DNA of 64,000 nucleotides from a bacterium (GTDB lineage: Bacteria > Patescibacteriota > Minisyncoccia > Phycocordibacterales > DATDWN01). Below, in pieces: positions 1-64,000 of the stretch (positions are counted from its first letter, which is position 1; every line of letters begins with the position of its first letter). The position numbers and the translations under genes were made by a program. The notes beneath the pieces were generated by a model that had not been told where the DNA came from, ran no database searches, and was given only the letters and a program-made list of their open reading frames with translations. Location: contig JBAXLH010000003.1 in the NCBI GenBank assembly GCA_037134875.1, positions 9,644-73,643 of the forward strand, written 5' to 3'.

Positions 1-50
1 ATTGTACTCATTTATGTAAAAAAATAAAGCGGGTGTTAATCCGCTCGCTA

Positions 51-314
51 CTATTTTATTTTTTCCAACCAGAAACCTGAAAGATCAAGGGTTCCAACAC
101 CACCTCTTTGTCTAACCCAAATAGTCTGAGGGTGTTCTTTTAGAGATGCATCATTATTCATAGAGGTTTCAGTGACAACAAATGGACCACAAAAACCCCG
201 CTCAATCATTGAGAATAAAATATGTGACAAAATTTTATCTAAATCTTGTCTTTTCCATCGAACATTATCACCAACAACGAACATTTGTCTTGTCTCAACA
301 TTATCTTGTGCCAT
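51..314 (-). CDS. Hypothetical small protein (about 87 aa from ATG at 314; alternative GTG start at 329)
   Basis: ORF track 51..329. A GGAG Shine-Dalgarno sequence lies 7 nt upstream of the internal ATG at 314. No recognisable motif. Confidence 0.35.
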   Translation of the reverse strand: MAQDNVETRQMFVVGDNVRWKRQDLDKILSHILFSMIERGFCGPFVVTETSMNNDASLKEHPQTIWVRQRGGVGTLDLSGFWLEKIK

Positions 315-486
315 GATTTCTCCATCCACAAAACTACTCTTTTACAAAATTTTGTCAAACAAAAATCTTGTTGAAGCAAAACAATTTTTGAGACTTCGGA
401 CGCTGACGAGCGGAGATTGAGCGAAAGTCTAGCAAGACTTATCGCGTGCTCCAAAATTGTTTTGGTGAGAAAAAGACTTTTGTATA

Positions 487-1488
487 CTACAATAGTGTAG
501 GAGGATTTATTCCCAAATGCCTATATGCATGCTCAGTGGCGATGCGTCCGCGTGGTGTTCGGTCAATAAAACCGATTTGGATGAGGTATGGTTCGTTGAA
601 TTCTTCAATAGTCGCTTCTTCCTCGGAAAGTGACGAGGCGATGGTGTTGAGTCCCACTGGTCCACCACCAAATTTATTTATAATAGTCTCCAAAATCTCT
701 CTGTCGGCAAAGGTGAGTCCCTTTTCATCAACCCCAAGCAGTTTGAGTGCTTCCTCAACAGACTCGAGTGTCAAATCTGTTTTGTTGACCTGTGCAAAAT
801 CACGAGCGCGTTTCAAAAAATAGTTTGCTGTTCTCGGTGTGTAGCGACTGCGTTTGGAAATTTCCTCGCCAGCTTCTCTATGAATTTCTACACCAAGAAT
901 TCCTGCTGATCTCCCAACTATCTTTTGTATTTCTTCTGGGGTATAAAATTCCAATTTGAAGATACCACCGGAAAAGCGAGAGCGTAGGGGAGAGGAAATC
1001 ATTGCGATACGAGTCGTGGCACCGATCAAAGTGAATGGCGGAAGCTCTAGCTGGATCGTACGAGCAGACGGACCTTTGCCAATAATAATATCAAGTGAGC
1101 CGGATTCCATAGCGGGGTAGAGCACCTCTTCGATTGTTTTGTTGAGACGATGAATTTCATCAATAAACAAAATGTCTCCTGGTGAGAGGTTTGTCAGAAT
1201 AGATGCAAGGTCGCCAACTTTTTCAATAGCTGGTCCGGAGGTAACTTTCATTTGAGTCTGCATTTCCTTGGCTATGAGGTGGGCGAGTGTGGTTTTGCCG
1301 AGCCCTGGTGGTCCATAAAAGAGTATGTGTTCCGGCGGATGTTCGCGTTCCTTGGCTGCAGTAAGGAGTATATGCAGGTTCTTTTTTATGTTTGTCTGTC
1401 CCACATATTCGTCCCATTTTGATGGACGGAGGGTGGTATCCAAAAAAAGATTGTCTTTGTCGGATGTGTCTGCGATTGTCTTTTTCAT
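487..1488 (-). CDS. ruvB: Holliday junction branch-migration ATPase RuvB
   Basis: Walker [19 protein letters not shown], sensor motifs and a RuvB-like C-terminal winged helix. The 333 aa length is typical. Confidence 0.95.
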
Positions 1489-1887
1489 AGTGTAAATTAT
1501 ATCACAAAAAAACCGCTCAAAATCGGCTTGACATACTATTTCTTTTATGATAGACTTCCCGTACTAAGTGGTGGCATTGAAAACAGAGAGTCATGTGCGC
1601 TTTTTGAGGCTCCAAAATATAAATCTCTAAGCAACTGGCCCTTACGGGCTACGAGTTTTTCTGCGAGGACATTCTGGGTAATACCTTGTGTATTATTCTG
1701 GAATCATCCTTGGCGAAATACTTAGCTTTTGGTTTGATTATTGAAAGTGTTGCTTAGAGATTTATGTTTTGGATTTTTTTGTACCCAAATCAGTCTCTCT
1801 CTTTTTTATTATCCACAATACACATTCTTTATCAAGTGACTTTTGCACTATAACCCGAGCAAAAATTAAATCAACTTTACAAATCAG

Positions 1888-1921
1888 AAAAAATTTCTCA
1901 CACGCGTGAGAAATTTTTTTG
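1888..1921. terminator. Rho-independent terminator downstream of pilB, probably bidirectional (perfect 11-bp palindrome aaatttctcac/gtgagaaattt flanked by A and T runs)
   Basis: Hairpin plus U-run seen directly in the sequence. Confidence 0.7.
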
Positions 1922-1925
1922 TATA

Positions 1926-3638
1926 TTATTCTTTTTCAACATCTACCACTCGCTCGAGCTCTTCGAGAGTCGTCATTCCTTGGAGAATTTTCAAAATACC
2001 GTCTTGTTTGAGGTCCAAAATGTTTTGCGATAGTGATGCTTTTTTTATATCTCGCTCACTTGGGTTGTCTTTCACTACTTTTTCAATATTTTCATCCATC
2101 AAAATCGCCTCGTAAATGCCGATTCGTCCTTTGTAGCCGGTCATATTGCATTTTTCGCATCCAACGTTTTGCCAGATATGCGTCGTGTCTATTCCGTCGA
2201 GGTATGTTTTGTCAGCGACACTCGCGATAACTTTGTCGATGAGAGTTTTGTTGTCGCCCTCTAGAGTGATTTGTTTTTTACAATTGGTGCAAAGTTTTCT
2301 CACGAGTCGCTGAGCCATTGCAATATTGAGAGCGGACGAAAGAATTTTTGGATCAACACCGAGATCAACGAGACGTGGAAATGTGCCTGCAGCTGTGTTG
2401 GTGTGCAGGGTAGAGAAGACAAGGTGACCGGTCAGAGCCGAGTTCACGGCAATCTCCGCTGTCTCTTCGTCTCGAATTTCACCCACCATAATAATATCTG
2501 GGTCTTGTCGCAGAGCACTACGCAGTCCTTCGACGAATCCATAATTTTTCTTTTCGTCTGTTTGTGTTTGTACGATGCCGGGCAAATGGTACTCGATCGG
2601 ATTTTCAATCGTAATTATTTTTATATCCGGTGTGTGAATTTTTTTCAGAAACGCGTACAGCGATGTAGTCTTTCCAGAGCCAGTCGGTCCGGTGTTGAGG
2701 AGCATTCCGCTTGGTTTGTTCATTTCGTGCAAAATAATTTTGAGAAGGCGAGGATGAATACCGAGATCCTCGAGTGGCACGGAAATAGCATTTGGATTGA
2801 GTACTCGGAGCACGATCGAGTCGTTGTATGCACCTGGCAAGATAGATGTTCGGATTTCCACTTCGCTGTCGCCAATTTTGATACTAAATCGTCCGTCTTG
2901 TGCACCAGAGACATTGAGCTTGAGGTTTGAGACTAGCTTGAGTCGCGAGAGAAGTAGTTTGTATGTCTCGTTATCAAATTGCAAAATCTCTGTGAGCATA
3001 CCATCGAGTCTGTATCGGAGTCGCACATAATCCTCCTCGGGTTCCATATGAATATCTGATGAGCCTGTGGCCAGCGCACCTGCGAGCGTGATTTCCAAAA
3101 TGCGCGAGATGCGATAACTCTTTTTCATCTGCAATGTTTCGCCAATGAGGTTTTGTACATCGGGAATTGTGTGCACTTTTGAGAGAAACTCGGTGATCTG
3201 TTCGTTGGAGATGTCGAGCGCGCCTGATTTTGTTTCAAATGAATACGACAAGTCTTTGTACCTGTCCCAGACTTTGCCGAGACTTGCGTGTGAGACCATA
3301 AAGACTTCAACTTTGTATCCGCGCTCTTCGAGTTTTTTCAGAGTTTCTTGTGTTTTTGGATTTTGTGGAGAGAGTGCACCGACGGAGACGATCTTGTTGA
3401 CTTCGTTGAAGACGGCGACTTGTGCTTCTCGTGCCTCGAGTTCGGGAATGAGACGGAGTGCATCAATGTTAATCGGTGTGACAGTGAGGTCGAGGTAGGG
3501 GACAGAATATTTTGAAGAGAGCATTTGTGCCAAGTTTTCTTCTTCTTGTTTGCGAAGATCATCAACCCGCTTGTTTTGTTTGTCTTCATCGAATGTGACC
3601 ATACATATATGATAGCATAAAATTTTTTCAGTTCCCAA
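1926..3638 (-). CDS. pilB: Type IV pilus / type II secretion assembly ATPase (PilB/GspE family)
   Basis: Walker A GPTGSGKTT; GspE N-terminal domain; C-terminal tetracysteine CTNC...CEKC zinc motif. Start uncertain: TTG at 3638 in the ORF track, first ATG at 3602. Confidence 0.9.
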   Translation of the reverse strand: MGTEKILCYHICMVTFDEDKQNKRVDDLRKQEEENLAQMLSSKYSVPYLDLTVTPINIDALRLIPELEAREAQVAVFNEVNKIVSVGALSPQNPKTQETLKKLEERGYKVEVFMVSHASLGKVWDRYKDLSYSFETKSGALDISNEQITEFLSKVHTIPDVQNLIGETLQMKKSYRISRILEITLAGALATGSSDIHMEPEEDYVRLRYRLDGMLTEILQFDNETYKLLLSRLKLVSNLKLNVSGAQDGRFSIKIGDSEVEIRTSILPGAYNDSIVLRVLNPNAISVPLEDLGIHPRLLKIILHEMNKPSGMLLNTGPTGSGKTTSLYAFLKKIHTPDIKIITIENPIEYHLPGIVQTQTDEKKNYGFVEGLRSALRQDPDIIMVGEIRDEETAEIAVNSALTGHLVFSTLHTNTAAGTFPRLVDLGVDPKILSSALNIAMAQRLVRKLCTNCKKQITLEGDNKTLIDKVIASVADKTYLDGIDTTHIWQNVGCEKCNMTGYKGRIGIYEAILMDENIEKVVKDNPSERDIKKASLSQNILDLKQDGILKILQGMTTLEELERVVDVEKE

Positions 3639-3778
3639 ACCATTCGCAGACTTTTGGCTCGGATACCAACAATTTTTTCTAGCCGTGAGCGTTTAGTCCT
3701 GTGTAACAAGGACCGACCGCAGGGAGTCCGCGGAAGGCAGAAAAAATTGTGCCGTATCCGACAAAAGGCGAGGACGGT
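3637..3778 (-). ncRNA. Conserved 142-nt structured element, copy 1, immediately upstream of pilB. Candidate cis-regulatory 5' leader; strand tentative.
   Basis: Near-identical blocks shared with 56044..56185 (aaaccattcgcagacttttg; ttttttctagccgtgagcgtttagtcctgtgtaacaaggaccgac; gagtccgcggaaggcagaaaaaa; caaaaggcgaggacggt). They are separated by variable blocks of identical length that are mutually complementary within each copy. Confidence 0.5.
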
Positions 3779-3879
3779 GCGGGAATGAAAAAAAATTTTA
3801 TGTTTTCCTGTGCAATGTCTCAAAAAAATATGCAACGAAAATATTGAGAAAACCTCTGTTTTAATGGGTTTTTTGAGTA

Positions 3880-3908
3880 TTGACAAAATGTGTGTGTTGG
3901 TGTATAAT
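3880..3908 (+). promoter_or_regulatory. Near-consensus sigma70 promoter: TTGACA, 17-nt spacer, TATAAT. An AAGGAGG Shine-Dalgarno sequence follows at 3913..3919.
   Basis: ttgacaaaatgtgtgtgttggtgtataat, then aaggagg 6 nt before the ATG at 3926. Confidence 0.6.
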
Positions 3909-3925
3909 ATACAAGGAGGTGCGCA

Positions 3926-4627
3926 ATGCACAAACTGGTAATTTTCATGGTATTTTCGGTCTTTTTTCTCGGCGGTTGTGCTGAGAAAAAGAAGGCGGGA
4001 ATGAAAACTCCGCCGACGCCGACAACCAAGACGGCGCGGACGAAGTCCGCGCTGGAGATGAAATGCGACTCAGCGCCAACGCCGCGCGAGAAGGCAATCT
4101 GCCTCTCGGCGCAGGCTCGCGAGCTCGAGGGGCTCGCGAGAAAGGCCGACGGCGAGGCTCGGAAGTCCGAGCCGAAGTCGGTCGCGATCGAGCGCAAGAA
4201 GCTCGAGGCGACCGAGAAGCGCCAAGCCCGATCGGAGAAGGCGTTTCGCGACGCCATCATCCGGTCCGGTGTGACGGGTTGTCCCGAAGTTTGGGTCAGC
4301 CCGTCGGCCGTCAGGCCTGCTTACGGTTTCGTCAACGCGCGATACGCGATCGTGAACGGCAATCCCGTTCCGATCGAGATTCGCGAGGATGCTACTGGGC
4401 AGGTGGTTGTCCGGGGCCTGTGCCCGGGCAAAAGTATGACCCTCACCAAGGTCATGCCCGTCTGGCAGGACGGGACACAGTTTCAAGTGTCCTACACTGC
4501 CACCGGCACGATTTCTGGCCGGCCGGCGATCGCTCACTCGCCGACAACGATGTTGTCGGTGTACCAGGCGCAGTACCAGGCAACCACCCTGGTACAGTGG
4601 GACATCCGCCTGCAACTGCTCCAGTAG
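3926..4627 (+). CDS. Putative lipoprotein (signal peptide + LGGC lipobox); the body lies in an anomalously high-GC segment
   Basis: N-terminus MHKLVIFMVFSVFFLGGC. Consensus promoter and Shine-Dalgarno sequence upstream. From about 3990 to 4740 the DNA is GC-rich and ORFs appear in several frames. Function unknown. Confidence 0.5.
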   Translation: MHKLVIFMVFSVFFLGGCAEKKKAGMKTPPTPTTKTARTKSALEMKCDSAPTPREKAICLSAQARELEGLARKADGEARKSEPKSVAIERKKLEATEKRQARSEKAFRDAIIRSGVTGCPEVWVSPSAVRPAYGFVNARYAIVNGNPVPIEIREDATGQVVVRGLCPGKSMTLTKVMPVWQDGTQFQVSYTATGTISGRPAIAHSPTTMLSVYQAQYQATTLVQWDIRLQLLQ

Positions 4628-4696
4628 TAGGGAGACGCACTCATAGAATTGCGCTCCTCCACCATCAACTGACCAAAGGAGAAATCCTGAGGCTTG

Positions 4697-4724
4697 GCTC
4701 CCGACTTGTCGGGGGCTTTTTTTG
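4697..4724 (+). terminator. Rho-independent terminator (cccgac-ttg-gtcggg + T-run) after the lipoprotein gene
   Basis: Hairpin and U-tract seen directly. Confidence 0.6.
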
Positions 4725-4758
4725 TGTAAAAATGATATGATGTTTCTGAAAACATACT

Positions 4759-5214
4759 ATGAAGTATATAACTCACAATTTGGAAGAAACACAAAAGGTT
4801 GCGCACGAGTTTGTCGACTATATTTTTTCGCACCAAAACGACAAAAAAATTTCAGGCGCGACGATTGTTGGTTTGTACGGTGACCTTGGTGCAGGCAAAA
4901 CATCTTTTACTCAGGGAGTAGCACGAGCACTTGGTATTGATGAGACAATAGTCAGTCCGACATTTGTGATTGAAAAGATTTATGAGCTACCACTTCAAGG
5001 CCGGCCGTTTGTGCATTTTATACATATTGATGCATACCGACTAGAACACTCGAGTGAGCTCGTGAGTCTCGGCTGGCAAAAAATCATTTCCGACCCGACA
5101 AATCTTATTTTCATCGAATGGCCAGAGCGTGTGGGAGACATTATGCCCGAGCATATCAAAATAAATCTAGAGCATACGGCAGATGGTGGACGACAAATTG
5201 AAACATTTTCATAA
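4759..5214 (+). CDS. tsaE: tRNA threonylcarbamoyladenosine biosynthesis protein TsaE (YjeE P-loop ATPase)
   Basis: GDLGAGKTSFTQGVARALGI Walker A. Size about 150 aa. Confidence 0.85.
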   Translation: MKYITHNLEETQKVAHEFVDYIFSHQNDKKISGATIVGLYGDLGAGKTSFTQGVARALGIDETIVSPTFVIEKIYELPLQGRPFVHFIHIDAYRLEHSSELVSLGWQKIISDPTNLIFIEWPERVGDIMPEHIKINLEHTADGGRQIETFS

Positions 5215-5227
5215 AAGAAAAAGTCCC

Positions 5228-5782
5228 TTACGGGACCTTGATCAGCATTTCTTCTATTTTGGCAAAGGCTGTGAGGTTTTGCCGATCGATGACAATTTCT
5301 CGAGCACCCTCGAGAGAAATCCATTGTGATGCAAAAAATTCCGTCATATCGACAGCGAATTCTCTGCCGTCTGTTGGAATCGCGTACCAAATATCATAAT
5401 GCATTCTGCATGTTGAATTTGGTCTCGTAGGAATTTTTGTCATTGTCAAAAGAAATGGTTGGTATGTCTCAGGTTTTTTGATTTCAAAACCAAGCTCCTC
5501 CATAACTTCTCTTTTCAGAGTATCGGTCGGAGTTTCGTCCTTGTCCAAATGTCCGCCGGGCGCGAGCCACAGGCCGGACTTTTTGTGATGAATGAGAAAG
5601 ATTTCTCCGGTCTCCGGATTGTATGGTAGGAAATAGGTGCAGAAATGACTTGTGCTATTTTCTGCTTTTGAAATATCTCCCGCGACAATTCGTTTCAAGT
5701 ATCCAACATAAACTGGCGGGGAACAAATTGATCTATTTGTCAGATCATATATAGATTGAATAATCGACATAGTTTTCCTCAT
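5228..5782 (-). CDS. NUDIX hydrolase
   Basis: Nudix box GGHLDKDETPTDTLKREVMEELG. Start uncertain: ATG at 5782 or 5770; the ORF track extends to 5875 and would overlap polA. Confidence 0.75.
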   Translation of the reverse strand: MRKTMSIIQSIYDLTNRSICSPPVYVGYLKRIVAGDISKAENSTSHFCTYFLPYNPETGEIFLIHHKKSGLWLAPGGHLDKDETPTDTLKREVMEELGFEIKKPETYQPFLLTMTKIPTRPNSTCRMHYDIWYAIPTDGREFAVDMTEFFASQWISLEGAREIVIDRQNLTAFAKIEEMLIKVP

Positions 5783-5822
5783 ACAAAATAGCTCAATTTG
5801 TCTGCTTTCGCAATATGATATA

Positions 5823-8204
5823 ATGCTCATAATGGCAAAAAAGGAAACCAAAAAAGATAACCCTCGGAAAACCATCGTACTTTTGGATGTGCATGCTATT
5901 TTGCATCGCGCGTATCATGCTCTGCCGGATTTCCGTTCTGGAAAAGGCGAGCCGACAGGAGCGCTCTACGGACTCTGCACACTACTTATCAAACTCATCA
6001 AAGATTTGAAACCGGATTATATTATTGCTTGTTACGATTTGCCAGGAGCCACACAACGTCACGAAGTGTACGCCGACTACAAAGCTGGTCGCAAGAAAAC
6101 CGACGACGAACTTATTTTCCAGCTGGAGCGCTCGAAAGATGTTTTCAAAGCATTTAACATCCCAATGTATTCATCTCCGGGATTTGAGGCGGATGATATG
6201 CTCGGTACGATTGTTGAAAAAGTAAAAGATGACAAACAGATTGATGTGGTTATTGCCTCGGGCGATATGGATACTCTACAACTGGTGAGTGGTGAAAAGG
6301 TTCGTGTTTATACACTCAAAAAAGGAATCAAAGATACTGTTATTTACAACGAGGATGGTGTGGTGGAGCGGTTTGGGTTTGGGCCGGAGCTTTTGCCGGA
6401 CTACAAGGGACTGCGCGGAGATCCGTCTGACAATATTATCGGCATTCCGGGAATTGGAGAAAAAACAGCACAAGAACTTATTTTGAAATTTGGCAGTCTC
6501 GAGGAGATCTACAAAAAACTAAAAAAAGATACAGCTCAGTTCGAAAAAGCTGGAATCAAAAAACGGATTATTGAACTCCTCAAGGAAAATGAAGAGGAAG
6601 CAATGTTTTCGAAAATGTTGGCAACTATCAGAAAAGATGCGCCGATATTTTTTACTGTGCCGGAAAAAAGTTTCAAGGAAAGTGTTGAAATAGAAAAAGT
6701 TGAGGAAATGTTCCATGATTTGGAGTTTCGATTGCTCGGTACAAAAGTGCGTGATGTACTCGGTATTATAGAGTCGGAGGAGGCGCGGGAAGGCGAGAGC
6801 GAGGAGGATATCGCCGAGGCAGGGCTTATGCTCTGGGTACTCGATTCCAACAAAACCGAGCCGGAGCGAGGAGATATTTTGTCTTTCACTCGTACGAGAC
6901 ATATCACAGATGCTAAAAAAGTTTTGGAGAAAATGGTGCACGATCAGAAACTTGATGTTGTGCTCGACAAAATAGAGAAACCTTTGACACCGATTACAAA
7001 AGAAATGAAGAAGATTGGTATCAAAATAGATGTGGAGCGTCTCGCCGAACTTTCAAAAAAATATCATACGGAACTTGATTCTTTGGAAAAGAAAATTTGG
7101 AATATTGCCGGTGTAGAGTTTAATATCGCCTCACCAAAACAGCTCGGAGAAATTTTGTTTGTTAAACTGGGGCTCAAACCAAAAAATCAAAAGAAAACAT
7201 CCACCGGTGCGTATTCTACAAAGGAGTCAGAGCTCGAGAAACTGACCGACGAGCATCCGATTGCTGGTATGGTACTCGAATACAGAGAGCTTGCAAAACT
7301 CCTCGGTACATATATTGATACGATTCCGACACAAGTCGACGAGCACCACAGACTTCACGCCGACTTTTCTCAGACAGGTACGACGACTGGTAGAATGTCA
7401 TCACAAAATCCAAATTTGCAAAACATTCCAAACAGAACCGATCTTGGTCGCGAGATTCGTAAATCATTTGTGACGGAAAAAGGATGGAAACTTGTTTCGT
7501 TTGACTATTCACAGATCGAGCTTCGCATTGCCGCATTTTTGTCGGGCGACAAAAAAATGATTGAGATTTTCAAAACAGGACAGGATGTGCATACTGCGGT
7601 AGCGAGCGAAGTGTTTGGTGTCGAGCCGGCAGAGGTAACAAAAGAAATGCGTGCAAAAGCAAAAGTGATAAACTTTGGTGTGATGTACGGAATGGGAGTC
7701 ACGGCTCTGCAAAAAAATATCGGCACTGACAGAAAAGAGGCACAAGAATTTTTGGACGGATATTTCAATACATTTTCTGGACTGGCGGAATACCTGGAAA
7801 ACGTAAAAAGAGAAACGGCACAAAAAGGCTACACAGAGACGTTTTTTGGCCGTCGCAGATATTTTCCTGACATTGCGTCAAAGTTGCCATTTATGCGTGC
7901 TCAGGCGGAGCGAATGGCGATTAACGCGCCTATTCAGGGAACCGAGGCTGATATTATCAAACTTGCAATGATTGAAGTTGATCATTTTTTGTCACAAAAA
8001 AATATAAAAAACGATGTGAGGCTTCTCCTACAGGTGCATGATGAGCTCGTGTATGAAATCAAAGAAAATATTGTGGATTCTGTAGCGCCGGAAATAAAAC
8101 GAATAATGGAAACCATTATTGATCCAAAAAAGACATCTGGAGTCATTTGTGTGGCAAACGCATCTAGTGGTGACAACTGGGGAGAAATGGAAAAAATAAA
8201 ATAA
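5823..8204 (+). CDS. polA: DNA polymerase I (5'-3' exonuclease + polymerase domains)
   Basis: N-terminal 5' nuclease domain. Polymerase motifs RAKAKVINFGVMYGMG and QVHDELVYE. At 793 aa it is shorter than E. coli Pol I, which suggests a reduced 3'-5' exonuclease region. Confidence 0.95.
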   Translation: MLIMAKKETKKDNPRKTIVLLDVHAILHRAYHALPDFRSGKGEPTGALYGLCTLLIKLIKDLKPDYIIACYDLPGATQRHEVYADYKAGRKKTDDELIFQLERSKDVFKAFNIPMYSSPGFEADDMLGTIVEKVKDDKQIDVVIASGDMDTLQLVSGEKVRVYTLKKGIKDTVIYNEDGVVERFGFGPELLPDYKGLRGDPSDNIIGIPGIGEKTAQELILKFGSLEEIYKKLKKDTAQFEKAGIKKRIIELLKENEEEAMFSKMLATIRKDAPIFFTVPEKSFKESVEIEKVEEMFHDLEFRLLGTKVRDVLGIIESEEAREGESEEDIAEAGLMLWVLDSNKTEPERGDILSFTRTRHITDAKKVLEKMVHDQKLDVVLDKIEKPLTPITKEMKKIGIKIDVERLAELSKKYHTELDSLEKKIWNIAGVEFNIASPKQLGEILFVKLGLKPKNQKKTSTGAYSTKESELEKLTDEHPIAGMVLEYRELAKLLGTYIDTIPTQVDEHHRLHADFSQTGTTTGRMSSQNPNLQNIPNRTDLGREIRKSFVTEKGWKLVSFDYSQIELRIAAFLSGDKKMIEIFKTGQDVHTAVASEVFGVEPAEVTKEMRAKAKVINFGVMYGMGVTALQKNIGTDRKEAQEFLDGYFNTFSGLAEYLENVKRETAQKGYTETFFGRRRYFPDIASKLPFMRAQAERMAINAPIQGTEADIIKLAMIEVDHFLSQKNIKNDVRLLLQVHDELVYEIKENIVDSVAPEIKRIMETIIDPKKTSGVICVANASSGDNWGEMEKIK

Positions 8205-8206
8205 AT

Positions 8207-8623
8207 ATGGCAGAAATAAAATTACAAGTCGGAGTAAAAATTTTTTTGAAAAATACAGAAGGGAAATTTTTGTTTGTAAAAAGAAATCCAGAAAAATATA
8301 AAAATGTGAAAGGCGAATGGGATATTGTTGGTGGGAGAATAAATCCAGGAAGTGTTTTACTTGATAACTTGAGGAGGGAGGTGGACGAAGAGACAAAACT
8401 AAAAATTATTTCAGAGCCGGTGCTTGTCACAGTTCAGGATATTATTCCAAACCAAGAAAAACATGTAGTTCGTATTTCGTATGTCGGAGAAACGGTGGGA
8501 GAGCCGGTTTTAGACACGAGTGAAAATATTGAATACAAATGGCTTACGCTTGATGAAGTGAAAAAACAGGAAAATATTGATATGTACGCGAAAGAAATTA
8601 TTGATAAGGGTTTAATACAATGA
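8207..8623 (+). CDS. NUDIX hydrolase
   Basis: Nudix box GGRINPGSVLLDNLRREVDEETKL. Confidence 0.8.
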   Translation: MAEIKLQVGVKIFLKNTEGKFLFVKRNPEKYKNVKGEWDIVGGRINPGSVLLDNLRREVDEETKLKIISEPVLVTVQDIIPNQEKHVVRISYVGETVGEPVLDTSENIEYKWLTLDEVKKQENIDMYAKEIIDKGLIQ

Positions 8624-9327
8624 TCTATTTTTTGCATGGCACTGATACGCACAAAACACGGAGAAAACTCCATGAGGTTTTGGATATTTTGAAAAAGAAA
8701 AGACCGAATGCGGAGGTATTTAAAATAACAGCAGAAAATTGGAGTGAGTCACGTCTCACCGAACTTCTTTCATCACAAGGACTCTTTGATGAAAAATATA
8801 TTGTTATTCTCGATGGACTCCTCGACAAAGGTGAATCAAAGGATTGTATCATGGGAAATTTGGGAGAAATTCAAAAATCAATTCATCCGTTTCTCATAAT
8901 GGAGAGAAAAATCGATGTGAGGAATGTTGAAAAGGTAAAAAAAGTTTCCGAGAAATTTTTTGAATTTGTAACTCCACCCAAAGACGAAACAGGAATCTTT
9001 GTTATCACAAAACCACTTGTAGAAAAAGACAAAAAAGGATTGTGGATAACTTACACAAAACTTCTCCAAGATGATGTTGCTCCCGAGGAAATTCACGGAG
9101 TTATTTTTTGGCAGATCAAAAATATGATTCTTGCTTCTCGGTCAAAAGATACAAAGGAGTCGGGATTAACCCCATTTCAATACAAGATTGCTCTCTCGGG
9201 CGGTCGACAGTACAAAGACGAGGAATTAATACAGATGTCGAACGATTTGGTGGAGATGACTCACAAAGTCCGTAGCGGAAAAGGGGACTTGGAAATTATG
9301 CTCGAAAAGTGGATTTTGAGCCTGTAG
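8620..9327 (+). CDS. DNA polymerase III delta subunit-like protein (HolA-like)
   Basis: N-terminus MIYFLHGTDTHKTRRKL resembles HolA (MIYLLYGED...). Start overlaps the upstream gene by 4 nt. Shorter than canonical HolA. Confidence 0.45.
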   Translation: MIYFLHGTDTHKTRRKLHEVLDILKKKRPNAEVFKITAENWSESRLTELLSSQGLFDEKYIVILDGLLDKGESKDCIMGNLGEIQKSIHPFLIMERKIDVRNVEKVKKVSEKFFEFVTPPKDETGIFVITKPLVEKDKKGLWITYTKLLQDDVAPEEIHGVIFWQIKNMILASRSKDTKESGLTPFQYKIALSGGRQYKDEELIQMSNDLVEMTHKVRSGKGDLEIMLEKWILSL

Positions 9328-9414
9328 ATATGGAGGGGATGTTTATTGTGTCATTTACACGCTCACATAAGAGGGGTATTATAAAGTAAACAAATTAATA
9401 AATAAAACATAATT

Positions 9415-9717
9415 ATGGAATATACAATCTCCAATTTTGTAGACAGACTTTTATTAGAAAAAGGTGTCACCGGGCTTTCTGCAGAAGTAATGACCCAGCT
9501 CAAAAGTGATCTCGAGGACAGAGCAGAGGAAATGGTCAATGCCGAGCTTTTGGCACATATGCCAGAGGACCATCTCGAGGAATTTGAAAAAGTTATTGAT
9601 GGTGGCGATGAAGAAAAAATTCAAGCATTTTGTCGTGAAAAAATTGAAAATCTGGATGAGGTAGTGGCAGGTGCATTGGTTCGACTCCAGAAGATGTATC
9701 TCGAAAACACACTTTAA
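9415..9717 (+). CDS. Hypothetical acidic 100-aa protein
   Basis: ORF only; no motif recognised. Confidence 0.35.
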   Translation: MEYTISNFVDRLLLEKGVTGLSAEVMTQLKSDLEDRAEEMVNAELLAHMPEDHLEEFEKVIDGGDEEKIQAFCREKIENLDEVVAGALVRLQKMYLENTL

Positions 9718-9741
9718 AATTATTGGATTATTTCAAAACAT

Positions 9742-12700
9742 ATGCCTATAGAAACAACAGACCCAGCTTCACAAGAAAATCTCCCAGAAGTATATGAAGA
9801 TATTCCGAAAAAATCTCGTAAAAAGAGAAAAGTAGCTTTTGTTGATACAAGTGAGGCTCTCGAGGTAGAAGCTCGGGATATTGCAGACAGTAGAATGACA
9901 GCATCAAAAGAAGACCTGAAAGGTGTGAAAGGTTTTGTTTCAAAGATTTGGAAACACAATCTGTTCAGAGAGTATTATCGTCAGCGAGAGATTGCACATG
10001 TCAAATCAGACATTGAAGAGTCTGGAAACTTGTATGTTGGTGAAGGTGCGGACAAACGTGTTCACGACAAAGCAATGAATGCTATTGTGGATCGTTTTGT
10101 TGAGGAATATGAGGAGGCAGTGCATACCGAAGCAGGTGAAGAAAAGAAAGTTTTGGATGCAGAAAGTCCAGAATCAAAAAAATTAAACGAATCAATCAGG
10201 ACACTCATCAGAGAATATGCTGGAGGAGCTATTGACGATGCAACTTTTAATGAAGAGAGAAGACGAATTGTAGGAGAGGCAACAGGACTCACTGGAGAAA
10301 AACTCAAAAGTACTGTTGCTCATACCGACAATCTTTTTGAAATTGCTCGCGAGTCAAAATTGGCAGTAGAGCACGGGGCAAGTATTGATGAGATTGATCA
10401 GGAAATCGAGATTATTCTCGGCAAGGCAAAAACTGGTGTACGTACAGAATCAAAATTTAGTACAGTTGATCGTATTACCGCAAAGATTCAGTCGTCGAAA
10501 GTTGGTCAATTTTTAAACGAGACAACAATCGCTTCTGGTGTTGCAATTGCATACAGTGTGACTGTTGGACTCTCACAAAAACTCGCTCGAAGTCGTGCGC
10601 TCGCGTGGGGAACATTTGGATTGTCTGCTGTTGTTGGGGGTGCGATTGCCGGTGCGAGGGAGAGTGTTAAAGTGGAGGATGAAAGAAAACAGCATTCTCG
10701 TGAACGTGCAAAAGGAAAGGAAATGATGAGGGATATGGAGAGGAGGATGGAAATGGAAAAAGGAATTTACAAAACAGCTCCAGCAAAAATTCTCGCAGAG
10801 TCAGTTGTAAACACATCAGAAAAAATCAAAAACGAAGAAGATTTTATGGCGGCGGTGACTTCTCTCTCGGAAACAGAAGCTCGTATTAAACTTTCTGACA
10901 GGGAAAAAATCGATTTGATTTCATATACAAATTTTGAAAAAGTTGAGGAAGAGCGACTTGGTCTCGACATTGCGCGTGCAGAGGCAAAAGTAAATTTGAG
11001 AAAATTGGTAGAGAACGGCACCATCGCACTTCCGGACGGAAAATCATTTGATGAATTTTACACATCGGCAGTCGATACAAAAATAAATGATTTGCGTACA
11101 GGGAAAGAGGGAATAGAAGCGCGAGACAGAATTTTCAAAAAAATGAAGCACAAGAAAGTTGCCGGCGCGGTTGTCAAAGCTGTTGCAACTGGACTTGTTA
11201 TTGGTGGTATTGCTCAAGAGACGTCGGCATTCTTTGATAAAGGCAAAGAAGGATTCTTTGAACATTTGTTTAGAGGGAAAGGAGGAGGCACTCCAAAAAG
11301 TGTTACGGCACTCGAAGGTTTACGACGATGGGTTATGGGGGATCAAATTCCAGCAAGAGGAATTCACAACCTGATTTTGGCAGACGGCTCAAATGTTAAG
11401 TTGCCTGATGGTGTTGAAATTGTTCCAAGTCCAGGCCATGCAGGAGATTTTATTTTTTCAAAAGACGGTGAGGTATTGTCAGACAAAGTTCAGTTTAGTG
11501 GAGGCAAGTTGACCGCCGCATCTGAAGCACTGCTCAAACAGCACGGAGTAAATATTGCAACCGAAATAGACCACATCACAGGCAAAGAAGAGGTTATGAC
11601 TGGACCAAAAGACACTGTTGCAAAAAATCCCGGACTTTTCCACGCTATCAAAAGACAATTTTGGTATGACAATGATACTCCAAAGTCTGATCTCAACGAG
11701 CTCAAAACTCATTTCGGCGGAGTGTCGGGTACTGGTATAGATGCAAAAGGAAATTATGTGATTGATGTAAGCAAAATGACTTCTGATGGATCATTCCATA
11801 ATGATTTGTCAGTAGATGCAAAAGATGCAATTGCTAATGGAAAATTAAAGATTTTGCTTTCGTTGAGCAGAGATACACAGATGACTGCTGTCGAAGTTCC
11901 AGTAGATGCAAATGGTAAGATGATACTCGATCCAAATAGTGATATCGCAAAGATGTTTTTCAAAAACGATGGCGGACATCTCAAGTTTATGGGCAAGTAT
12001 ATGGAAATTGCAGAAGTAAAGGGTTCTGTTGGTGGGGTGGACAACTACAGTGTTCTCTCAACAGCTGTTGGTCCAGGTCAAGAAAGTGTCAAAGGAATCA
12101 AAGATATCGTTGTGGATAGTCCAATCACGACTTTTGGTGTAAAAGATGAGGTGGCAGTTTTCCCGCCGCCGTTTATTCCTTTGTTTGGGAGAAAGCCTTT
12201 GGAGAAAATGACTAATCCTGCTGATGGAGTATATGATGAGACTTACTCTGAACGGGATACTATATATGAAGATCCTCATCAAATTGATCCGCCAATAAAG
12301 ACAACATATGAGGATGAAAGTGGACAAAAGATATATGATGAAAAAAATTATACAGATGAAAAAACAAAATCTGACGAAAAATATGATGAGATAAAAATTC
12401 GATCTAAAGAGGATTCAACTTATGATGAAAAAAAAGAATCTTCTCCTAAACCAGAACATAAAATTGACGCTGAAAAAGTAGAGCAGAGTATTGGTGGAAT
12501 AAAAGAATATCTCAAAAATAAAGCTAATCTTGTAGAGCTAGAGGAGTTGGATAAAGAAATAGGTGAACCGATGTCTTCAAAAACAAAAATGAGTATTGTG
12601 TTGCCATGTTACCGAGAAGGGGCCAATATATACAATACACTCACTGACTGGACTGTAGAACAAAAAGATTTGGATCCAGAAGAGGTTGAAATAATAGTAT

Positions 12701-13923
12701 TTGTGAATGCTCCAAAAAAGAATGAACCACTCGACAAGAAAACAATTTCGGAGATTGAGAGATTTAAAAAAGATCATCCGGGATATAAAGTCAGATTAGT
12801 AAAACATAATTTTGATTTCAAGACTGCAAGAAAAATGGGTGCTATATATAAAATGCCGGCAGATTTGGCTTTGTATCGAAGTGTAAAAAGACTTGATACT
12901 GCTGATCCAAAAGATAAACTTGCAATGTCTGAAACAGTTGCAAACCACCTCTTGCGATGTGGTGGCGCGGATGCGCTCGGTAGAAATCCAAGATTTTTGA
13001 GAGAAACAATTGATTTTCTAGATGAGCATGATGATGTTGAGCAACTCAGAAGTCAGAGTGCATATCCACCAGAAGTTCGAGAACGTTTTCCTTTGTTTAA
13101 TGTTGTCACAGTCTTCAATCATTCTCTCAGCCTTTTGTATACACGAGGCAAGAGTAATATAGGACTTGGAACATTTAGAACAAGAGCATATTCTGAGGCA
13201 GGAGGATTTGATCCTTCTCGTGAATATCGAGAAGAAATAGATTTAGGATCGAGAATTAGAGCAAAAGTTGGTGGTAGAAAAGGAGCCATCAAAAAAATAG
13301 TTAAGAAAAATGCCATCGATAATCCTCGTCGGGAATTGTTTGCTGTCGCTAGGGGAGATACGGCGCTCAGAGCCTATTCGGGTTTTTCGAGTCCACAAAG
13401 AGATACTGAGTTAAGAGAATTTGATTGGAATAAAAAAATGGATCCAGATTTTGAAAAAAATCTAGAATTAAATTCAACAAATTTGAGCAGAGAGTTTGAT
13501 TCCTATTTCCAACATTATACAGGCAAAGTACAACGTGAAAGTGGAACTATTGGCGCAATTCTAAGTGGAAATGTTGATGTTGATTCTAACAGGCTAAACC
13601 CAAGAATGCGTCTGTTGCTTGGAGATCCTGAAATTAGAAATATTGTTGTTGATATAAACAAAAGAACAAAAAATGGAGAAGTAATTGGACGTGATAGTGA
13701 AGAAGCAAATAAAATAAGTGTTAAAATAACAGAACAACTCTTTGACAGAATACTTCGATTGTCGCTGGGTCTAACAAAAGGACAAACTGATGATTATGAA
13801 TATGTTCAGTCAAGATTTAGTGGCAAAACTCATATAAGCTTTGCTTCAAAAGCTGTTGCAAAAATAGAAAATATGTCAAAAAAGAAATGGGCAGATTTTG
13901 ATGGGTATTGGCCAGAAGATTAA
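9742..13923 (+). CDS. Giant (1393 aa) membrane protein with a coiled-coil N-terminal region, transmembrane segments, a Y/D/E/K-rich low-complexity linker and a C-terminal glycosyltransferase family 2-like domain
   Basis: GT2-like signature MSIVLPCYREGANI...VEIIVFVNAPKKNEPLD at about aa 950. Transmembrane helices GVAIAYSVTVGLSQ and AVVKAVATGLVIGGIAQ. YDE-rich repeats at aa 890-930. Confidence 0.55.
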   Translation: MPIETTDPASQENLPEVYEDIPKKSRKKRKVAFVDTSEALEVEARDIADSRMTASKEDLKGVKGFVSKIWKHNLFREYYRQREIAHVKSDIEESGNLYVGEGADKRVHDKAMNAIVDRFVEEYEEAVHTEAGEEKKVLDAESPESKKLNESIRTLIREYAGGAIDDATFNEERRRIVGEATGLTGEKLKSTVAHTDNLFEIARESKLAVEHGASIDEIDQEIEIILGKAKTGVRTESKFSTVDRITAKIQSSKVGQFLNETTIASGVAIAYSVTVGLSQKLARSRALAWGTFGLSAVVGGAIAGARESVKVEDERKQHSRERAKGKEMMRDMERRMEMEKGIYKTAPAKILAESVVNTSEKIKNEEDFMAAVTSLSETEARIKLSDREKIDLISYTNFEKVEEERLGLDIARAEAKVNLRKLVENGTIALPDGKSFDEFYTSAVDTKINDLRTGKEGIEARDRIFKKMKHKKVAGAVVKAVATGLVIGGIAQETSAFFDKGKEGFFEHLFRGKGGGTPKSVTALEGLRRWVMGDQIPARGIHNLILADGSNVKLPDGVEIVPSPGHAGDFIFSKDGEVLSDKVQFSGGKLTAASEALLKQHGVNIATEIDHITGKEEVMTGPKDTVAKNPGLFHAIKRQFWYDNDTPKSDLNELKTHFGGVSGTGIDAKGNYVIDVSKMTSDGSFHNDLSVDAKDAIANGKLKILLSLSRDTQMTAVEVPVDANGKMILDPNSDIAKMFFKNDGGHLKFMGKYMEIAEVKGSVGGVDNYSVLSTAVGPGQESVKGIKDIVVDSPITTFGVKDEVAVFPPPFIPLFGRKPLEKMTNPADGVYDETYSERDTIYEDPHQIDPPIKTTYEDESGQKIYDEKNYTDEKTKSDEKYDEIKIRSKEDSTYDEKKESSPKPEHKIDAEKVEQSIGGIKEYLKNKANLVELEELDKEIGEPMSSKTKMSIVLPCYREGANIYNTLTDWTVEQKDLDPEEVEIIVFVNAPKKNEPLDKKTISEIERFKKDHPGYKVRLVKHNFDFKTARKMGAIYKMPADLALYRSVKRLDTADPKDKLAMSETVANHLLRCGGADALGRNPRFLRETIDFLDEHDDVEQLRSQSAYPPEVRERFPLFNVVTVFNHSLSLLYTRGKSNIGLGTFRTRAYSEAGGFDPSREYREEIDLGSRIRAKVGGRKGAIKKIVKKNAIDNPRRELFAVARGDTALRAYSGFSSPQRDTELREFDWNKKMDPDFEKNLELNSTNLSREFDSYFQHYTGKVQRESGTIGAILSGNVDVDSNRLNPRMRLLLGDPEIRNIVVDINKRTKNGEVIGRDSEEANKISVKITEQLFDRILRLSLGLTKGQTDDYEYVQSRFSGKTHISFASKAVAKIENMSKKKWADFDGYWPED

Positions 13924-13931
13924 AAAACAAG

Positions 13932-14564
13932 TTAAAACTCTCGGGAGTCTCCTTCGACCATTGGAACAAATTCAATATTGTTTGCTGATAGAATTCTCAC
14001 AGGCAGTGTGTGGGCTACACTAGATCGTGTGCCGTCGTGCACAGGAAAGGCTATTTTTGGTTTGAGGAGTAAGGCATAGTCAACCGCTTCACCAATTTTC
14101 ATCCACGGACCGGCGACTGGCAGAGCCAGAATTTCTACTGGTCGTTTTGGGTCTGTAAAATTATCTCCAGGGTACCAGAGTCTCTCATCAATGAAAAAAC
14201 CTATGTTGGACGAAAGGGGAATCGAGCTGTGTATCTCGGCATGTTTTTCTCCTATACCTGTGACTGTTATTTCGCCAATGAGTATATTTTCTCCGTGGCT
14301 GATTTTGGTGTGTGGAACTTTTTCTGCGTCCAATAATGCACTTACAGAATCATTTGCATAAACCAGAGCCTCGGGATTATTTTGCAAGAGTGTTTTGAGC
14401 GATTCCAAATGATAGTGATCCTGATGTTCGTGAGTAAAAAAGATATAGTCAATATCTCGCAGTTTCGAATGTTCCGCCACGGTATAACTACCAGGGTCGG
14501 TGATGATTCTTTTACCTTTGGTCTCAATAAGCAGGCAACAATGGCCAAGTTTTGTGATTTTCAT
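13932..14564 (-). CDS. Metallo-beta-lactamase-fold hydrolase
   Basis: HxHxDH motif FFTHEHQDHYH. Confidence 0.8.
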   Translation of the reverse strand: MKITKLGHCCLLIETKGKRIITDPGSYTVAEHSKLRDIDYIFFTHEHQDHYHLESLKTLLQNNPEALVYANDSVSALLDAEKVPHTKISHGENILIGEITVTGIGEKHAEIHSSIPLSSNIGFFIDERLWYPGDNFTDPKRPVEILALPVAGPWMKIGEAVDYALLLKPKIAFPVHDGTRSSVAHTLPVRILSANNIEFVPMVEGDSREF

Positions 14565-14577
14565 ATAACATTTAAAA

Positions 14578-15093
14578 TTATTTTATTTTTTTATACAAAT
14601 CGAGAGCCTCATTCCATTTATCAGTACCTTGTTTTTGCATATAAGCTATTACTAAATCATAAGAATCTTTCCTCATTAATTCACTAGAAATTTGAGGCCA
14701 CATTCTTTTATATCCAACATGAAGAGTATTTATATCTATGTCTGTGGCTCCCGTAAAAGGATCGGGACAAGCATAAACTATTCTTGAAATTCTATTTAAC
14801 ACAGATGCACCAAAGCACATTAAACATGGTTCTAGGGTTGTATAGATTGTTACTACAGAATTTTTATCCTTGATACATTCCTTTATGAGAGATGAATATT
14901 TAGAAAGTATTTTCATTTCTGCATGAGATACCCAATCTTTATTAGAATGAATGGAATTTCTGTCTTTTCCGATTAATTTACCGTCTATAACCAATACAGC
15001 ACCAACGGGAAAATTTCCTTCATTAAATGAGATTTTCGCCTCATCAATGGCCACTTTCATAAACACATTATCTTCTTCTGAAAAATTATTCAT
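14578..15093 (-). CDS. CMP/dCMP-type zinc deaminase, tRNA adenosine deaminase (TadA)-like
   Basis: HAEMKIL ... TLEPCLMCFGAS (H-A-E / PCxxC zinc motifs). Confidence 0.75.
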   Translation of the reverse strand: MNNFSEEDNVFMKVAIDEAKISFNEGNFPVGAVLVIDGKLIGKDRNSIHSNKDWVSHAEMKILSKYSSLIKECIKDKNSVVTIYTTLEPCLMCFGASVLNRISRIVYACPDPFTGATDIDINTLHVGYKRMWPQISSELMRKDSYDLVIAYMQKQGTDKWNEALDLYKKIK

Positions 15094-15332
15094 ATCAAAA
15101 TCATATCATAGTTTTGAGATTTTATGGTGTGGTCTCTATAATTTTTTCGTTGTCGCGTTCCGACTCTCGCACAAGTACGAAAAAATCTGGAGCAGTCCTG
15201 TGTCCTGGATAATTTTTTCGCCGTCGCTCAAAAATTTCCTTTGGTCCCGGAATATCCTGTCCCAAAAGTAATTTTTTGCTAAAAATTCTTTTGGGCCGGG
15301 CTCGGCTCGCCAGCCTGCGCCTCGCACTAGTG

Positions 15333-15362
15333 CAAAAAATCTCCATACAATGGAGATTTTTA
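15333..15362 (-). terminator. Rho-independent terminator of tRNA-Lys (aaaaatctccat-acaa-tggagattttt)
   Basis: Perfect hairpin plus U-run on the minus strand, directly 3' of the tRNA. Confidence 0.65.
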
Positions 15363-15368
15363 GCCTAG

Positions 15369-15441
15369 TGCGCCCAGTTGGGATCGAACCAACGACTTTC
15401 TCCTTAAAAGGGAGCTACTCTACCGGCTGAGTTATGGGCGC
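15369..15441 (-). tRNA. tRNA-Lys (anticodon UUU)
   Basis: Manual fold. Acceptor GCGCCCA/UGGGCGC; anticodon loop CUUUUAA, as in E. coli tRNA-Lys; T-loop GGUUCGAUCC. No encoded CCA. Confidence 0.85.
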
Positions 15442-15507
15442 AAAACAAACACTCAAAATAACAAATCAAAATCTATCAGAAAAGCCAAAAAAATTCAATT
15501 ACTTCAA

Positions 15508-15861
15508 TTACAATGGATAATCACGAGCCAAGAATCCTGGACCAGTAAACAAAAGGGAAAACAGAATGATTCCTGCGAGAATGTATAACATTTTCTTTTC
15601 CATTGAAACAGAAGAAGATTTTTCTGTCATTTTGAAGTCAAAAATGAGGACGAGGATACCGACTATTGATGTGATCTGTGTGTAGAGTCCTACAAAAAGA
15701 CAGAGTGAAGTGACAAAGTAAATAAGAGATGACCATTTGTAGGGTTTTTGATATCTTTCATATCCGAGCCAGACCAGAATAAGTCCAACACAGACACGGA
15801 GCAAAAACGGTGCCAAAAGTCCGTATGTTAATAATTGTGGAAATGTTGTCAGTGGATGCAT
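15508..15861 (-). CDS. DoxX-like small membrane protein
   Basis: Three or four predicted transmembrane helices. Weak DoxX-family resemblance. Confidence 0.45.
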   Translation of the reverse strand: MHPLTTFPQLLTYGLLAPFLLRVCVGLILVWLGYERYQKPYKWSSLIYFVTSLCLFVGLYTQITSIVGILVLIFDFKMTEKSSSVSMEKKMLYILAGIILFSLLFTGPGFLARDYPL

Positions 15862-15890
15862 ATGTGTATTGTAGTATTTTTTGTGATAGT

Positions 15891-16385
15891 ATGCAATTTG
15901 TTATGAAAGGGAAAAATAAAAAAGTGTATGTGTTGCTCCACAATATTCGCAGTACCCACAATGTCGGCTCTATATTTCGTACAGCGGACGCACTCGGTGT
16001 GACAAAGATTTTTCTCTCTGGATACACACCAACTCCACTCGACAAGTTTGGTCGTGCACGAAAAGATGTGGCAAAGGTAGCGCTCGGTGCCGAGAAAACG
16101 CTCGAATGGGAGTATGCAGAAAATCCAAAAAAAATTTTGGAAAAATTGAAAAAAGAAACATATCAGATTGTGGCTCTGGAGCAGTCACAGGGGTCAGTTG
16201 ATTACAAAAAAGTAAAAATAAAATATCCGGTAGTGTTTGTGGTAGGGAATGAAGTGGATGGAATTTCCGCAGACATTTTGAGTTTGTGTGATACTGTCGC
16301 CGAAATTCCAATGCGAGGAGCCAAGGAATCTCTCAATGTCTCTGTCGCTTTTGGAGTAGGGTTATTCCGAATGCTGAATATTTGA
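15891..16385 (+). CDS. SpoU/TrmH-family RNA 2'-O-methyltransferase
   Basis: SpoU motifs HNVGSIFRTADALGV, VVGNEVDGIS and IPMRGAKESLNVSVAFGV. The ORF track starts at 15810; internal Met at 15891 or 15903 is more likely. Confidence 0.8.
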   Translation: MQFVMKGKNKKVYVLLHNIRSTHNVGSIFRTADALGVTKIFLSGYTPTPLDKFGRARKDVAKVALGAEKTLEWEYAENPKKILEKLKKETYQIVALEQSQGSVDYKKVKIKYPVVFVVGNEVDGISADILSLCDTVAEIPMRGAKESLNVSVAFGVGLFRMLNI

Positions 16386-16430
16386 AAATTTAAATGCTGA
16401 ACATTTTAAAATTCTTTGAAAATTCTTTCT

Positions 16431-16522
16431 CCTCCTGTCTCTCGAGGAGTACGAATATTTGCCTGCTGGCAAATTTCTCAAGTCTCGGCTACCCGCCTGC
16501 GAAGCCTCCTCTCGAGACAGGA
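16431..16522. terminator. Long imperfect inverted repeat (ctcctgtctctcgaggag ... ctcctctcgagacaggag) with a nested tttgcc/ggcaaa hairpin, lying between convergent genes. Probable bidirectional terminator or structured element.
   Basis: Inverted repeat of about 18 bp visible in the sequence. Confidence 0.4.
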
Positions 16523-16544
16523 GTCAACGAATTTTCAAATAGTT

Positions 16545-17384
16545 CTAGTACGTCAAACTGTCCACTAGCTTGCCGTTATTGTCGTAGAGAGCAATATTTT
16601 CACGTTTATCTTTCCAGAGATGATCACTTCTGCCGAGATAGACTCGCCATTCGTGTTGGTAAAAATCTTTGTCACTTTTGTGAGTATCTACACACGAACC
16701 ATAATTTATTTTATCTATAATAAATTTTCTACATTCGTAACTATAATTATTTGGTAACAAATCGGTTTGAATTCTGCACGATGGGAATGAATCTATATAA
16801 TCAAAACAGTTATCATTTTCTACACGGCTTGGTATGGAGGAGAGATCCTCGTTTCGCGGAGCGGGGCAGTTGGTCGAGAGATATGGTACGAATGTTTGAA
16901 ATTGCGACATATAGCCGGAGCATTTGTTGGTCTTGAAACTGTATCCGAGAGGAGACGTTCCGGTGATAACATACACAACATCTTGGTCAGTCAAAAGAAT
17001 ATTGTCGGCAGAGTTTATTGAATTGGCAAAATAAAGGTAAGTGCCTTTTGGAATTTCAACTTCAGAACCACTGCTGAGGCTTTTTATTTTCCAACCGGTA
17101 ATCTGTACGGTACTCGTGGCATTTCCGGACATTCGGAGAGTAACATATTCCTGTGCAGGATTTGTTGACCGCGTGACATACTGGAGCGATACCATTCCTT
17201 TGTATGGAGATTTGTTTTTGTCTGCCTCGAGCTGTAATTTTTGTTTGAGTATGTCTGTTTCGGATTGTTGTACTGCCTGTGAAGTTATTACATTGGTTGT
17301 CTGGGGCATATTTTTTACACCACCAAAGAGGGCAATAGCAACTATCCCGAGGAGAATCATAATACCTATTGTGTTTTCTTCCAT
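16545..17384 (-). CDS. Secreted or membrane-anchored protein with a lamin-tail-domain-like segment and Cys-rich C-terminus
   Basis: N-terminal transmembrane helix. The segment YVTLRMSGNATSTVQITGWKIKS...YLYF resembles the LTD fold motif. Eight Cys in the C-terminal half. Confidence 0.4.
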   Translation of the reverse strand: MEENTIGIMILLGIVAIALFGGVKNMPQTTNVITSQAVQQSETDILKQKLQLEADKNKSPYKGMVSLQYVTRSTNPAQEYVTLRMSGNATSTVQITGWKIKSLSSGSEVEIPKGTYLYFANSINSADNILLTDQDVVYVITGTSPLGYSFKTNKCSGYMSQFQTFVPYLSTNCPAPRNEDLSSIPSRVENDNCFDYIDSFPSCRIQTDLLPNNYSYECRKFIIDKINYGSCVDTHKSDKDFYQHEWRVYLGRSDHLWKDKRENIALYDNNGKLVDSLTY

Positions 17385-17414
17385 ACAATTATTATACCAC
17401 TTTTAAATTATTTT

Positions 17415-18317
17415 TTACTTTTGATGGATACTACAAAAATGTGCGCTTCGTCCGCCGATAATTTTTCGCATAACAATTCCGTCGCAACCCTTTTTCAGAC
17501 ATTTCTGTTTTGTGCATCTGTATACCTTGTGTGAGTTTTGAAATGTTCCTCTTTGTCCAAAAATATTTCGGTAGTCTGACATTGAGTCTCCACCCATTGC
17601 AATTGATTTTGTTAAAATTTCTTTTGTCGCACTAAACATTTTTTTAAACTCCACTCCGGACAAAGTTTTCGGTGTTCGCTCAGGATGGATACCTGCTTGC
17701 CAGAGAATTTCGTCCGAGTAGATGTTGCCAATGCCAGCGATGATGCTCTGGTCCATCAAAACAGTTTTGATTTTTCCATTCGGTTTTTTTGAGATTTGCG
17801 AGATGAATGTCTGGAGGGAGAGGTTATCCAAAGGTTCTGGTCCCAAGCCTACGAGATCTATCACAGTATCGCGTTTGTTTGTTTCAAAGAGAGTTACTTT
17901 TGCAAATTTTCTGGTGTCGGAAAACGCCAAATGTTTTCCGTTTGAAAGTGAAAATGTGAGATGAATAAATCTGTTAAATGGATCTTTGAGTTCCTCTGGT
18001 TCAATTGCTGTCCATTGTTTGTGTTTGAATTCGTATGTGCCGTACAAGAGATGTCCGGTCATTTTCATATGTATCAAAATTGTTTTGCCATGGGTCAAAT
18101 GGATTAAAATATTCTTGCCTCGTCTTTCTGTATTGTTTATTTTTTCGCTAATAATTTCTTTTTTAAACTTTTTGAAAAATGTTTCGTTTTTTATATTGTC
18201 CGTTCTGTTGCTTTTTGCATTCACAAAATAATCAGACCATACGTCGGTAATGGTCAGGCTAGGGAGCACAGTATTCAAACCGGTTATGGTTGTTGTAACT
18301 TCGGGTAATTCTGGCAC
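17415..18317 (-). CDS. mutM: Formamidopyrimidine-DNA glycosylase (Fpg/Nei family)
   Basis: N-terminal MPELPEVTT. C-terminal CxxC...CxxC zinc finger (CTKQKC...CDGIV...FCSIHQK). Confidence 0.85.
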   Translation of the reverse strand: MPELPEVTTTITGLNTVLPSLTITDVWSDYFVNAKSNRTDNIKNETFFKKFKKEIISEKINNTERRGKNILIHLTHGKTILIHMKMTGHLLYGTYEFKHKQWTAIEPEELKDPFNRFIHLTFSLSNGKHLAFSDTRKFAKVTLFETNKRDTVIDLVGLGPEPLDNLSLQTFISQISKKPNGKIKTVLMDQSIIAGIGNIYSDEILWQAGIHPERTPKTLSGVEFKKMFSATKEILTKSIAMGGDSMSDYRNIFGQRGTFQNSHKVYRCTKQKCLKKGCDGIVMRKIIGGRSAHFCSIHQK

Positions 18318-18321
18318 AGTA

Positions 18322-18897
18322 TTATTTTCCTAAATTTTTCAAGGCTGATTTTATTTTTTCGCTCGGAGTATTGCCGACAGCTTTTTTGAGTGCTTCGCGG
18401 GATTCACGTTCGCTGTATCCAAGGGATTTGAGGGCCTCCAGTGTATCAACATCTCCCGACGTAGAGTCGCTACCGTCCTCTGCAAGTTTTTCGATTTTAT
18501 CTCGGAGCTCTACAACAATCTTTTCTGCGTTTTTCCTACCAATGCCGGAGACTTTTGTCAGGTGTCCAGTATCTCCCGATGCTATGGCGTGACGGAGGTT
18601 ACTTAGTGTAGCGACGGAGAGTATTCCGAGGGCTGATTTTGGCCCTATACCAGAGACGGTGAGGAGGAGTTCGAAAAATCGCAATTCTTCCTTTGTGGTA
18701 AAACCATACAGATCGAGGGCATTTTCCCGTACGGCGAGGTATGTCCAGAAAGCAACGGGTTTTTGCAGGTCCTTTTCCAGCAGGGCTGTGTTTGTGTAGA
18801 TTTTGTAGCCAACGCCGGAAATGTCCACAATGACGGAGCGGAGGTCCTGGTCGATGATATTACCTTTGAGATAGCCAATCATACTCGTATTATACAC
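18322..18897 (-). CDS. ruvA: Holliday junction DNA helicase RuvA
   Basis: MIGYLKGNI... OB-fold domain; two helix-hairpin-helix motifs (VSGIGPKSALGIL, VSGIGRKNAEKIV); C-terminal domain. Confidence 0.9.
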   Translation of the reverse strand: MYNTSMIGYLKGNIIDQDLRSVIVDISGVGYKIYTNTALLEKDLQKPVAFWTYLAVRENALDLYGFTTKEELRFFELLLTVSGIGPKSALGILSVATLSNLRHAIASGDTGHLTKVSGIGRKNAEKIVVELRDKIEKLAEDGSDSTSGDVDTLEALKSLGYSERESREALKKAVGNTPSEKIKSALKNLGK

Positions 18898-18936
18898 GTA
18901 TTGCTTTTTTTTGGAATATAATGTAGATTACTCACT

Positions 18937-19200
18937 ATGCCTATAACAACATCAGCAAAAAAAGCTCTCAGAGGTTCAAAAAGAAAGCGAGTTTTTAATC
19001 TTGCAAAAAAAGAGCAAATAAACAAAACAATCAAGAAAATAAAGAAACTTGTTGGCGAAAAGAAGATCAAAGAGGCGCAGGCTCTAATGCCACAGGTTCA
19101 AAAAATCTTGGACAAGTCAGCAAAGACAGGTCTTATTAAAAAGAATTCAGCAAGTCGTAAAAAATCTCGAATTTCCGCTCTTATACGAAAAGCAAAATAA
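18937..19200 (+). CDS. rpsT: 30S ribosomal protein S20
   Basis: Basic 87-aa protein MPITTSAKKALR...KNSASRKKSRI. Terminator follows. Confidence 0.9.
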   Translation: MPITTSAKKALRGSKRKRVFNLAKKEQINKTIKKIKKLVGEKKIKEAQALMPQVQKILDKSAKTGLIKKNSASRKKSRISALIRKAK

Positions 19201-19204
19201 CAAA

Positions 19205-19226
19205 AGACGCCGAAAGGCGTTTTTTG
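19205..19226 (+). terminator. Rho-independent terminator after rpsT (acgcc-gaaa-ggcgt + T5)
   Basis: Hairpin plus U-run. Confidence 0.65.
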
Positions 19227-19248
19227 CTTGTGATATACTATTTATATT

Positions 19249-19614
19249 ATGAAATACATCAAATTTAGTTTCTATTATATATCAGCATATTTGGGTCTCG
19301 CTGGTATTACATTTTTATTTATTCCGGCACAGTTTCAAAAACTGCTTTTTGCGAGTGAAATATATGATCCAATTCCAATGGCTATTGCTGGAATGTTTGC
19401 ACTCCTTCTCAGTATTGTTTTATTCCAGCTCGCCAGAAAAGGATTGTTTGAGCTGTATCCAACGACATTTTTTGCTCGTATCGTTGCGATTGCGATTATT
19501 GTGAGTTTATATGTGCGAACACACAATCCATTTTTCATTTCTATGTTTATGATAGTGATTGTTGGAATGATTATCACGGCAATAGGGCACTTCAAGATGA
19601 AAGAAGTGAAATAG
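19249..19614 (+). CDS. Hypothetical membrane protein (4 transmembrane helices)
   Basis: Hydrophobic ORF; no motif. Confidence 0.4.
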   Translation: MKYIKFSFYYISAYLGLAGITFLFIPAQFQKLLFASEIYDPIPMAIAGMFALLLSIVLFQLARKGLFELYPTTFFARIVAIAIIVSLYVRTHNPFFISMFMIVIVGMIITAIGHFKMKEVK

Positions 19615-19633
19615 GGAAGTTGAAACTTGCTAG

Positions 19634-19705
19634 TGCTCTCGGCAGGAATCGAACCTGCATTTCATCCTTCGCAGGGATGTGTCCTATCCATTGAACGACG
19701 AGGGC
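19634..19705 (-). tRNA. tRNA-Arg with anticodon GCG (unusual G34)
   Basis: Manual fold. Acceptor GCCCUCG/CGAGAGC (one C-A mismatch); anticodon stem CAUCC/GGAUG with loop CUGCGAA; T-arm GCAGG-UUCGAUU-CCUGC. Confidence 0.7.
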
Positions 19706-19759
19706 AATGAAATTAAGCTAGCATAAAACTCGAAATTTTCATATACACAAAAAGAGGAA

Positions 19760-20215
19760 TTAAAACCCAAAATAGATAAAAAGTTTTTCCAAAAGTGGTT
19801 CGGTGTGTTCTGTCTCGGTCAGGTGCGTAGCGAGAATGTCTCGCACATCTCGTGGATTGACGTCTTCTATGAGCACCACCATATGCTGGGCTATTTTTTT
19901 GCGAGGTCGCAGAAAGAGTCTCGGATATGCATCACGGCTTTCAACCCAAAAAGATTCAATTTGTGGATATTCGTACACATTTTCTCCGATCAAAATATCC
20001 CTATCGTTTATTTCGATGCGGATAATTTCTGGTCTGCGTGAGGCAAAGAGAGCGAGTGTGCCGATGGAAATGAGAATAAGCAGGGCAAATATGAGGTTGC
20101 CGACGATAATTGCGATGAGTGCCACGGAAACGGTAATAATGCCAACAACCCAGTACCAGTCTGTTGTTTTCTCGGTAAAAATGTATTCAGGAGCATGCCA
20201 TTCTATTTTTTCCAT
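19760..20215 (-). CDS. Hypothetical membrane protein
   Basis: Two transmembrane helices; no motif. Confidence 0.4.
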   Translation of the reverse strand: MEKIEWHAPEYIFTEKTTDWYWVVGIITVSVALIAIIVGNLIFALLILISIGTLALFASRRPEIIRIEINDRDILIGENVYEYPQIESFWVESRDAYPRLFLRPRKKIAQHMVVLIEDVNPRDVRDILATHLTETEHTEPLLEKLFIYFGF

Positions 20216-20270
20216 ACAGAAATTATATCATAAATAATTGTAAATCTACTTTTCTTTTTGGTATACTTAT

Positions 20271-20543
20271 GTGTATATGGAAACAGCATTAACAAGCGCA
20301 TTGACACAGTCTCCAGTCGCTCCATTTCTTGGGGTGCCTATGTGGGCCGTGGCAGTTATTATCATTTGGTCACTTATTTGGAAGGGAATTGCACTCTGGA
20401 AAGCAGCGCGACTTTCTCACAAATGGTGGTTTATTATCGTTTTGGTCTTAAATACGTTGGGTATTGTCGAAATTATCTACATCTTCTTTGTTGCAAAAAA
20501 ATATACAGTTGAAACCGAGAGGGTAGAGACGCCTAGGGTGTAA
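20271..20543 (+). CDS. Small hypothetical membrane protein
   Basis: Two transmembrane helices. Followed by a terminator at 20563..20594. Confidence 0.4.
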   Translation: MYMETALTSALTQSPVAPFLGVPMWAVAVIIIWSLIWKGIALWKAARLSHKWWFIIVLVLNTLGIVEIIYIFFVAKKYTVETERVETPRV

Positions 20544-20562
20544 TATATTTAATTTACGAAAA

Positions 20563-20594
20563 ACTACCGGCAATATGTCGGTAGTTTTTTGCTA
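20563..20594 (+). terminator. Rho-independent terminator (ctaccg...cggtag + T6)
   Basis: Hairpin plus U-run. Confidence 0.55.
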
Positions 20595-20636
20595 TTGAAA
20601 AATAAATGAAAATAGATATACTTGATTAATCGACTG

Positions 20637-20723
20637 GGAGGAGTGGCAGAGAGGTCGATTGCACCGCTCTTGAAAAGCGGAAGCTGGGTAACTGGCTCGT
20701 GAGTTCGAATCTCACCTCCTCCG
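20637..20723 (+). tRNA. tRNA-Ser (anticodon UGA), class II with long variable arm
   Basis: Acceptor GGAGGAG/CUCCUCC; anticodon loop CUUGAAA; long extra arm; T-arm GUGAG-UUCGAAU-CUCAC. Confidence 0.85.
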
Positions 20724-22298
20724 CATTACGAGATTTTGACTGCACAAACGGTCAAAATCTCTTTGTTTATCGCCATTTTTAACAGGTTCTAACCGTTCTT
20801 TTATCTTACCTAAAGTTTTTGAGACTCTTTTTATTGGAAAGAGTGATTTCTCTATATCAATACTGAGTATTTTGTCTTTTAGGATGAGGTCCGAACCTAA
20901 GGTTGATAAAATAGACCGTCTCGTCTCAATTGTGCCAGTATCAAATTTATATTTTGCACCCTCAATAAAGGTAAGCATTTCATCTGCGGTGTTTAACCAT
21001 CGGTCCACTCTCTTGCTCGTATCTCCGAAAAGATTATCAAGTTGTTTCTTTTCTGCAAGGAATTTTATTTTTCTTTCAGCAAATTCTTCAGCAGATATTT
21101 CTCCACCCGCTCGCATATCAGTCAAACCATCAATCTTTGCGAGACAAGCCTTGTAGGCCTTCTCGTTTGCCTTTATAACGGCATTACGGCCATCAACTTC
21201 CTTTTCATTTTCTTTCTTAAACCACTTCATAGCATAGCTGTGAAATTCTGGTGGAATTTCAATACTTTTAATTTCAGTCGTAATCTGTTTTTTGAGTTCT
21301 TTCTCCTCAATAGACCCTTGCGTACAATTAGGATTTACTCTTTTAGTACAGTGATAGTAGACATACGAGTGAATATTTCCATTTTTCTGCTTTTTTATTT
21401 TAGTCTCTGCCGTAATACTTGCTCCACATTCTCCGCAACGCATCATTCCAGTAAAATCAAATATATGTGTTTTTGGTCTTGGTTTTCCTTTCTTACCAAG
21501 TAAGAATTGAAGCTTGTCATATTCCTCAGCAGTCATCATTGGAGTATGAATAGCATCATACCATTTACCACTTCTGAGAGGATATTCATATCTTCCATAA
21601 TAAAATGGATTTGAGAAAATTCTGTAAACTGTAGCTCGGCTAATTTTTTTGCCACTTGGCATAGTAAAGCTCCATTCATTTTTTGCAATTCTCCATATAT
21701 CTGCAACTGTATAATTACCCGTGAGCATTAAGTCAATCATTTTACGGACCAAAGGAAATCTCTCTTCGTCTACAAGCGGGACCTTATTTCCTTTTTCTGC
21801 ATACTTGTCATTTTTATAGCCTATTGGTGCAGGAGCGGGATACATTCCAAGACTGGCTTTTTTGTGAAGACCCCTTTGCACATCAACACCTTTTTTATCA
21901 TTCTCCATTTTGGCCTGACTGCATTGAAACATAAACATAAATTTATCCAGCGGAGTATTTTTAAATGTTTGTGCTGGCGTAACTATTTCAATGAGTTTTC
22001 CTTTATCTATTAGGTCAATAAGTAAAGCAGAGTCCATAGCATTTCTTGAAAGTCTATCTGCGTGCCAAACAATAACCGCATTGATTTCTCCACTTTCAAT
22101 CATACTCAACATCTGACTGAATTTAGCTCGCTTACCAGAAACCTTTGCTGATTTTGACTCACTAAGAAGATACTCTGGTTTAATTTTTATTCCTAAACTA
22201 TCTGCAATTCTTTTACCCTCATCAATTTGAGAATCAATTGAAAGAACCTGCCTATCCTCAGACTCTGTGGACTTTCTGCAATAATTTCCATATACCAA
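20712..22298 (-). CDS. Large serine recombinase (resolvase catalytic domain + recombinase + zinc-ribbon domains)
   Basis: Catalytic YCRKSTESED...WHADRLSRN. Cys cluster CGECG...CTKRVNPNC. 528 aa. Confidence 0.85.
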   Translation of the reverse strand: MVYGNYCRKSTESEDRQVLSIDSQIDEGKRIADSLGIKIKPEYLLSESKSAKVSGKRAKFSQMLSMIESGEINAVIVWHADRLSRNAMDSALLIDLIDKGKLIEIVTPAQTFKNTPLDKFMFMFQCSQAKMENDKKGVDVQRGLHKKASLGMYPAPAPIGYKNDKYAEKGNKVPLVDEERFPLVRKMIDLMLTGNYTVADIWRIAKNEWSFTMPSGKKISRATVYRIFSNPFYYGRYEYPLRSGKWYDAIHTPMMTAEEYDKLQFLLGKKGKPRPKTHIFDFTGMMRCGECGASITAETKIKKQKNGNIHSYVYYHCTKRVNPNCTQGSIEEKELKKQITTEIKSIEIPPEFHSYAMKWFKKENEKEVDGRNAVIKANEKAYKACLAKIDGLTDMRAGGEISAEEFAERKIKFLAEKKQLDNLFGDTSKRVDRWLNTADEMLTFIEGAKYKFDTGTIETRRSILSTLGSDLILKDKILSIDIEKSLFPIKRVSKTLGKIKERLEPVKNGDKQRDFDRLCSQNLVMRRR

Positions 22299-22300
22299 TT

Positions 22301-22483
22301 TTATTTTCCATTGGTTTTAACTTTTGCTAAAAAACTATCAAATTCTTTTTTATCAATTCTAAACTCTTTGCCTATTTTGTAGGATTTCAATTTTCCAGCT
22401 CCAATGTAGCGGTAAATAGTCATTATATTTACCCTCAATTTTTCTGCCAATTCTTTGGCTGTATAAAATTCTTGTTTACTCAT
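22301..22483 (-). CDS. Excisionase/MerR-family helix-turn-helix DNA-binding protein
   Basis: 60 aa. YTAKELAEKLRVNIMTIYRYIGAGKL is a classic excisionase-family HTH. Confidence 0.7.
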   Translation of the reverse strand: MSKQEFYTAKELAEKLRVNIMTIYRYIGAGKLKSYKIGKEFRIDKKEFDSFLAKVKTNGK

Positions 22484-22522
22484 ATATTAAGTATACTTTA
22501 CTATTCTTTACATAGCAAGCGA

Positions 22523-23626
22523 TTAACTTCTTTTGATAATCCCTTCTAAAACAGCCTTCTCCTCGTCTGAAATACCACCATTGTTTCCAGTGTTTTGGTT
22601 CTTAAGGCCTTGCACAATTCTAACCGCATTTTCACTGCTCATACTGCCGTAACCATATGACCCAAAGGTGGTGCCGACATTTTCGTGTCCGAGATTTAGA
22701 CTAATTGCCCGTTTTTCCTCCTCTGTGAGTCTCATTTTGCTTAAAATACCCACTACTGAATGACGGAATGAGTGAGGATTAAAATAAGGCAGGCCAGCAT
22801 TTTTGCATCTTTTTTCAAAAATCTTTCTTGCACAACCATCGTTACTCCAGAAGTTTTTACTTATAAAATCTTTACTGTAACTATTATTTTCTGTACCAAA
22901 CTCATTTAAGGTTGAAGGAAAAATCGGGTCGTCTGGTCCAAACCCTTTTGATTCAAGATACTCATACCATTCAATAAAATATTTTTCTGGACCGTCCCAG
23001 ATAATAGGAAAAAATGTTGATGGTATTCTTTTTGAATTTTTAGTTCTCACTCCATCAGCGGGATTTTGGTCAAATAATCTGTTCTGTTTATCAAAACTTT
23101 TCATTTTTAATGACACGAGTGCCGAAATACGCATACCTGTTGTAAGAGCGAGACAAATAATTGCTCTGTCCCTATTATCTATTTCATTTTTAATTTCAAT
23201 ACTTTCAATTACATTTTTTACATCCTCAAATGAAGGGATTTTTCTTTTTGTACCAGAGGTGGCAATACGAGCTTCTTTTTTTGAAAGACGGAGAAAATCT
23301 ATATCGTTTTTTAATATTTTCCTATAATTTGGTTGATTAGATAACCAATGAAAAAACCTTTTGATACGGCGGAGATAGTTATATTGTGTAGTAAGGGAAA
23401 TTTGGCCAGATTCAGTTTTACTTCCCCTTGATTTTAACCACTCTACAAAAGATACTGCTTTTGTTTTATTGAAAAAGATAAAATCCTCATTTTGTGTGAA
23501 ATTTTGCCATTGTGCTATGGCCTCAGCAAATATATTTATTGAGCTTTCAGCAAAACCCTCTCCACCTTTCAGGTGTTCAAAAAACTCCCTTTTCCTTAGC
23601 TCATTTTGATATATATTTTTTGTCAT
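22523..23626 (-). CDS. Tyrosine-type site-specific integrase
   Basis: C-terminal catalytic motifs NPHSFRHS and LGHENVGTTFGSYGY (HxxR...Y). Confidence 0.8.
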   Translation of the reverse strand: MTKNIYQNELRKREFFEHLKGGEGFAESSINIFAEAIAQWQNFTQNEDFIFFNKTKAVSFVEWLKSRGSKTESGQISLTTQYNYLRRIKRFFHWLSNQPNYRKILKNDIDFLRLSKKEARIATSGTKRKIPSFEDVKNVIESIEIKNEIDNRDRAIICLALTTGMRISALVSLKMKSFDKQNRLFDQNPADGVRTKNSKRIPSTFFPIIWDGPEKYFIEWYEYLESKGFGPDDPIFPSTLNEFGTENNSYSKDFISKNFWSNDGCARKIFEKRCKNAGLPYFNPHSFRHSVVGILSKMRLTEEEKRAISLNLGHENVGTTFGSYGYGSMSSENAVRIVQGLKNQNTGNNGGISDEEKAVLEGIIKRS

Positions 23627-23663
23627 TTTATCTATATTTTAGTTTATTACTGATAATGGACAT

Positions 23664-24053
23664 TTAAACAGTAGGTGTGAGTATCTTATAATCCTTTTGG
23701 TAGGGTTTAATTATCCTGCTTATTTCACCTTTACAAACACGACATAAGGCTATTTTTCTGTTGCTTAACTTTTTTATTGAACCCTTTTTTGCATAAACAG
23801 CTTTCTTACATTTTAGGCAATAAAACTGATTGCGATTTAACTTACCTTTTTTCTTTTTTGAATACATATTCCTTAAAAATTCCTTCAAATCAGAACCAAT
23901 TATGAGGATTGGCCTTTTGCTATCTGGTATAGTTTTCAATCCTTTTTCAATCCAACGAGATAATGTTTTTTCTGTCTTCTTTAAAAGAGAAGATAACTCT
24001 TCAATCGTATAACTTCTATGTCCGCAAAGACCTTTGGGATTAATCTTTCTCAT
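23664..24053 (-). CDS. HTH plus zinc-ribbon basic DNA-binding protein
   Basis: YTIEELSSLLKKTEKTLSRWIEKGL (HTH); CLKCKK...CRVCKG. Confidence 0.4.
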   Translation of the reverse strand: MRKINPKGLCGHRSYTIEELSSLLKKTEKTLSRWIEKGLKTIPDSKRPILIIGSDLKEFLRNMYSKKKKGKLNRNQFYCLKCKKAVYAKKGSIKKLSNRKIALCRVCKGEISRIIKPYQKDYKILTPTV

Positions 24054-24232
24054 AGTTTTGGTGTGGCGATTCCACCAGTTTGTGTTGTTCTCAATGATTC
24101 CGACCCCAAAACTGCCTTATAGAGTTTAATTAGGTTATTAGCACGGAAAATAGCCTCGGCATCGCTTAAAACAACGCCGTAACGACTCTTGTATAACTTT
24201 TTGTATTCTTCTATGGCTTCCTTTGGTAACAT
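24050..24232 (-). CDS. Hypothetical 60-aa protein
   Basis: Start/stop coupled (4-nt overlap) to the downstream gene. Confidence 0.3.
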   Translation of the reverse strand: MLPKEAIEEYKKLYKSRYGVVLSDAEAIFRANNLIKLYKAVLGSESLRTTQTGGIATPKL

Positions 24233-24294
24233 AAAAACCCCTAAGGGTTTCTTAAGGATATATGATGTCCAGTTTAAGACGACTTAAGACAATT

Positions 24295-25680
24295 TTAAGA
24301 CAAATATTTAGAGTTTATTTTGGCAGACTGGCGTGTTTTAAGAAAGAAATCATCTATTCCAACACGACTACATTTAAGATTTATCTGATAAACAGCATTA
24401 TAGAACTTCTTGTCCTCTAAATGACCCACAGAGTCATATTTTTCAGCAATTCTAGAAAAAAACCATTCATCTTTAAGGTCTTTAGAGTTTTCAAAAATTA
24501 TCCGTAAAGTATGATATTCATCACCAAACTTCTTAACTTTTACCTCTTTCCCATTCACATAGAGACGAGACTTTTCAGCATCAAATTTTAAGCTAATCTT
24601 TTCAGTTTTTAGGCCAAACTTTTCAAGCACAACAGGCAATAATTTTATTTTTACATTATAAGCAGGTGGTTGGTCTTCGTGGTAAGTCCAATTTGAGCCA
24701 AGTGATACAATTTCAATTTCCTTTAATGATGCACAAGCAAAGAGTATGTGAAAAAATAAAAACTCTCTGGTTCTGTATTCTTCTCTAGTGGTATACTTCT
24801 CTGTTTGTTCATCATTAGTAGTAGTTATGAACAGCTTTTCAAAAGTATTATGCATTGTAAACTCTATACCATATCTGTCTGATAGTCGTTCTAACTCTCT
24901 TAAAAATTGCTCGTGATGTTTTTGAAAAGTTAAAGTGTTGGTATTTACATATACATCGGTGTTATTTATGTGTTTTCTGTATATTCTTTTTGAAAGTTTG
25001 TCTTCAATAAACCAAAAAATATACTGGTTAACATCTTTATAAAGCTCAGTAAGACCTTTGGATTTTGGGTCAATCTGGATAGTTATAAATGGCATCATTT
25101 TATTGAATAGCTCTTTTGCCATTTCATACTCTTGCTTATGGTCTTGTTCTGGTGACAAGATAGAGTAATCAGGATTTTTATGTGCATAGATGATGTCTTC
25201 TACAGTAATTTTGTCTTCAAGAAATCTTTTTAATACTTGTTGTAATTCAAGATTAAAAGGTTTCTTTTCTTTAATATAGTTTTTTGCCCAAGCATATGCT
25301 CCTGTGTAATGGTTAACATACTGTTTTTTATCTATACCAATAAAATCCCATTTGTATAAAGGCAACTTTTCTTTTTTTATTCTTTCCAATTCCTTATCAT
25401 CAGTAACCAAGTAGTCATCAGCAATTGCTTCAGGCATCGCTTTTATTAAACCTACATCTAGGTTGTACCTATCAATAACTGCAATCAAGAAACTTACAAC
25501 ATCCCAATTTTCCCAACCTAGAGGATGAGACACCAGAGCAAACATAGTCATACTGATAGAGTCGTTGGCAGAAAATCTGCCATTAAGAATACTTTTGTAA
25601 ACATAAAGAGAATTGTCATCAATCAACTCTTGTTTTGTTAGGTCTTCGGCAAAGTAAACTGCCTTGTTCAGCTCTTTCAT
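24295..25680 (-). CDS. Hypothetical 461-aa protein of unknown function, divergent from the R-M operon
   Basis: Long clean ORF; no recognisable motif. Confidence 0.5.
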   Translation of the reverse strand: MKELNKAVYFAEDLTKQELIDDNSLYVYKSILNGRFSANDSISMTMFALVSHPLGWENWDVVSFLIAVIDRYNLDVGLIKAMPEAIADDYLVTDDKELERIKKEKLPLYKWDFIGIDKKQYVNHYTGAYAWAKNYIKEKKPFNLELQQVLKRFLEDKITVEDIIYAHKNPDYSILSPEQDHKQEYEMAKELFNKMMPFITIQIDPKSKGLTELYKDVNQYIFWFIEDKLSKRIYRKHINNTDVYVNTNTLTFQKHHEQFLRELERLSDRYGIEFTMHNTFEKLFITTTNDEQTEKYTTREEYRTREFLFFHILFACASLKEIEIVSLGSNWTYHEDQPPAYNVKIKLLPVVLEKFGLKTEKISLKFDAEKSRLYVNGKEVKVKKFGDEYHTLRIIFENSKDLKDEWFFSRIAEKYDSVGHLEDKKFYNAVYQINLKCSRVGIDDFFLKTRQSAKINSKYLS

Positions 25681-25784
25681 ATGCTTTACTTTACTTTACA
25701 GCCGATAAAAATTCAAGTAATATAAAACAGACAACCAAATATGGCCTAACCCTAAGAATTTTCATTTTTAGGTATGGCGAGAAA

Positions 25785-25921
25785 CCCCACCACAGGCGTA
25801 AAGAACTCCTCGTTAGAGTCTTGCCTGTGGTGGGTCATACTGGGAAACTGGTATGGGTGGCTTAAAAACCATCAGCTCTAGCGGGGAGCTTTTTGCAACC
25901 CGCTAGTAAAACCCACCACAG
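25785..25921 (+). promoter_or_regulatory. Structured leader upstream of mod: 12-bp hairpin cccaccacaggc/gcctgtggtggg, a second hairpin ctagcggg/cccgctag, and a third copy of cccaccacag at the start codon
   Basis: Inverted repeats and a triple motif visible in the sequence. Confidence 0.4.
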
Positions 25922-25922
25922 A

Positions 25923-27593
25923 ATGACAAATGAATCAGTTTCTGGTCTTCAAAAGGAAATTGGGGACCTTAAAAATGAAATAAAAAAACTTAAAAACCGT
26001 AAAAAATACGGCCTTGTTTGGGAACATAAAACCGAACAAGTCATTGAATCGTGCAAAGAAAAATTACCTGTTCTTTCCGAAGACAACGGTAAAGAATTTA
26101 AAACAGAAAAAAATAAATCCACAAGTATTATTATTGAGGGTGATAATTATCAATCTCTTTCAGTTTTAAATTACACCCACGCTGGAAAAATTGATGTAGT
26201 ATACATTGACCCACCTTATAACACTGGAGCAAAAGATTGGAAATATAACAATGATTATGTTGATATAAACGACACCTACCGCCATAGCAAATGGCTAAGT
26301 ATGATGTCCAAAAGACTTCAACTTGCAAAAAATCTTCTTAAAAAAGATGGTGCCTTAATTTGTGCAATTGACGAGAATGAAGTCTCACATCTAGGAGTAA
26401 TTTTGGAAGATATATTTTTTGGATGGGAAATACACCTAATAACAATCGTTCATAACCCTAGAGGTATTCAGGGTAAAAACTTTTCTTATACTAATGAGTT
26501 CGCTTTCTTTGTTTTACCGAGTGGTAAAAAAATAATAGGTTCAAGAAAAATAAAAGAAGAAGATATTGAATGGAGAAATCTTAGGGATAATGGAGGTGAA
26601 TCGTTGCGTTCAGATGCTCGTAATTGCTTTTATCCTATGATTGTTAAAGACGGGGTTGTAATTGGATTCGGAGATGTTTTAGACAACAATAAACACCCAA
26701 AAAAACAGACGGAAAACAAAGACGGTCTTTCATATATTTGGCCAATTGATAGTAAGGGTATAGAAAGAAAGTGGCGTTATGCAAGACAAAGTGTTGACTC
26801 AATCAAACATCTTTTGAGAGCAAAAGTAAAAAAAGATGGCTATGAAATTGAAATTGGTAAAGATTTCGGGACCGTTAGAACTGTTTGGGAAGGTAGCAGA
26901 TATGATGCCAATGAAAACGGAACAAAACTAATACACGCCCTAGTTCCAAATACAGATTTTGATTTTCCAAAATCAATTTACAATGTTTACGACTGCTTAG
27001 CCCCAATAATTTATGAGAGAAAAAATGCTATTGTTTTAGATTATTTTGCTGGCTCTGGCACAACTGGGCACGCTGTAATGATGCTTAATAAAGAAGATAA
27101 GGGAAATAGAAAATTTATTCTGTGTACTAATAACGAAAATGGTATTGCCGAAGATGTTTGTTATCCAAGAATCAAAAAAGTTATACAAGGCCACAAAGAC
27201 TACCCTGCTATAACAAATATACCCACAAACCTAAAATACTTCAGAACTGATTTTGTAGAAGCCAAACCAACAGATATAAATAAGAAAAAACTTGTTGATA
27301 AATCAACGGAAATGCTCTGCTTAAAAGAAGACTGTTTTGAGCTGGTTAAAAAAGGCCTAAATTTCAAAATTTTTACAGATAATAAAAATAAATACTTAGG
27401 AATTATCTATGATGATACTGGTATTGAGTTATTTAAAAAAGAAGCTCAAAAATTAAATGAGAAAATAATCACCTATATTTTCTCTCTTGATGATAGTGCA
27501 AGAGAGGAAGAGTTTGAAGACATTAAAAAACTGGTTGAATTAAAACCAATACCAGCCGTTATTCTTAATGTATATAAAAAAATATTCAAATGA
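25923..27593 (+). CDS. mod: Type III restriction-modification DNA methyltransferase (Mod; beta-class N6A/N4C MTase)
   Basis: DPPY motif (VVYIDPPYNTGAKDW) precedes FxGxG (LDYFAGSGTTGHA). The ORF track starts at 25893; ATG at 25923 preferred. Confidence 0.85.
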   Translation: MTNESVSGLQKEIGDLKNEIKKLKNRKKYGLVWEHKTEQVIESCKEKLPVLSEDNGKEFKTEKNKSTSIIIEGDNYQSLSVLNYTHAGKIDVVYIDPPYNTGAKDWKYNNDYVDINDTYRHSKWLSMMSKRLQLAKNLLKKDGALICAIDENEVSHLGVILEDIFFGWEIHLITIVHNPRGIQGKNFSYTNEFAFFVLPSGKKIIGSRKIKEEDIEWRNLRDNGGESLRSDARNCFYPMIVKDGVVIGFGDVLDNNKHPKKQTENKDGLSYIWPIDSKGIERKWRYARQSVDSIKHLLRAKVKKDGYEIEIGKDFGTVRTVWEGSRYDANENGTKLIHALVPNTDFDFPKSIYNVYDCLAPIIYERKNAIVLDYFAGSGTTGHAVMMLNKEDKGNRKFILCTNNENGIAEDVCYPRIKKVIQGHKDYPAITNIPTNLKYFRTDFVEAKPTDINKKKLVDKSTEMLCLKEDCFELVKKGLNFKIFTDNKNKYLGIIYDDTGIELFKKEAQKLNEKIITYIFSLDDSAREEEFEDIKKLVELKPIPAVILNVYKKIFK

Positions 27594-29773
27594 TTAAATT
27601 AAAAGACTATCAAAAAGATGCAGTGGAAAATCTCTATAGAAAAATAGAGAAGTCTTTGAAATCAGCTGAAAATGAAGTTGTTATATTTCAAGCTCCGACT
27701 GGTTCTGGCAAAACCGTTATGGTTTCCGAATTGCTAAAAGATTTGGTCCGAGACAATAAAAATGGCAAGAGGTTCTCTTTTGTTTGGGTATCTGTCCGAA
27801 TGTTGCACGAACAAAGCAAAGAAAAGCTAGAGGGATATTACGAGAATGACAGAAATATAAAATGCTCATATTTTGAAGACTTAGAGGACCGCAGAATAGC
27901 GGAAAATGAAATCTTATTTATAAACTGGTCTAGTATAAACAAGAAAGACATAAATCTTTTTGTAAGAGAAAACGAAAAGGACAATAACCTCAATAGTGTT
28001 ATAAAAAATACCAAAGAAGACGGTAACACAATCATTTTAATTATTGACGAAAGCCACCATACGGCAAGCTCAGAAAAATCAAAAGAACTGATTGAAACTA
28101 TCAACCCTAAAGTTACTCTGGAGGTTTCCGCAACCCCCGACTTAACCGAAAATATCTCTGAGATAGAAAGGGTCCGTTTAGCAGATGTTAAAGCAGAAGA
28201 AATGATTAAGTCTGAAATATCGGTAAACCCAGAATTTCTTGATGTAATCATTGGGACCAAAAGTGCTGACGATATTGTTATAGAACAGGCTTTTAAAAAG
28301 AGAGAAGAATTGGTTAAGATGTATAAAAAAGAAGGTTCAAAAATAAACCCCTTAATGCTTATTCAACTGCCAGACAATAAAAGTAATTTAATCAGTAAAA
28401 AAGAAGATGTTGTTAAGATTTTAGAGAAGAATGGAATTACTGAGAAAAATGGCAAGCTTGCTATTTGGTTGTCTGAAGACAAGTCTGACACTCTTCCGAA
28501 CATAGAGAAAAATGATAACGAGGTTGAGGTTCTCGTCTTCAAACAGGCCATCGCTTTGGGTTGGGACTGCCCTAGAGCTTCTATTCTCGTCATTTTTAGA
28601 GAGTCAAAGAGCTTTACCTTTACTATTCAAACCATTGGACGAATAATGCGTATGCCAGAGCTGAAATACTATTTGAAAGAGCCTGAATTAAATAATGGGT
28701 ATGTCTTCACCAATTTACCGAATATAGAAATCACGGAAGAATATGCAAAAGATTACATTACAATTTACGAGTCAAAAAGAGATAGCAAACTTTATAATAA
28801 AGTTTCTCTGCCATCTATTCACTTGAAAAGACAACGAGAACGAACCCGTTTATCTAGTGAGTTTGTAAAAATATTTGCCAAGATTGCCGAAAGCAATAAT
28901 TTACAAAAATCAATAAATCTTAAGCCTTCAAAAATAATCAACCCGATAATCGCTGACGGTAAAATTATTGATATTGATAAGTCTGGAGAAATTGAGCATA
29001 AAGGAACTATAAATATCGCTCTGGATGAGAAAGAACTGCAAGAAAAATTTGATAAATTTATTATTCAAAACTGTACTCCATACGCCCCAGCCGACTCAAG
29101 CGATAGAATGAAGACGGCCGTCTATCAATTCTTCAATGAAGAGTTCAAATTTGAAAAATATGACCCGAAAGTACAAAGAATAGTTTTAGGCAAAGAGAAC
29201 GCCCAGTTATTTGTGAACATTATTAATCTTGCAAAAGATAGATACAAAAAAGAAGTTGTTGAAAAATTAAGTGAAAAAAGAGAGTTGGAGGAAGTCCCCG
29301 CTTGGGAGGTCCCTGTCATTGTTAGTTATAACAGCAGATACGAAAAGAAGGACCAACCACTTTCTGTTATGAAGCCTTTTTATACAGCAAAACAAAGTGA
29401 GCCAGAAAGATTATTTATTGAATTTTTAAATGATAACGCCAAAAAAATTAAGTGGTGGTATAAAAACGGAGAAAGTGAAATAAAATACTTTGCTATTCTA
29501 CGGCCAGACAATTTAGCCTTTTACCCAGACTTTATAGTTCAGCTCAAAGACGGGACTATTGGTATATTTGAGACAAAAGGTGGCTTAACGGCCAAAGATG
29601 CCACAGAGCGAGCTGAGAGCCTCTACAAGTACATTAAACGCCAAAATAAGGCTGGTTTTAGCCTAATAGGTGGTATCGCTATCTATGTAAATGGCTCTTG
29701 GAGATACAATGATAAGGAAAAGTACGAGTATAATCCAGATGATTTTTCTGATTGGAAAGTATTGAGTTTATAG
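27590..29773 (+). CDS. res: Type III restriction enzyme Res subunit (SF2 helicase + PD-(D/E)xK nuclease)
   Basis: Walker A FQAPTGSGKT; DEAH box IIDESHH; C-terminal YPDF...IFETKGG nuclease motif. 4-nt overlap with mod. Confidence 0.85.
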   Translation: MIKLKDYQKDAVENLYRKIEKSLKSAENEVVIFQAPTGSGKTVMVSELLKDLVRDNKNGKRFSFVWVSVRMLHEQSKEKLEGYYENDRNIKCSYFEDLEDRRIAENEILFINWSSINKKDINLFVRENEKDNNLNSVIKNTKEDGNTIILIIDESHHTASSEKSKELIETINPKVTLEVSATPDLTENISEIERVRLADVKAEEMIKSEISVNPEFLDVIIGTKSADDIVIEQAFKKREELVKMYKKEGSKINPLMLIQLPDNKSNLISKKEDVVKILEKNGITEKNGKLAIWLSEDKSDTLPNIEKNDNEVEVLVFKQAIALGWDCPRASILVIFRESKSFTFTIQTIGRIMRMPELKYYLKEPELNNGYVFTNLPNIEITEEYAKDYITIYESKRDSKLYNKVSLPSIHLKRQRERTRLSSEFVKIFAKIAESNNLQKSINLKPSKIINPIIADGKIIDIDKSGEIEHKGTINIALDEKELQEKFDKFIIQNCTPYAPADSSDRMKTAVYQFFNEEFKFEKYDPKVQRIVLGKENAQLFVNIINLAKDRYKKEVVEKLSEKRELEEVPAWEVPVIVSYNSRYEKKDQPLSVMKPFYTAKQSEPERLFIEFLNDNAKKIKWWYKNGESEIKYFAILRPDNLAFYPDFIVQLKDGTIGIFETKGGLTAKDATERAESLYKYIKRQNKAGFSLIGGIAIYVNGSWRYNDKEKYEYNPDDFSDWKVLSL

Positions 29774-29833
29774 AATTACACCACTAAAAGTTGTGTGGGA
29801 TAAAATGAATTTTTGTGTTATATTATTCCTAAT

Positions 29834-30373
29834 ATGACGCCACTCTATTTCATTATAGGCAACAAAGGTAAACTTGCTGAGGTTCAAAGCATCATTGATG
29901 ATGTTGAAGCGTTGGATATTGATTTACCAGAAATCCAAGAAATTGATGCTCACAAAATCATAAAAGCAAAGCTGGAAGAAGCTCAAAAACACCATAAAGG
30001 AGAATTTATCGTGGAGGACACCTCTTTGTATTTTGAAGCAATGAATGGTCTGCCAGGCCCGCTCATTAAATGGTTTATGAAAACTATCGGAAATGATGGA
30101 TTATTCAAAATGATTAGTGTCTTTGGAAATTTCAACGCAGAAGCAAAAACTCTAATTGGTCATTCTGATTTGGAAGGAAACATTGAATTTTTTGAAGGTT
30201 CAATAAAAGGAACCGTTGTATCTCCAAAAGGTACTGGTTTTGGCTGGGACCCTATATTTCAACCAGAGGGCTATTCCAAAACATTCGGTGAGTTAAGTTC
30301 TGAAGAAAAAAATTCTTTTAGTATGAGGAAATTAGCGGTGGAGAAACTTAAAAAACATTTATCACTAAAATGA
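29834..30373 (+). CDS. rdgB: Non-canonical purine NTP pyrophosphatase (Ham1/RdgB, ITPase)
   Basis: IGNKGKLAEV...FIVEDTSL...GLPGP...GFGWDPIFQPEG. The ORF track starts at 29813. Confidence 0.85.
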   Translation: MTPLYFIIGNKGKLAEVQSIIDDVEALDIDLPEIQEIDAHKIIKAKLEEAQKHHKGEFIVEDTSLYFEAMNGLPGPLIKWFMKTIGNDGLFKMISVFGNFNAEAKTLIGHSDLEGNIEFFEGSIKGTVVSPKGTGFGWDPIFQPEGYSKTFGELSSEEKNSFSMRKLAVEKLKKHLSLK

Positions 30374-30906
30374 AATTTGTTATTGGCTCATCTAGCGATA
30401 GAAAAGTAAAAATTGCTGAAAAAATTATACGGCAGTTTTTCAATGACCAAGATAATATTATTGAAAGTTATGGTGCAAAATCACAAATGCCAGATACTCC
30501 TTTTGACAAACAAACCTTTGATGGAGCAAGGAACCGAGCCACTGATAGTAAGTCTCACAAAACTGATGCAAACTACTATATCGGGCTTGAAAGTGGCCTT
30601 ATAGAGCGTTATGGGCACATCTACGAGGAAGCGTGGGCAGTTGTGTTATGTTATGGTGGCAAAGAATACTCTGGCTATTCAAGTGGGTTAAAAGTGCCAG
30701 ATTTTATACTCAAAAAAATGGATGATTTGAAAATGGAACATTCTGATGTAATGACTATCATTGAGGAAGAATACGGGAAATTACCAAATGATACTTGGGG
30801 TACATATTCTGGCGGAACAATTTCAAGAGAAGTCAGCTTGGAAGAAGCTCTGCGAAATGTTTTTATACAAATAACCGCTCCAGAAAATAGCTTCTATAAA
30901 AAATAA
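30370..30906 (+). CDS. Inosine/xanthosine triphosphatase (YjjX / NTPase I-T family), paralog 1
   Basis: DTPFDKQTFDGARNRA...GLESGL matches the YjjX pattern (QPFG.EETR.GARNRA). 4-nt overlap with Ham1. Confidence 0.7.
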   Translation: MKFVIGSSSDRKVKIAEKIIRQFFNDQDNIIESYGAKSQMPDTPFDKQTFDGARNRATDSKSHKTDANYYIGLESGLIERYGHIYEEAWAVVLCYGGKEYSGYSSGLKVPDFILKKMDDLKMEHSDVMTIIEEEYGKLPNDTWGTYSGGTISREVSLEEALRNVFIQITAPENSFYKK

Positions 30907-30907
30907 T

Positions 30908-31612
30908 ATGAGACACCAAATGCGATTACACCCACTTCCTTTTGAGAAAGTGAAAGATGGTTCAAAAACAATTGAGATAAGACTTGATGACGAAAAACGC
31001 CAACAATTAAAAATTGGAGACAAGATAGAATTTTCTTCAAGAACTGAACCAGAAAATAAAATTTTGGTAAAAATTTCAGACCTCCTTTATTTTCCGACTT
31101 TTTCGGAATTGTTTGATGCGTTCCCACCAGAAGTTTTTGGTGGCACAGATAAAGAAAATTTGATGGGTATTTACAAATACTACACAAAAGAAGATGAGAA
31201 AAAATATGGTGTAGTCGGTATCAAGTTTGAAAAAAGAGAAATCCCTCAAATAATAAAAGATGTTGGATTTGATTTTGATTGGAGTGAAGAAAAGGTTTGG
31301 ACACTTGATGTGCCTGTTGAGGAAGTAAATATCAGTGAGCTTACTTGGCACTTTGACATTCCGTTTCTCTGGGAAAAGGGCGTATACAATCTCAAACCGC
31401 AGGATGTTATTAATGAGCCAGAAAAGCACAAAGAGGAATACGCACGCACTATGAAAGCCGACCTTGTACATCCGATAGATATTATGCAAAACAAAGGACG
31501 CTGGCTCATTTTGGATGGATTACACCGTCTGATGAAGGCGTCAATCCTTGGTCAGCAAAGAGTTCAAGTACGAAAAGTGTCTCGTGAACTAATCCCAAAT
31601 ATAACAAAGTAA
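30908..31612 (+). CDS. Fusion of ASCH (PUA-like) domain and ParB/sulfiredoxin-like NTP-binding/nuclease domain
   Basis: The N-terminal segment LHPLPFEKVKDGSKTIEIRLDD...IGDKIEF is an ASCH-type beta-barrel. The C-terminal HPIDIMQNKGRWLILDGLHRL carries the ParB/Srx DGxHR motif. Confidence 0.6.
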   Translation: MRHQMRLHPLPFEKVKDGSKTIEIRLDDEKRQQLKIGDKIEFSSRTEPENKILVKISDLLYFPTFSELFDAFPPEVFGGTDKENLMGIYKYYTKEDEKKYGVVGIKFEKREIPQIIKDVGFDFDWSEEKVWTLDVPVEEVNISELTWHFDIPFLWEKGVYNLKPQDVINEPEKHKEEYARTMKADLVHPIDIMQNKGRWLILDGLHRLMKASILGQQRVQVRKVSRELIPNITK

Positions 31613-32118
31613 TGAATAAACTACTTCAAAAAATAATAATTATGGGAGACAGTGGTAGAGGTAAATCAACTCTTGCACCACGCATTTCTGAAAAGTTGGG
31701 TATTCCTTACCATTCCACTGATGACTATTTCTATGAAGTAAAGTTTTCAAAACCAAGGGATAGACAAAAAAGTATTGAGGAGATTTCAAAACTTTTTCAC
31801 GAGCCAAAATGGATTGTTGAAGGCACGACACATCACTTACTTGAACAAGGTCTTGCTCCATCAGACATAATTATTCACCTTACATATAAAAACATATTCT
31901 ATCAGTGGACTAGCCAGATAAAGCGATACTTTCAGAGGGATAATGAAAGTTTAGTTGGTTTATATCAGCTAATGAAGCACTCATTGTATAAAAAATACGG
32001 GTGGGGCTACAAGAAAGGAAAAGTGAATAATGTTCAGCTCATTGCTCCTTACAATGAAAAAGTTATTACACTTTCTTCTTTCAAGCAGATAGATGATTTT
32101 GTAAATAATTTGAAATAA
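31612..32118 (+). CDS. P-loop NTPase, adenylate/nucleoside-kinase-like
   Basis: Walker A IIIMGDSGRGKSTLA. 168 aa, a typical small kinase size. Start abuts the upstream stop. Confidence 0.6.
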   Translation: MNKLLQKIIIMGDSGRGKSTLAPRISEKLGIPYHSTDDYFYEVKFSKPRDRQKSIEEISKLFHEPKWIVEGTTHHLLEQGLAPSDIIIHLTYKNIFYQWTSQIKRYFQRDNESLVGLYQLMKHSLYKKYGWGYKKGKVNNVQLIAPYNEKVITLSSFKQIDDFVNNLK

Positions 32119-32119
32119 A

Positions 32120-32593
32120 ATGAAAAATACCGACAAAGCATTTCTTTGGATAACAAGTATTCTAGAAAAACACAATATTCAATATAAAATATCTGGAGGT
32201 TTTGCTGGGCGTGTATATGGTGTAAGTCGTGAGCTGGCAGATATTGATATTGAAGTATCAGAAACAGATATACTAAAAATACTTACTGATGTGGAAGAGT
32301 ATATTATATATGGCCCAGATAGGTATAAAGATGAAAACTGGGATTTGCAACTTATGACACTCAATTACGAAGGTCAAGACATTGATATTTCAGGAGTGGA
32401 AGCAAAGATTTTTAATCAGAAAAGTGGTCAATGGGAAAATTGTACAGGTGACCTAACAAATGTTACTTTGATTGAAGTCTACGGTAAAAAAGTACCAATT
32501 GAGAGTATTGAAAATCTCATTACTTACAAAACAAAACTTGCAAGAGATGTAGATATTGAGGATGTGAGGCAACTTTTATTAATTAAGAAATAA
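32120..32593 (+). CDS. Minimal nucleotidyltransferase (Pol-beta superfamily; Lnu/ANT-like)
   Basis: ISGGFAGRVYGVSRELADIDIEV is the GS-x9-13-DxD nucleotidyltransferase signature. 157 aa. Confidence 0.65.
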   Translation: MKNTDKAFLWITSILEKHNIQYKISGGFAGRVYGVSRELADIDIEVSETDILKILTDVEEYIIYGPDRYKDENWDLQLMTLNYEGQDIDISGVEAKIFNQKSGQWENCTGDLTNVTLIEVYGKKVPIESIENLITYKTKLARDVDIEDVRQLLLIKK

Positions 32594-32597
32594 TAAT

Positions 32598-32993
32598 ATG
32601 AAATCAGTAACAATTTGTTCAAGTAATAGGTTTGCAGATGAGGCAGAGGTTTTTGCAAACAAACTCAAAAAACTCGGGGTCAATGTTTTGGTGCCACATT
32701 TCTATACAAAGAATTATGGAGGGGTTGATAAGGTTAAAGAAGTTCATAACAGAAAATTTATTGCTATGGGTTTGACTCACGACCATTTCAATAAAATAAG
32801 AAAAAGTGATGCGGTGTTTATATATAACAAAGAAGGATACAGTGGAAATAGTGTAACTTTGGAACTCGGATATGCTGTAGCTCTCGGTAAACCAGTTTAT
32901 GCTTTGTCGGACAAAGATGTGGAGACTTGCAGAGATATATTGTTTGCTGGATATGCCAAGACTCCAACAGAATTAATTAAATTTTTAAAATGA
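32598..32993 (+). CDS. DNPH1/Rcl-like protein of the nucleoside 2-deoxyribosyltransferase superfamily (predicted deoxynucleoside-5'-monophosphate N-glycosidase)
   Basis: VTICSSNRF...SVTLELGYAVALGKPVYAL parallels the Rcl motif FCGSIRGG...GVGYELGRAVALGKP. Confidence 0.55.
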   Translation: MKSVTICSSNRFADEAEVFANKLKKLGVNVLVPHFYTKNYGGVDKVKEVHNRKFIAMGLTHDHFNKIRKSDAVFIYNKEGYSGNSVTLELGYAVALGKPVYALSDKDVETCRDILFAGYAKTPTELIKFLK

Positions 32994-33505
32994 AAATAGC
33001 TATTGGTACAACAAGCGAGTTAAAAGTTAGAGCACTAAAAAGTGCTATGGGTAGACTTAGCATTGATGCTGAAGTTATACAAATCAAAACAGACTCAAAA
33101 GTATCTTCGCAACCGTTCGGGTATGAAGAAATGATTATTGGTGCGACAAACAGAGCTACACAGTGTAAAAATGAAATCAATTCTGACATTTCAATTGCAG
33201 TAGAAAGCGGACTTGTTGAAATTGGTGAAAATTATTTTGACATAGCTTGTGTCTGTGCAATCTCAAAAGATGGCAATAAATCATTTGCGTACAGTGCTGG
33301 TTATCTTGTACCAGAATGGATGATAAAGGAAATCAAGGAAGATGGTACTGAATTAGGCTTCATTACCCAAAGACTTTCTGGAGATTCAGATAAAGACCCA
33401 TTGAAATATTTTTCTGGTAGTATTATTAAAAGAGAAGAATTACTTTCAGAAGCTATTATTTTGGCCTTGATTAAATTATCTAACGAAAACAGATACATAA
33501 AATAA
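32990..33505 (+). CDS. Inosine/xanthosine triphosphatase (YjjX family), paralog 2
   Basis: SSQPFGYEEMIIGATNRA...ESGL. 4-nt overlap with the upstream gene. Confidence 0.65.
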   Translation: MKIAIGTTSELKVRALKSAMGRLSIDAEVIQIKTDSKVSSQPFGYEEMIIGATNRATQCKNEINSDISIAVESGLVEIGENYFDIACVCAISKDGNKSFAYSAGYLVPEWMIKEIKEDGTELGFITQRLSGDSDKDPLKYFSGSIIKREELLSEAIILALIKLSNENRYIK

Positions 33506-33666
33506 TCCTTACCAAGTGTTCACAATGTTGAATTTTGAGTAATCTGCTATCATTAAATAGGTTCTAGCTTCGTCTAATGCCCTCCGCCAAAATTCGGAAT
33601 TCAAAATCCCGAGAGGGATTTTTTGTGTGAGATCCGAGCAATGTTCCAGTATGATATACTATTCCT

Positions 33667-34056
33667 ATGAAATATTTGGGTGTTGATTATGGTGCAAAAA
33701 GGGTTGGGCTGGCTGTGTCGGATGATTCAAACAGCTATGCTTTTCCTTTGTCTGTTATAGAAAACTCTGGTCCCGAAGATTTGACTGCGAAAATTGTTTC
33801 TGTGTGCAAAGAGAAAAAAATCGACTGCGTAGTGGTGGGCGAGTCAAAGGATTTCAATATGAATGAAAATGAGATAATGATTCAAGTCAAAAAATTTGTT
33901 TCTGATCTGAGGAAAGCTGGTCTCGCGGTTGTGTTACATCCGGAGTTTTTGAGTTCTCTCGAGGCAGAGAGACTACAGGGGAGTAATGCAATGAATGATG
34001 CCTCCGCAGCGGCGATTATATTAAAAAGTTATTTAGACACACACAATGGAAAATAA
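33667..34056 (+). CDS. ruvX: Putative pre-16S rRNA nuclease / Holliday-junction-resolvase-like YqgF (RuvX)
   Basis: MKYLGVDYGAKRVGLAVSD, an RNase H-like fold. Confidence 0.8.
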   Translation: MKYLGVDYGAKRVGLAVSDDSNSYAFPLSVIENSGPEDLTAKIVSVCKEKKIDCVVVGESKDFNMNENEIMIQVKKFVSDLRKAGLAVVLHPEFLSSLEAERLQGSNAMNDASAAAIILKSYLDTHNGK

Positions 34057-34387
34057 AGAATACATAGGAATAGACAATTTCAAAAAACTGGAAATAAAAA
34101 TCGGTCATATTTTGGAAGTGGAGAAAATAGAGGGTGCGGACAAACTTCTCAAACTCAGTGTTTCTTTCGGAGAGGAAAAACCGCGACAGATTGTTTCCGG
34201 AATTGCGCTGTATTTTCCTGATCCACAAACTCTTGTGGGTAAAAAATGTGCATTTGCAACAAATTTAGAACCGCGCGTAATCAGAGGATTTGAAAGTCAG
34301 GGAATGATACTTGCAGTAAGTGGAGATGATTTCTTTTCTCTCCTTGAAACAAACGAAAAAGTGATTCCCGGGGCGTCTGTCAAATAA
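34046..34387 (+). CDS. Free-standing tRNA-binding domain protein (CsaA/Trbp111/EMAP-like OB fold)
   Basis: KIGHILEVEKIEGADKLLKLSVSFGEEKPRQIVSGIA...ATNLEPRVIRGFESQGMILA matches the MetRS C-terminal tRNA-binding domain. Confidence 0.8.
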   Translation: MENKEYIGIDNFKKLEIKIGHILEVEKIEGADKLLKLSVSFGEEKPRQIVSGIALYFPDPQTLVGKKCAFATNLEPRVIRGFESQGMILAVSGDDFFSLLETNEKVIPGASVK

Positions 34388-34450
34388 TACACAAAACATA
34401 TCGCATAACTCGCTGGAAAGTATGTGCTGTTGTAGTGTATAATTTGTGTA

Positions 34451-35422
34451 ATGATGTACAAAAAAATTCTTGACGCATTTCCTCCGCCGAATTTTTTGAA
34501 TATTCCGTATGTTGGCATCTCTATTTCTGACAGCTTTGTCAGAAGTATTAAGTTTGGCAGAAACAACAGAAGTCTTTTTGTTGAAAAGTTTTCAGAAAAA
34601 GCAATTCCGAGAGGTATTGTAGAGGGCGGTCGCATCAATGATACCGAAGGACTCGTAAAAATTTTGAAAGAAATCAAAAAAGAAATGAATGCAAAATATG
34701 CCAGAGTGTCTCTTCCAGAAGAAAAAGCATATTTGTTTGAAACAGAAATACCACATGTGGTAAAAGAGGAGATTCGCAGTACGATTGAATTCAAGATAGA
34801 AGAGAATGTTCCTCTCAAGGTTGCAGAAGTTGATTTTGACTATGTGATTACGGAGCAAAATCGTCAAACAGGCAATCTGACGGTGGTAGTATCGGCCCTG
34901 CCTGCAAAAGCAGTTGATGCGTATGCTGAGGCAGTAAGCAAGGCGGGCATTTCTCTTTTGTCACTCGAAATAGTGTCACAGGCTGTTGCGAGAGCTCTCT
35001 TGCCATACGGTACCCGAGAGGCAAATCTTATTTTGCATTTTGGATTGGATAAAGTCGGTCTGTATGTAGTGAGTTCCGGTATTGTTTCTTTCACATCAAC
35101 CGTTTCAACCAAGGGTGAAAATTTGAGCAACAGAAATTTTTTGCTCGGAGAAATAAAGCGAGTGTGTGGGTATTGGGATACACTCAAGGAAAATGAAGGA
35201 AAAAAAGAAAAACAAATTCAACGCATTGTTATTTGTGGAGAGGGAATTGAATCCGATCTGGTCTCATATTTGACTGCAAATCAAAAAGTGTCTGTCGTGC
35301 TCGGAAATGTTTGGCAAAATGCATTTGATGTTAATGATGTTGTGCCACCTATTTCATTTACAGATTCGATCAAGTTTGCACCAGCAATCGGCTTGGCCCT
35401 ACCAGAGGAAATTTTAATATAA
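34451..35422 (+). CDS. pilM: Type IV pilus assembly protein PilM (actin-like ATPase fold)
   Basis: Size and architecture; followed by PilN/PilO-like genes. Confidence 0.7.
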   Translation: MMYKKILDAFPPPNFLNIPYVGISISDSFVRSIKFGRNNRSLFVEKFSEKAIPRGIVEGGRINDTEGLVKILKEIKKEMNAKYARVSLPEEKAYLFETEIPHVVKEEIRSTIEFKIEENVPLKVAEVDFDYVITEQNRQTGNLTVVVSALPAKAVDAYAEAVSKAGISLLSLEIVSQAVARALLPYGTREANLILHFGLDKVGLYVVSSGIVSFTSTVSTKGENLSNRNFLLGEIKRVCGYWDTLKENEGKKEKQIQRIVICGEGIESDLVSYLTANQKVSVVLGNVWQNAFDVNDVVPPISFTDSIKFAPAIGLALPEEILI

Positions 35423-35423
35423 T

Positions 35424-35954
35424 ATGTTCAACGTACTACCAAATTTTTTCAAAGAAGAGATCAAAAGCGAGTATAAGATTCGTTTCTGGATAGTTGTTGT
35501 TCTGTTTGTTATTTTTATCCAAATCTCATTTCTTGTGATGATTTTTCCATCATGGCTTATTTCACTTGCAAGACAAAATGAGGTGACGACTGAACTCGAT
35601 GCAACAAACAAATCATCCTCGTATCAAAATGCGGATAAAATATCAACAATGATAGAGGATACAAATCAAAAGCTAAAAATCATAGATTCGGCCCTGACAT
35701 ATCCACGATTTGTTCCGATTGTGCGTTCTATTTTGGATAATAAAATTAGCGGTATCAAACTCAACAGTATTTTATTCTCGTCCACGGGATCCAATACAGT
35801 TGCTTTGACTGGTATTTCTAGTACACGAGAAACACTTGTGTTGTTTATCAAAAAATTAAAAGATTCCGGACTCTTCAAAGATGTATTTTCTCCCGTTTCA
35901 AATTTTACAAAAGATAAAGATATAGGGTTTTCGATTAATATAATACTTCAATAA
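35424..35954 (+). CDS. pilN: Type IV pilus assembly protein PilN-like (single transmembrane helix + periplasmic domain)
   Basis: N-terminal transmembrane helix. Position after pilM, with start/stop overlap. Confidence 0.5.
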   Translation: MFNVLPNFFKEEIKSEYKIRFWIVVVLFVIFIQISFLVMIFPSWLISLARQNEVTTELDATNKSSSYQNADKISTMIEDTNQKLKIIDSALTYPRFVPIVRSILDNKISGIKLNSILFSSTGSNTVALTGISSTRETLVLFIKKLKDSGLFKDVFSPVSNFTKDKDIGFSINIILQ

Positions 35955-35955
35955 T

Positions 35956-36522
35956 ATGAGTCATACACGATTATTAAAAAATATTTTGATTTTTGAAATC
36001 ATTTTGATGATTGTGATTTTTGTCTCATATTACTTTGTTTTTTTGGATATCAAAAGTAAGAATGAAAATACATCTGTGTTGAGAAATAATCTTTCGTATC
36101 AAATAGGAAAACAACAGTATATGGCCGAAATGCAGAAAACGATAAAAAATTCTAACTCGGACATTAGTCAGATCAGCAGTATGATTGTGAGCAAAGACGG
36201 CGATGTTGCTTTTATTGAAAGCCTAGAAAATAGCGCTCGCAAAAATGGTTTGGATATAAAAATTGACTCACTCACGTTTGATGACAATGCAAACCTGTCC
36301 GCAGGAGGACTGACGTCACTCAGAGTAAAAGCTACAATAAAAGGAAGTTGGCTTGGGACATTTACATTTATGAATGAGCTTGAATCAATGATATACAAAG
36401 TAAGAGTTGATACATTTGCTCTTATGTACAATACTGACGCCGATCCTTCGCTTACAAAAAAAGGTGTCAAAAGTACAGTGTGGCAGAGTATTTTTGAAAT
36501 TCATGTATTAAAATTTAAATAA
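35956..36522 (+). CDS. pilO: Type IV pilus assembly protein PilO-like
   Basis: Single transmembrane helix plus coiled coil; operon position. Confidence 0.45.
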   Translation: MSHTRLLKNILIFEIILMIVIFVSYYFVFLDIKSKNENTSVLRNNLSYQIGKQQYMAEMQKTIKNSNSDISQISSMIVSKDGDVAFIESLENSARKNGLDIKIDSLTFDDNANLSAGGLTSLRVKATIKGSWLGTFTFMNELESMIYKVRVDTFALMYNTDADPSLTKKGVKSTVWQSIFEIHVLKFK

Positions 36523-36523
36523 T

Positions 36524-43898: not shown

Positions 43899-44471
43899 TT
43901 GATACGGATCTCGTTGTATTATATGGATAGAACAGAGTTAGAATCAATTTTAAAAAAGGCTATTTCTGGCGACCAAATAGCCTGCGATGTTTTGTATACA
44001 GAATATGCACAGCCGTTATACGGATATATTTATTCTCGGATAGGAAATCGTTTGGATGCCGAGGATATACTTCAGGATGTGTTTATAAAGATATTTAGAA
44101 ATTTAAAATCTATAAAAATCGGTCCTGATGGTGTACGGCCATATTTTTATACAATAACTCGTAATACGATCATTGATTTTTATCGAAAAAAAATACCAGA
44201 AGATACATCAGAAGATTTAAATTTTATTCCATACGAAGGTAATACCGCTTTTGAGGATATGATGGTAAAAGAATCAAAAATTGAACTCAACAAGATTTTA
44301 GATTTATTACCAGCTGATGCTAGAGAAATTGTTATTCTTAGATATATATCAGGATTGTCAAATAAGGAAATATCAAAGATCGTAGGAAAAAAAGAAGATT
44401 CCTTGCGACAAACCGAATCGCGGTCATTACGATTTTTAAAATCAAAATTACATAAAAAAAATGAAAAATGA
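43899..44471 (+). CDS. ECF-type RNA polymerase sigma factor (sigma-70 family regions 2 and 4)
   Basis: DILQDVFIKIFRNL (region 2.x); REIVILRYISGLSNKEISKIVGKKEDSLRQTESRSLRFLK (region 4 HTH). Confidence 0.75.
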   Translation: MIRISLYYMDRTELESILKKAISGDQIACDVLYTEYAQPLYGYIYSRIGNRLDAEDILQDVFIKIFRNLKSIKIGPDGVRPYFYTITRNTIIDFYRKKIPEDTSEDLNFIPYEGNTAFEDMMVKESKIELNKILDLLPADAREIVILRYISGLSNKEISKIVGKKEDSLRQTESRSLRFLKSKLHKKNEK

Positions 44472-44850
44472 TTTTACGAAAGATGAAATAAAATTTAAGA
44501 AAATGTTTCAAGGACAGGATAATTTGATGTTGGAGAAAAAGACTTTTGACAAAATAATGAATCAAGTAAAGATGTCTGTCGAACGAAAACATATCCCGAC
44601 AGTATCAGTATTTGAAAGTAATTTCAGTTTTCTGTACGGTCATACTCGTGCAATCTTTGCTGGAGCGTTTCTCTTTATGTTTATTTTAGGTGGATATATA
44701 ACACAAAGAAATTCGAATTCAATTGATGGAATTACATCTTCGCTTCAAAATTCTGTATTTTCAGAAAGTAGACAAGAGGATTATGTTTATACTCAAAGTA
44801 ATGTGGATTCACTTATTATGACAGATTACGGTCTTTCAGATACACAATAA
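44461..44850 (+). CDS. Putative anti-sigma factor (single transmembrane helix), overlapping the sigma factor stop
   Basis: Position immediately after the ECF sigma gene, with an 11-nt overlap. One transmembrane helix. No motif. Confidence 0.3.
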   Translation: MKNDFTKDEIKFKKMFQGQDNLMLEKKTFDKIMNQVKMSVERKHIPTVSVFESNFSFLYGHTRAIFAGAFLFMFILGGYITQRNSNSIDGITSSLQNSVFSESRQEDYVYTQSNVDSLIMTDYGLSDTQ

Positions 44851-44885
44851 TTAGTATTTATTAGTATTAAAATTAATTTATTTTT

Positions 44886-45647
44886 ATGAATAGTAAAAAA
44901 ATTCGAATAGCAGTAGGTTTGTTTACAATAGCTTCTTTTCTTGTGCCAAGTTTTATGTTTGCCGATACGAGCACAACAACAGTTTCCACGACATCTGGAA
45001 ATAAAACAAATTTTTGCACATCAATTAATACCTATGTAGCAACTCTGGATAAAAATTTTGGTCAAAAAGAAACAACATATGAGACAAAAAAGGCTGATCA
45101 ACTCAAAGCATTAAATGATGCTCAGGCAATAAGAGATGCAAAAACTGAGCAAAATAGAGCAGTATGGAATGAAAAAAGAGATACCCAATTTCAAAAACTA
45201 GCAAGCAAAGCCAAAACTGATGCGGAGAAAACTGCAGTTGAAACTTTCAAGACAACTGTTACAAATGCCATAGCTACACGAAGAGCAGCTGTTGATGATG
45301 CTGTCGCAACATATCGTTCTGGTTTGAGCACTATTCTTTCTACTAGAAAAACAACGGTTGAAACTGCCTTGCAGACCCTCAAAACAGATAGTGATACAGC
45401 AATAACAAAAGCAAAGTCAGATTGTGCAAATGGAGTTAATCCTAAAACAGTCAAAACAGCCCTTTTGTCAGCAATTAAAGATGCACGTGCAAAGTTTTCG
45501 GCAACTGTGAAAGATACGGCTGAGATGAAAACTGCATTGAGTACGCTTCAGACAGCTCGTAAAACTGCATTCACAAAAGCACAGACAGATTTCAAGACAG
45601 TGTATGACAAGGCACTTGCTGATCTCAAAACAGCTTTTGCACAGTAA
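44886..45647 (+). CDS. Secreted alpha-helical repeat protein (signal peptide; A/T/K-rich)
   Basis: Signal peptide MNSKKIRIAVGLFTIASFLVPSFMFA. Repetitive helical sequence. Confidence 0.4.
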   Translation: MNSKKIRIAVGLFTIASFLVPSFMFADTSTTTVSTTSGNKTNFCTSINTYVATLDKNFGQKETTYETKKADQLKALNDAQAIRDAKTEQNRAVWNEKRDTQFQKLASKAKTDAEKTAVETFKTTVTNAIATRRAAVDDAVATYRSGLSTILSTRKTTVETALQTLKTDSDTAITKAKSDCANGVNPKTVKTALLSAIKDARAKFSATVKDTAEMKTALSTLQTARKTAFTKAQTDFKTVYDKALADLKTAFAQ

Positions 45648-45731
45648 TTACCATAACTATATAGGTTTAAAAACAAAACCGACAACATTGGCGGTTTTGT
45701 TTTTGGTCTGAATTTGTAGTACACTCAAGCA

Positions 45732-46607
45732 ATGAAAGACAACGTGTTTATTACAGAAAAATCAGCCGAATATGAGCTTTTGGATAGTGGTGAGGGGCGA
45801 AAACTCGAAAGATATGGCGAGGTTATTCTTTCTCGTCCTGATCCACAAGCGCTGTGGCAAACATCTCTGCCAGATTCTGAATGGAAAAATGTGAGTGCAG
45901 TTTTTGAAACAAAAAGTGGTAGGGGGAAATGGCACATTGTAAAAGATATCCAAAAAGATTGGCAGATTTCACTTAGCGAGAACAATTTTAACTTGCAATT
46001 GTTGTCATCAAAACATCTTGGTGTTTTTCCAGAACAGTCAGAAAATTGGAAATGGCTCACAGAAAAAATAAAAAAAGAAAATAGAAAACTTTCTGTTCTC
46101 AATTTGTTTGGATACACTGGTGGAGCCACACTAGCTTGTGCGAGAGCTGGTGCGGATGTCTGTCATGTGGATGCGTCGGAGTTTGCAGTTGATCTGGCGA
46201 TGAAAAATCGTGATGTTTCTGGGCTTTCCGATAAACTAATACGATTTATTGTTGAGGATGTGAGAAAATTTGTTGAGAGGGAAATTAAGAGAGGAAATAC
46301 GTATGATATTATTCTTCTCGATCCTCCGGTATATGGCAAAGGTGTAAAAAAAGAAGTGTGGAAAATAGAAGAAGATCTCGTGCCTCTCCTCAGTCGTTTA
46401 CAAAAACTTCTTTCAATAAATCCAGTTGCAGTTGTTTTGAATGGGTATGCTTCTGGCTATTCTCATCTTACATATGCACAGATGTTGGAATCAATAACAA
46501 AAAATTTTGGTGGAGCTGTTTCCTCTGGAGAGCTTGCGATTCGCGAATCATCTTCTGGTCGTCTCTTACCGTCAGGTATTGTTGCACGCTGGGAAAAAAA
46601 CCAATAA
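45732..46607 (+). CDS. Class I SAM-dependent rRNA methyltransferase (RlmI/RlmK-like)
   Basis: LNLFGYTGGATLACARAGADVCHVDAS...; IILLDPPVYGKG (DPP motif). Confidence 0.7.
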   Translation: MKDNVFITEKSAEYELLDSGEGRKLERYGEVILSRPDPQALWQTSLPDSEWKNVSAVFETKSGRGKWHIVKDIQKDWQISLSENNFNLQLLSSKHLGVFPEQSENWKWLTEKIKKENRKLSVLNLFGYTGGATLACARAGADVCHVDASEFAVDLAMKNRDVSGLSDKLIRFIVEDVRKFVEREIKRGNTYDIILLDPPVYGKGVKKEVWKIEEDLVPLLSRLQKLLSINPVAVVLNGYASGYSHLTYAQMLESITKNFGGAVSSGELAIRESSSGRLLPSGIVARWEKNQ

Positions 46608-46626
46608 AATCTGCTATACTTTACGT

Positions 46627-47178
46627 ATGAATTCTCTTGATACTATGCTTCAAATATATTTGGCCAGTTCTCGAACGTCGGTTATGACAGAATTTATGTA
46701 TGTTCTCACGACTATTTTTGATTTGGCATTACCTTTTGTTTTGATTGCTCTTTGTGTTGCTATTCTTGTGTATATTATTCGTGGCAAAAAACACGCGGTG
46801 CAATTCGGTCTGTCCCTATTCATTGGAGCTATCCTTATTTTTTTCTTGAAATCATATTTCAATATTGGCCGTCCAATGGATTCTGTTATCACGGCTTTTG
46901 GTCAAAGTTTTCCAAGTTATCACGCCACGATTGTTACAATTTTTTTCGGAATGCTTATGTATTTATTTGATGACTATTTCGGAAAAATTTCACGAATCAT
47001 TTTTAACTCTTTTTGTTTTTTTATAATTTTGATGGTTTCGTATAGCCGTCTATATCTCGGAGCGCATTGGCTTTCTGATGTACTCGGTGGTATTGTTTTG
47101 GGAACGATAGTTTGTTATCTTTCAATAAAAATCTATGATCTTACTTTCAGGAAAAATAGTCAGGGATACACTAGTTGA
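46627..47178 (+). CDS. PAP2-family phosphatase (undecaprenyl-diphosphatase-like)
   Basis: Motifs KSYFNIGRP, SFPSYHAT and SRLYLGAHWLSD. The ORF track starts at 46507; ATG at 46627 is more plausible. Confidence 0.8.
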   Translation: MNSLDTMLQIYLASSRTSVMTEFMYVLTTIFDLALPFVLIALCVAILVYIIRGKKHAVQFGLSLFIGAILIFFLKSYFNIGRPMDSVITAFGQSFPSYHATIVTIFFGMLMYLFDDYFGKISRIIFNSFCFFIILMVSYSRLYLGAHWLSDVLGGIVLGTIVCYLSIKIYDLTFRKNSQGYTS

Positions 47179-47968
47179 GGAACTGAAACAAACAGTTGCG
47201 CGTTTATCCGTACAACCAAAACTTGTTATTGTTCAGGTTGGAAATAATCCTGAATCTACTGTGTATATAAATCAAAAAAAGAAATTAGGGGAGGTGCTCG
47301 GCGTTTCTGTCGAACACAGCATGTATGACGAAAACATTTCAGAAAATGATCTTCTAAAAAATGTAGAAAAATTAAATATTGACACGAATGTTACTGGGAT
47401 TATTGTTCAACTCCCGCTCCCAAAACATATTAATTCTCGTCACATACTTGATTCGATTTCGTCAATTAAAGATGTGGACGGTCTCGGTAGTGTTCAGACT
47501 GGGCTTTTGGTAACAGGGAATACACAGGCTTTCATTCCGGCAACCGCTCGAGGTATTATGTTGCTTTTTGATTATTACAATATTTCACTTTCTGGAAAAC
47601 ATGTTGTTGTGGTTGGAAGATCAGATCTTGTTGGTAAACCAGTTGCCACACTTTCTCTCTCACGAAATGCAACAGTTACTCTGTGTCATTCAAAAACAGC
47701 ACATTTGAAAGAAATTACACAAACTGCAGATGTCATTATTGTGGCAATCGGAAAGCCAAATTTTGTTGATTCGTCTTATGTACGGGAAGGGCAGGTGGTT
47801 ATTGATGTTGGTATTCACAAACTCGATGGAGCAATGTGCGGTGATGTTAATTTTGAATCTGTCAAAGATATTGTGTCTGCAATAAGTCCTGTCCCAGGAG
47901 GAGTCGGACCATTGACGGTTGTATCACTTTTTCAAAATCTGGTGGATGCATCACAGAGAACAGTGTGA
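47135..47968 (+). CDS. folD: Bifunctional methylenetetrahydrofolate dehydrogenase/cyclohydrolase FolD
   Basis: KLVIVQVGNNPESTVYINQKKK...GIIVQLPLP...GKHVVVVGRSDLVGKP... Confidence 0.9.
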   Translation: MILLSGKIVRDTLVEELKQTVARLSVQPKLVIVQVGNNPESTVYINQKKKLGEVLGVSVEHSMYDENISENDLLKNVEKLNIDTNVTGIIVQLPLPKHINSRHILDSISSIKDVDGLGSVQTGLLVTGNTQAFIPATARGIMLLFDYYNISLSGKHVVVVGRSDLVGKPVATLSLSRNATVTLCHSKTAHLKEITQTADVIIVAIGKPNFVDSSYVREGQVVIDVGIHKLDGAMCGDVNFESVKDIVSAISPVPGGVGPLTVVSLFQNLVDASQRTV

Positions 47969-48013
47969 TAAAATAAACCGGCATTAAAAATATTATTAAC
48001 TAACAAAAATAAA

Positions 48014-48874
48014 ATGAATGAATTTTTAAATGAAATGAGAAAAAGACAGCTGTTTGGTGCTGTTATGGCAGTCGTCATTCTCCTCGCTGTTTTTCTTGGA
48101 ATAAAATCAATAAACTCTCTCAAGGAATATTCATATATTGGAAAGGGTGTGTACTCGACAAATGTGATTACTGTGTCTGGGAAAGGTGAAGTAACGGCCA
48201 TTCCAGATGTTGCTGAATTTACATTTACAGTCACAGAAAATGCAAAGACAGTAAAGGACGCTCAGGATTTGGAAAGTAAAAAAGTAAACAGCGCAATAGA
48301 TGCTATAAAAGCGATGGGTGTTGCCGAAAAAGACATCAAAACGGAAAGCTATAATTCGTATCCAAAATATGAATATCAAAATGCTAAATGTCCAACACCA
48401 ATAGAATTACAAACATATCAATCTGCCCCTAGTCCTACTCTTGATAGTGCTCCAATATATTGTCCGTCAGGAAAATCTGTTTTGACAGGATACGAGGTAA
48501 GTCAGACTATTTCTGTGAAGGTTAGAAAGACAGATACTGCTGGAGATATTTTGACAAAAATAGGAAGTCTCAGTGTGGCAAATATTAGTGGACTCAATTT
48601 TGTTGTTGATGATATGGACGCTGTTCAGGCACAGGCGCGGGACAAGGCGATTGCGGATGCAAAACAAAAAGCAGCTGTATTGTCAAAATCTCTTGGTATC
48701 CGACTCTCAAAAATAACGAGTTTTTATGAGTCTGGTAACGGCCAAATATATTATTCAGGAAAAATGATGTCGGACAGTGTGATGGGAGCTGGGGAAGTTG
48801 CTCCTGCTCCACAATTGCCGACAGGAGAGAATAAAATAACCTCAAACGTTACTATTACCTACGAAGTAAACTAA
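48014..48874 (+). CDS. SIMPL/DUF541 (BP26-like) periplasmic protein
   Basis: N-terminal transmembrane helix; VSGKGEVTAIPDVAEFTFTV...AKQKAAVLSKSLG. Confidence 0.65.
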   Translation: MNEFLNEMRKRQLFGAVMAVVILLAVFLGIKSINSLKEYSYIGKGVYSTNVITVSGKGEVTAIPDVAEFTFTVTENAKTVKDAQDLESKKVNSAIDAIKAMGVAEKDIKTESYNSYPKYEYQNAKCPTPIELQTYQSAPSPTLDSAPIYCPSGKSVLTGYEVSQTISVKVRKTDTAGDILTKIGSLSVANISGLNFVVDDMDAVQAQARDKAIADAKQKAAVLSKSLGIRLSKITSFYESGNGQIYYSGKMMSDSVMGAGEVAPAPQLPTGENKITSNVTITYEVN

Positions 48875-48961
48875 TTTTCTATACTTTTTAAGCTATAAAA
48901 TTCCAAAATTGGGCCAAATCCTGATTTTGGAATTTTTTCGATTTGGTGGTACGATAGGGGC

Positions 48962-50041
48962 ATGGAAGTCCACGAACAGACAATTCATATCAGTGCCGGA
49001 ACTATTATTAAAACAGTAGTTGTGCTCTTTTTGTGTGCGGTTCTGTTTGTTTTGAAGGATCTTTTGTTGGTCTTGCTTATGTCGGTAGTTATTGCTTCAT
49101 CAGTTGAGCCCGCTGCCCAGTGGCTTATGCGCAGAAAATTTCCCCGACTTTTGTCTGTACTCACAATATATCTCTCAATGGCAATGGTTTTGGTTGCAAG
49201 TATTTTCTTTCTACTTATTCCGTTACTTTCAGAATCTGTTAGTTTTTTGCATAACTTTCCAACCTACTTTAATTCAAATGCAATTTCGACTTCTATAAGT
49301 AATAATCAATTTCTAGCATCACAGCCATTTGTAGAGGGACTTAAAAACAGTATAAATTTTGATCAGGTAACAGCTCAGCTGTCTTCATTTATTGCAAGTA
49401 TTTCGTCTAGTACATTTAGTACGTTTGCAACCATTTTTGGTGGGATACTCAGCTTTGTTCTTATTGTTGTATTGTCTTTTTATCTTTCGGTGGAGGAAGA
49501 TGGTGTTGGAAAATTTTTGAAAATTGTTACACCTCTCAAACACGAGAAATATATTATCAATTTGTGGCGACGGTCTCAGAAAAAAATTGGAGCCTGGATG
49601 CAGGGACAACTCATACTCGCGGTAATTATCGGAATGCTCGTCTACCTCGGACTTCTTCTTCTCGGAGTTCAAAACGCATTGCTTCTTGCTGTACTTGCTG
49701 CTATTTGCGAAATTATTCCTCTGTTCGGTCCAATACTTGCCTCTATTCCTGCAATAACTATCACGTTTGTGAGTGGTGGCTTATCATCTGCGCTTGTTGT
49801 GGCTGGTCTGTATATTATTGTTCATCAGTTTGAAAACCAGCTCATTTATCCGCTTGTTGTAAAAAAAGTTGTTGGAGTCAATCCGGTTGTTTCTATTATT
49901 GCACTTGTGGCCGGATGGCAACTCGCTGGATTTTTGGGGCTTGTACTCTCGGTGCCGATTGCAGCAGTTATGATTGAATTTTTTGAAGATTTGGAACGAG
50001 ACAAGATCGAAAAAATAGAGAGAATGGGAAATAATCAGTAA
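48962..50041 (+). CDS. AI-2E family transporter (PerM/UPF0118 permease)
   Basis: Eight transmembrane helices; IIPLFGPILASIPA signature. Confidence 0.8.
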   Translation: MEVHEQTIHISAGTIIKTVVVLFLCAVLFVLKDLLLVLLMSVVIASSVEPAAQWLMRRKFPRLLSVLTIYLSMAMVLVASIFFLLIPLLSESVSFLHNFPTYFNSNAISTSISNNQFLASQPFVEGLKNSINFDQVTAQLSSFIASISSSTFSTFATIFGGILSFVLIVVLSFYLSVEEDGVGKFLKIVTPLKHEKYIINLWRRSQKKIGAWMQGQLILAVIIGMLVYLGLLLLGVQNALLLAVLAAICEIIPLFGPILASIPAITITFVSGGLSSALVVAGLYIIVHQFENQLIYPLVVKKVVGVNPVVSIIALVAGWQLAGFLGLVLSVPIAAVMIEFFEDLERDKIEKIERMGNNQ

Positions 50042-50050
50042 TTTCTACCA

Positions 50051-51490
50051 ATGGAAAAAAAGTTTTATATTACAACAACACTTCCATACGTAAATGCTGA
50101 TCCGCATATTGGATTTGCGATGGAAATAATACGAGCTGATGTTATTGCTCGTGTCAAAAAACTTCAGGGGTTTGAAGTGTTTTTTAACACAGGTACAGAT
50201 GAGCATGGACAAAAGTTATTTACAGAAGCTCACAACGCCGGAAAAGATACAAAAGAGTTTGTCGATGAATACGCGAAGCGTTTCAAGGGTCTCATTAGTC
50301 TGCTCCAGATTTCTCCGGATGTGCATTTTATTCGTACGACAGATGAGTCTCATGAAAAGTCGGCGCAGGAGTTTTGGAAACTCTGTGACAACAATGGCTA
50401 TATTTACAAAAAAACATACAAAATAAAATATTGTGTTGGTTGTGAATTGGAAAAAACTGATTCCGAGCTTGTTGATGGCAAATGTCCACTGCATCCAAAT
50501 AGGGAAATAGAGCTCATCGATGAAGAAAATTATTTTTTCAAATTTTCTGCCTTTCAGGAAAAACTTTTGAAATTGTACTCAGACAGACCAGATTTCGTAA
50601 TTCCAGATTTTCGTCAGAATGAAATTCGTGCGTTTGTGGAGCGGGGACTTGAGGATTTTTCTATTTCCCGTCTTGCATCAAAAATGTCCTGGGGAATTCC
50701 GGTACCAGGGGATCCGAGTCAAGTAATGTATGTGTGGTTTGATGCGCTCGTCAACTATATTTCAACCCTTGGGTGGCCAGAAAATACAGAGAATTTTGAA
50801 AAATTTTGGATAAACGGCACACCGACACAATACTGTGGAAAAGATAATTTGCGTCAGCAGTCGGCAATGTGGCAGGCAATGCTTATGGCAGCCGGCTTAC
50901 CACAGACTCATCAGATTATTATAAATGGATTTTTTACTGGTGAAGGTGGAGTAAAAATGTCCAAGTCACTCGGAAATGTAGTCAATCCATACGATATTGT
51001 GGAGGAGTTTGGTGCTGAGGCACTGCGGTACTATGTTTGCGGAGAGGTTTCAATGTTTGAAGACAGCCCAGCTTCGATGGAACTCATAAAATCATCATAC
51101 AATGCAAAATTGGCAAATGGTCTCGGAAATCTCGTCTCGCGAATTATGAAAATGGCAGAGGATAATTTGGATAAGCCAGTGGAGATCCCAGAGTGGGAAA
51201 ATATGGAAGAATATTTTGATTTGTTGAATACGTTTGAAATCAGCAAAGCGTGCGGTTTTGTCTGGAGCAAAATTTCTGAGCTCGATCAGTTTATTCAAAC
51301 CAATCAGCCGTTCAAGGTTGTAAAAACGGACAAGGAGGCAGGACAGAAAATGATAATGGAGCTCGTGGTAAAGTTGTATTCTGTTGCCCGAATGCTTAGT
51401 CCAATTCTTCCAGAAACTTCGACAAAAATAAAAGCTCTGATAAAAGAAAACAAAGCACCAAAAACACCTTTGTTTTTGAGAAAAGAATAA
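50051..51490 (+). CDS. metG: Methionyl-tRNA synthetase (catalytic core only; no C-terminal tRNA-binding domain)
   Basis: Class I motifs: PYVNADPHIGF (HIGH-like), zinc knuckle CVGC...C, and KMSKS (VKMSKSLGNV). 479 aa. Confidence 0.9.
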   Translation: MEKKFYITTTLPYVNADPHIGFAMEIIRADVIARVKKLQGFEVFFNTGTDEHGQKLFTEAHNAGKDTKEFVDEYAKRFKGLISLLQISPDVHFIRTTDESHEKSAQEFWKLCDNNGYIYKKTYKIKYCVGCELEKTDSELVDGKCPLHPNREIELIDEENYFFKFSAFQEKLLKLYSDRPDFVIPDFRQNEIRAFVERGLEDFSISRLASKMSWGIPVPGDPSQVMYVWFDALVNYISTLGWPENTENFEKFWINGTPTQYCGKDNLRQQSAMWQAMLMAAGLPQTHQIIINGFFTGEGGVKMSKSLGNVVNPYDIVEEFGAEALRYYVCGEVSMFEDSPASMELIKSSYNAKLANGLGNLVSRIMKMAEDNLDKPVEIPEWENMEEYFDLLNTFEISKACGFVWSKISELDQFIQTNQPFKVVKTDKEAGQKMIMELVVKLYSVARMLSPILPETSTKIKALIKENKAPKTPLFLRKE

Positions 51491-51491
51491 A

Positions 51492-52295
51492 ATGTTCGAA
51501 TACATAGACATACATTCACATCTCTATTTTCCATATTACGAAACCGACTTGGAGGAACAGATTGAGGCGATGAAAAAGGCCAATATTGCTACCATAAGTG
51601 TCGGTACTGGTTTGGAGAAGTCCAAAGAAGCACTTTCTGTTGCTGAAAAACACAGCAATATTTTTGCTTGTGTTGGTTTCCACCCATCCGATCTCAAAGA
51701 AGATTCAATTTTTGACACTGAATTTGCAGAGCTCGCCAAACATTCAAAAGTGGTAGCAATAGGCGAGTGTGGTTTGGATTATTTTGAATTCCACGAAGGG
51801 AATGTTGAAAAAATAAAACAGGTTCAGAAAAAGATTTTTGAAGAACATATTGAATTGTCACTTCAAGTCGGAAAACCACTGATGCTCCATATGCGACCAA
51901 GCAAGGGAACAATGGATGCGTATTTTGATAGTCTTGAAATTTTGGAAGGTTATGCGAAAAAACATGGAGAAAAATTGTGTGGCAATGCACACTTTTTTGC
52001 AGGGGATATGGAAGTCTTGAAAAGATTTTTGGCAATCGGCTTTACTGTCTCATTTACTGGAGTTTTGACCTTTACTCACGATTACGACGAGCTAGTCCGC
52101 TACGCACCACTCAATATGATAATGTCTGAAACTGACTCACCGTTTGTTGCTCCCGTGCCATACCGAGGCAAACGAAATTCCCCAGCTTACGTTCCCGAAG
52201 TCGTCTCAGCAATAGCCCGCATCCGCTCCGAAGACCCTATTTTGGTCAAAAAAACGATGGTAGAAAATGCAATGCGGAATTTTAAAATTTCTTAA
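51492..52295 (+). CDS. tatD: TatD-family metal-dependent hydrolase/DNase
   Basis: DIHSHLYFP...IGECGLDYF... Confidence 0.85.
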   Translation: MFEYIDIHSHLYFPYYETDLEEQIEAMKKANIATISVGTGLEKSKEALSVAEKHSNIFACVGFHPSDLKEDSIFDTEFAELAKHSKVVAIGECGLDYFEFHEGNVEKIKQVQKKIFEEHIELSLQVGKPLMLHMRPSKGTMDAYFDSLEILEGYAKKHGEKLCGNAHFFAGDMEVLKRFLAIGFTVSFTGVLTFTHDYDELVRYAPLNMIMSETDSPFVAPVPYRGKRNSPAYVPEVVSAIARIRSEDPILVKKTMVENAMRNFKIS

Positions 52296-52540
52296 CCACT
52301 TCCGTAATTTTGCACCTAAGCAAATTGAGTTTTGTGTTGCGAAAAAAGGCCTTTCGCAGGAGTTTAGAAAATTAGTGAGGTATTCCGAACATAATTTTCT
52401 TGAACGACGAGAAGTTCGCTGGGCTAGCAAGCCCAGACAGATTGCCTTTTGAGGAATACAAAACTCGATTTGCGTATACGGCTAAAATATGCTACTCTAC
52501 CCCCATGGAAAAAGAGAAAAAAACCAATGAAAAGGAGGAT

Positions 52541-52999
52541 ATGTTGACTGTGTACGAAGTCTCATATTTACTTCTTCCATCCCTTGCTGAAGAGCAAGTT
52601 CCTGCCAAAATGGCATCTATACGAGATGCTGTAGAAAAGGTAGGTGGTGAGGTTATTTCTTTTGAGAATCCGATTCTCATAGATCTAGCTTATCCTATGA
52701 CAAAGGTCGTTTTGACTGTCCGAACAAAGTGCCAAAAGGCTTACTTTGGTTGGATGAAGTTCGAAATGTCTAAAGAAGGGATTGAGGCAGTAAAGAAAGC
52801 ACTCGATGCAAACGATGATGTTCTCCGATATTTAATTATCAAAACAGTTCGCGAAAATACATTAGTAAGTGGCAAGATGATGCTCAAAAAAGAAGAGCAA
52901 GTAAAAAAACTTGACGAGACTGCAGATGAGATTCCTCCAGAGGAACTTTCAACTCCAGAAGAAATCGACAAGAGTATCGATGATCTCGTTATCGCTTAA
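52541..52999 (+). CDS. rpsF: 30S ribosomal protein S6 with acidic C-terminal extension
   Basis: YEVSYLL...AYPMTK...YFGWMKFE. AAGGAGG Shine-Dalgarno sequence 5 nt upstream of the ATG at 52541. The ORF track starts at 52400. Confidence 0.8.
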   Translation: MLTVYEVSYLLLPSLAEEQVPAKMASIRDAVEKVGGEVISFENPILIDLAYPMTKVVLTVRTKCQKAYFGWMKFEMSKEGIEAVKKALDANDDVLRYLIIKTVRENTLVSGKMMLKKEEQVKKLDETADEIPPEELSTPEEIDKSIDDLVIA

Positions 53000-53030
53000 A
53001 CGTTTTCATTTATTATTTTAAAATAATAAT

Positions 53031-53474
53031 ATGTACCTAAACAAAGCAATTATAATTGGAAACCTGACAAAGGATCCAGATGTTAAAGCTCTGCCATCCG
53101 GCGTAAAAGTTACTAGTTTTTCTTTGGCGACAAATAGAGTGTGGAAAGACAAAAATGGTGCAAAACAGGAAAGTGTCGACTATCACAATATTGTGGTGTT
53201 CGGCAGACAAGCCGAGATTTGTGGTCAGTATCTCAAAAAGGGCGGTTCAGCTTTGATTGAGGGAAGACTTCAGACACGAAGTTGGGATGATGCTGGTGGT
53301 GTCAAAAAATACCGCACAGAGATTATTGCTGACAGAGTCCAGTTTGGACCTCGCAAGGATGCTCCTGCTGGCGGATACCAGAGTTCTCCAGCTCCAGTAG
53401 AAGAGGACAAGAAAGCGCTTGATACTATTGAGTATCCAGAAGAGGAAATCAACCCAGAAGACATACCGTTCTAA
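53031..53474 (+). CDS. ssb: Single-stranded DNA-binding protein
   Basis: OB fold (NKAIIIGNLTKDPDVKALPSGVKVTSFSLATNRVWKDKNG). Acidic C-terminal tail ending DIPF. Confidence 0.9.
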   Translation: MYLNKAIIIGNLTKDPDVKALPSGVKVTSFSLATNRVWKDKNGAKQESVDYHNIVVFGRQAEICGQYLKKGGSALIEGRLQTRSWDDAGGVKKYRTEIIADRVQFGPRKDAPAGGYQSSPAPVEEDKKALDTIEYPEEEINPEDIPF

Positions 53475-53631
53475 AACTTCCAAATTTGGCGAACTCCTTG
53501 TTTCGAATTTGAAAATGCTCGTCGTCGTATATGTATACGCCTTCTCGCATTTCCAAACTCTCAACATCGGATTTCATCCAAATTGTGAAAGTTTTAGAAA
53601 ATATACAATTACAAAAAATTAAAATAAAATT

Positions 53632-53832
53632 ATGAAAGAGTGTTACTTTACTAAAAATAATATAAAACATATAGACTACAAGGATGTAGAGCTTTTGAAA
53701 AAGTTTCTCAATCCTCATGCCAGAATAATTTCTCGAAAGAGAACTGGTGTGATTGCAAAGTACCAGAGAGATCTTGCTCTTGCTGTAAAACGAGCACGAT
53801 TTATGGGTCTTCTGCCTTACGTCTCAAGATAA
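53632..53832 (+). CDS. rpsR: 30S ribosomal protein S18
   Basis: [31 protein letters not shown]. Classic rpsF-ssb-rpsR order. Confidence 0.9.
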
Positions 53833-53835
53833 ACA

Positions 53836-53862
53836 AAAATTCCGGCTTCTGGCCGGTTTTTT
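53836..53862 (+). terminator. Rho-independent terminator after rpsR (ccggc-ttctg-gccgg + T6)
   Basis: Hairpin plus U-run. Confidence 0.7.
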
Positions 53863-53891
53863 GTATGGAAAACCCCGCGATGAGAGCGGGA

Positions 53892-54182
53892 TTAATTGAG
53901 ATATTTCATTGGAACTGCCGTGAGCTTCATCATGAAATTATTATTCAGTCTTTTGAGCTGGTCTGCAGTCAATCTCATACGAGGATTGAGCCAGTCAGGG
54001 ACTTTTGCAATATTTACGGTTTGTTCGTTTTCTCTTTGTACAAAATAAAAAACAACTTCATGAGGATAAAATCGCAGTCCTCTTTCAGTTTGAAGACCTG
54101 TCTTGAGTGTACTGACTCTCCAGTCAACACCACTAATTTTATCCAACTCGAGGGCAATCCTCGATAGCTCACATGGCGTCAT
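53892..54182 (-). CDS. Hypothetical 96-aa protein
   Basis: GGAGAGG Shine-Dalgarno sequence 5 nt upstream of the ATG. No motif. An overlapping plus-strand ORF was judged less likely. Confidence 0.35.
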   Translation of the reverse strand: MTPCELSRIALELDKISGVDWRVSTLKTGLQTERGLRFYPHEVVFYFVQRENEQTVNIAKVPDWLNPRMRLTADQLKRLNNNFMMKLTAVPMKYLN

Positions 54183-54230
54183 AGAACCTCTCCTGCAATA
54201 ATAGTACTTATTTTAACTTTATCGTCAAAC

Positions 54231-54259
54231 AAAAAACCTCACAGCACGTGAGGTTTTTT
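54231..54259. terminator. Bidirectional terminator after efp (cctcac-agcac-gtgagg flanked by A6 and T6)
   Basis: Hairpin with flanking A and T runs. Confidence 0.7.
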
Positions 54260-54271
54260 GTTTGAGATTTG

Positions 54272-54853
54272 TTAGAAATTGTTTCCACCAACACGCTCGG
54301 CGTAGTTTCCAGTCTCGGTATTGATGCGAATTATTTCACCCTCTTTTATAAACATAGGAACATTCACAGTAGCGCCAGTTTCAACGACGACTTGCTTTGT
54401 TGCTCCAGATGATGTGTTGCCTTTGACTGCGTCGTGTGCCTCGGTTACCTTGAGATCAACTTTGATAGGGAATTTGATACCGATGAATTCATCATCAAAC
54501 ACAAGTCCGGTCAAAATAGAATTCTGTTTTATGTATTTTATTTCCTGACCAATGAGATCGCTGTCTATTTTGTATCTGTCACTTGGGTTTGTTGGATCAC
54601 AGAACCAATACTCACCTTTATTTTCGTACAAATATTTTACATCGCGATTTTCTATTTCTGCTTCCTCAGCTTTTTCTGAGACATGGAAAGATCGCTCGGT
54701 GACTTTGCCGGAAATGAGGTTTCGCAATTTGACAGCATTGACCGGCTTGCGCTGTTGCTTGCGAAAAACGTGAGAGGTAAGTACCTCCCAAGGTTGTCCG
54801 TCTAGAACAATATATTTCCTCTCTTTTATTTCATCATATTCTAATTGAGCCAT
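54272..54853 (-). CDS. efp: Elongation factor P
   Basis: MAQLEYDEIKERKYIVLDGQPWEVL...; three OB/KOW-like domains; 193 aa. Confidence 0.9.
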   Translation of the reverse strand: MAQLEYDEIKERKYIVLDGQPWEVLTSHVFRKQQRKPVNAVKLRNLISGKVTERSFHVSEKAEEAEIENRDVKYLYENKGEYWFCDPTNPSDRYKIDSDLIGQEIKYIKQNSILTGLVFDDEFIGIKFPIKVDLKVTEAHDAVKGNTSSGATKQVVVETGATVNVPMFIKEGEIIRINTETGNYAERVGGNNF

Positions 54854-54937
54854 ATTTTTTCAGAAGTTATAATAACTGCAAAATTATAGCTTATTTGAGC
54901 CATAAAATCAAGCTATAAAAAATCAATTTTTTTTTCT

Positions 54938-56014
54938 TTATTCTTCACTCCCACTCTCCTCATCACCACCTTTGCTTGGTACGACAGATCCGCCATTGTC
55001 GTGGAGTTGCTTGCGGATTTGCTTCATAATATCTTCGGCGATTTTTTTGTTGGCTTTATCTTTCAAAAATTGTCTGGTTGCGTCATATCCTCGGCCGAGC
55101 GCAATATCTCCATATCTGTATGACGAGCCGGATTTCTGGACGATACCCATTTTTTCTCCGAGTGCGATCATTTCGCCTTCGCGAGAAATACCTTCGTTGT
55201 ACATTAGGTCAAATTCTGTTTGCTTGAATGGTGCGGCGACCTTGTTTTTGACTACCTTTACTCGCACACGACCTCCCATAATTTCTTCGCCTTTTTTGAT
55301 CTGGGCGATACGCCTAATATCGAGACGAACAGACGTATAAAATTTGAGTGCCTTTCCTCCAGGAGTTGTTTCTGGGTTACCAAACATCACGCCGATTTGC
55401 ATACGGATTTGGTTTATGAAAATGACAACAGTTTTTGATTTGGCAACAATAGCTGTGAGTTTGCGGAGAGCTTGGGACATCAGGCGGGCTTGCTTGCCGA
55501 CATGGTGTGCGCCCATATCTCCCTCGATTTCATCTTTTGGTGTGAGGGCTGCTACGGAGTCAATGACGATAACATCCATTTTGCCGGAGCGAACGAGGGA
55601 CTCTACGATTTCGAGCGCTTGTTCTCCATTGTCTGGCTGAGAAATGAGAAGCTGATCGATTTTTACTCCGAGTCTCTGTGAATATTCTGGATCCATTGAA
55701 TGTTCGGCGTCAATAAATGCACAAATGCCACCCATTTTTTGAGCCTCCGCTACAATATGCAGTGAGAGGGTAGTCTTGCCCGATGACTCGGGTCCAAAAA
55801 TTTCAATAATTCTACCACGAGGAACACCGCCGACACCGAGCGCCGCATCGAGTCCGATCGAGCCGGTTGGTATAGCATTCACATCTACATGTGGTTTGTC
55901 ACCGAGCATCATGATGGCATCATCGCCAAATTTTGTTTTGATATCTCGCAGAGTATCATCGATGTTGACTCTTCCAACATTTCCTTTTTCTTCCTTTTTT
56001 TCTTTCTTTTTCAT
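54938..56014 (-). CDS. recA: Recombinase RecA
   Basis: Walker [11 protein letters not shown]; [11 protein letters not shown]; L1/L2 loops; [11 protein letters not shown]-terminus. Start taken as MKKKEKK (56014). The ORF track's N-terminal extension to 56116 translates the conserved upstream element. Confidence 0.95.
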
Positions 56015-56043
56015 TTCTTGTTTTTTAAATTTTTTGTTTTCGA

Positions 56044-56185
56044 AAACCATTCGCAGACTTTTGACTGAAATGTTAATACTTTTTTCTAGCCGTGAGCGTT
56101 TAGTCCTGTGTAACAAGGACCGACTGAAAGGAGTCCGCGGAAGGCAGAAAAAAGTATTCTACATTTCACAAAAGGCGAGGACGGT
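56044..56185 (-). ncRNA. Conserved 142-nt structured element, copy 2, immediately upstream of recA. Candidate cis-regulatory 5' leader.
   Basis: Same four conserved blocks as 3637..3778, at identical spacing. The variable blocks tgaaatgt/acatttca pair within this copy. Confidence 0.5.
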
Positions 56186-56232
56186 TTGAGGAAACAAAAA
56201 ATACTAATAAAATAATAATTTAATTAAAAATT

Positions 56233-56586
56233 TTAATATTCCTTTAAAATGAGCTCAAGTTTTTTCTCTGTATACGTCCCAAATTTATCTTTACCATCTA
56301 GTCTTATTATATTATAGCCTGGGGAAAGTAACAATTTCTCGGAAAACTTGCCATCCTTGTCTGTAAATATGCTTTTGCCATTGAGATTCAAAAAAGCGAC
56401 ATTTTTTGCTTTGCCGTTGATTTCTATGAGAGTTTGGCTATATGTGGCGCCATTTTGGGGTGTGTAGACCTGGATAGAAGGCCCTGTAATGAGGTTGTAG
56501 GCTTGGTAAATGGAATAGAGCACAATAATGCCTCCGAGGAGGGAAAGGGAGGTGATCTTTAGAATTGAGGATGCATTTTTATTCAT
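56233..56586 (-). CDS. Hypothetical membrane-anchored protein (N-terminal transmembrane helix, beta-rich ectodomain)
   Basis: ORF only. Confidence 0.4.
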   Translation of the reverse strand: MNKNASSILKITSLSLLGGIIVLYSIYQAYNLITGPSIQVYTPQNGATYSQTLIEINGKAKNVAFLNLNGKSIFTDKDGKFSEKLLLSPGYNIIRLDGKDKFGTYTEKKLELILKEY

Positions 56587-57106
56587 TTTTTTTGAATTTT
56601 TTACCCGCGAGCCACTCCGAAATGTAACCTTTGTATTTTTTGCGGATTTCGGGAGGCATATTGTGTTCGTAGTTGCCTATGATTTTTCGGCAGGAAGGGG
56701 TTCCGCATTTGCATTTCATTCTCCAGTACGGATGGTTTTCGGTCATTTCATAGTCCCAGGTAATTTCTTCATCTGGAAAAATGTCACGCATAGCGACAAC
56801 TTGAAATAGATGTTTGATACCACAGTTTGGTTCGCACGAGTGGTTTATAATTCGCGCTATACCATTTGAATCTCGCCACTTTTTTTCTTCAAACTGAATA
56901 CAATGGTCGGCGAGTTCGTCGGTCCATCTGTCATCTTCCCAGTCATATATTTCGCCATCAAATTCGGCGATAAGTTCTCCTTTTTTTATGTGTTCTTGTG
57001 CGAAAACCCCCTGACCTCTGTTTTTTGTTTTTCTAACCTGTATTTTCTTACTGTCCATTTTTTTGAAATTATCCTGTGTAATCGTTTTCTGGTGTTGCTC
57101 CGTCAT
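56579..57106 (-). CDS. SET-domain protein (putative protein lysine methyltransferase) with post-SET Cys cluster
   Basis: GQGVFAQEHIKKGELIAEFDGEIY; RIINHSCEPNC (NHSCxPN); EEITWDY (ELTxDY); CKCGTPSC post-SET motif. Confidence 0.8.
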   Translation of the reverse strand: MTEQHQKTITQDNFKKMDSKKIQVRKTKNRGQGVFAQEHIKKGELIAEFDGEIYDWEDDRWTDELADHCIQFEEKKWRDSNGIARIINHSCEPNCGIKHLFQVVAMRDIFPDEEITWDYEMTENHPYWRMKCKCGTPSCRKIIGNYEHNMPPEIRKKYKGYISEWLAGKKFKKNE

Positions 57107-59303
57107 TTTTACCTTCTAGAACTTCGCGAGGTTTGGCGCCTGATCCGGGGCCGATCACTCCACGCTCCTCGAGCATATCCATAAGACGTGCGGCACGGGC
57201 ATATCCTACACCGAGCTTGCGTTGGAGGTATGATGTCGAGGCTTTGCCGGCTTCGAGCACTGTGTGGCGAGCGTCCTCGTACAAATCGTCCTCAGCTTCT
57301 GCTTTTTCGTCATCGAGGGCGGATTCAAAAATTGATTTGCCTGCAAATGAGCCGTCTTGATTTTGCTGACCGCCAGTAATGTCTATTTCGTTTGGAATCT
57401 CACTTTCGTAACTCTGTACGAGATATTTGACCACTGATTTTGTTTCGTTTTCAGAAATATAGGCGGATTGGATACGACGAGGCTGTGACATTTCTCCGGA
57501 GAGGTAGAGCATATCTCCAGCACCGAGAAGTTTTTCGGCTCCTGACATATCGAGAATCGTTCGTGAGTCGATTTGGGACGCCACCTGCAAGGCGATACGT
57601 GATGGAATGTTTGCTTTGATGAGACCAGTGATAACATTGACTGACGGTCGCTGTGTGGAGAGGATGAGGTGGATACCGACAGCTCGGGACATTTGGGCGA
57701 GACGGACGATCGCGGCCTCGAGTTCGCGAGGATATGCGGTCATAATGTCGGCGAGTTCGTCAATGACAACTACAATATATGGCATTGTTTCAATTGGCTT
57801 TGACTCATCATCACTCTTTCTGTTTTTTGCTTTCTTAATTTCTGGCTCAACTACATTTTTGTGGTATGACTCAATGTTTTGGAGAGACTCGGCTTGCAAA
57901 ATATCATAGCGCCTATCCATTTCTTTTGCTGCCCATTTGAGCGCGAGAATAGATTTTTTGGCATCAGTAATAACCGGCGTGAGGAGGTGTGGAATTTTGT
58001 TGTAGAGAGTGAGCTCAACACGCTTTGGGTCAACCATAATAAATTTGAGATTGTCCGGAGAGTTGCGATAGAGAAGTGACGTAATAATAGTATGTATCGT
58101 GACTGATTTTCCAGATCCGGTCGCACCAGCAATGAGAAGGTGCGGAGCTTTTGCGAGGTTGCCGAAATATGACATACCGGAAATACCTTTGCCGAGACAC
58201 ATAAGGAGTGGCTTTTCGGAATTTTGGAATTCAGGTGATCCGAGGAGCGAGCCGAGACCCACTGTACTCTTTGTGCTGTTTGGAATTTCGATACCGACAA
58301 GGGACTTGCCTGGGATTGGTGCCTCGATACGGATTGGGTGTGCAGCGAGCGCGAGCGAGAGGTCGTTTTGGAGTGCGACGATACGCGAGAGTTTGACACC
58401 TTCTGCTGGCTTGAGCGCATAGCGCGTGATTGATGGTCCGATAGATATTTCATCCATCTCCACATTGATGCCAAAGTTTGCCAGTGTGCGTTTTATAATA
58501 TTTGAATTGGCTTTGATATCACCGACACCCGGCTTGCCTTTGTCCACATCGAGGAGCGAGAGTGGTGGAGGAGTAAATTCTTTTCCGGAAAGGGAGAGAG
58601 GTCCGATGCCAAATTCATTTTCTTTTTTCTCATCCTTGCCAAACATTTTTTTGACTGCAGATTTTTCGGCGTCTTCTGGTTTTGTGATTTGCGTGGCCAC
58701 GGTCTCGGTAGGCGCACCAACAATGACCGGTTCGGTAGCGATCAGGCTGTCATTTTCTTCATCTGTTTTTTTCTTGAAAAGGGAAGTTACAAATTCAAAT
58801 CTGAGTTGCGTGTCAAACATAATGAGAAACGAAATAATCACGAAAGCGAGCAGGATGATGAGACTGACATAAATATCAAACATCCCGAGAAGTGGTGCTG
58901 ATATAAATCGTCCGACAACTCCACCTCGGCCTGTCAAAGTTATTTCAATAATTGAAAGTGATGAAATGAAAAAAAGGAGACCACCGATCGTTTGAGTGAG
59001 TGCGAGTTTTTTGTGCAAACTTCTGAAAAAGGAGACACACAAAATGAAAAAAAGAATAGGTAATAAATAGTACCCGACACCAAAAAGATATGAGAAGATT
59101 TCGTATGATTTTGTACCTACGACACCTCCTTTTTCAAATGCAGAAAATACCAAGAAAATGCCGAGAACAAAAAAAACGACTGCCATAATTCCCCGCAAAG
59201 TTTCTTCTTTTAAGTGATTAAACATTGATAATGAGTCACCCTCTTTTTCATCTCTATTTTTTGAGGAGCTATCTGCCCCGTTCTTTTTATTCTTGCGCGC
59301 CAT
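57069..59303 (-). CDS. ftsK: DNA translocase FtsK/SpoIIIE
   Basis: Four N-terminal transmembrane helices; Walker A GATGSGKSV; C-terminal gamma winged-helix (YLQRKLGVGYARAARLMDMLEERGVI). Confidence 0.9.
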   Translation of the reverse strand: MARKNKKNGADSSSKNRDEKEGDSLSMFNHLKEETLRGIMAVVFFVLGIFLVFSAFEKGGVVGTKSYEIFSYLFGVGYYLLPILFFILCVSFFRSLHKKLALTQTIGGLLFFISSLSIIEITLTGRGGVVGRFISAPLLGMFDIYVSLIILLAFVIISFLIMFDTQLRFEFVTSLFKKKTDEENDSLIATEPVIVGAPTETVATQITKPEDAEKSAVKKMFGKDEKKENEFGIGPLSLSGKEFTPPPLSLLDVDKGKPGVGDIKANSNIIKRTLANFGINVEMDEISIGPSITRYALKPAEGVKLSRIVALQNDLSLALAAHPIRIEAPIPGKSLVGIEIPNSTKSTVGLGSLLGSPEFQNSEKPLLMCLGKGISGMSYFGNLAKAPHLLIAGATGSGKSVTIHTIITSLLYRNSPDNLKFIMVDPKRVELTLYNKIPHLLTPVITDAKKSILALKWAAKEMDRRYDILQAESLQNIESYHKNVVEPEIKKAKNRKSDDESKPIETMPYIVVVIDELADIMTAYPRELEAAIVRLAQMSRAVGIHLILSTQRPSVNVITGLIKANIPSRIALQVASQIDSRTILDMSGAEKLLGAGDMLYLSGEMSQPRRIQSAYISENETKSVVKYLVQSYESEIPNEIDITGGQQNQDGSFAGKSIFESALDDEKAEAEDDLYEDARHTVLEAGKASTSYLQRKLGVGYARAARLMDMLEERGVIGPGSGAKPREVLEGKNDGATPENDYTG

Positions 59304-59413
59304 ATGTGTATATTTTACCAGAAATATGAAGGATTACGAAATCGTCAAGAAAACACAGGAGAGGGGAGTTTTTACAAACCTGTCTTTTAGTGTTCTGTCT
59401 AACAAGGACACTT

Positions 59414-59442
59414 GACGAAATAAAGGACATAGTGTATTATAT
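59414..59442 (+). promoter_or_regulatory. Putative sigma70 promoter TTGACG, 17-nt spacer, TATTAT, for the 59484 gene
   Basis: Motif spacing in the sequence. Confidence 0.4.
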
Positions 59443-59483
59443 AAGACATAATAAAGACATATTTATAAACGTAAAAGTCTATA

Positions 59484-60284
59484 ATGGACAATAAAAAAGA
59501 CAAAAATATGGATACAGAAAACAGTCTTTCAGTCAGTAATGTGCAAAAAAGCAAGGAAATAATATCCTATTTCAACAAGGACAAGGACTTTGTTTTTGCA
59601 TACAAAAAGACAGAAAAACTTTCTGCCGCAGTCTATCTTGTAACAAATTTGTTTTCTGATAACGAACCAATGAAATGGACACTCCGAAAAAAGATTCAGG
59701 AGGTTTTGTCGTTTATGGTCGGTTACAAAGATGTCGGCGAGTTTAGTCGATCTGATTTTTCACAAAAAGCAAAAACAATGATTTTGGAAATCGTTTCTCT
59801 TTTGGAAGTTTCTTCTTTGTCCGGACTTGTTTCGTTTATGAACTTTTCAATCATCAAACAAGAGTTTTCTGATCTCATTAGTATACTGGAGAAAGGAGGT
59901 GAATTACAGAAAAACATTGGTCAGAATAATATCTCCAGATCGTTCTTCTACGTAGAGCCGATACAACAAAATCCTGTACAAAGTACAGAAAATTTTGCTG
60001 AAGAAAAAAGAGATTATTCAGTGAGATCAGAGACAAGAATTCCTCAGAATATTTTAAGAGACATACAGACAGTAAAGGACAACTTTGTGTTCAAAAGAAA
60101 CAACAGACAGGATTCAATTATCAACCTTCTCAAAAAGAAAAGTGATTTGAGTATAAAGGACATTTCTCTCACTGTGAAAGGATGCAGTGAAAAAACTATC
60201 CAGAGAGAGCTAATAACCTTGATTTCTAGCGGTATTGTCAAAAAGACAGGCGAGAGGAGATGGAGTAAATATTCTCTCGTTTAA
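59484..60284 (+). CDS. Hypothetical protein with C-terminal winged-helix (DeoR-like) DNA-binding domain
   Basis: The C-terminal segment SIINLLKKKSDLSIKDISLTVKGCSEKTIQRELITLISSGIVKK is HTH-like. Confidence 0.4.
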   Translation: MDNKKDKNMDTENSLSVSNVQKSKEIISYFNKDKDFVFAYKKTEKLSAAVYLVTNLFSDNEPMKWTLRKKIQEVLSFMVGYKDVGEFSRSDFSQKAKTMILEIVSLLEVSSLSGLVSFMNFSIIKQEFSDLISILEKGGELQKNIGQNNISRSFFYVEPIQQNPVQSTENFAEEKRDYSVRSETRIPQNILRDIQTVKDNFVFKRNNRQDSIINLLKKKSDLSIKDISLTVKGCSEKTIQRELITLISSGIVKKTGERRWSKYSLV

Positions 60285-60943
60285 AAATAAGATTTGTTTT
60301 GGTTTTTTGTAATGAATTATATGCAGGATGAATCTTGGCCCACACATTGACTTTTCTCGCTTTTTTTGAAATACTGGGTCTGAGTGGATATGTGCGCATT
60401 TTGTGTTCTTATGACGTTTTTCTGTCATAAGAAAAGTCCAAAATACGTAGTTATCCACACAGACTGATTTGGAAGTCTTTGGAGTAGAATATATAATACA
60501 CAGTATAAATGGTATTACATACTGTTTATGCTTGACTGTACTAATTATTTCTCCCCAGACTGTATTCGGAACTGCAAGGTTCGTTGACAACAAAATAGAG
60601 ATTGAAAAATTCATTGCGACTAGAGTGCAAAACACTTGTGTCGCACATCCCGAATTCCTTTTTCTGTAACGATTGTAACGAGAGAAAATCAGTCCAAACT
60701 CTACCAACTATTTTTTCATTTTGTGTCGAAAAGCTCGGCCTCGTCATCATGCGAGGTATGTCCGTCTTACGGACGGATATGAGTAAATATAAAATGAATA
60801 AATTAGTATGAGGTGAGGGTTCGTATAAAAAGTTTTTATGCGAAGATCTCACAAAGCATTATCAGTTTAGTTAACGTTTCAATAGTTGTCTCTAAAAAAT
60901 TACTAGTAACATAGGGATAATTATTTTATTAAAAACATATATA

Positions 60944-63900
60944 TGAATTTAACAAAATCAAAAACTGCAAAGTTTGCTGCAAGTTTTGTAGCCTTTGTCA
61001 CAGTATTGTCGTTTGTTGCGACAGTTGCTGTAGCAGGAGCTTATACTTTCAACACAAACTTGACAGTTGGCAGTAAAGGCCAGGATGTTGCAGAACTCCA
61101 AAAAGTTCTCAACTCTAGTGCTGATACTCAGGTAGCTGCTACTGGCGTTGGTTCAGCAGGACAGGAGTCAACATACTTCGGTGGGTTGACAAAGGCCGCT
61201 GTTATCAAATTCCAGAAGAAAAATGGTATTACACCTACAGCAGGATACGTTGGTGCAATCACTCGAGCAAAACTTAATTCAATGGGCAGTACAGGTTCAA
61301 CAGGATCTACTGGCTCAACAGGCTCGACAGGAACAACACTTCCTACAGGTGGAGCACTTACAGTTACATCCGCATCACAGCCTGCAAACTCACTCGCACC
61401 AGCAGGTGCAGCACGAGTTCCATTTACTACAGTTACACTCACAGCCGGATCAGCTGATGTCACAGTTAATTCAATAACTGTACAGAGATCAGGTCTTGCA
61501 CAGGATGCAGTATTCTCAGGTATTGTTCTTTTGGACAATAACGGAATGCAGATTGGTATCGCAAAGACAATCAACTCAAATCATCAGGCAATGGTTGGTG
61601 AGCCATTCGTAGTTAAGGCAGGAACATCAAAGACAGTTACCATCGCTGGTAACATGGCATCAAGTCTCGGCTCATACGCTGGACAGGTTGTTGGTCTCGA
61701 TGTAGTTGCAGTTAACACAACAGCTTCAGTTAGTGGCTCACTTCCTATCACAGGAGCACAGCAGACAGTAAATGCTACTCTTGGACTTGGTACAGCTACA
61801 GTTCAGATTTCATCATTTGATCCAAACTCAAACCAGACAAAGGAAATCGGCACAACAAACTACAAGTTTGCTGGCGTTCGAGTTACAGCTGGTTCAGTAG
61901 AGCAGATCAAAGTATGGTCAATCCGATGGAATCAGACAGGTTCAGCATCATCACAAGACCTTGCTAACGTAGCGGTCTATGTAAATGGTACTGCATACCC
62001 AACAGTTGTTTCAGCTGATGGAAAGTACTTCTCAGCAATATTCCCTAACGGAATTCTCGTTGACAAAGGAAACTCTATCGATATGTACATCCAGGGTGAT
62101 ATCATTGGTACAGGTGCAGCTGGTAGAACAGTCAAATTTGACCTCTACAAGACTACAGACTTGTACGTATCTGGTAACACATATATGTACGGTATAACAC
62201 CTACAGGTTCTGGAACAGGTTTTGTTGCTAACACAACACCATGGTACGCAGGTTCAACAGTTACAGTTTCAGCAGGTTCTGTTACAACTATCCAGAAGGC
62301 AACTTCTGTAGCAGCTCAGAACATCGCTGTTAATGTATCAAACCAGGTACTCGGTGGATACTCAACAGATATCAAGGGTGAACCTATCACAGTTCAGTCA
62401 TCAGTATTCCACTTCACAACATCATTCGTTCCTTCAGCTTACCTCACATCTGTATCTATTGTAGATCAGAACGGTGCAGTAGTTGCAGGTCCAGTTGATG
62501 CAGTTGTAGAATCTGGTACAAACCAGAAGGTTACATTCACAGATTCAATCACATATCCAGTAGGACAGAAGACTTACACACTCAAAGGTAAGCTCCCTTC
62601 AAACTACGGAAACAATGCTACAATCACAGCTTCTTCAACACCTTCATCTGACTGGACAAACGTCACAGGCCAGACAACAGGTAACAACATAACAGTTGGA
62701 AGTGGCGTGTTCTCAATGAACACAATGACTGTAAAGGCGGCTGCTCTTGCAATTTCAGTTGCATCAACACCTACAGCACAGTCAATCGTAGCAGGTGGAC
62801 AAGGAGTCTTGTTTGCTAACTACCAGTTTGACGCATCACAATCAGGAGAAGATGTACGATTCTCAACAATTCCTTTGAAGTACACATTCACTGGTGGTGC
62901 AGTAAATACAGGTCTTACAGCATGTCAGTTGTATGATGGCGCAACAGCCCTCAACACTGGTTCAAACGTTGTAAATCCAGCATCTACAGTCACAACAGGA
63001 TCAGACGTAACATACACAATGGACTCACAGCTTGTTATTCCAAAAGGAACAATCAAGACAATAGCTCTCAAGTGTAATGTCACATCAGGAGTTTCTGGTT
63101 CATACTCATGGGGTATTGCATCAGCTCCATCAATTGCTGTAACAGGTGTTACATCATCAAACGATGTTACTGAAACAGTAACAGCTTCTAACGGCCAGGC
63201 AATGGCAGTTGGAAATGGATCTCTTGCTGTCTCACTCGATGGTAACAGTCCTTCATACGCTATCGTAGCTGCAGGTTCAACAGGTAACATTGTTGGAATC
63301 TACAAGTTCCGAGCAACAAATGAAGCTGTTAACTTGAACCGAATCGGACTCAAGCTTACAAACACAGCATCATCTTCAGCATCTGACCTCTTCCAGGTAT
63401 CTGTATGGGACGGATCAACACAGGTTGGTTCAGCAGTATTCACTGGTAACAGTCCATACGCTACATCAACATTTGCTTCACCAGTTCCTCTTCCAAAAGA
63501 CACAGACAAGACTTTGACAATCAAAGTTGACCTCGCACCTGTTGGAACATCACAGGCTGGTACAGAAGGTGCTTTGGTTGCAGTTGACCTTAACGGTTCT
63601 GATCCAACAGGTACTCAGGGTACAGGTGCTGGTTCTGGAAACACAATCAACGCAACTGGCTCAACAGCAGTGGCAGGAGTTCGAATGTTCAAATCATTCC
63701 CAGTATTCACTTACAGCAATGCAAGTGCAGTAGCTCAGAATGGTACAAACGATCTTTTGACACTCACAGTTGGAGCAAGTGGAACAGGCGATACACAGTT
63801 GTACAAACTGACATTCGCAGTTTCAACTACAACAGCTACCCTTACAAATCCTACATTCAGTGGACCTAATGGTAGTGTTGGTACAGTTGCTCTTAACGCA

Positions 63901-64000
63901 GCAGCAGCAGGTACACTCATCACAGCTACATTTGATAGTGCAAGCAACACCCAGGATAGAACAGTTTCTGTAGGTTCAACAAAGACATACACACTTCGTG
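60944..64000 (+). CDS. Giant secreted/cell-surface protein, 3'-truncated by the window end (more than 1018 aa). N-terminal transmembrane/signal, then a peptidoglycan-binding-like domain, a (STG)n linker and many T/S/G/A/V-rich Ig-like beta repeats.
   Basis: Open frame from the ATG at 60944 to the window end with no stop. PG-binding motif GQDVAELQKVLN...GGLTKAAVIKFQKKNGITPTAGYVGAITRAKL. Not in the ORF track because there is no in-window stop. The minus-strand ORFs here are artefacts. Confidence 0.75.

Follow-up and report, generated by a model that had tools for sequence, protein, structure and literature searches.

A REPIN is a pair of short, G+C-rich REP sequences in inverted orientation, located near a RAYT gene; REPINs are mobilised by RAYT transposases, and their folding is believed to occur in single-stranded DNA or mRNA. 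In-frame insertion into coding genes is frequent for Rickettsia palindromic elements. Bacterial repeats of 100–200 bp form long stem-loops that affect mRNA via RNase III or RNase E, and the transcripts of the CIR family are branched rather than simple hairpins (PMC2229807). In REPINs, compensatory changes across the hairpin are common (PMC3116915).

Here, an element found in a 64,000-nt stretch of bacterial DNA (the window) is compared with these systems. With a probability of roughly two in three, it represents one family of small, structured, dispersed intergenic repeats of about 175–195 bp, non-autonomous and MITE- or REPIN-like, that has spread recently in one Paceibacteria-type (Candidate Phyla Radiation) lineage. 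The family is probably new and probably mobile. It occupies multiple loci, varies in presence or absence at orthologous sites, has identical copies at different loci, and keeps its hairpin by compensatory and wobble-preserving changes.

Two copies of a structured element

The original prediction was of a 142-nt element in two co-oriented copies, one ahead of pilB/gspE and one ahead of recA. Alignment and repeat search confirmed both copies, and Pfam identified the genes as encoding a T2SSE/GspE-type ATPase and RecA; the hairpin proved longer than 142 nt, its arms reaching 3611–3807 and 56029–56202. The copies and their surroundings are as follows.

About 3611–3807, minus strand (conserved core 3634–3781): copy 1, full hairpin with A/T-rich outer arms; by alignment, direct repeat, inverted repeat, covariance model and fold
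About 56027–56202, minus strand (conserved core 56041–56188): copy 2, full hairpin; by the same five lines of evidence
1926–3602, minus strand: pilB/gspE-type ATPase gene, downstream of copy 1 (Pfam T2SSE)
54938–56014, minus strand: recA, downstream of copy 2 (Pfam RecA, E 2e-135)
3609–3638, minus strand: promoter-like site for pilB; by consensus scan and a TGnTAYNAT box conserved in relatives
3795–3825, minus strand: 5'-arm remnant of a different hairpin repeat, ‘family B’ (..AGACATTGCACAG..); complete family-B hairpins elsewhere begin with this arm

The repeat search returned a single direct-repeat family in the window (D1, 175 nt, 3620–3794 and 56027–56201, 81% identity), and inverted repeats with arms at 3611–3628 and 3790–3807 (I13, copy 1) and at 56029–56048 and 56183–56202 (I12, copy 2). 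Core words of 18–20 nt (n = 2) each have exactly two occurrences in the window (0.01 expected by shuffling), and a covariance model built from the two copies scores copy 1 (3634–3781, minus strand) at 175 bits and copy 2 at 178 bits. As had been described, the copies share four identical blocks, the variable blocks between them are equal in length, and these are complementary within each copy (tcggatac/gtatccga in copy 1 versus tgaaatgt/acatttca in copy 2).

The element is an imperfect hairpin, the outer and middle stem segments of which drift yet stay complementary, with a branched tip. Its main parts are listed below.

3682–3738, minus strand: apical three-way-junction domain, copy 1; by structure, pair table and four-locus alignment
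56089–56145, minus strand: apical three-way-junction domain, copy 2; by the same evidence
3747–3760, minus strand: variable 5' stem block, copy 1, pairing with 3660–3672 (pair-table columns 22–35 with 110–122)
3660–3672, minus strand: variable 3' stem block, copy 1; by pair table

The apical domain comprises GCC, a 4x4 internal loop and GCG, followed by two hairpins, and its 57 nt differ between copies only in one loop and by a single C-to-U change. Block 3747–3760, by contrast, differs from copy 2 at seven positions, with its partner changed too. Across the 148-nt core of copies 1 and 2 the consensus has 52 pairs, seven changed on both sides and none broken; adding the third distinct sequence, described below, leaves 100% of cells paired and brings the double-sided changes to eight, including a new C-G to U-A pair change, a result reached by none of 500 shuffles. 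The predicted structured element, with pairing kept by compensatory change, is therefore upheld. Copy 1 folds at -59 kcal/mol (z -6.0) and copy 2 with a z-score of -7.4; z-scores lie at about -4 to -7 on either strand, the two strand folds being about equally stable.

Three fixed G-U pairs and both single-sided substitutions keep G-U only on the gene-sense strand (five of five wobble positions, for which the two-sided chance is about 1 in 16). From this pairing pattern, the wobble pairs favour folding of the gene-sense strand, which agrees with the proposed RNA sense to pilB and recA. Every copy keeps its mismatches, bulges and G.T pairs at the same positions, and their geometry is retained where bases differ (G.G to A.A; bulged C to A). 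Conservation is uneven, with no changes in a 45-nt block and five in the adjoining 8-nt block, a pattern that points to function or modular exchange and not to uniform neutral decay.

The conserved core ends 29–34 nt, and the outer arm 8–14 nt, ahead of the ATG of each gene (pilB 3602, recA 56014). By consensus scan, the pilB -35 hexamer TTGGGA is at the end of the copy-1 core, and the extended -10 box TGcTATCAT stands 6–7 nt ahead of the ATG, between element core and gene. A TGnTAYNAT box is found at the same distance from the ATG in three relatives (L004, L005 and L007), all without the element. As the extended -10 box ends 6 nt ahead of the ATG, the pilB mRNA is predicted from sequence to be probably leaderless. 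The family-B remnant also scored as promoter-like (TTGAGA-17-TAAAAT), and on the gene-sense strand a promoter-like site precedes each window copy; the same family-B arm heads complete hairpins in L012–L015, L004 and L029. Neither a terminator nor a hairpin sequestering the Shine-Dalgarno sequence, the usual riboswitch outputs, is visible at either window copy, and the scan found no terminator-like site after them.

Further copies, empty sites and other hairpins

A pattern scan of metagenomes, with the pattern first verified on the window, yielded three true loci (L029, L031 and L033). L029 and L033 represent the same place, where the copy, 100% identical to that at recA with the outer stem included, is flanked by a 217-aa gene on one side and by a 125-aa gene, with gyrA next, on the other; it is antisense to its neighbours. 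The L031 copy, which supplied the new pair change, lies between groES and groEL, and both of its outer arms are shortened by 7 nt in a matched manner. In total, four loci with only three distinct sequences are known, and three of the four copies are sense to the downstream gene. The three contigs come from a sample series in which the RuvB and PilB of the window occur identically, and are likely to derive from the same genome. Two additional contigs, L035 and L038, break off within the element, which would be expected of a repeat.

Other searches added no copies. Apart from the metagenome matches, the covariance model found none in about 290 kb of related loci, its two weak matches (L004, E 0.12; L029, E 0.69) belonging to other hairpin families. 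A scan of a collection of species-representative genomes, from which the source or a close relative is apparently absent, gave only three chance matches, in coding DNA of Balneola, Hyphomicrobium and Henriciella. Neither the core 20-mer nor the basal motif was found in scans of viral contigs, blastn against phage and plasmid collections gave no match to the element, and a 6-kb extension of the contig beyond the window contained no new copy.

Six distinct relatives lack the element upstream of pilB. In the syntenic relatives L004, L005 and L007, which share the gene order of the pilB locus, the spacer is 96, 122 and 127 nt, respectively, versus 323 nt here, with the alignment cleanly interrupted by a gap of about 200 nt; L012–L015 carry a different hairpin at this position. 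For recA, the closest relative is L016, at 92% identity and with the FtsK-117aa-recA order preserved; its spacer measures 18 nt versus 218 nt here, and the element is not there.

The same genome contains other, unrelated hairpins of 130–175 nt (16400–16548, 52318–52475 and 53465–53603; z about -6.5), of which the second and third fill spacers of 209 and 157 nt; in L016, the closest relative, which lacks these insertions, the two spacers measure 39 and 38 nt. The outer stems of related hairpins in L004 and L018 are perfect over 32–33 bp and of unrelated sequence; the motif of these hairpins, searched in viral contigs, matched only a conserved coding region. GTCCTCG(C), a possible motif common to the hairpin families, is not enriched in the window (five occurrences versus three expected). 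It is possible, though rather improbable, that these unrelated insertions of 130–200 nt share one as yet undescribed, structure-directed mobilisation mechanism. Even a streamlined Paceibacteria genome is being colonised by several families of structured hairpin repeats, adjoining or interrupting core operons (recA, groESL, rpsF-ssb-rpsR and pilB-ruvB), and no description of such repeats for this group was found in the literature searched. Such repeats break metagenome assemblies, can generate or shift promoters and sites of mRNA processing, and mimic covarying regulatory RNAs in comparative screens.

As a dispersed repeat, the element would have spread by transposition or a similar copy mechanism, with copies landing in A/T-rich spacers near gene starts (pilB, recA, groEL and the gene adjoining gyrA). 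Because landing sites would be independent of gene function, the pairing of pilB with recA would be coincidental. The hairpin may form in single-stranded gene-sense nucleic acid, either RNA or single-stranded DNA, and its conserved tip, not its ends, could be what a mobilising protein or RNA-binding factor recognises. No transposase or other mobilising gene linked to the element was found: among 20 window ORFs scanned with Pfam there was no DDE or Y1 transposase, the only recombinases being a serine recombinase and a tyrosine integrase at 20.7–23.6 kb. The element is positioned inside the probable operons FtsK-SET-117aa-recA and groES-groEL. With read-through from upstream at these two loci, the hairpin would probably act as an RNase III-type processing or stability element, as do Correia and ERIC, sensing no ligand; any effect on neighbouring genes is an inference.

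Alternative explanations

The sense orientation of three of the four copies, and the position of all five wobbles on the gene-sense strand, leave room for a selected RNA role. In one such account, which we regard as unlikely, the element would be a family of small-RNA genes present in several copies, or a repeat that has been domesticated; transcription would run on the gene-sense strand, and the three-way junction would bind a protein or target. An apical domain that stays identical while the adjoining stem blocks diverge would suit this, as would the one-sided placement of the single-sided substitutions and fixed G-U pairs, the retained mismatch and bulge geometry, and the promoter-like site upstream of each window copy. 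However, the element has no conserved promoter or terminator of its own, the site upstream of copy 1 belonging to the remnant of another repeat; plus- and minus-sense folds are about equally stable; and the wobble bias has the chance level given above. Furthermore, one copy is antisense to its surroundings, and the element is not conserved in relatives.

A rather improbable reading makes the conserved three-way-junction core and its two internal loops a functional RNA module that travels on a mobile hairpin. It would persist near highly expressed genes of stress response and DNA maintenance (pilB, recA, groEL and the gyrA neighbourhood) because it tunes their expression in cis, for example as a protein-bound or temperature-sensitive processing site. 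If true, Candidate Phyla Radiation genomes would contain regulatory RNA of a new, ‘portable’ class.

It is very improbable that the element is a functionless DNA palindrome, its arms corrected by templated (quasipalindrome or template-switch) events and its copies spread by recombination or gene conversion, with neither dedicated mobility nor RNA selection. The changes are indeed symmetric in both arms, including the matched 7-nt shortenings between groES and groEL, and RNA selection is unlikely to keep the outer stems of the L004/L018 hairpins perfect in unrelated sequence. Templated correction should, however, erase mismatches, bulges and G.T pairs, yet all persist; the strongly uneven conservation along the element would be unexplained, and insertion at unrelated loci would still need a copy mechanism.

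The original prediction had interpreted the element as a shared cis-regulatory, riboswitch-like leader coordinating pilB and recA as a competence or recombination regulon. Several observations are in keeping with this: in the window, each copy has the sense of the gene downstream and stops 8–34 nt ahead of the ATG of that gene, pairing is kept via compensatory changes, the wobbles fall on the gene-sense strand, and conservation of the apical domain is high. Rfam also bears out the remark that the element resembles no nameable riboswitch. Rfam 15 at the gathering threshold gave no match to it across the whole window; at E up to 10, the best hits in 3500–3950 were chance-level (20 bits or less versus cut-offs of 43–55), and nothing relevant appeared in 1480–1935. 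Compensatory changes do not decide between a leader and a repeat, as they are common in mobile hairpin repeats such as REPINs (PMC3116915). Against a leader, none of the relatives examined has the element in front of pilB or recA, and this absence from orthologous leaders largely refutes the proposal. Further loci of the element are the groES-groEL spacer and, in antisense, the neighbourhood of gyrA. In addition, the conserved extended -10 box of pilB is placed between the element core and the gene, neither a terminator nor a hairpin sequestering the Shine-Dalgarno sequence is seen, and several unrelated hairpins have inserted in housekeeping operons of the same genome. What had been named as grounds for refutation, a repeat unrelated to these genes, is thus largely what copies elsewhere and empty orthologous sites reveal, and a coordinating leader now seems barely credible. 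An appealing but mistaken idea, that a riboswitch-like regulator governs DNA uptake and recombination in Candidate Phyla Radiation bacteria, can be set aside, and the case cautions that compensatory changes between two paralogous copies alone do not show regulatory RNA.

Further identities were rejected: att sites of an island (the element has a structure, and its copies differ from one another); an integron attC (no R''/R' core sites, RYYYAAC ... GTTRRRY, at the hairpin base, and flanks of housekeeping genes, not cassettes); a DGR template/variable repeat pair (changes compensatory, not adenine-specific); SRP RNA, 6S RNA or a known ribozyme (no model match, and junctions unlike a hammerhead or hairpin core); coding sequence (ORFs across the copies not conserved); and a REPIN/REP-RAYT system (no REP-like doublet in the element and no Y1 transposase in the scanned window ORFs).

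Comparison with known systems

Riboswitches and structured 5' leaders resemble the element in lying near gene starts and in having covarying stems and a conserved multi-helix junction; the element differs in that it is not at orthologous genes, is not always sense, shows no terminator or Shine-Dalgarno hairpin, and matches no Rfam family to E 10. Compared with a classical MITE it is reversed, the centre being most conserved and the ends short, A/T-only and variable between copies.

Rickettsia palindromic elements and CIR (Caulobacter/Brucella) are likewise palindromic, occur in small or streamlined genomes, and have no identified transposase, but all copies of the present element are intergenic, and no sequence or motif is common to them. 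With REPINs the element shares a hairpin-forming replicative unit and conserved blocks split by segments that keep only length and pairing; it differs in that no REP-like 16-mer doublet, RAYT gene or high copy number was found.

The transcribed, MITE-like Correia/NEMIS (Neisseria) and ERIC/IRU (enterobacteria) elements differ in having tens to hundreds of copies versus about four known here; the present element, from a different phylum, has no sequence similarity to them and is most conserved in its branched apical domain, not at its ends. A target duplication of TA or TTA is not demonstrable here, since the TTA at both ends of three of the four copies lies in flanks that are themselves palindromic and inseparable from inverted-repeat extension. 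Short terminal inverted repeats would be a point of resemblance, but the shared ends here amount to only 8–11 bp of A/T (AAATTTTTTS...SAAAAAATTT), next to sequence that differs between copy types. Size (100–200 bp) and the long imperfect stem-loop are also held in common, as are the intergenic location, often in operons or just upstream of genes, and presence or absence that varies between relatives. Finally, just as an element end can supply a -35-like hexamer in Correia and ERIC, TTGGGA may do so here beside the pilB -10 box.

The two copies and their fold

The two copies of the hairpin repeat consist, as originally predicted, of identical blocks separated by variable blocks of equal length (alignment 3587-3828 against 55994-56235). 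An independent repeat search returned them as the sole 175-nt repeat family (3620-3794 and 56027-56201, 81% identity), and 18-20-nt core words each occur exactly twice in the 64 kb, against 0.01 expected. The element is thus real, but the 142 nt first assigned to it is too short, as outer arms lie beyond those limits in both copies. The neighbouring genes had been correctly identified, and Rfam holds no matching family even at E up to 10, in keeping with the remark that the element is unlike any named riboswitch.

Features at the two copies
3611-3628 and 3790-3807: outer arms of copy 1
1926-3602, minus strand: GspE/PilB-type ATPase gene, downstream of copy 1
56029-56048 and 56183-56202: outer arms of copy 2
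54938-56014, minus strand: RecA gene, downstream of copy 2

On either strand the element folds as a single long hairpin with a three-way-junction cap (z between -4 and -7). RNAalifold, applied to the 148-nt core of the two copies, gave 52 pairs, with seven changed on both sides and none broken, which bears out the compensatory changes noted from the sequence. Across three distinct element sequences, standard pairs fill all pair cells (156/156) and eight pairs are changed on both sides; none of 500 shuffles comes up to this, and slid registers drop to 35-47% paired. In the copy on metagenome contig L031, one basal-helix pair has gone from C-G to U-A, and both outer arms are shortened by a matched 7 nt. 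A purine-purine mismatch and a bulge recur at matching positions in the two copy types, which speaks against the hairpin arms having simply been homogenised from a template.

Two one-sided substitutions, one turning U-A into U-G and the other C-G into U-G, leave wobble pairs only on the pilB/recA-sense strand, where three more G-U pairs are fixed; on the opposite strand those 11 cells would be A.C mismatches, giving ~93% pairing as derived from the pair table. Because wobble pairs are kept only on the gene-sense strand, folding as that strand, either as RNA or as single-stranded DNA, is favoured, albeit weakly, since the two-sided chance is ~1 in 16 and both strands fold about equally well.

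Empty sites, further copies and other hairpins

Going by the homologues of PilB and RecA, the window belongs to the Patescibacteria and falls among Paceibacteria/Zambryskibacteria-like genomes. Short contigs from ENA, Logan and JGI samples encode the very same PilB and RuvB proteins, but are without comparative value because their upstream DNA is identical to the window. Relatives at 79-81% PilB identity share the window's gene order (233-aa gene, pilB, ruvB), with a pilB upstream spacer of 96, 122 and 127 nt versus 323 nt in the window, and the alignment has a clean ~200-nt gap at the element's site; in the still closer L012-L015 (82-84% identity), another hairpin stands before pilB. The closest recA relative, locus L016 (92% RecA identity), has the same FtsK-117aa-recA order, and only 18 nt separate the upstream stop codon from the recA ATG, versus 218 nt in the window. 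In L018 (90% identity), an unrelated 190-nt hairpin with a perfect 32-bp outer stem occupies this spot. Since relatives lack the element at both loci, it is, on comparison of these sequences, an insertion in the window's lineage and not a conserved leader.

Further copies, which the original prediction had suggested seeking, were found by a metagenome pattern scan, the pattern having first been verified on the window. It gave three true loci, which lie on contigs from the same sample series as the window's own genes, and three chance matches. L029 and L033 represent the same place. Their copy matches the recA copy exactly, even in the outer stem, and has a 217-aa gene on one side and a 125-aa gene, then gyrA, on the other; these three genes run antisense to the element. 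The L031 copy lies between groES and groEL, sense to both, and ends ~57 nt before the groEL ATG. No copy was found in the genome-representative, viral, phage and plasmid collections. Two contigs from independent assemblies end inside the element, L035 (1-37) in copy 1 and L038 (1-127) in copy 2, as assemblers break at multi-copy repeats.

An intergenic scan and the relatives' loci yielded other hairpins, including a dispersed family (family B) with the 5' arm AGACATTGCACAG..AATTAGAAAAC, which precedes pilB in L012-L015, separates ruvC from lepA in L004 and also occurs in L029.

Other hairpins
16400-16548: strong intergenic hairpin, unrelated, z ~-6.5
52318-52475: strong unrelated hairpin, tatD-rpsF spacer, z ~-6.5
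53465-53603: strong unrelated hairpin, ssb-rpsR spacer, z ~-6.5
L012 395-640; L014 1800-1990; L015 1-100; L004 14180-14310 (minus); L029 110-290: family B
~3795-3825, minus strand: family B remnant adjoining copy 1, only the 5' arm left

The tatD-rpsF and ssb-rpsR hairpins are, judging by spacer length, lineage-specific insertions inside a ribosomal-protein operon, because these spacers are far shorter in the closest relative, L016 (39 versus 209 nt and 38 versus 157 nt, respectively). The family B remnant suggests a hotspot at which insertions nest within or replace one another. Hairpin insertion is thus general to these genomes and has no special link with DNA-uptake genes.

Between L012 and L014, whose PilB proteins are identical, the hairpin upstream differs by a 75-nt insertion (L012 513-587) and the upstream neighbour gene is another one, which shows very recent rearrangement of the region. 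Two hairpins, at L018 9746-9936 (190 nt) and L004 14374-14530 (minus, 157 nt), pair perfectly along outer stems of 32-33 bp that are wholly different in sequence, and have an inner motif in common, ACTTGTCAATGAGCCC...GGGTCGTTGACAAGACCATGCT; the latter also shares basal loop sequences with the reported element (GTCCTCGnCC / GTCTGCGRATG). Outer stems so perfect yet unrelated hint that some mechanism copies flanking DNA in inverted form.

Probable promoters and other RNA candidates

In the window and all relatives compared, pilB has an extended -10 box, TGnTAYNAT, that stops 6-7 nt short of the ATG; the box's -35 partner in the window, TTGGGA, falls where the element core ends, and ruvB is preceded by the same arrangement. 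This conservation, rather than a mapped transcription start, points to a pilB promoter between element and gene. The form TGnTAYAAT stands 6-7 nt before the ATG, without a Shine-Dalgarno sequence, at pilB (3600-3616) and ruvB (1489-1510, both minus strand) and at their equivalents in L004, L005 and L007, which points to leaderless pilB and ruvB mRNAs; the gene at 3926, unlike pilB and ruvB, has a strong AAGGAGG. Leaderless mRNAs thus seem common in this lineage. A Shine-Dalgarno sequence is likewise missing at recA.

The spacer between pilB and ruvB contains a 163-nt element (1611-1773, minus strand) that hardly varies across seven distinct relatives, although their PilB proteins reach only 79-84% identity. 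Its closing stem is 25 bp long, compensatory changes affect six pairs, a promoter-like TTGnnn-17-TATAAT site lies upstream, and no Rfam family matches; the element has the look of a true conserved non-coding RNA, and outranks the reported element as a pilB/ruvB-linked RNA candidate. Elsewhere, a tyrosine integrase (22523-23626) is encoded ~2 kb from a LOOT RNA (Rfam RF03000, 78.8 bits; 25743-25873, plus strand), and a large serine recombinase (20712-22298), adjoining a tRNA gene (20637-20723), is also near this RNA; region 20637-23626 with this RNA is a probable integrated element. A 65-nt repeat follows each of two tRNA genes (37173-37237 and 37506-37570, 85% identity), its internal hairpin showing compensatory changes (CAGATTGGCG/CGCCAATCTG versus CGGACTTGCG/CGCAAGTCCG), with an exact 27-nt repeat nearby (36953-36979 and 37086-37112).

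Nature of the element and known parallels

The reported element is most likely a non-autonomous structured repeat, recently multiplied: its copies are dispersed, orthologous sites are empty, identical copies stand at two loci, and paired changes have kept the hairpin. Its ends amount to no more than 8-11 bp of A/T, a duplicated TTA at three of four copies is ambiguous, and no transposase was found among the window ORFs scanned; its mode of spread, recognition of its conserved tip and any effect on neighbouring genes are putative. A genuine small-RNA family or domesticated repeat is possible, given that the apical 57 nt are invariant where neighbouring blocks changed at 5/8 positions and that the wobble evidence is strand-specific, although the element has no conserved promoter or terminator of its own. 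A functionless palindrome, its arms held symmetric by template switching, would account for the symmetric indels, but explains neither the preserved mismatches nor the uneven conservation. The shared pilB/recA regulon leader first proposed is contradicted by the relatives without the element at both genes, by the probable pilB promoter between it and the gene, and by the copies at groES-groEL and, antisense, near gyrA.

The element represents a new sequence family within an already known class and is not the proposed riboregulator. It is of use as a cautionary case and as an indicator of genome dynamics; no description of such repeats in this phylum was found in the literature searched. Before recA and between groES and groEL it would have to be transcribed with the operon, and its stem, paired over the whole length (52 pairs in the 148-nt core and further ones in the outer arms), would lend itself naturally to cleavage by RNase III. 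Precedents for such effects on mRNA come from the Correia and ERIC elements, to which it is likened as a transcribed hairpin (PMC2229807). In REPINs, which are mobile hairpins, compensatory changes are normal, and the reported element resembles them in carrying such changes across its hairpin (PMC3116915).
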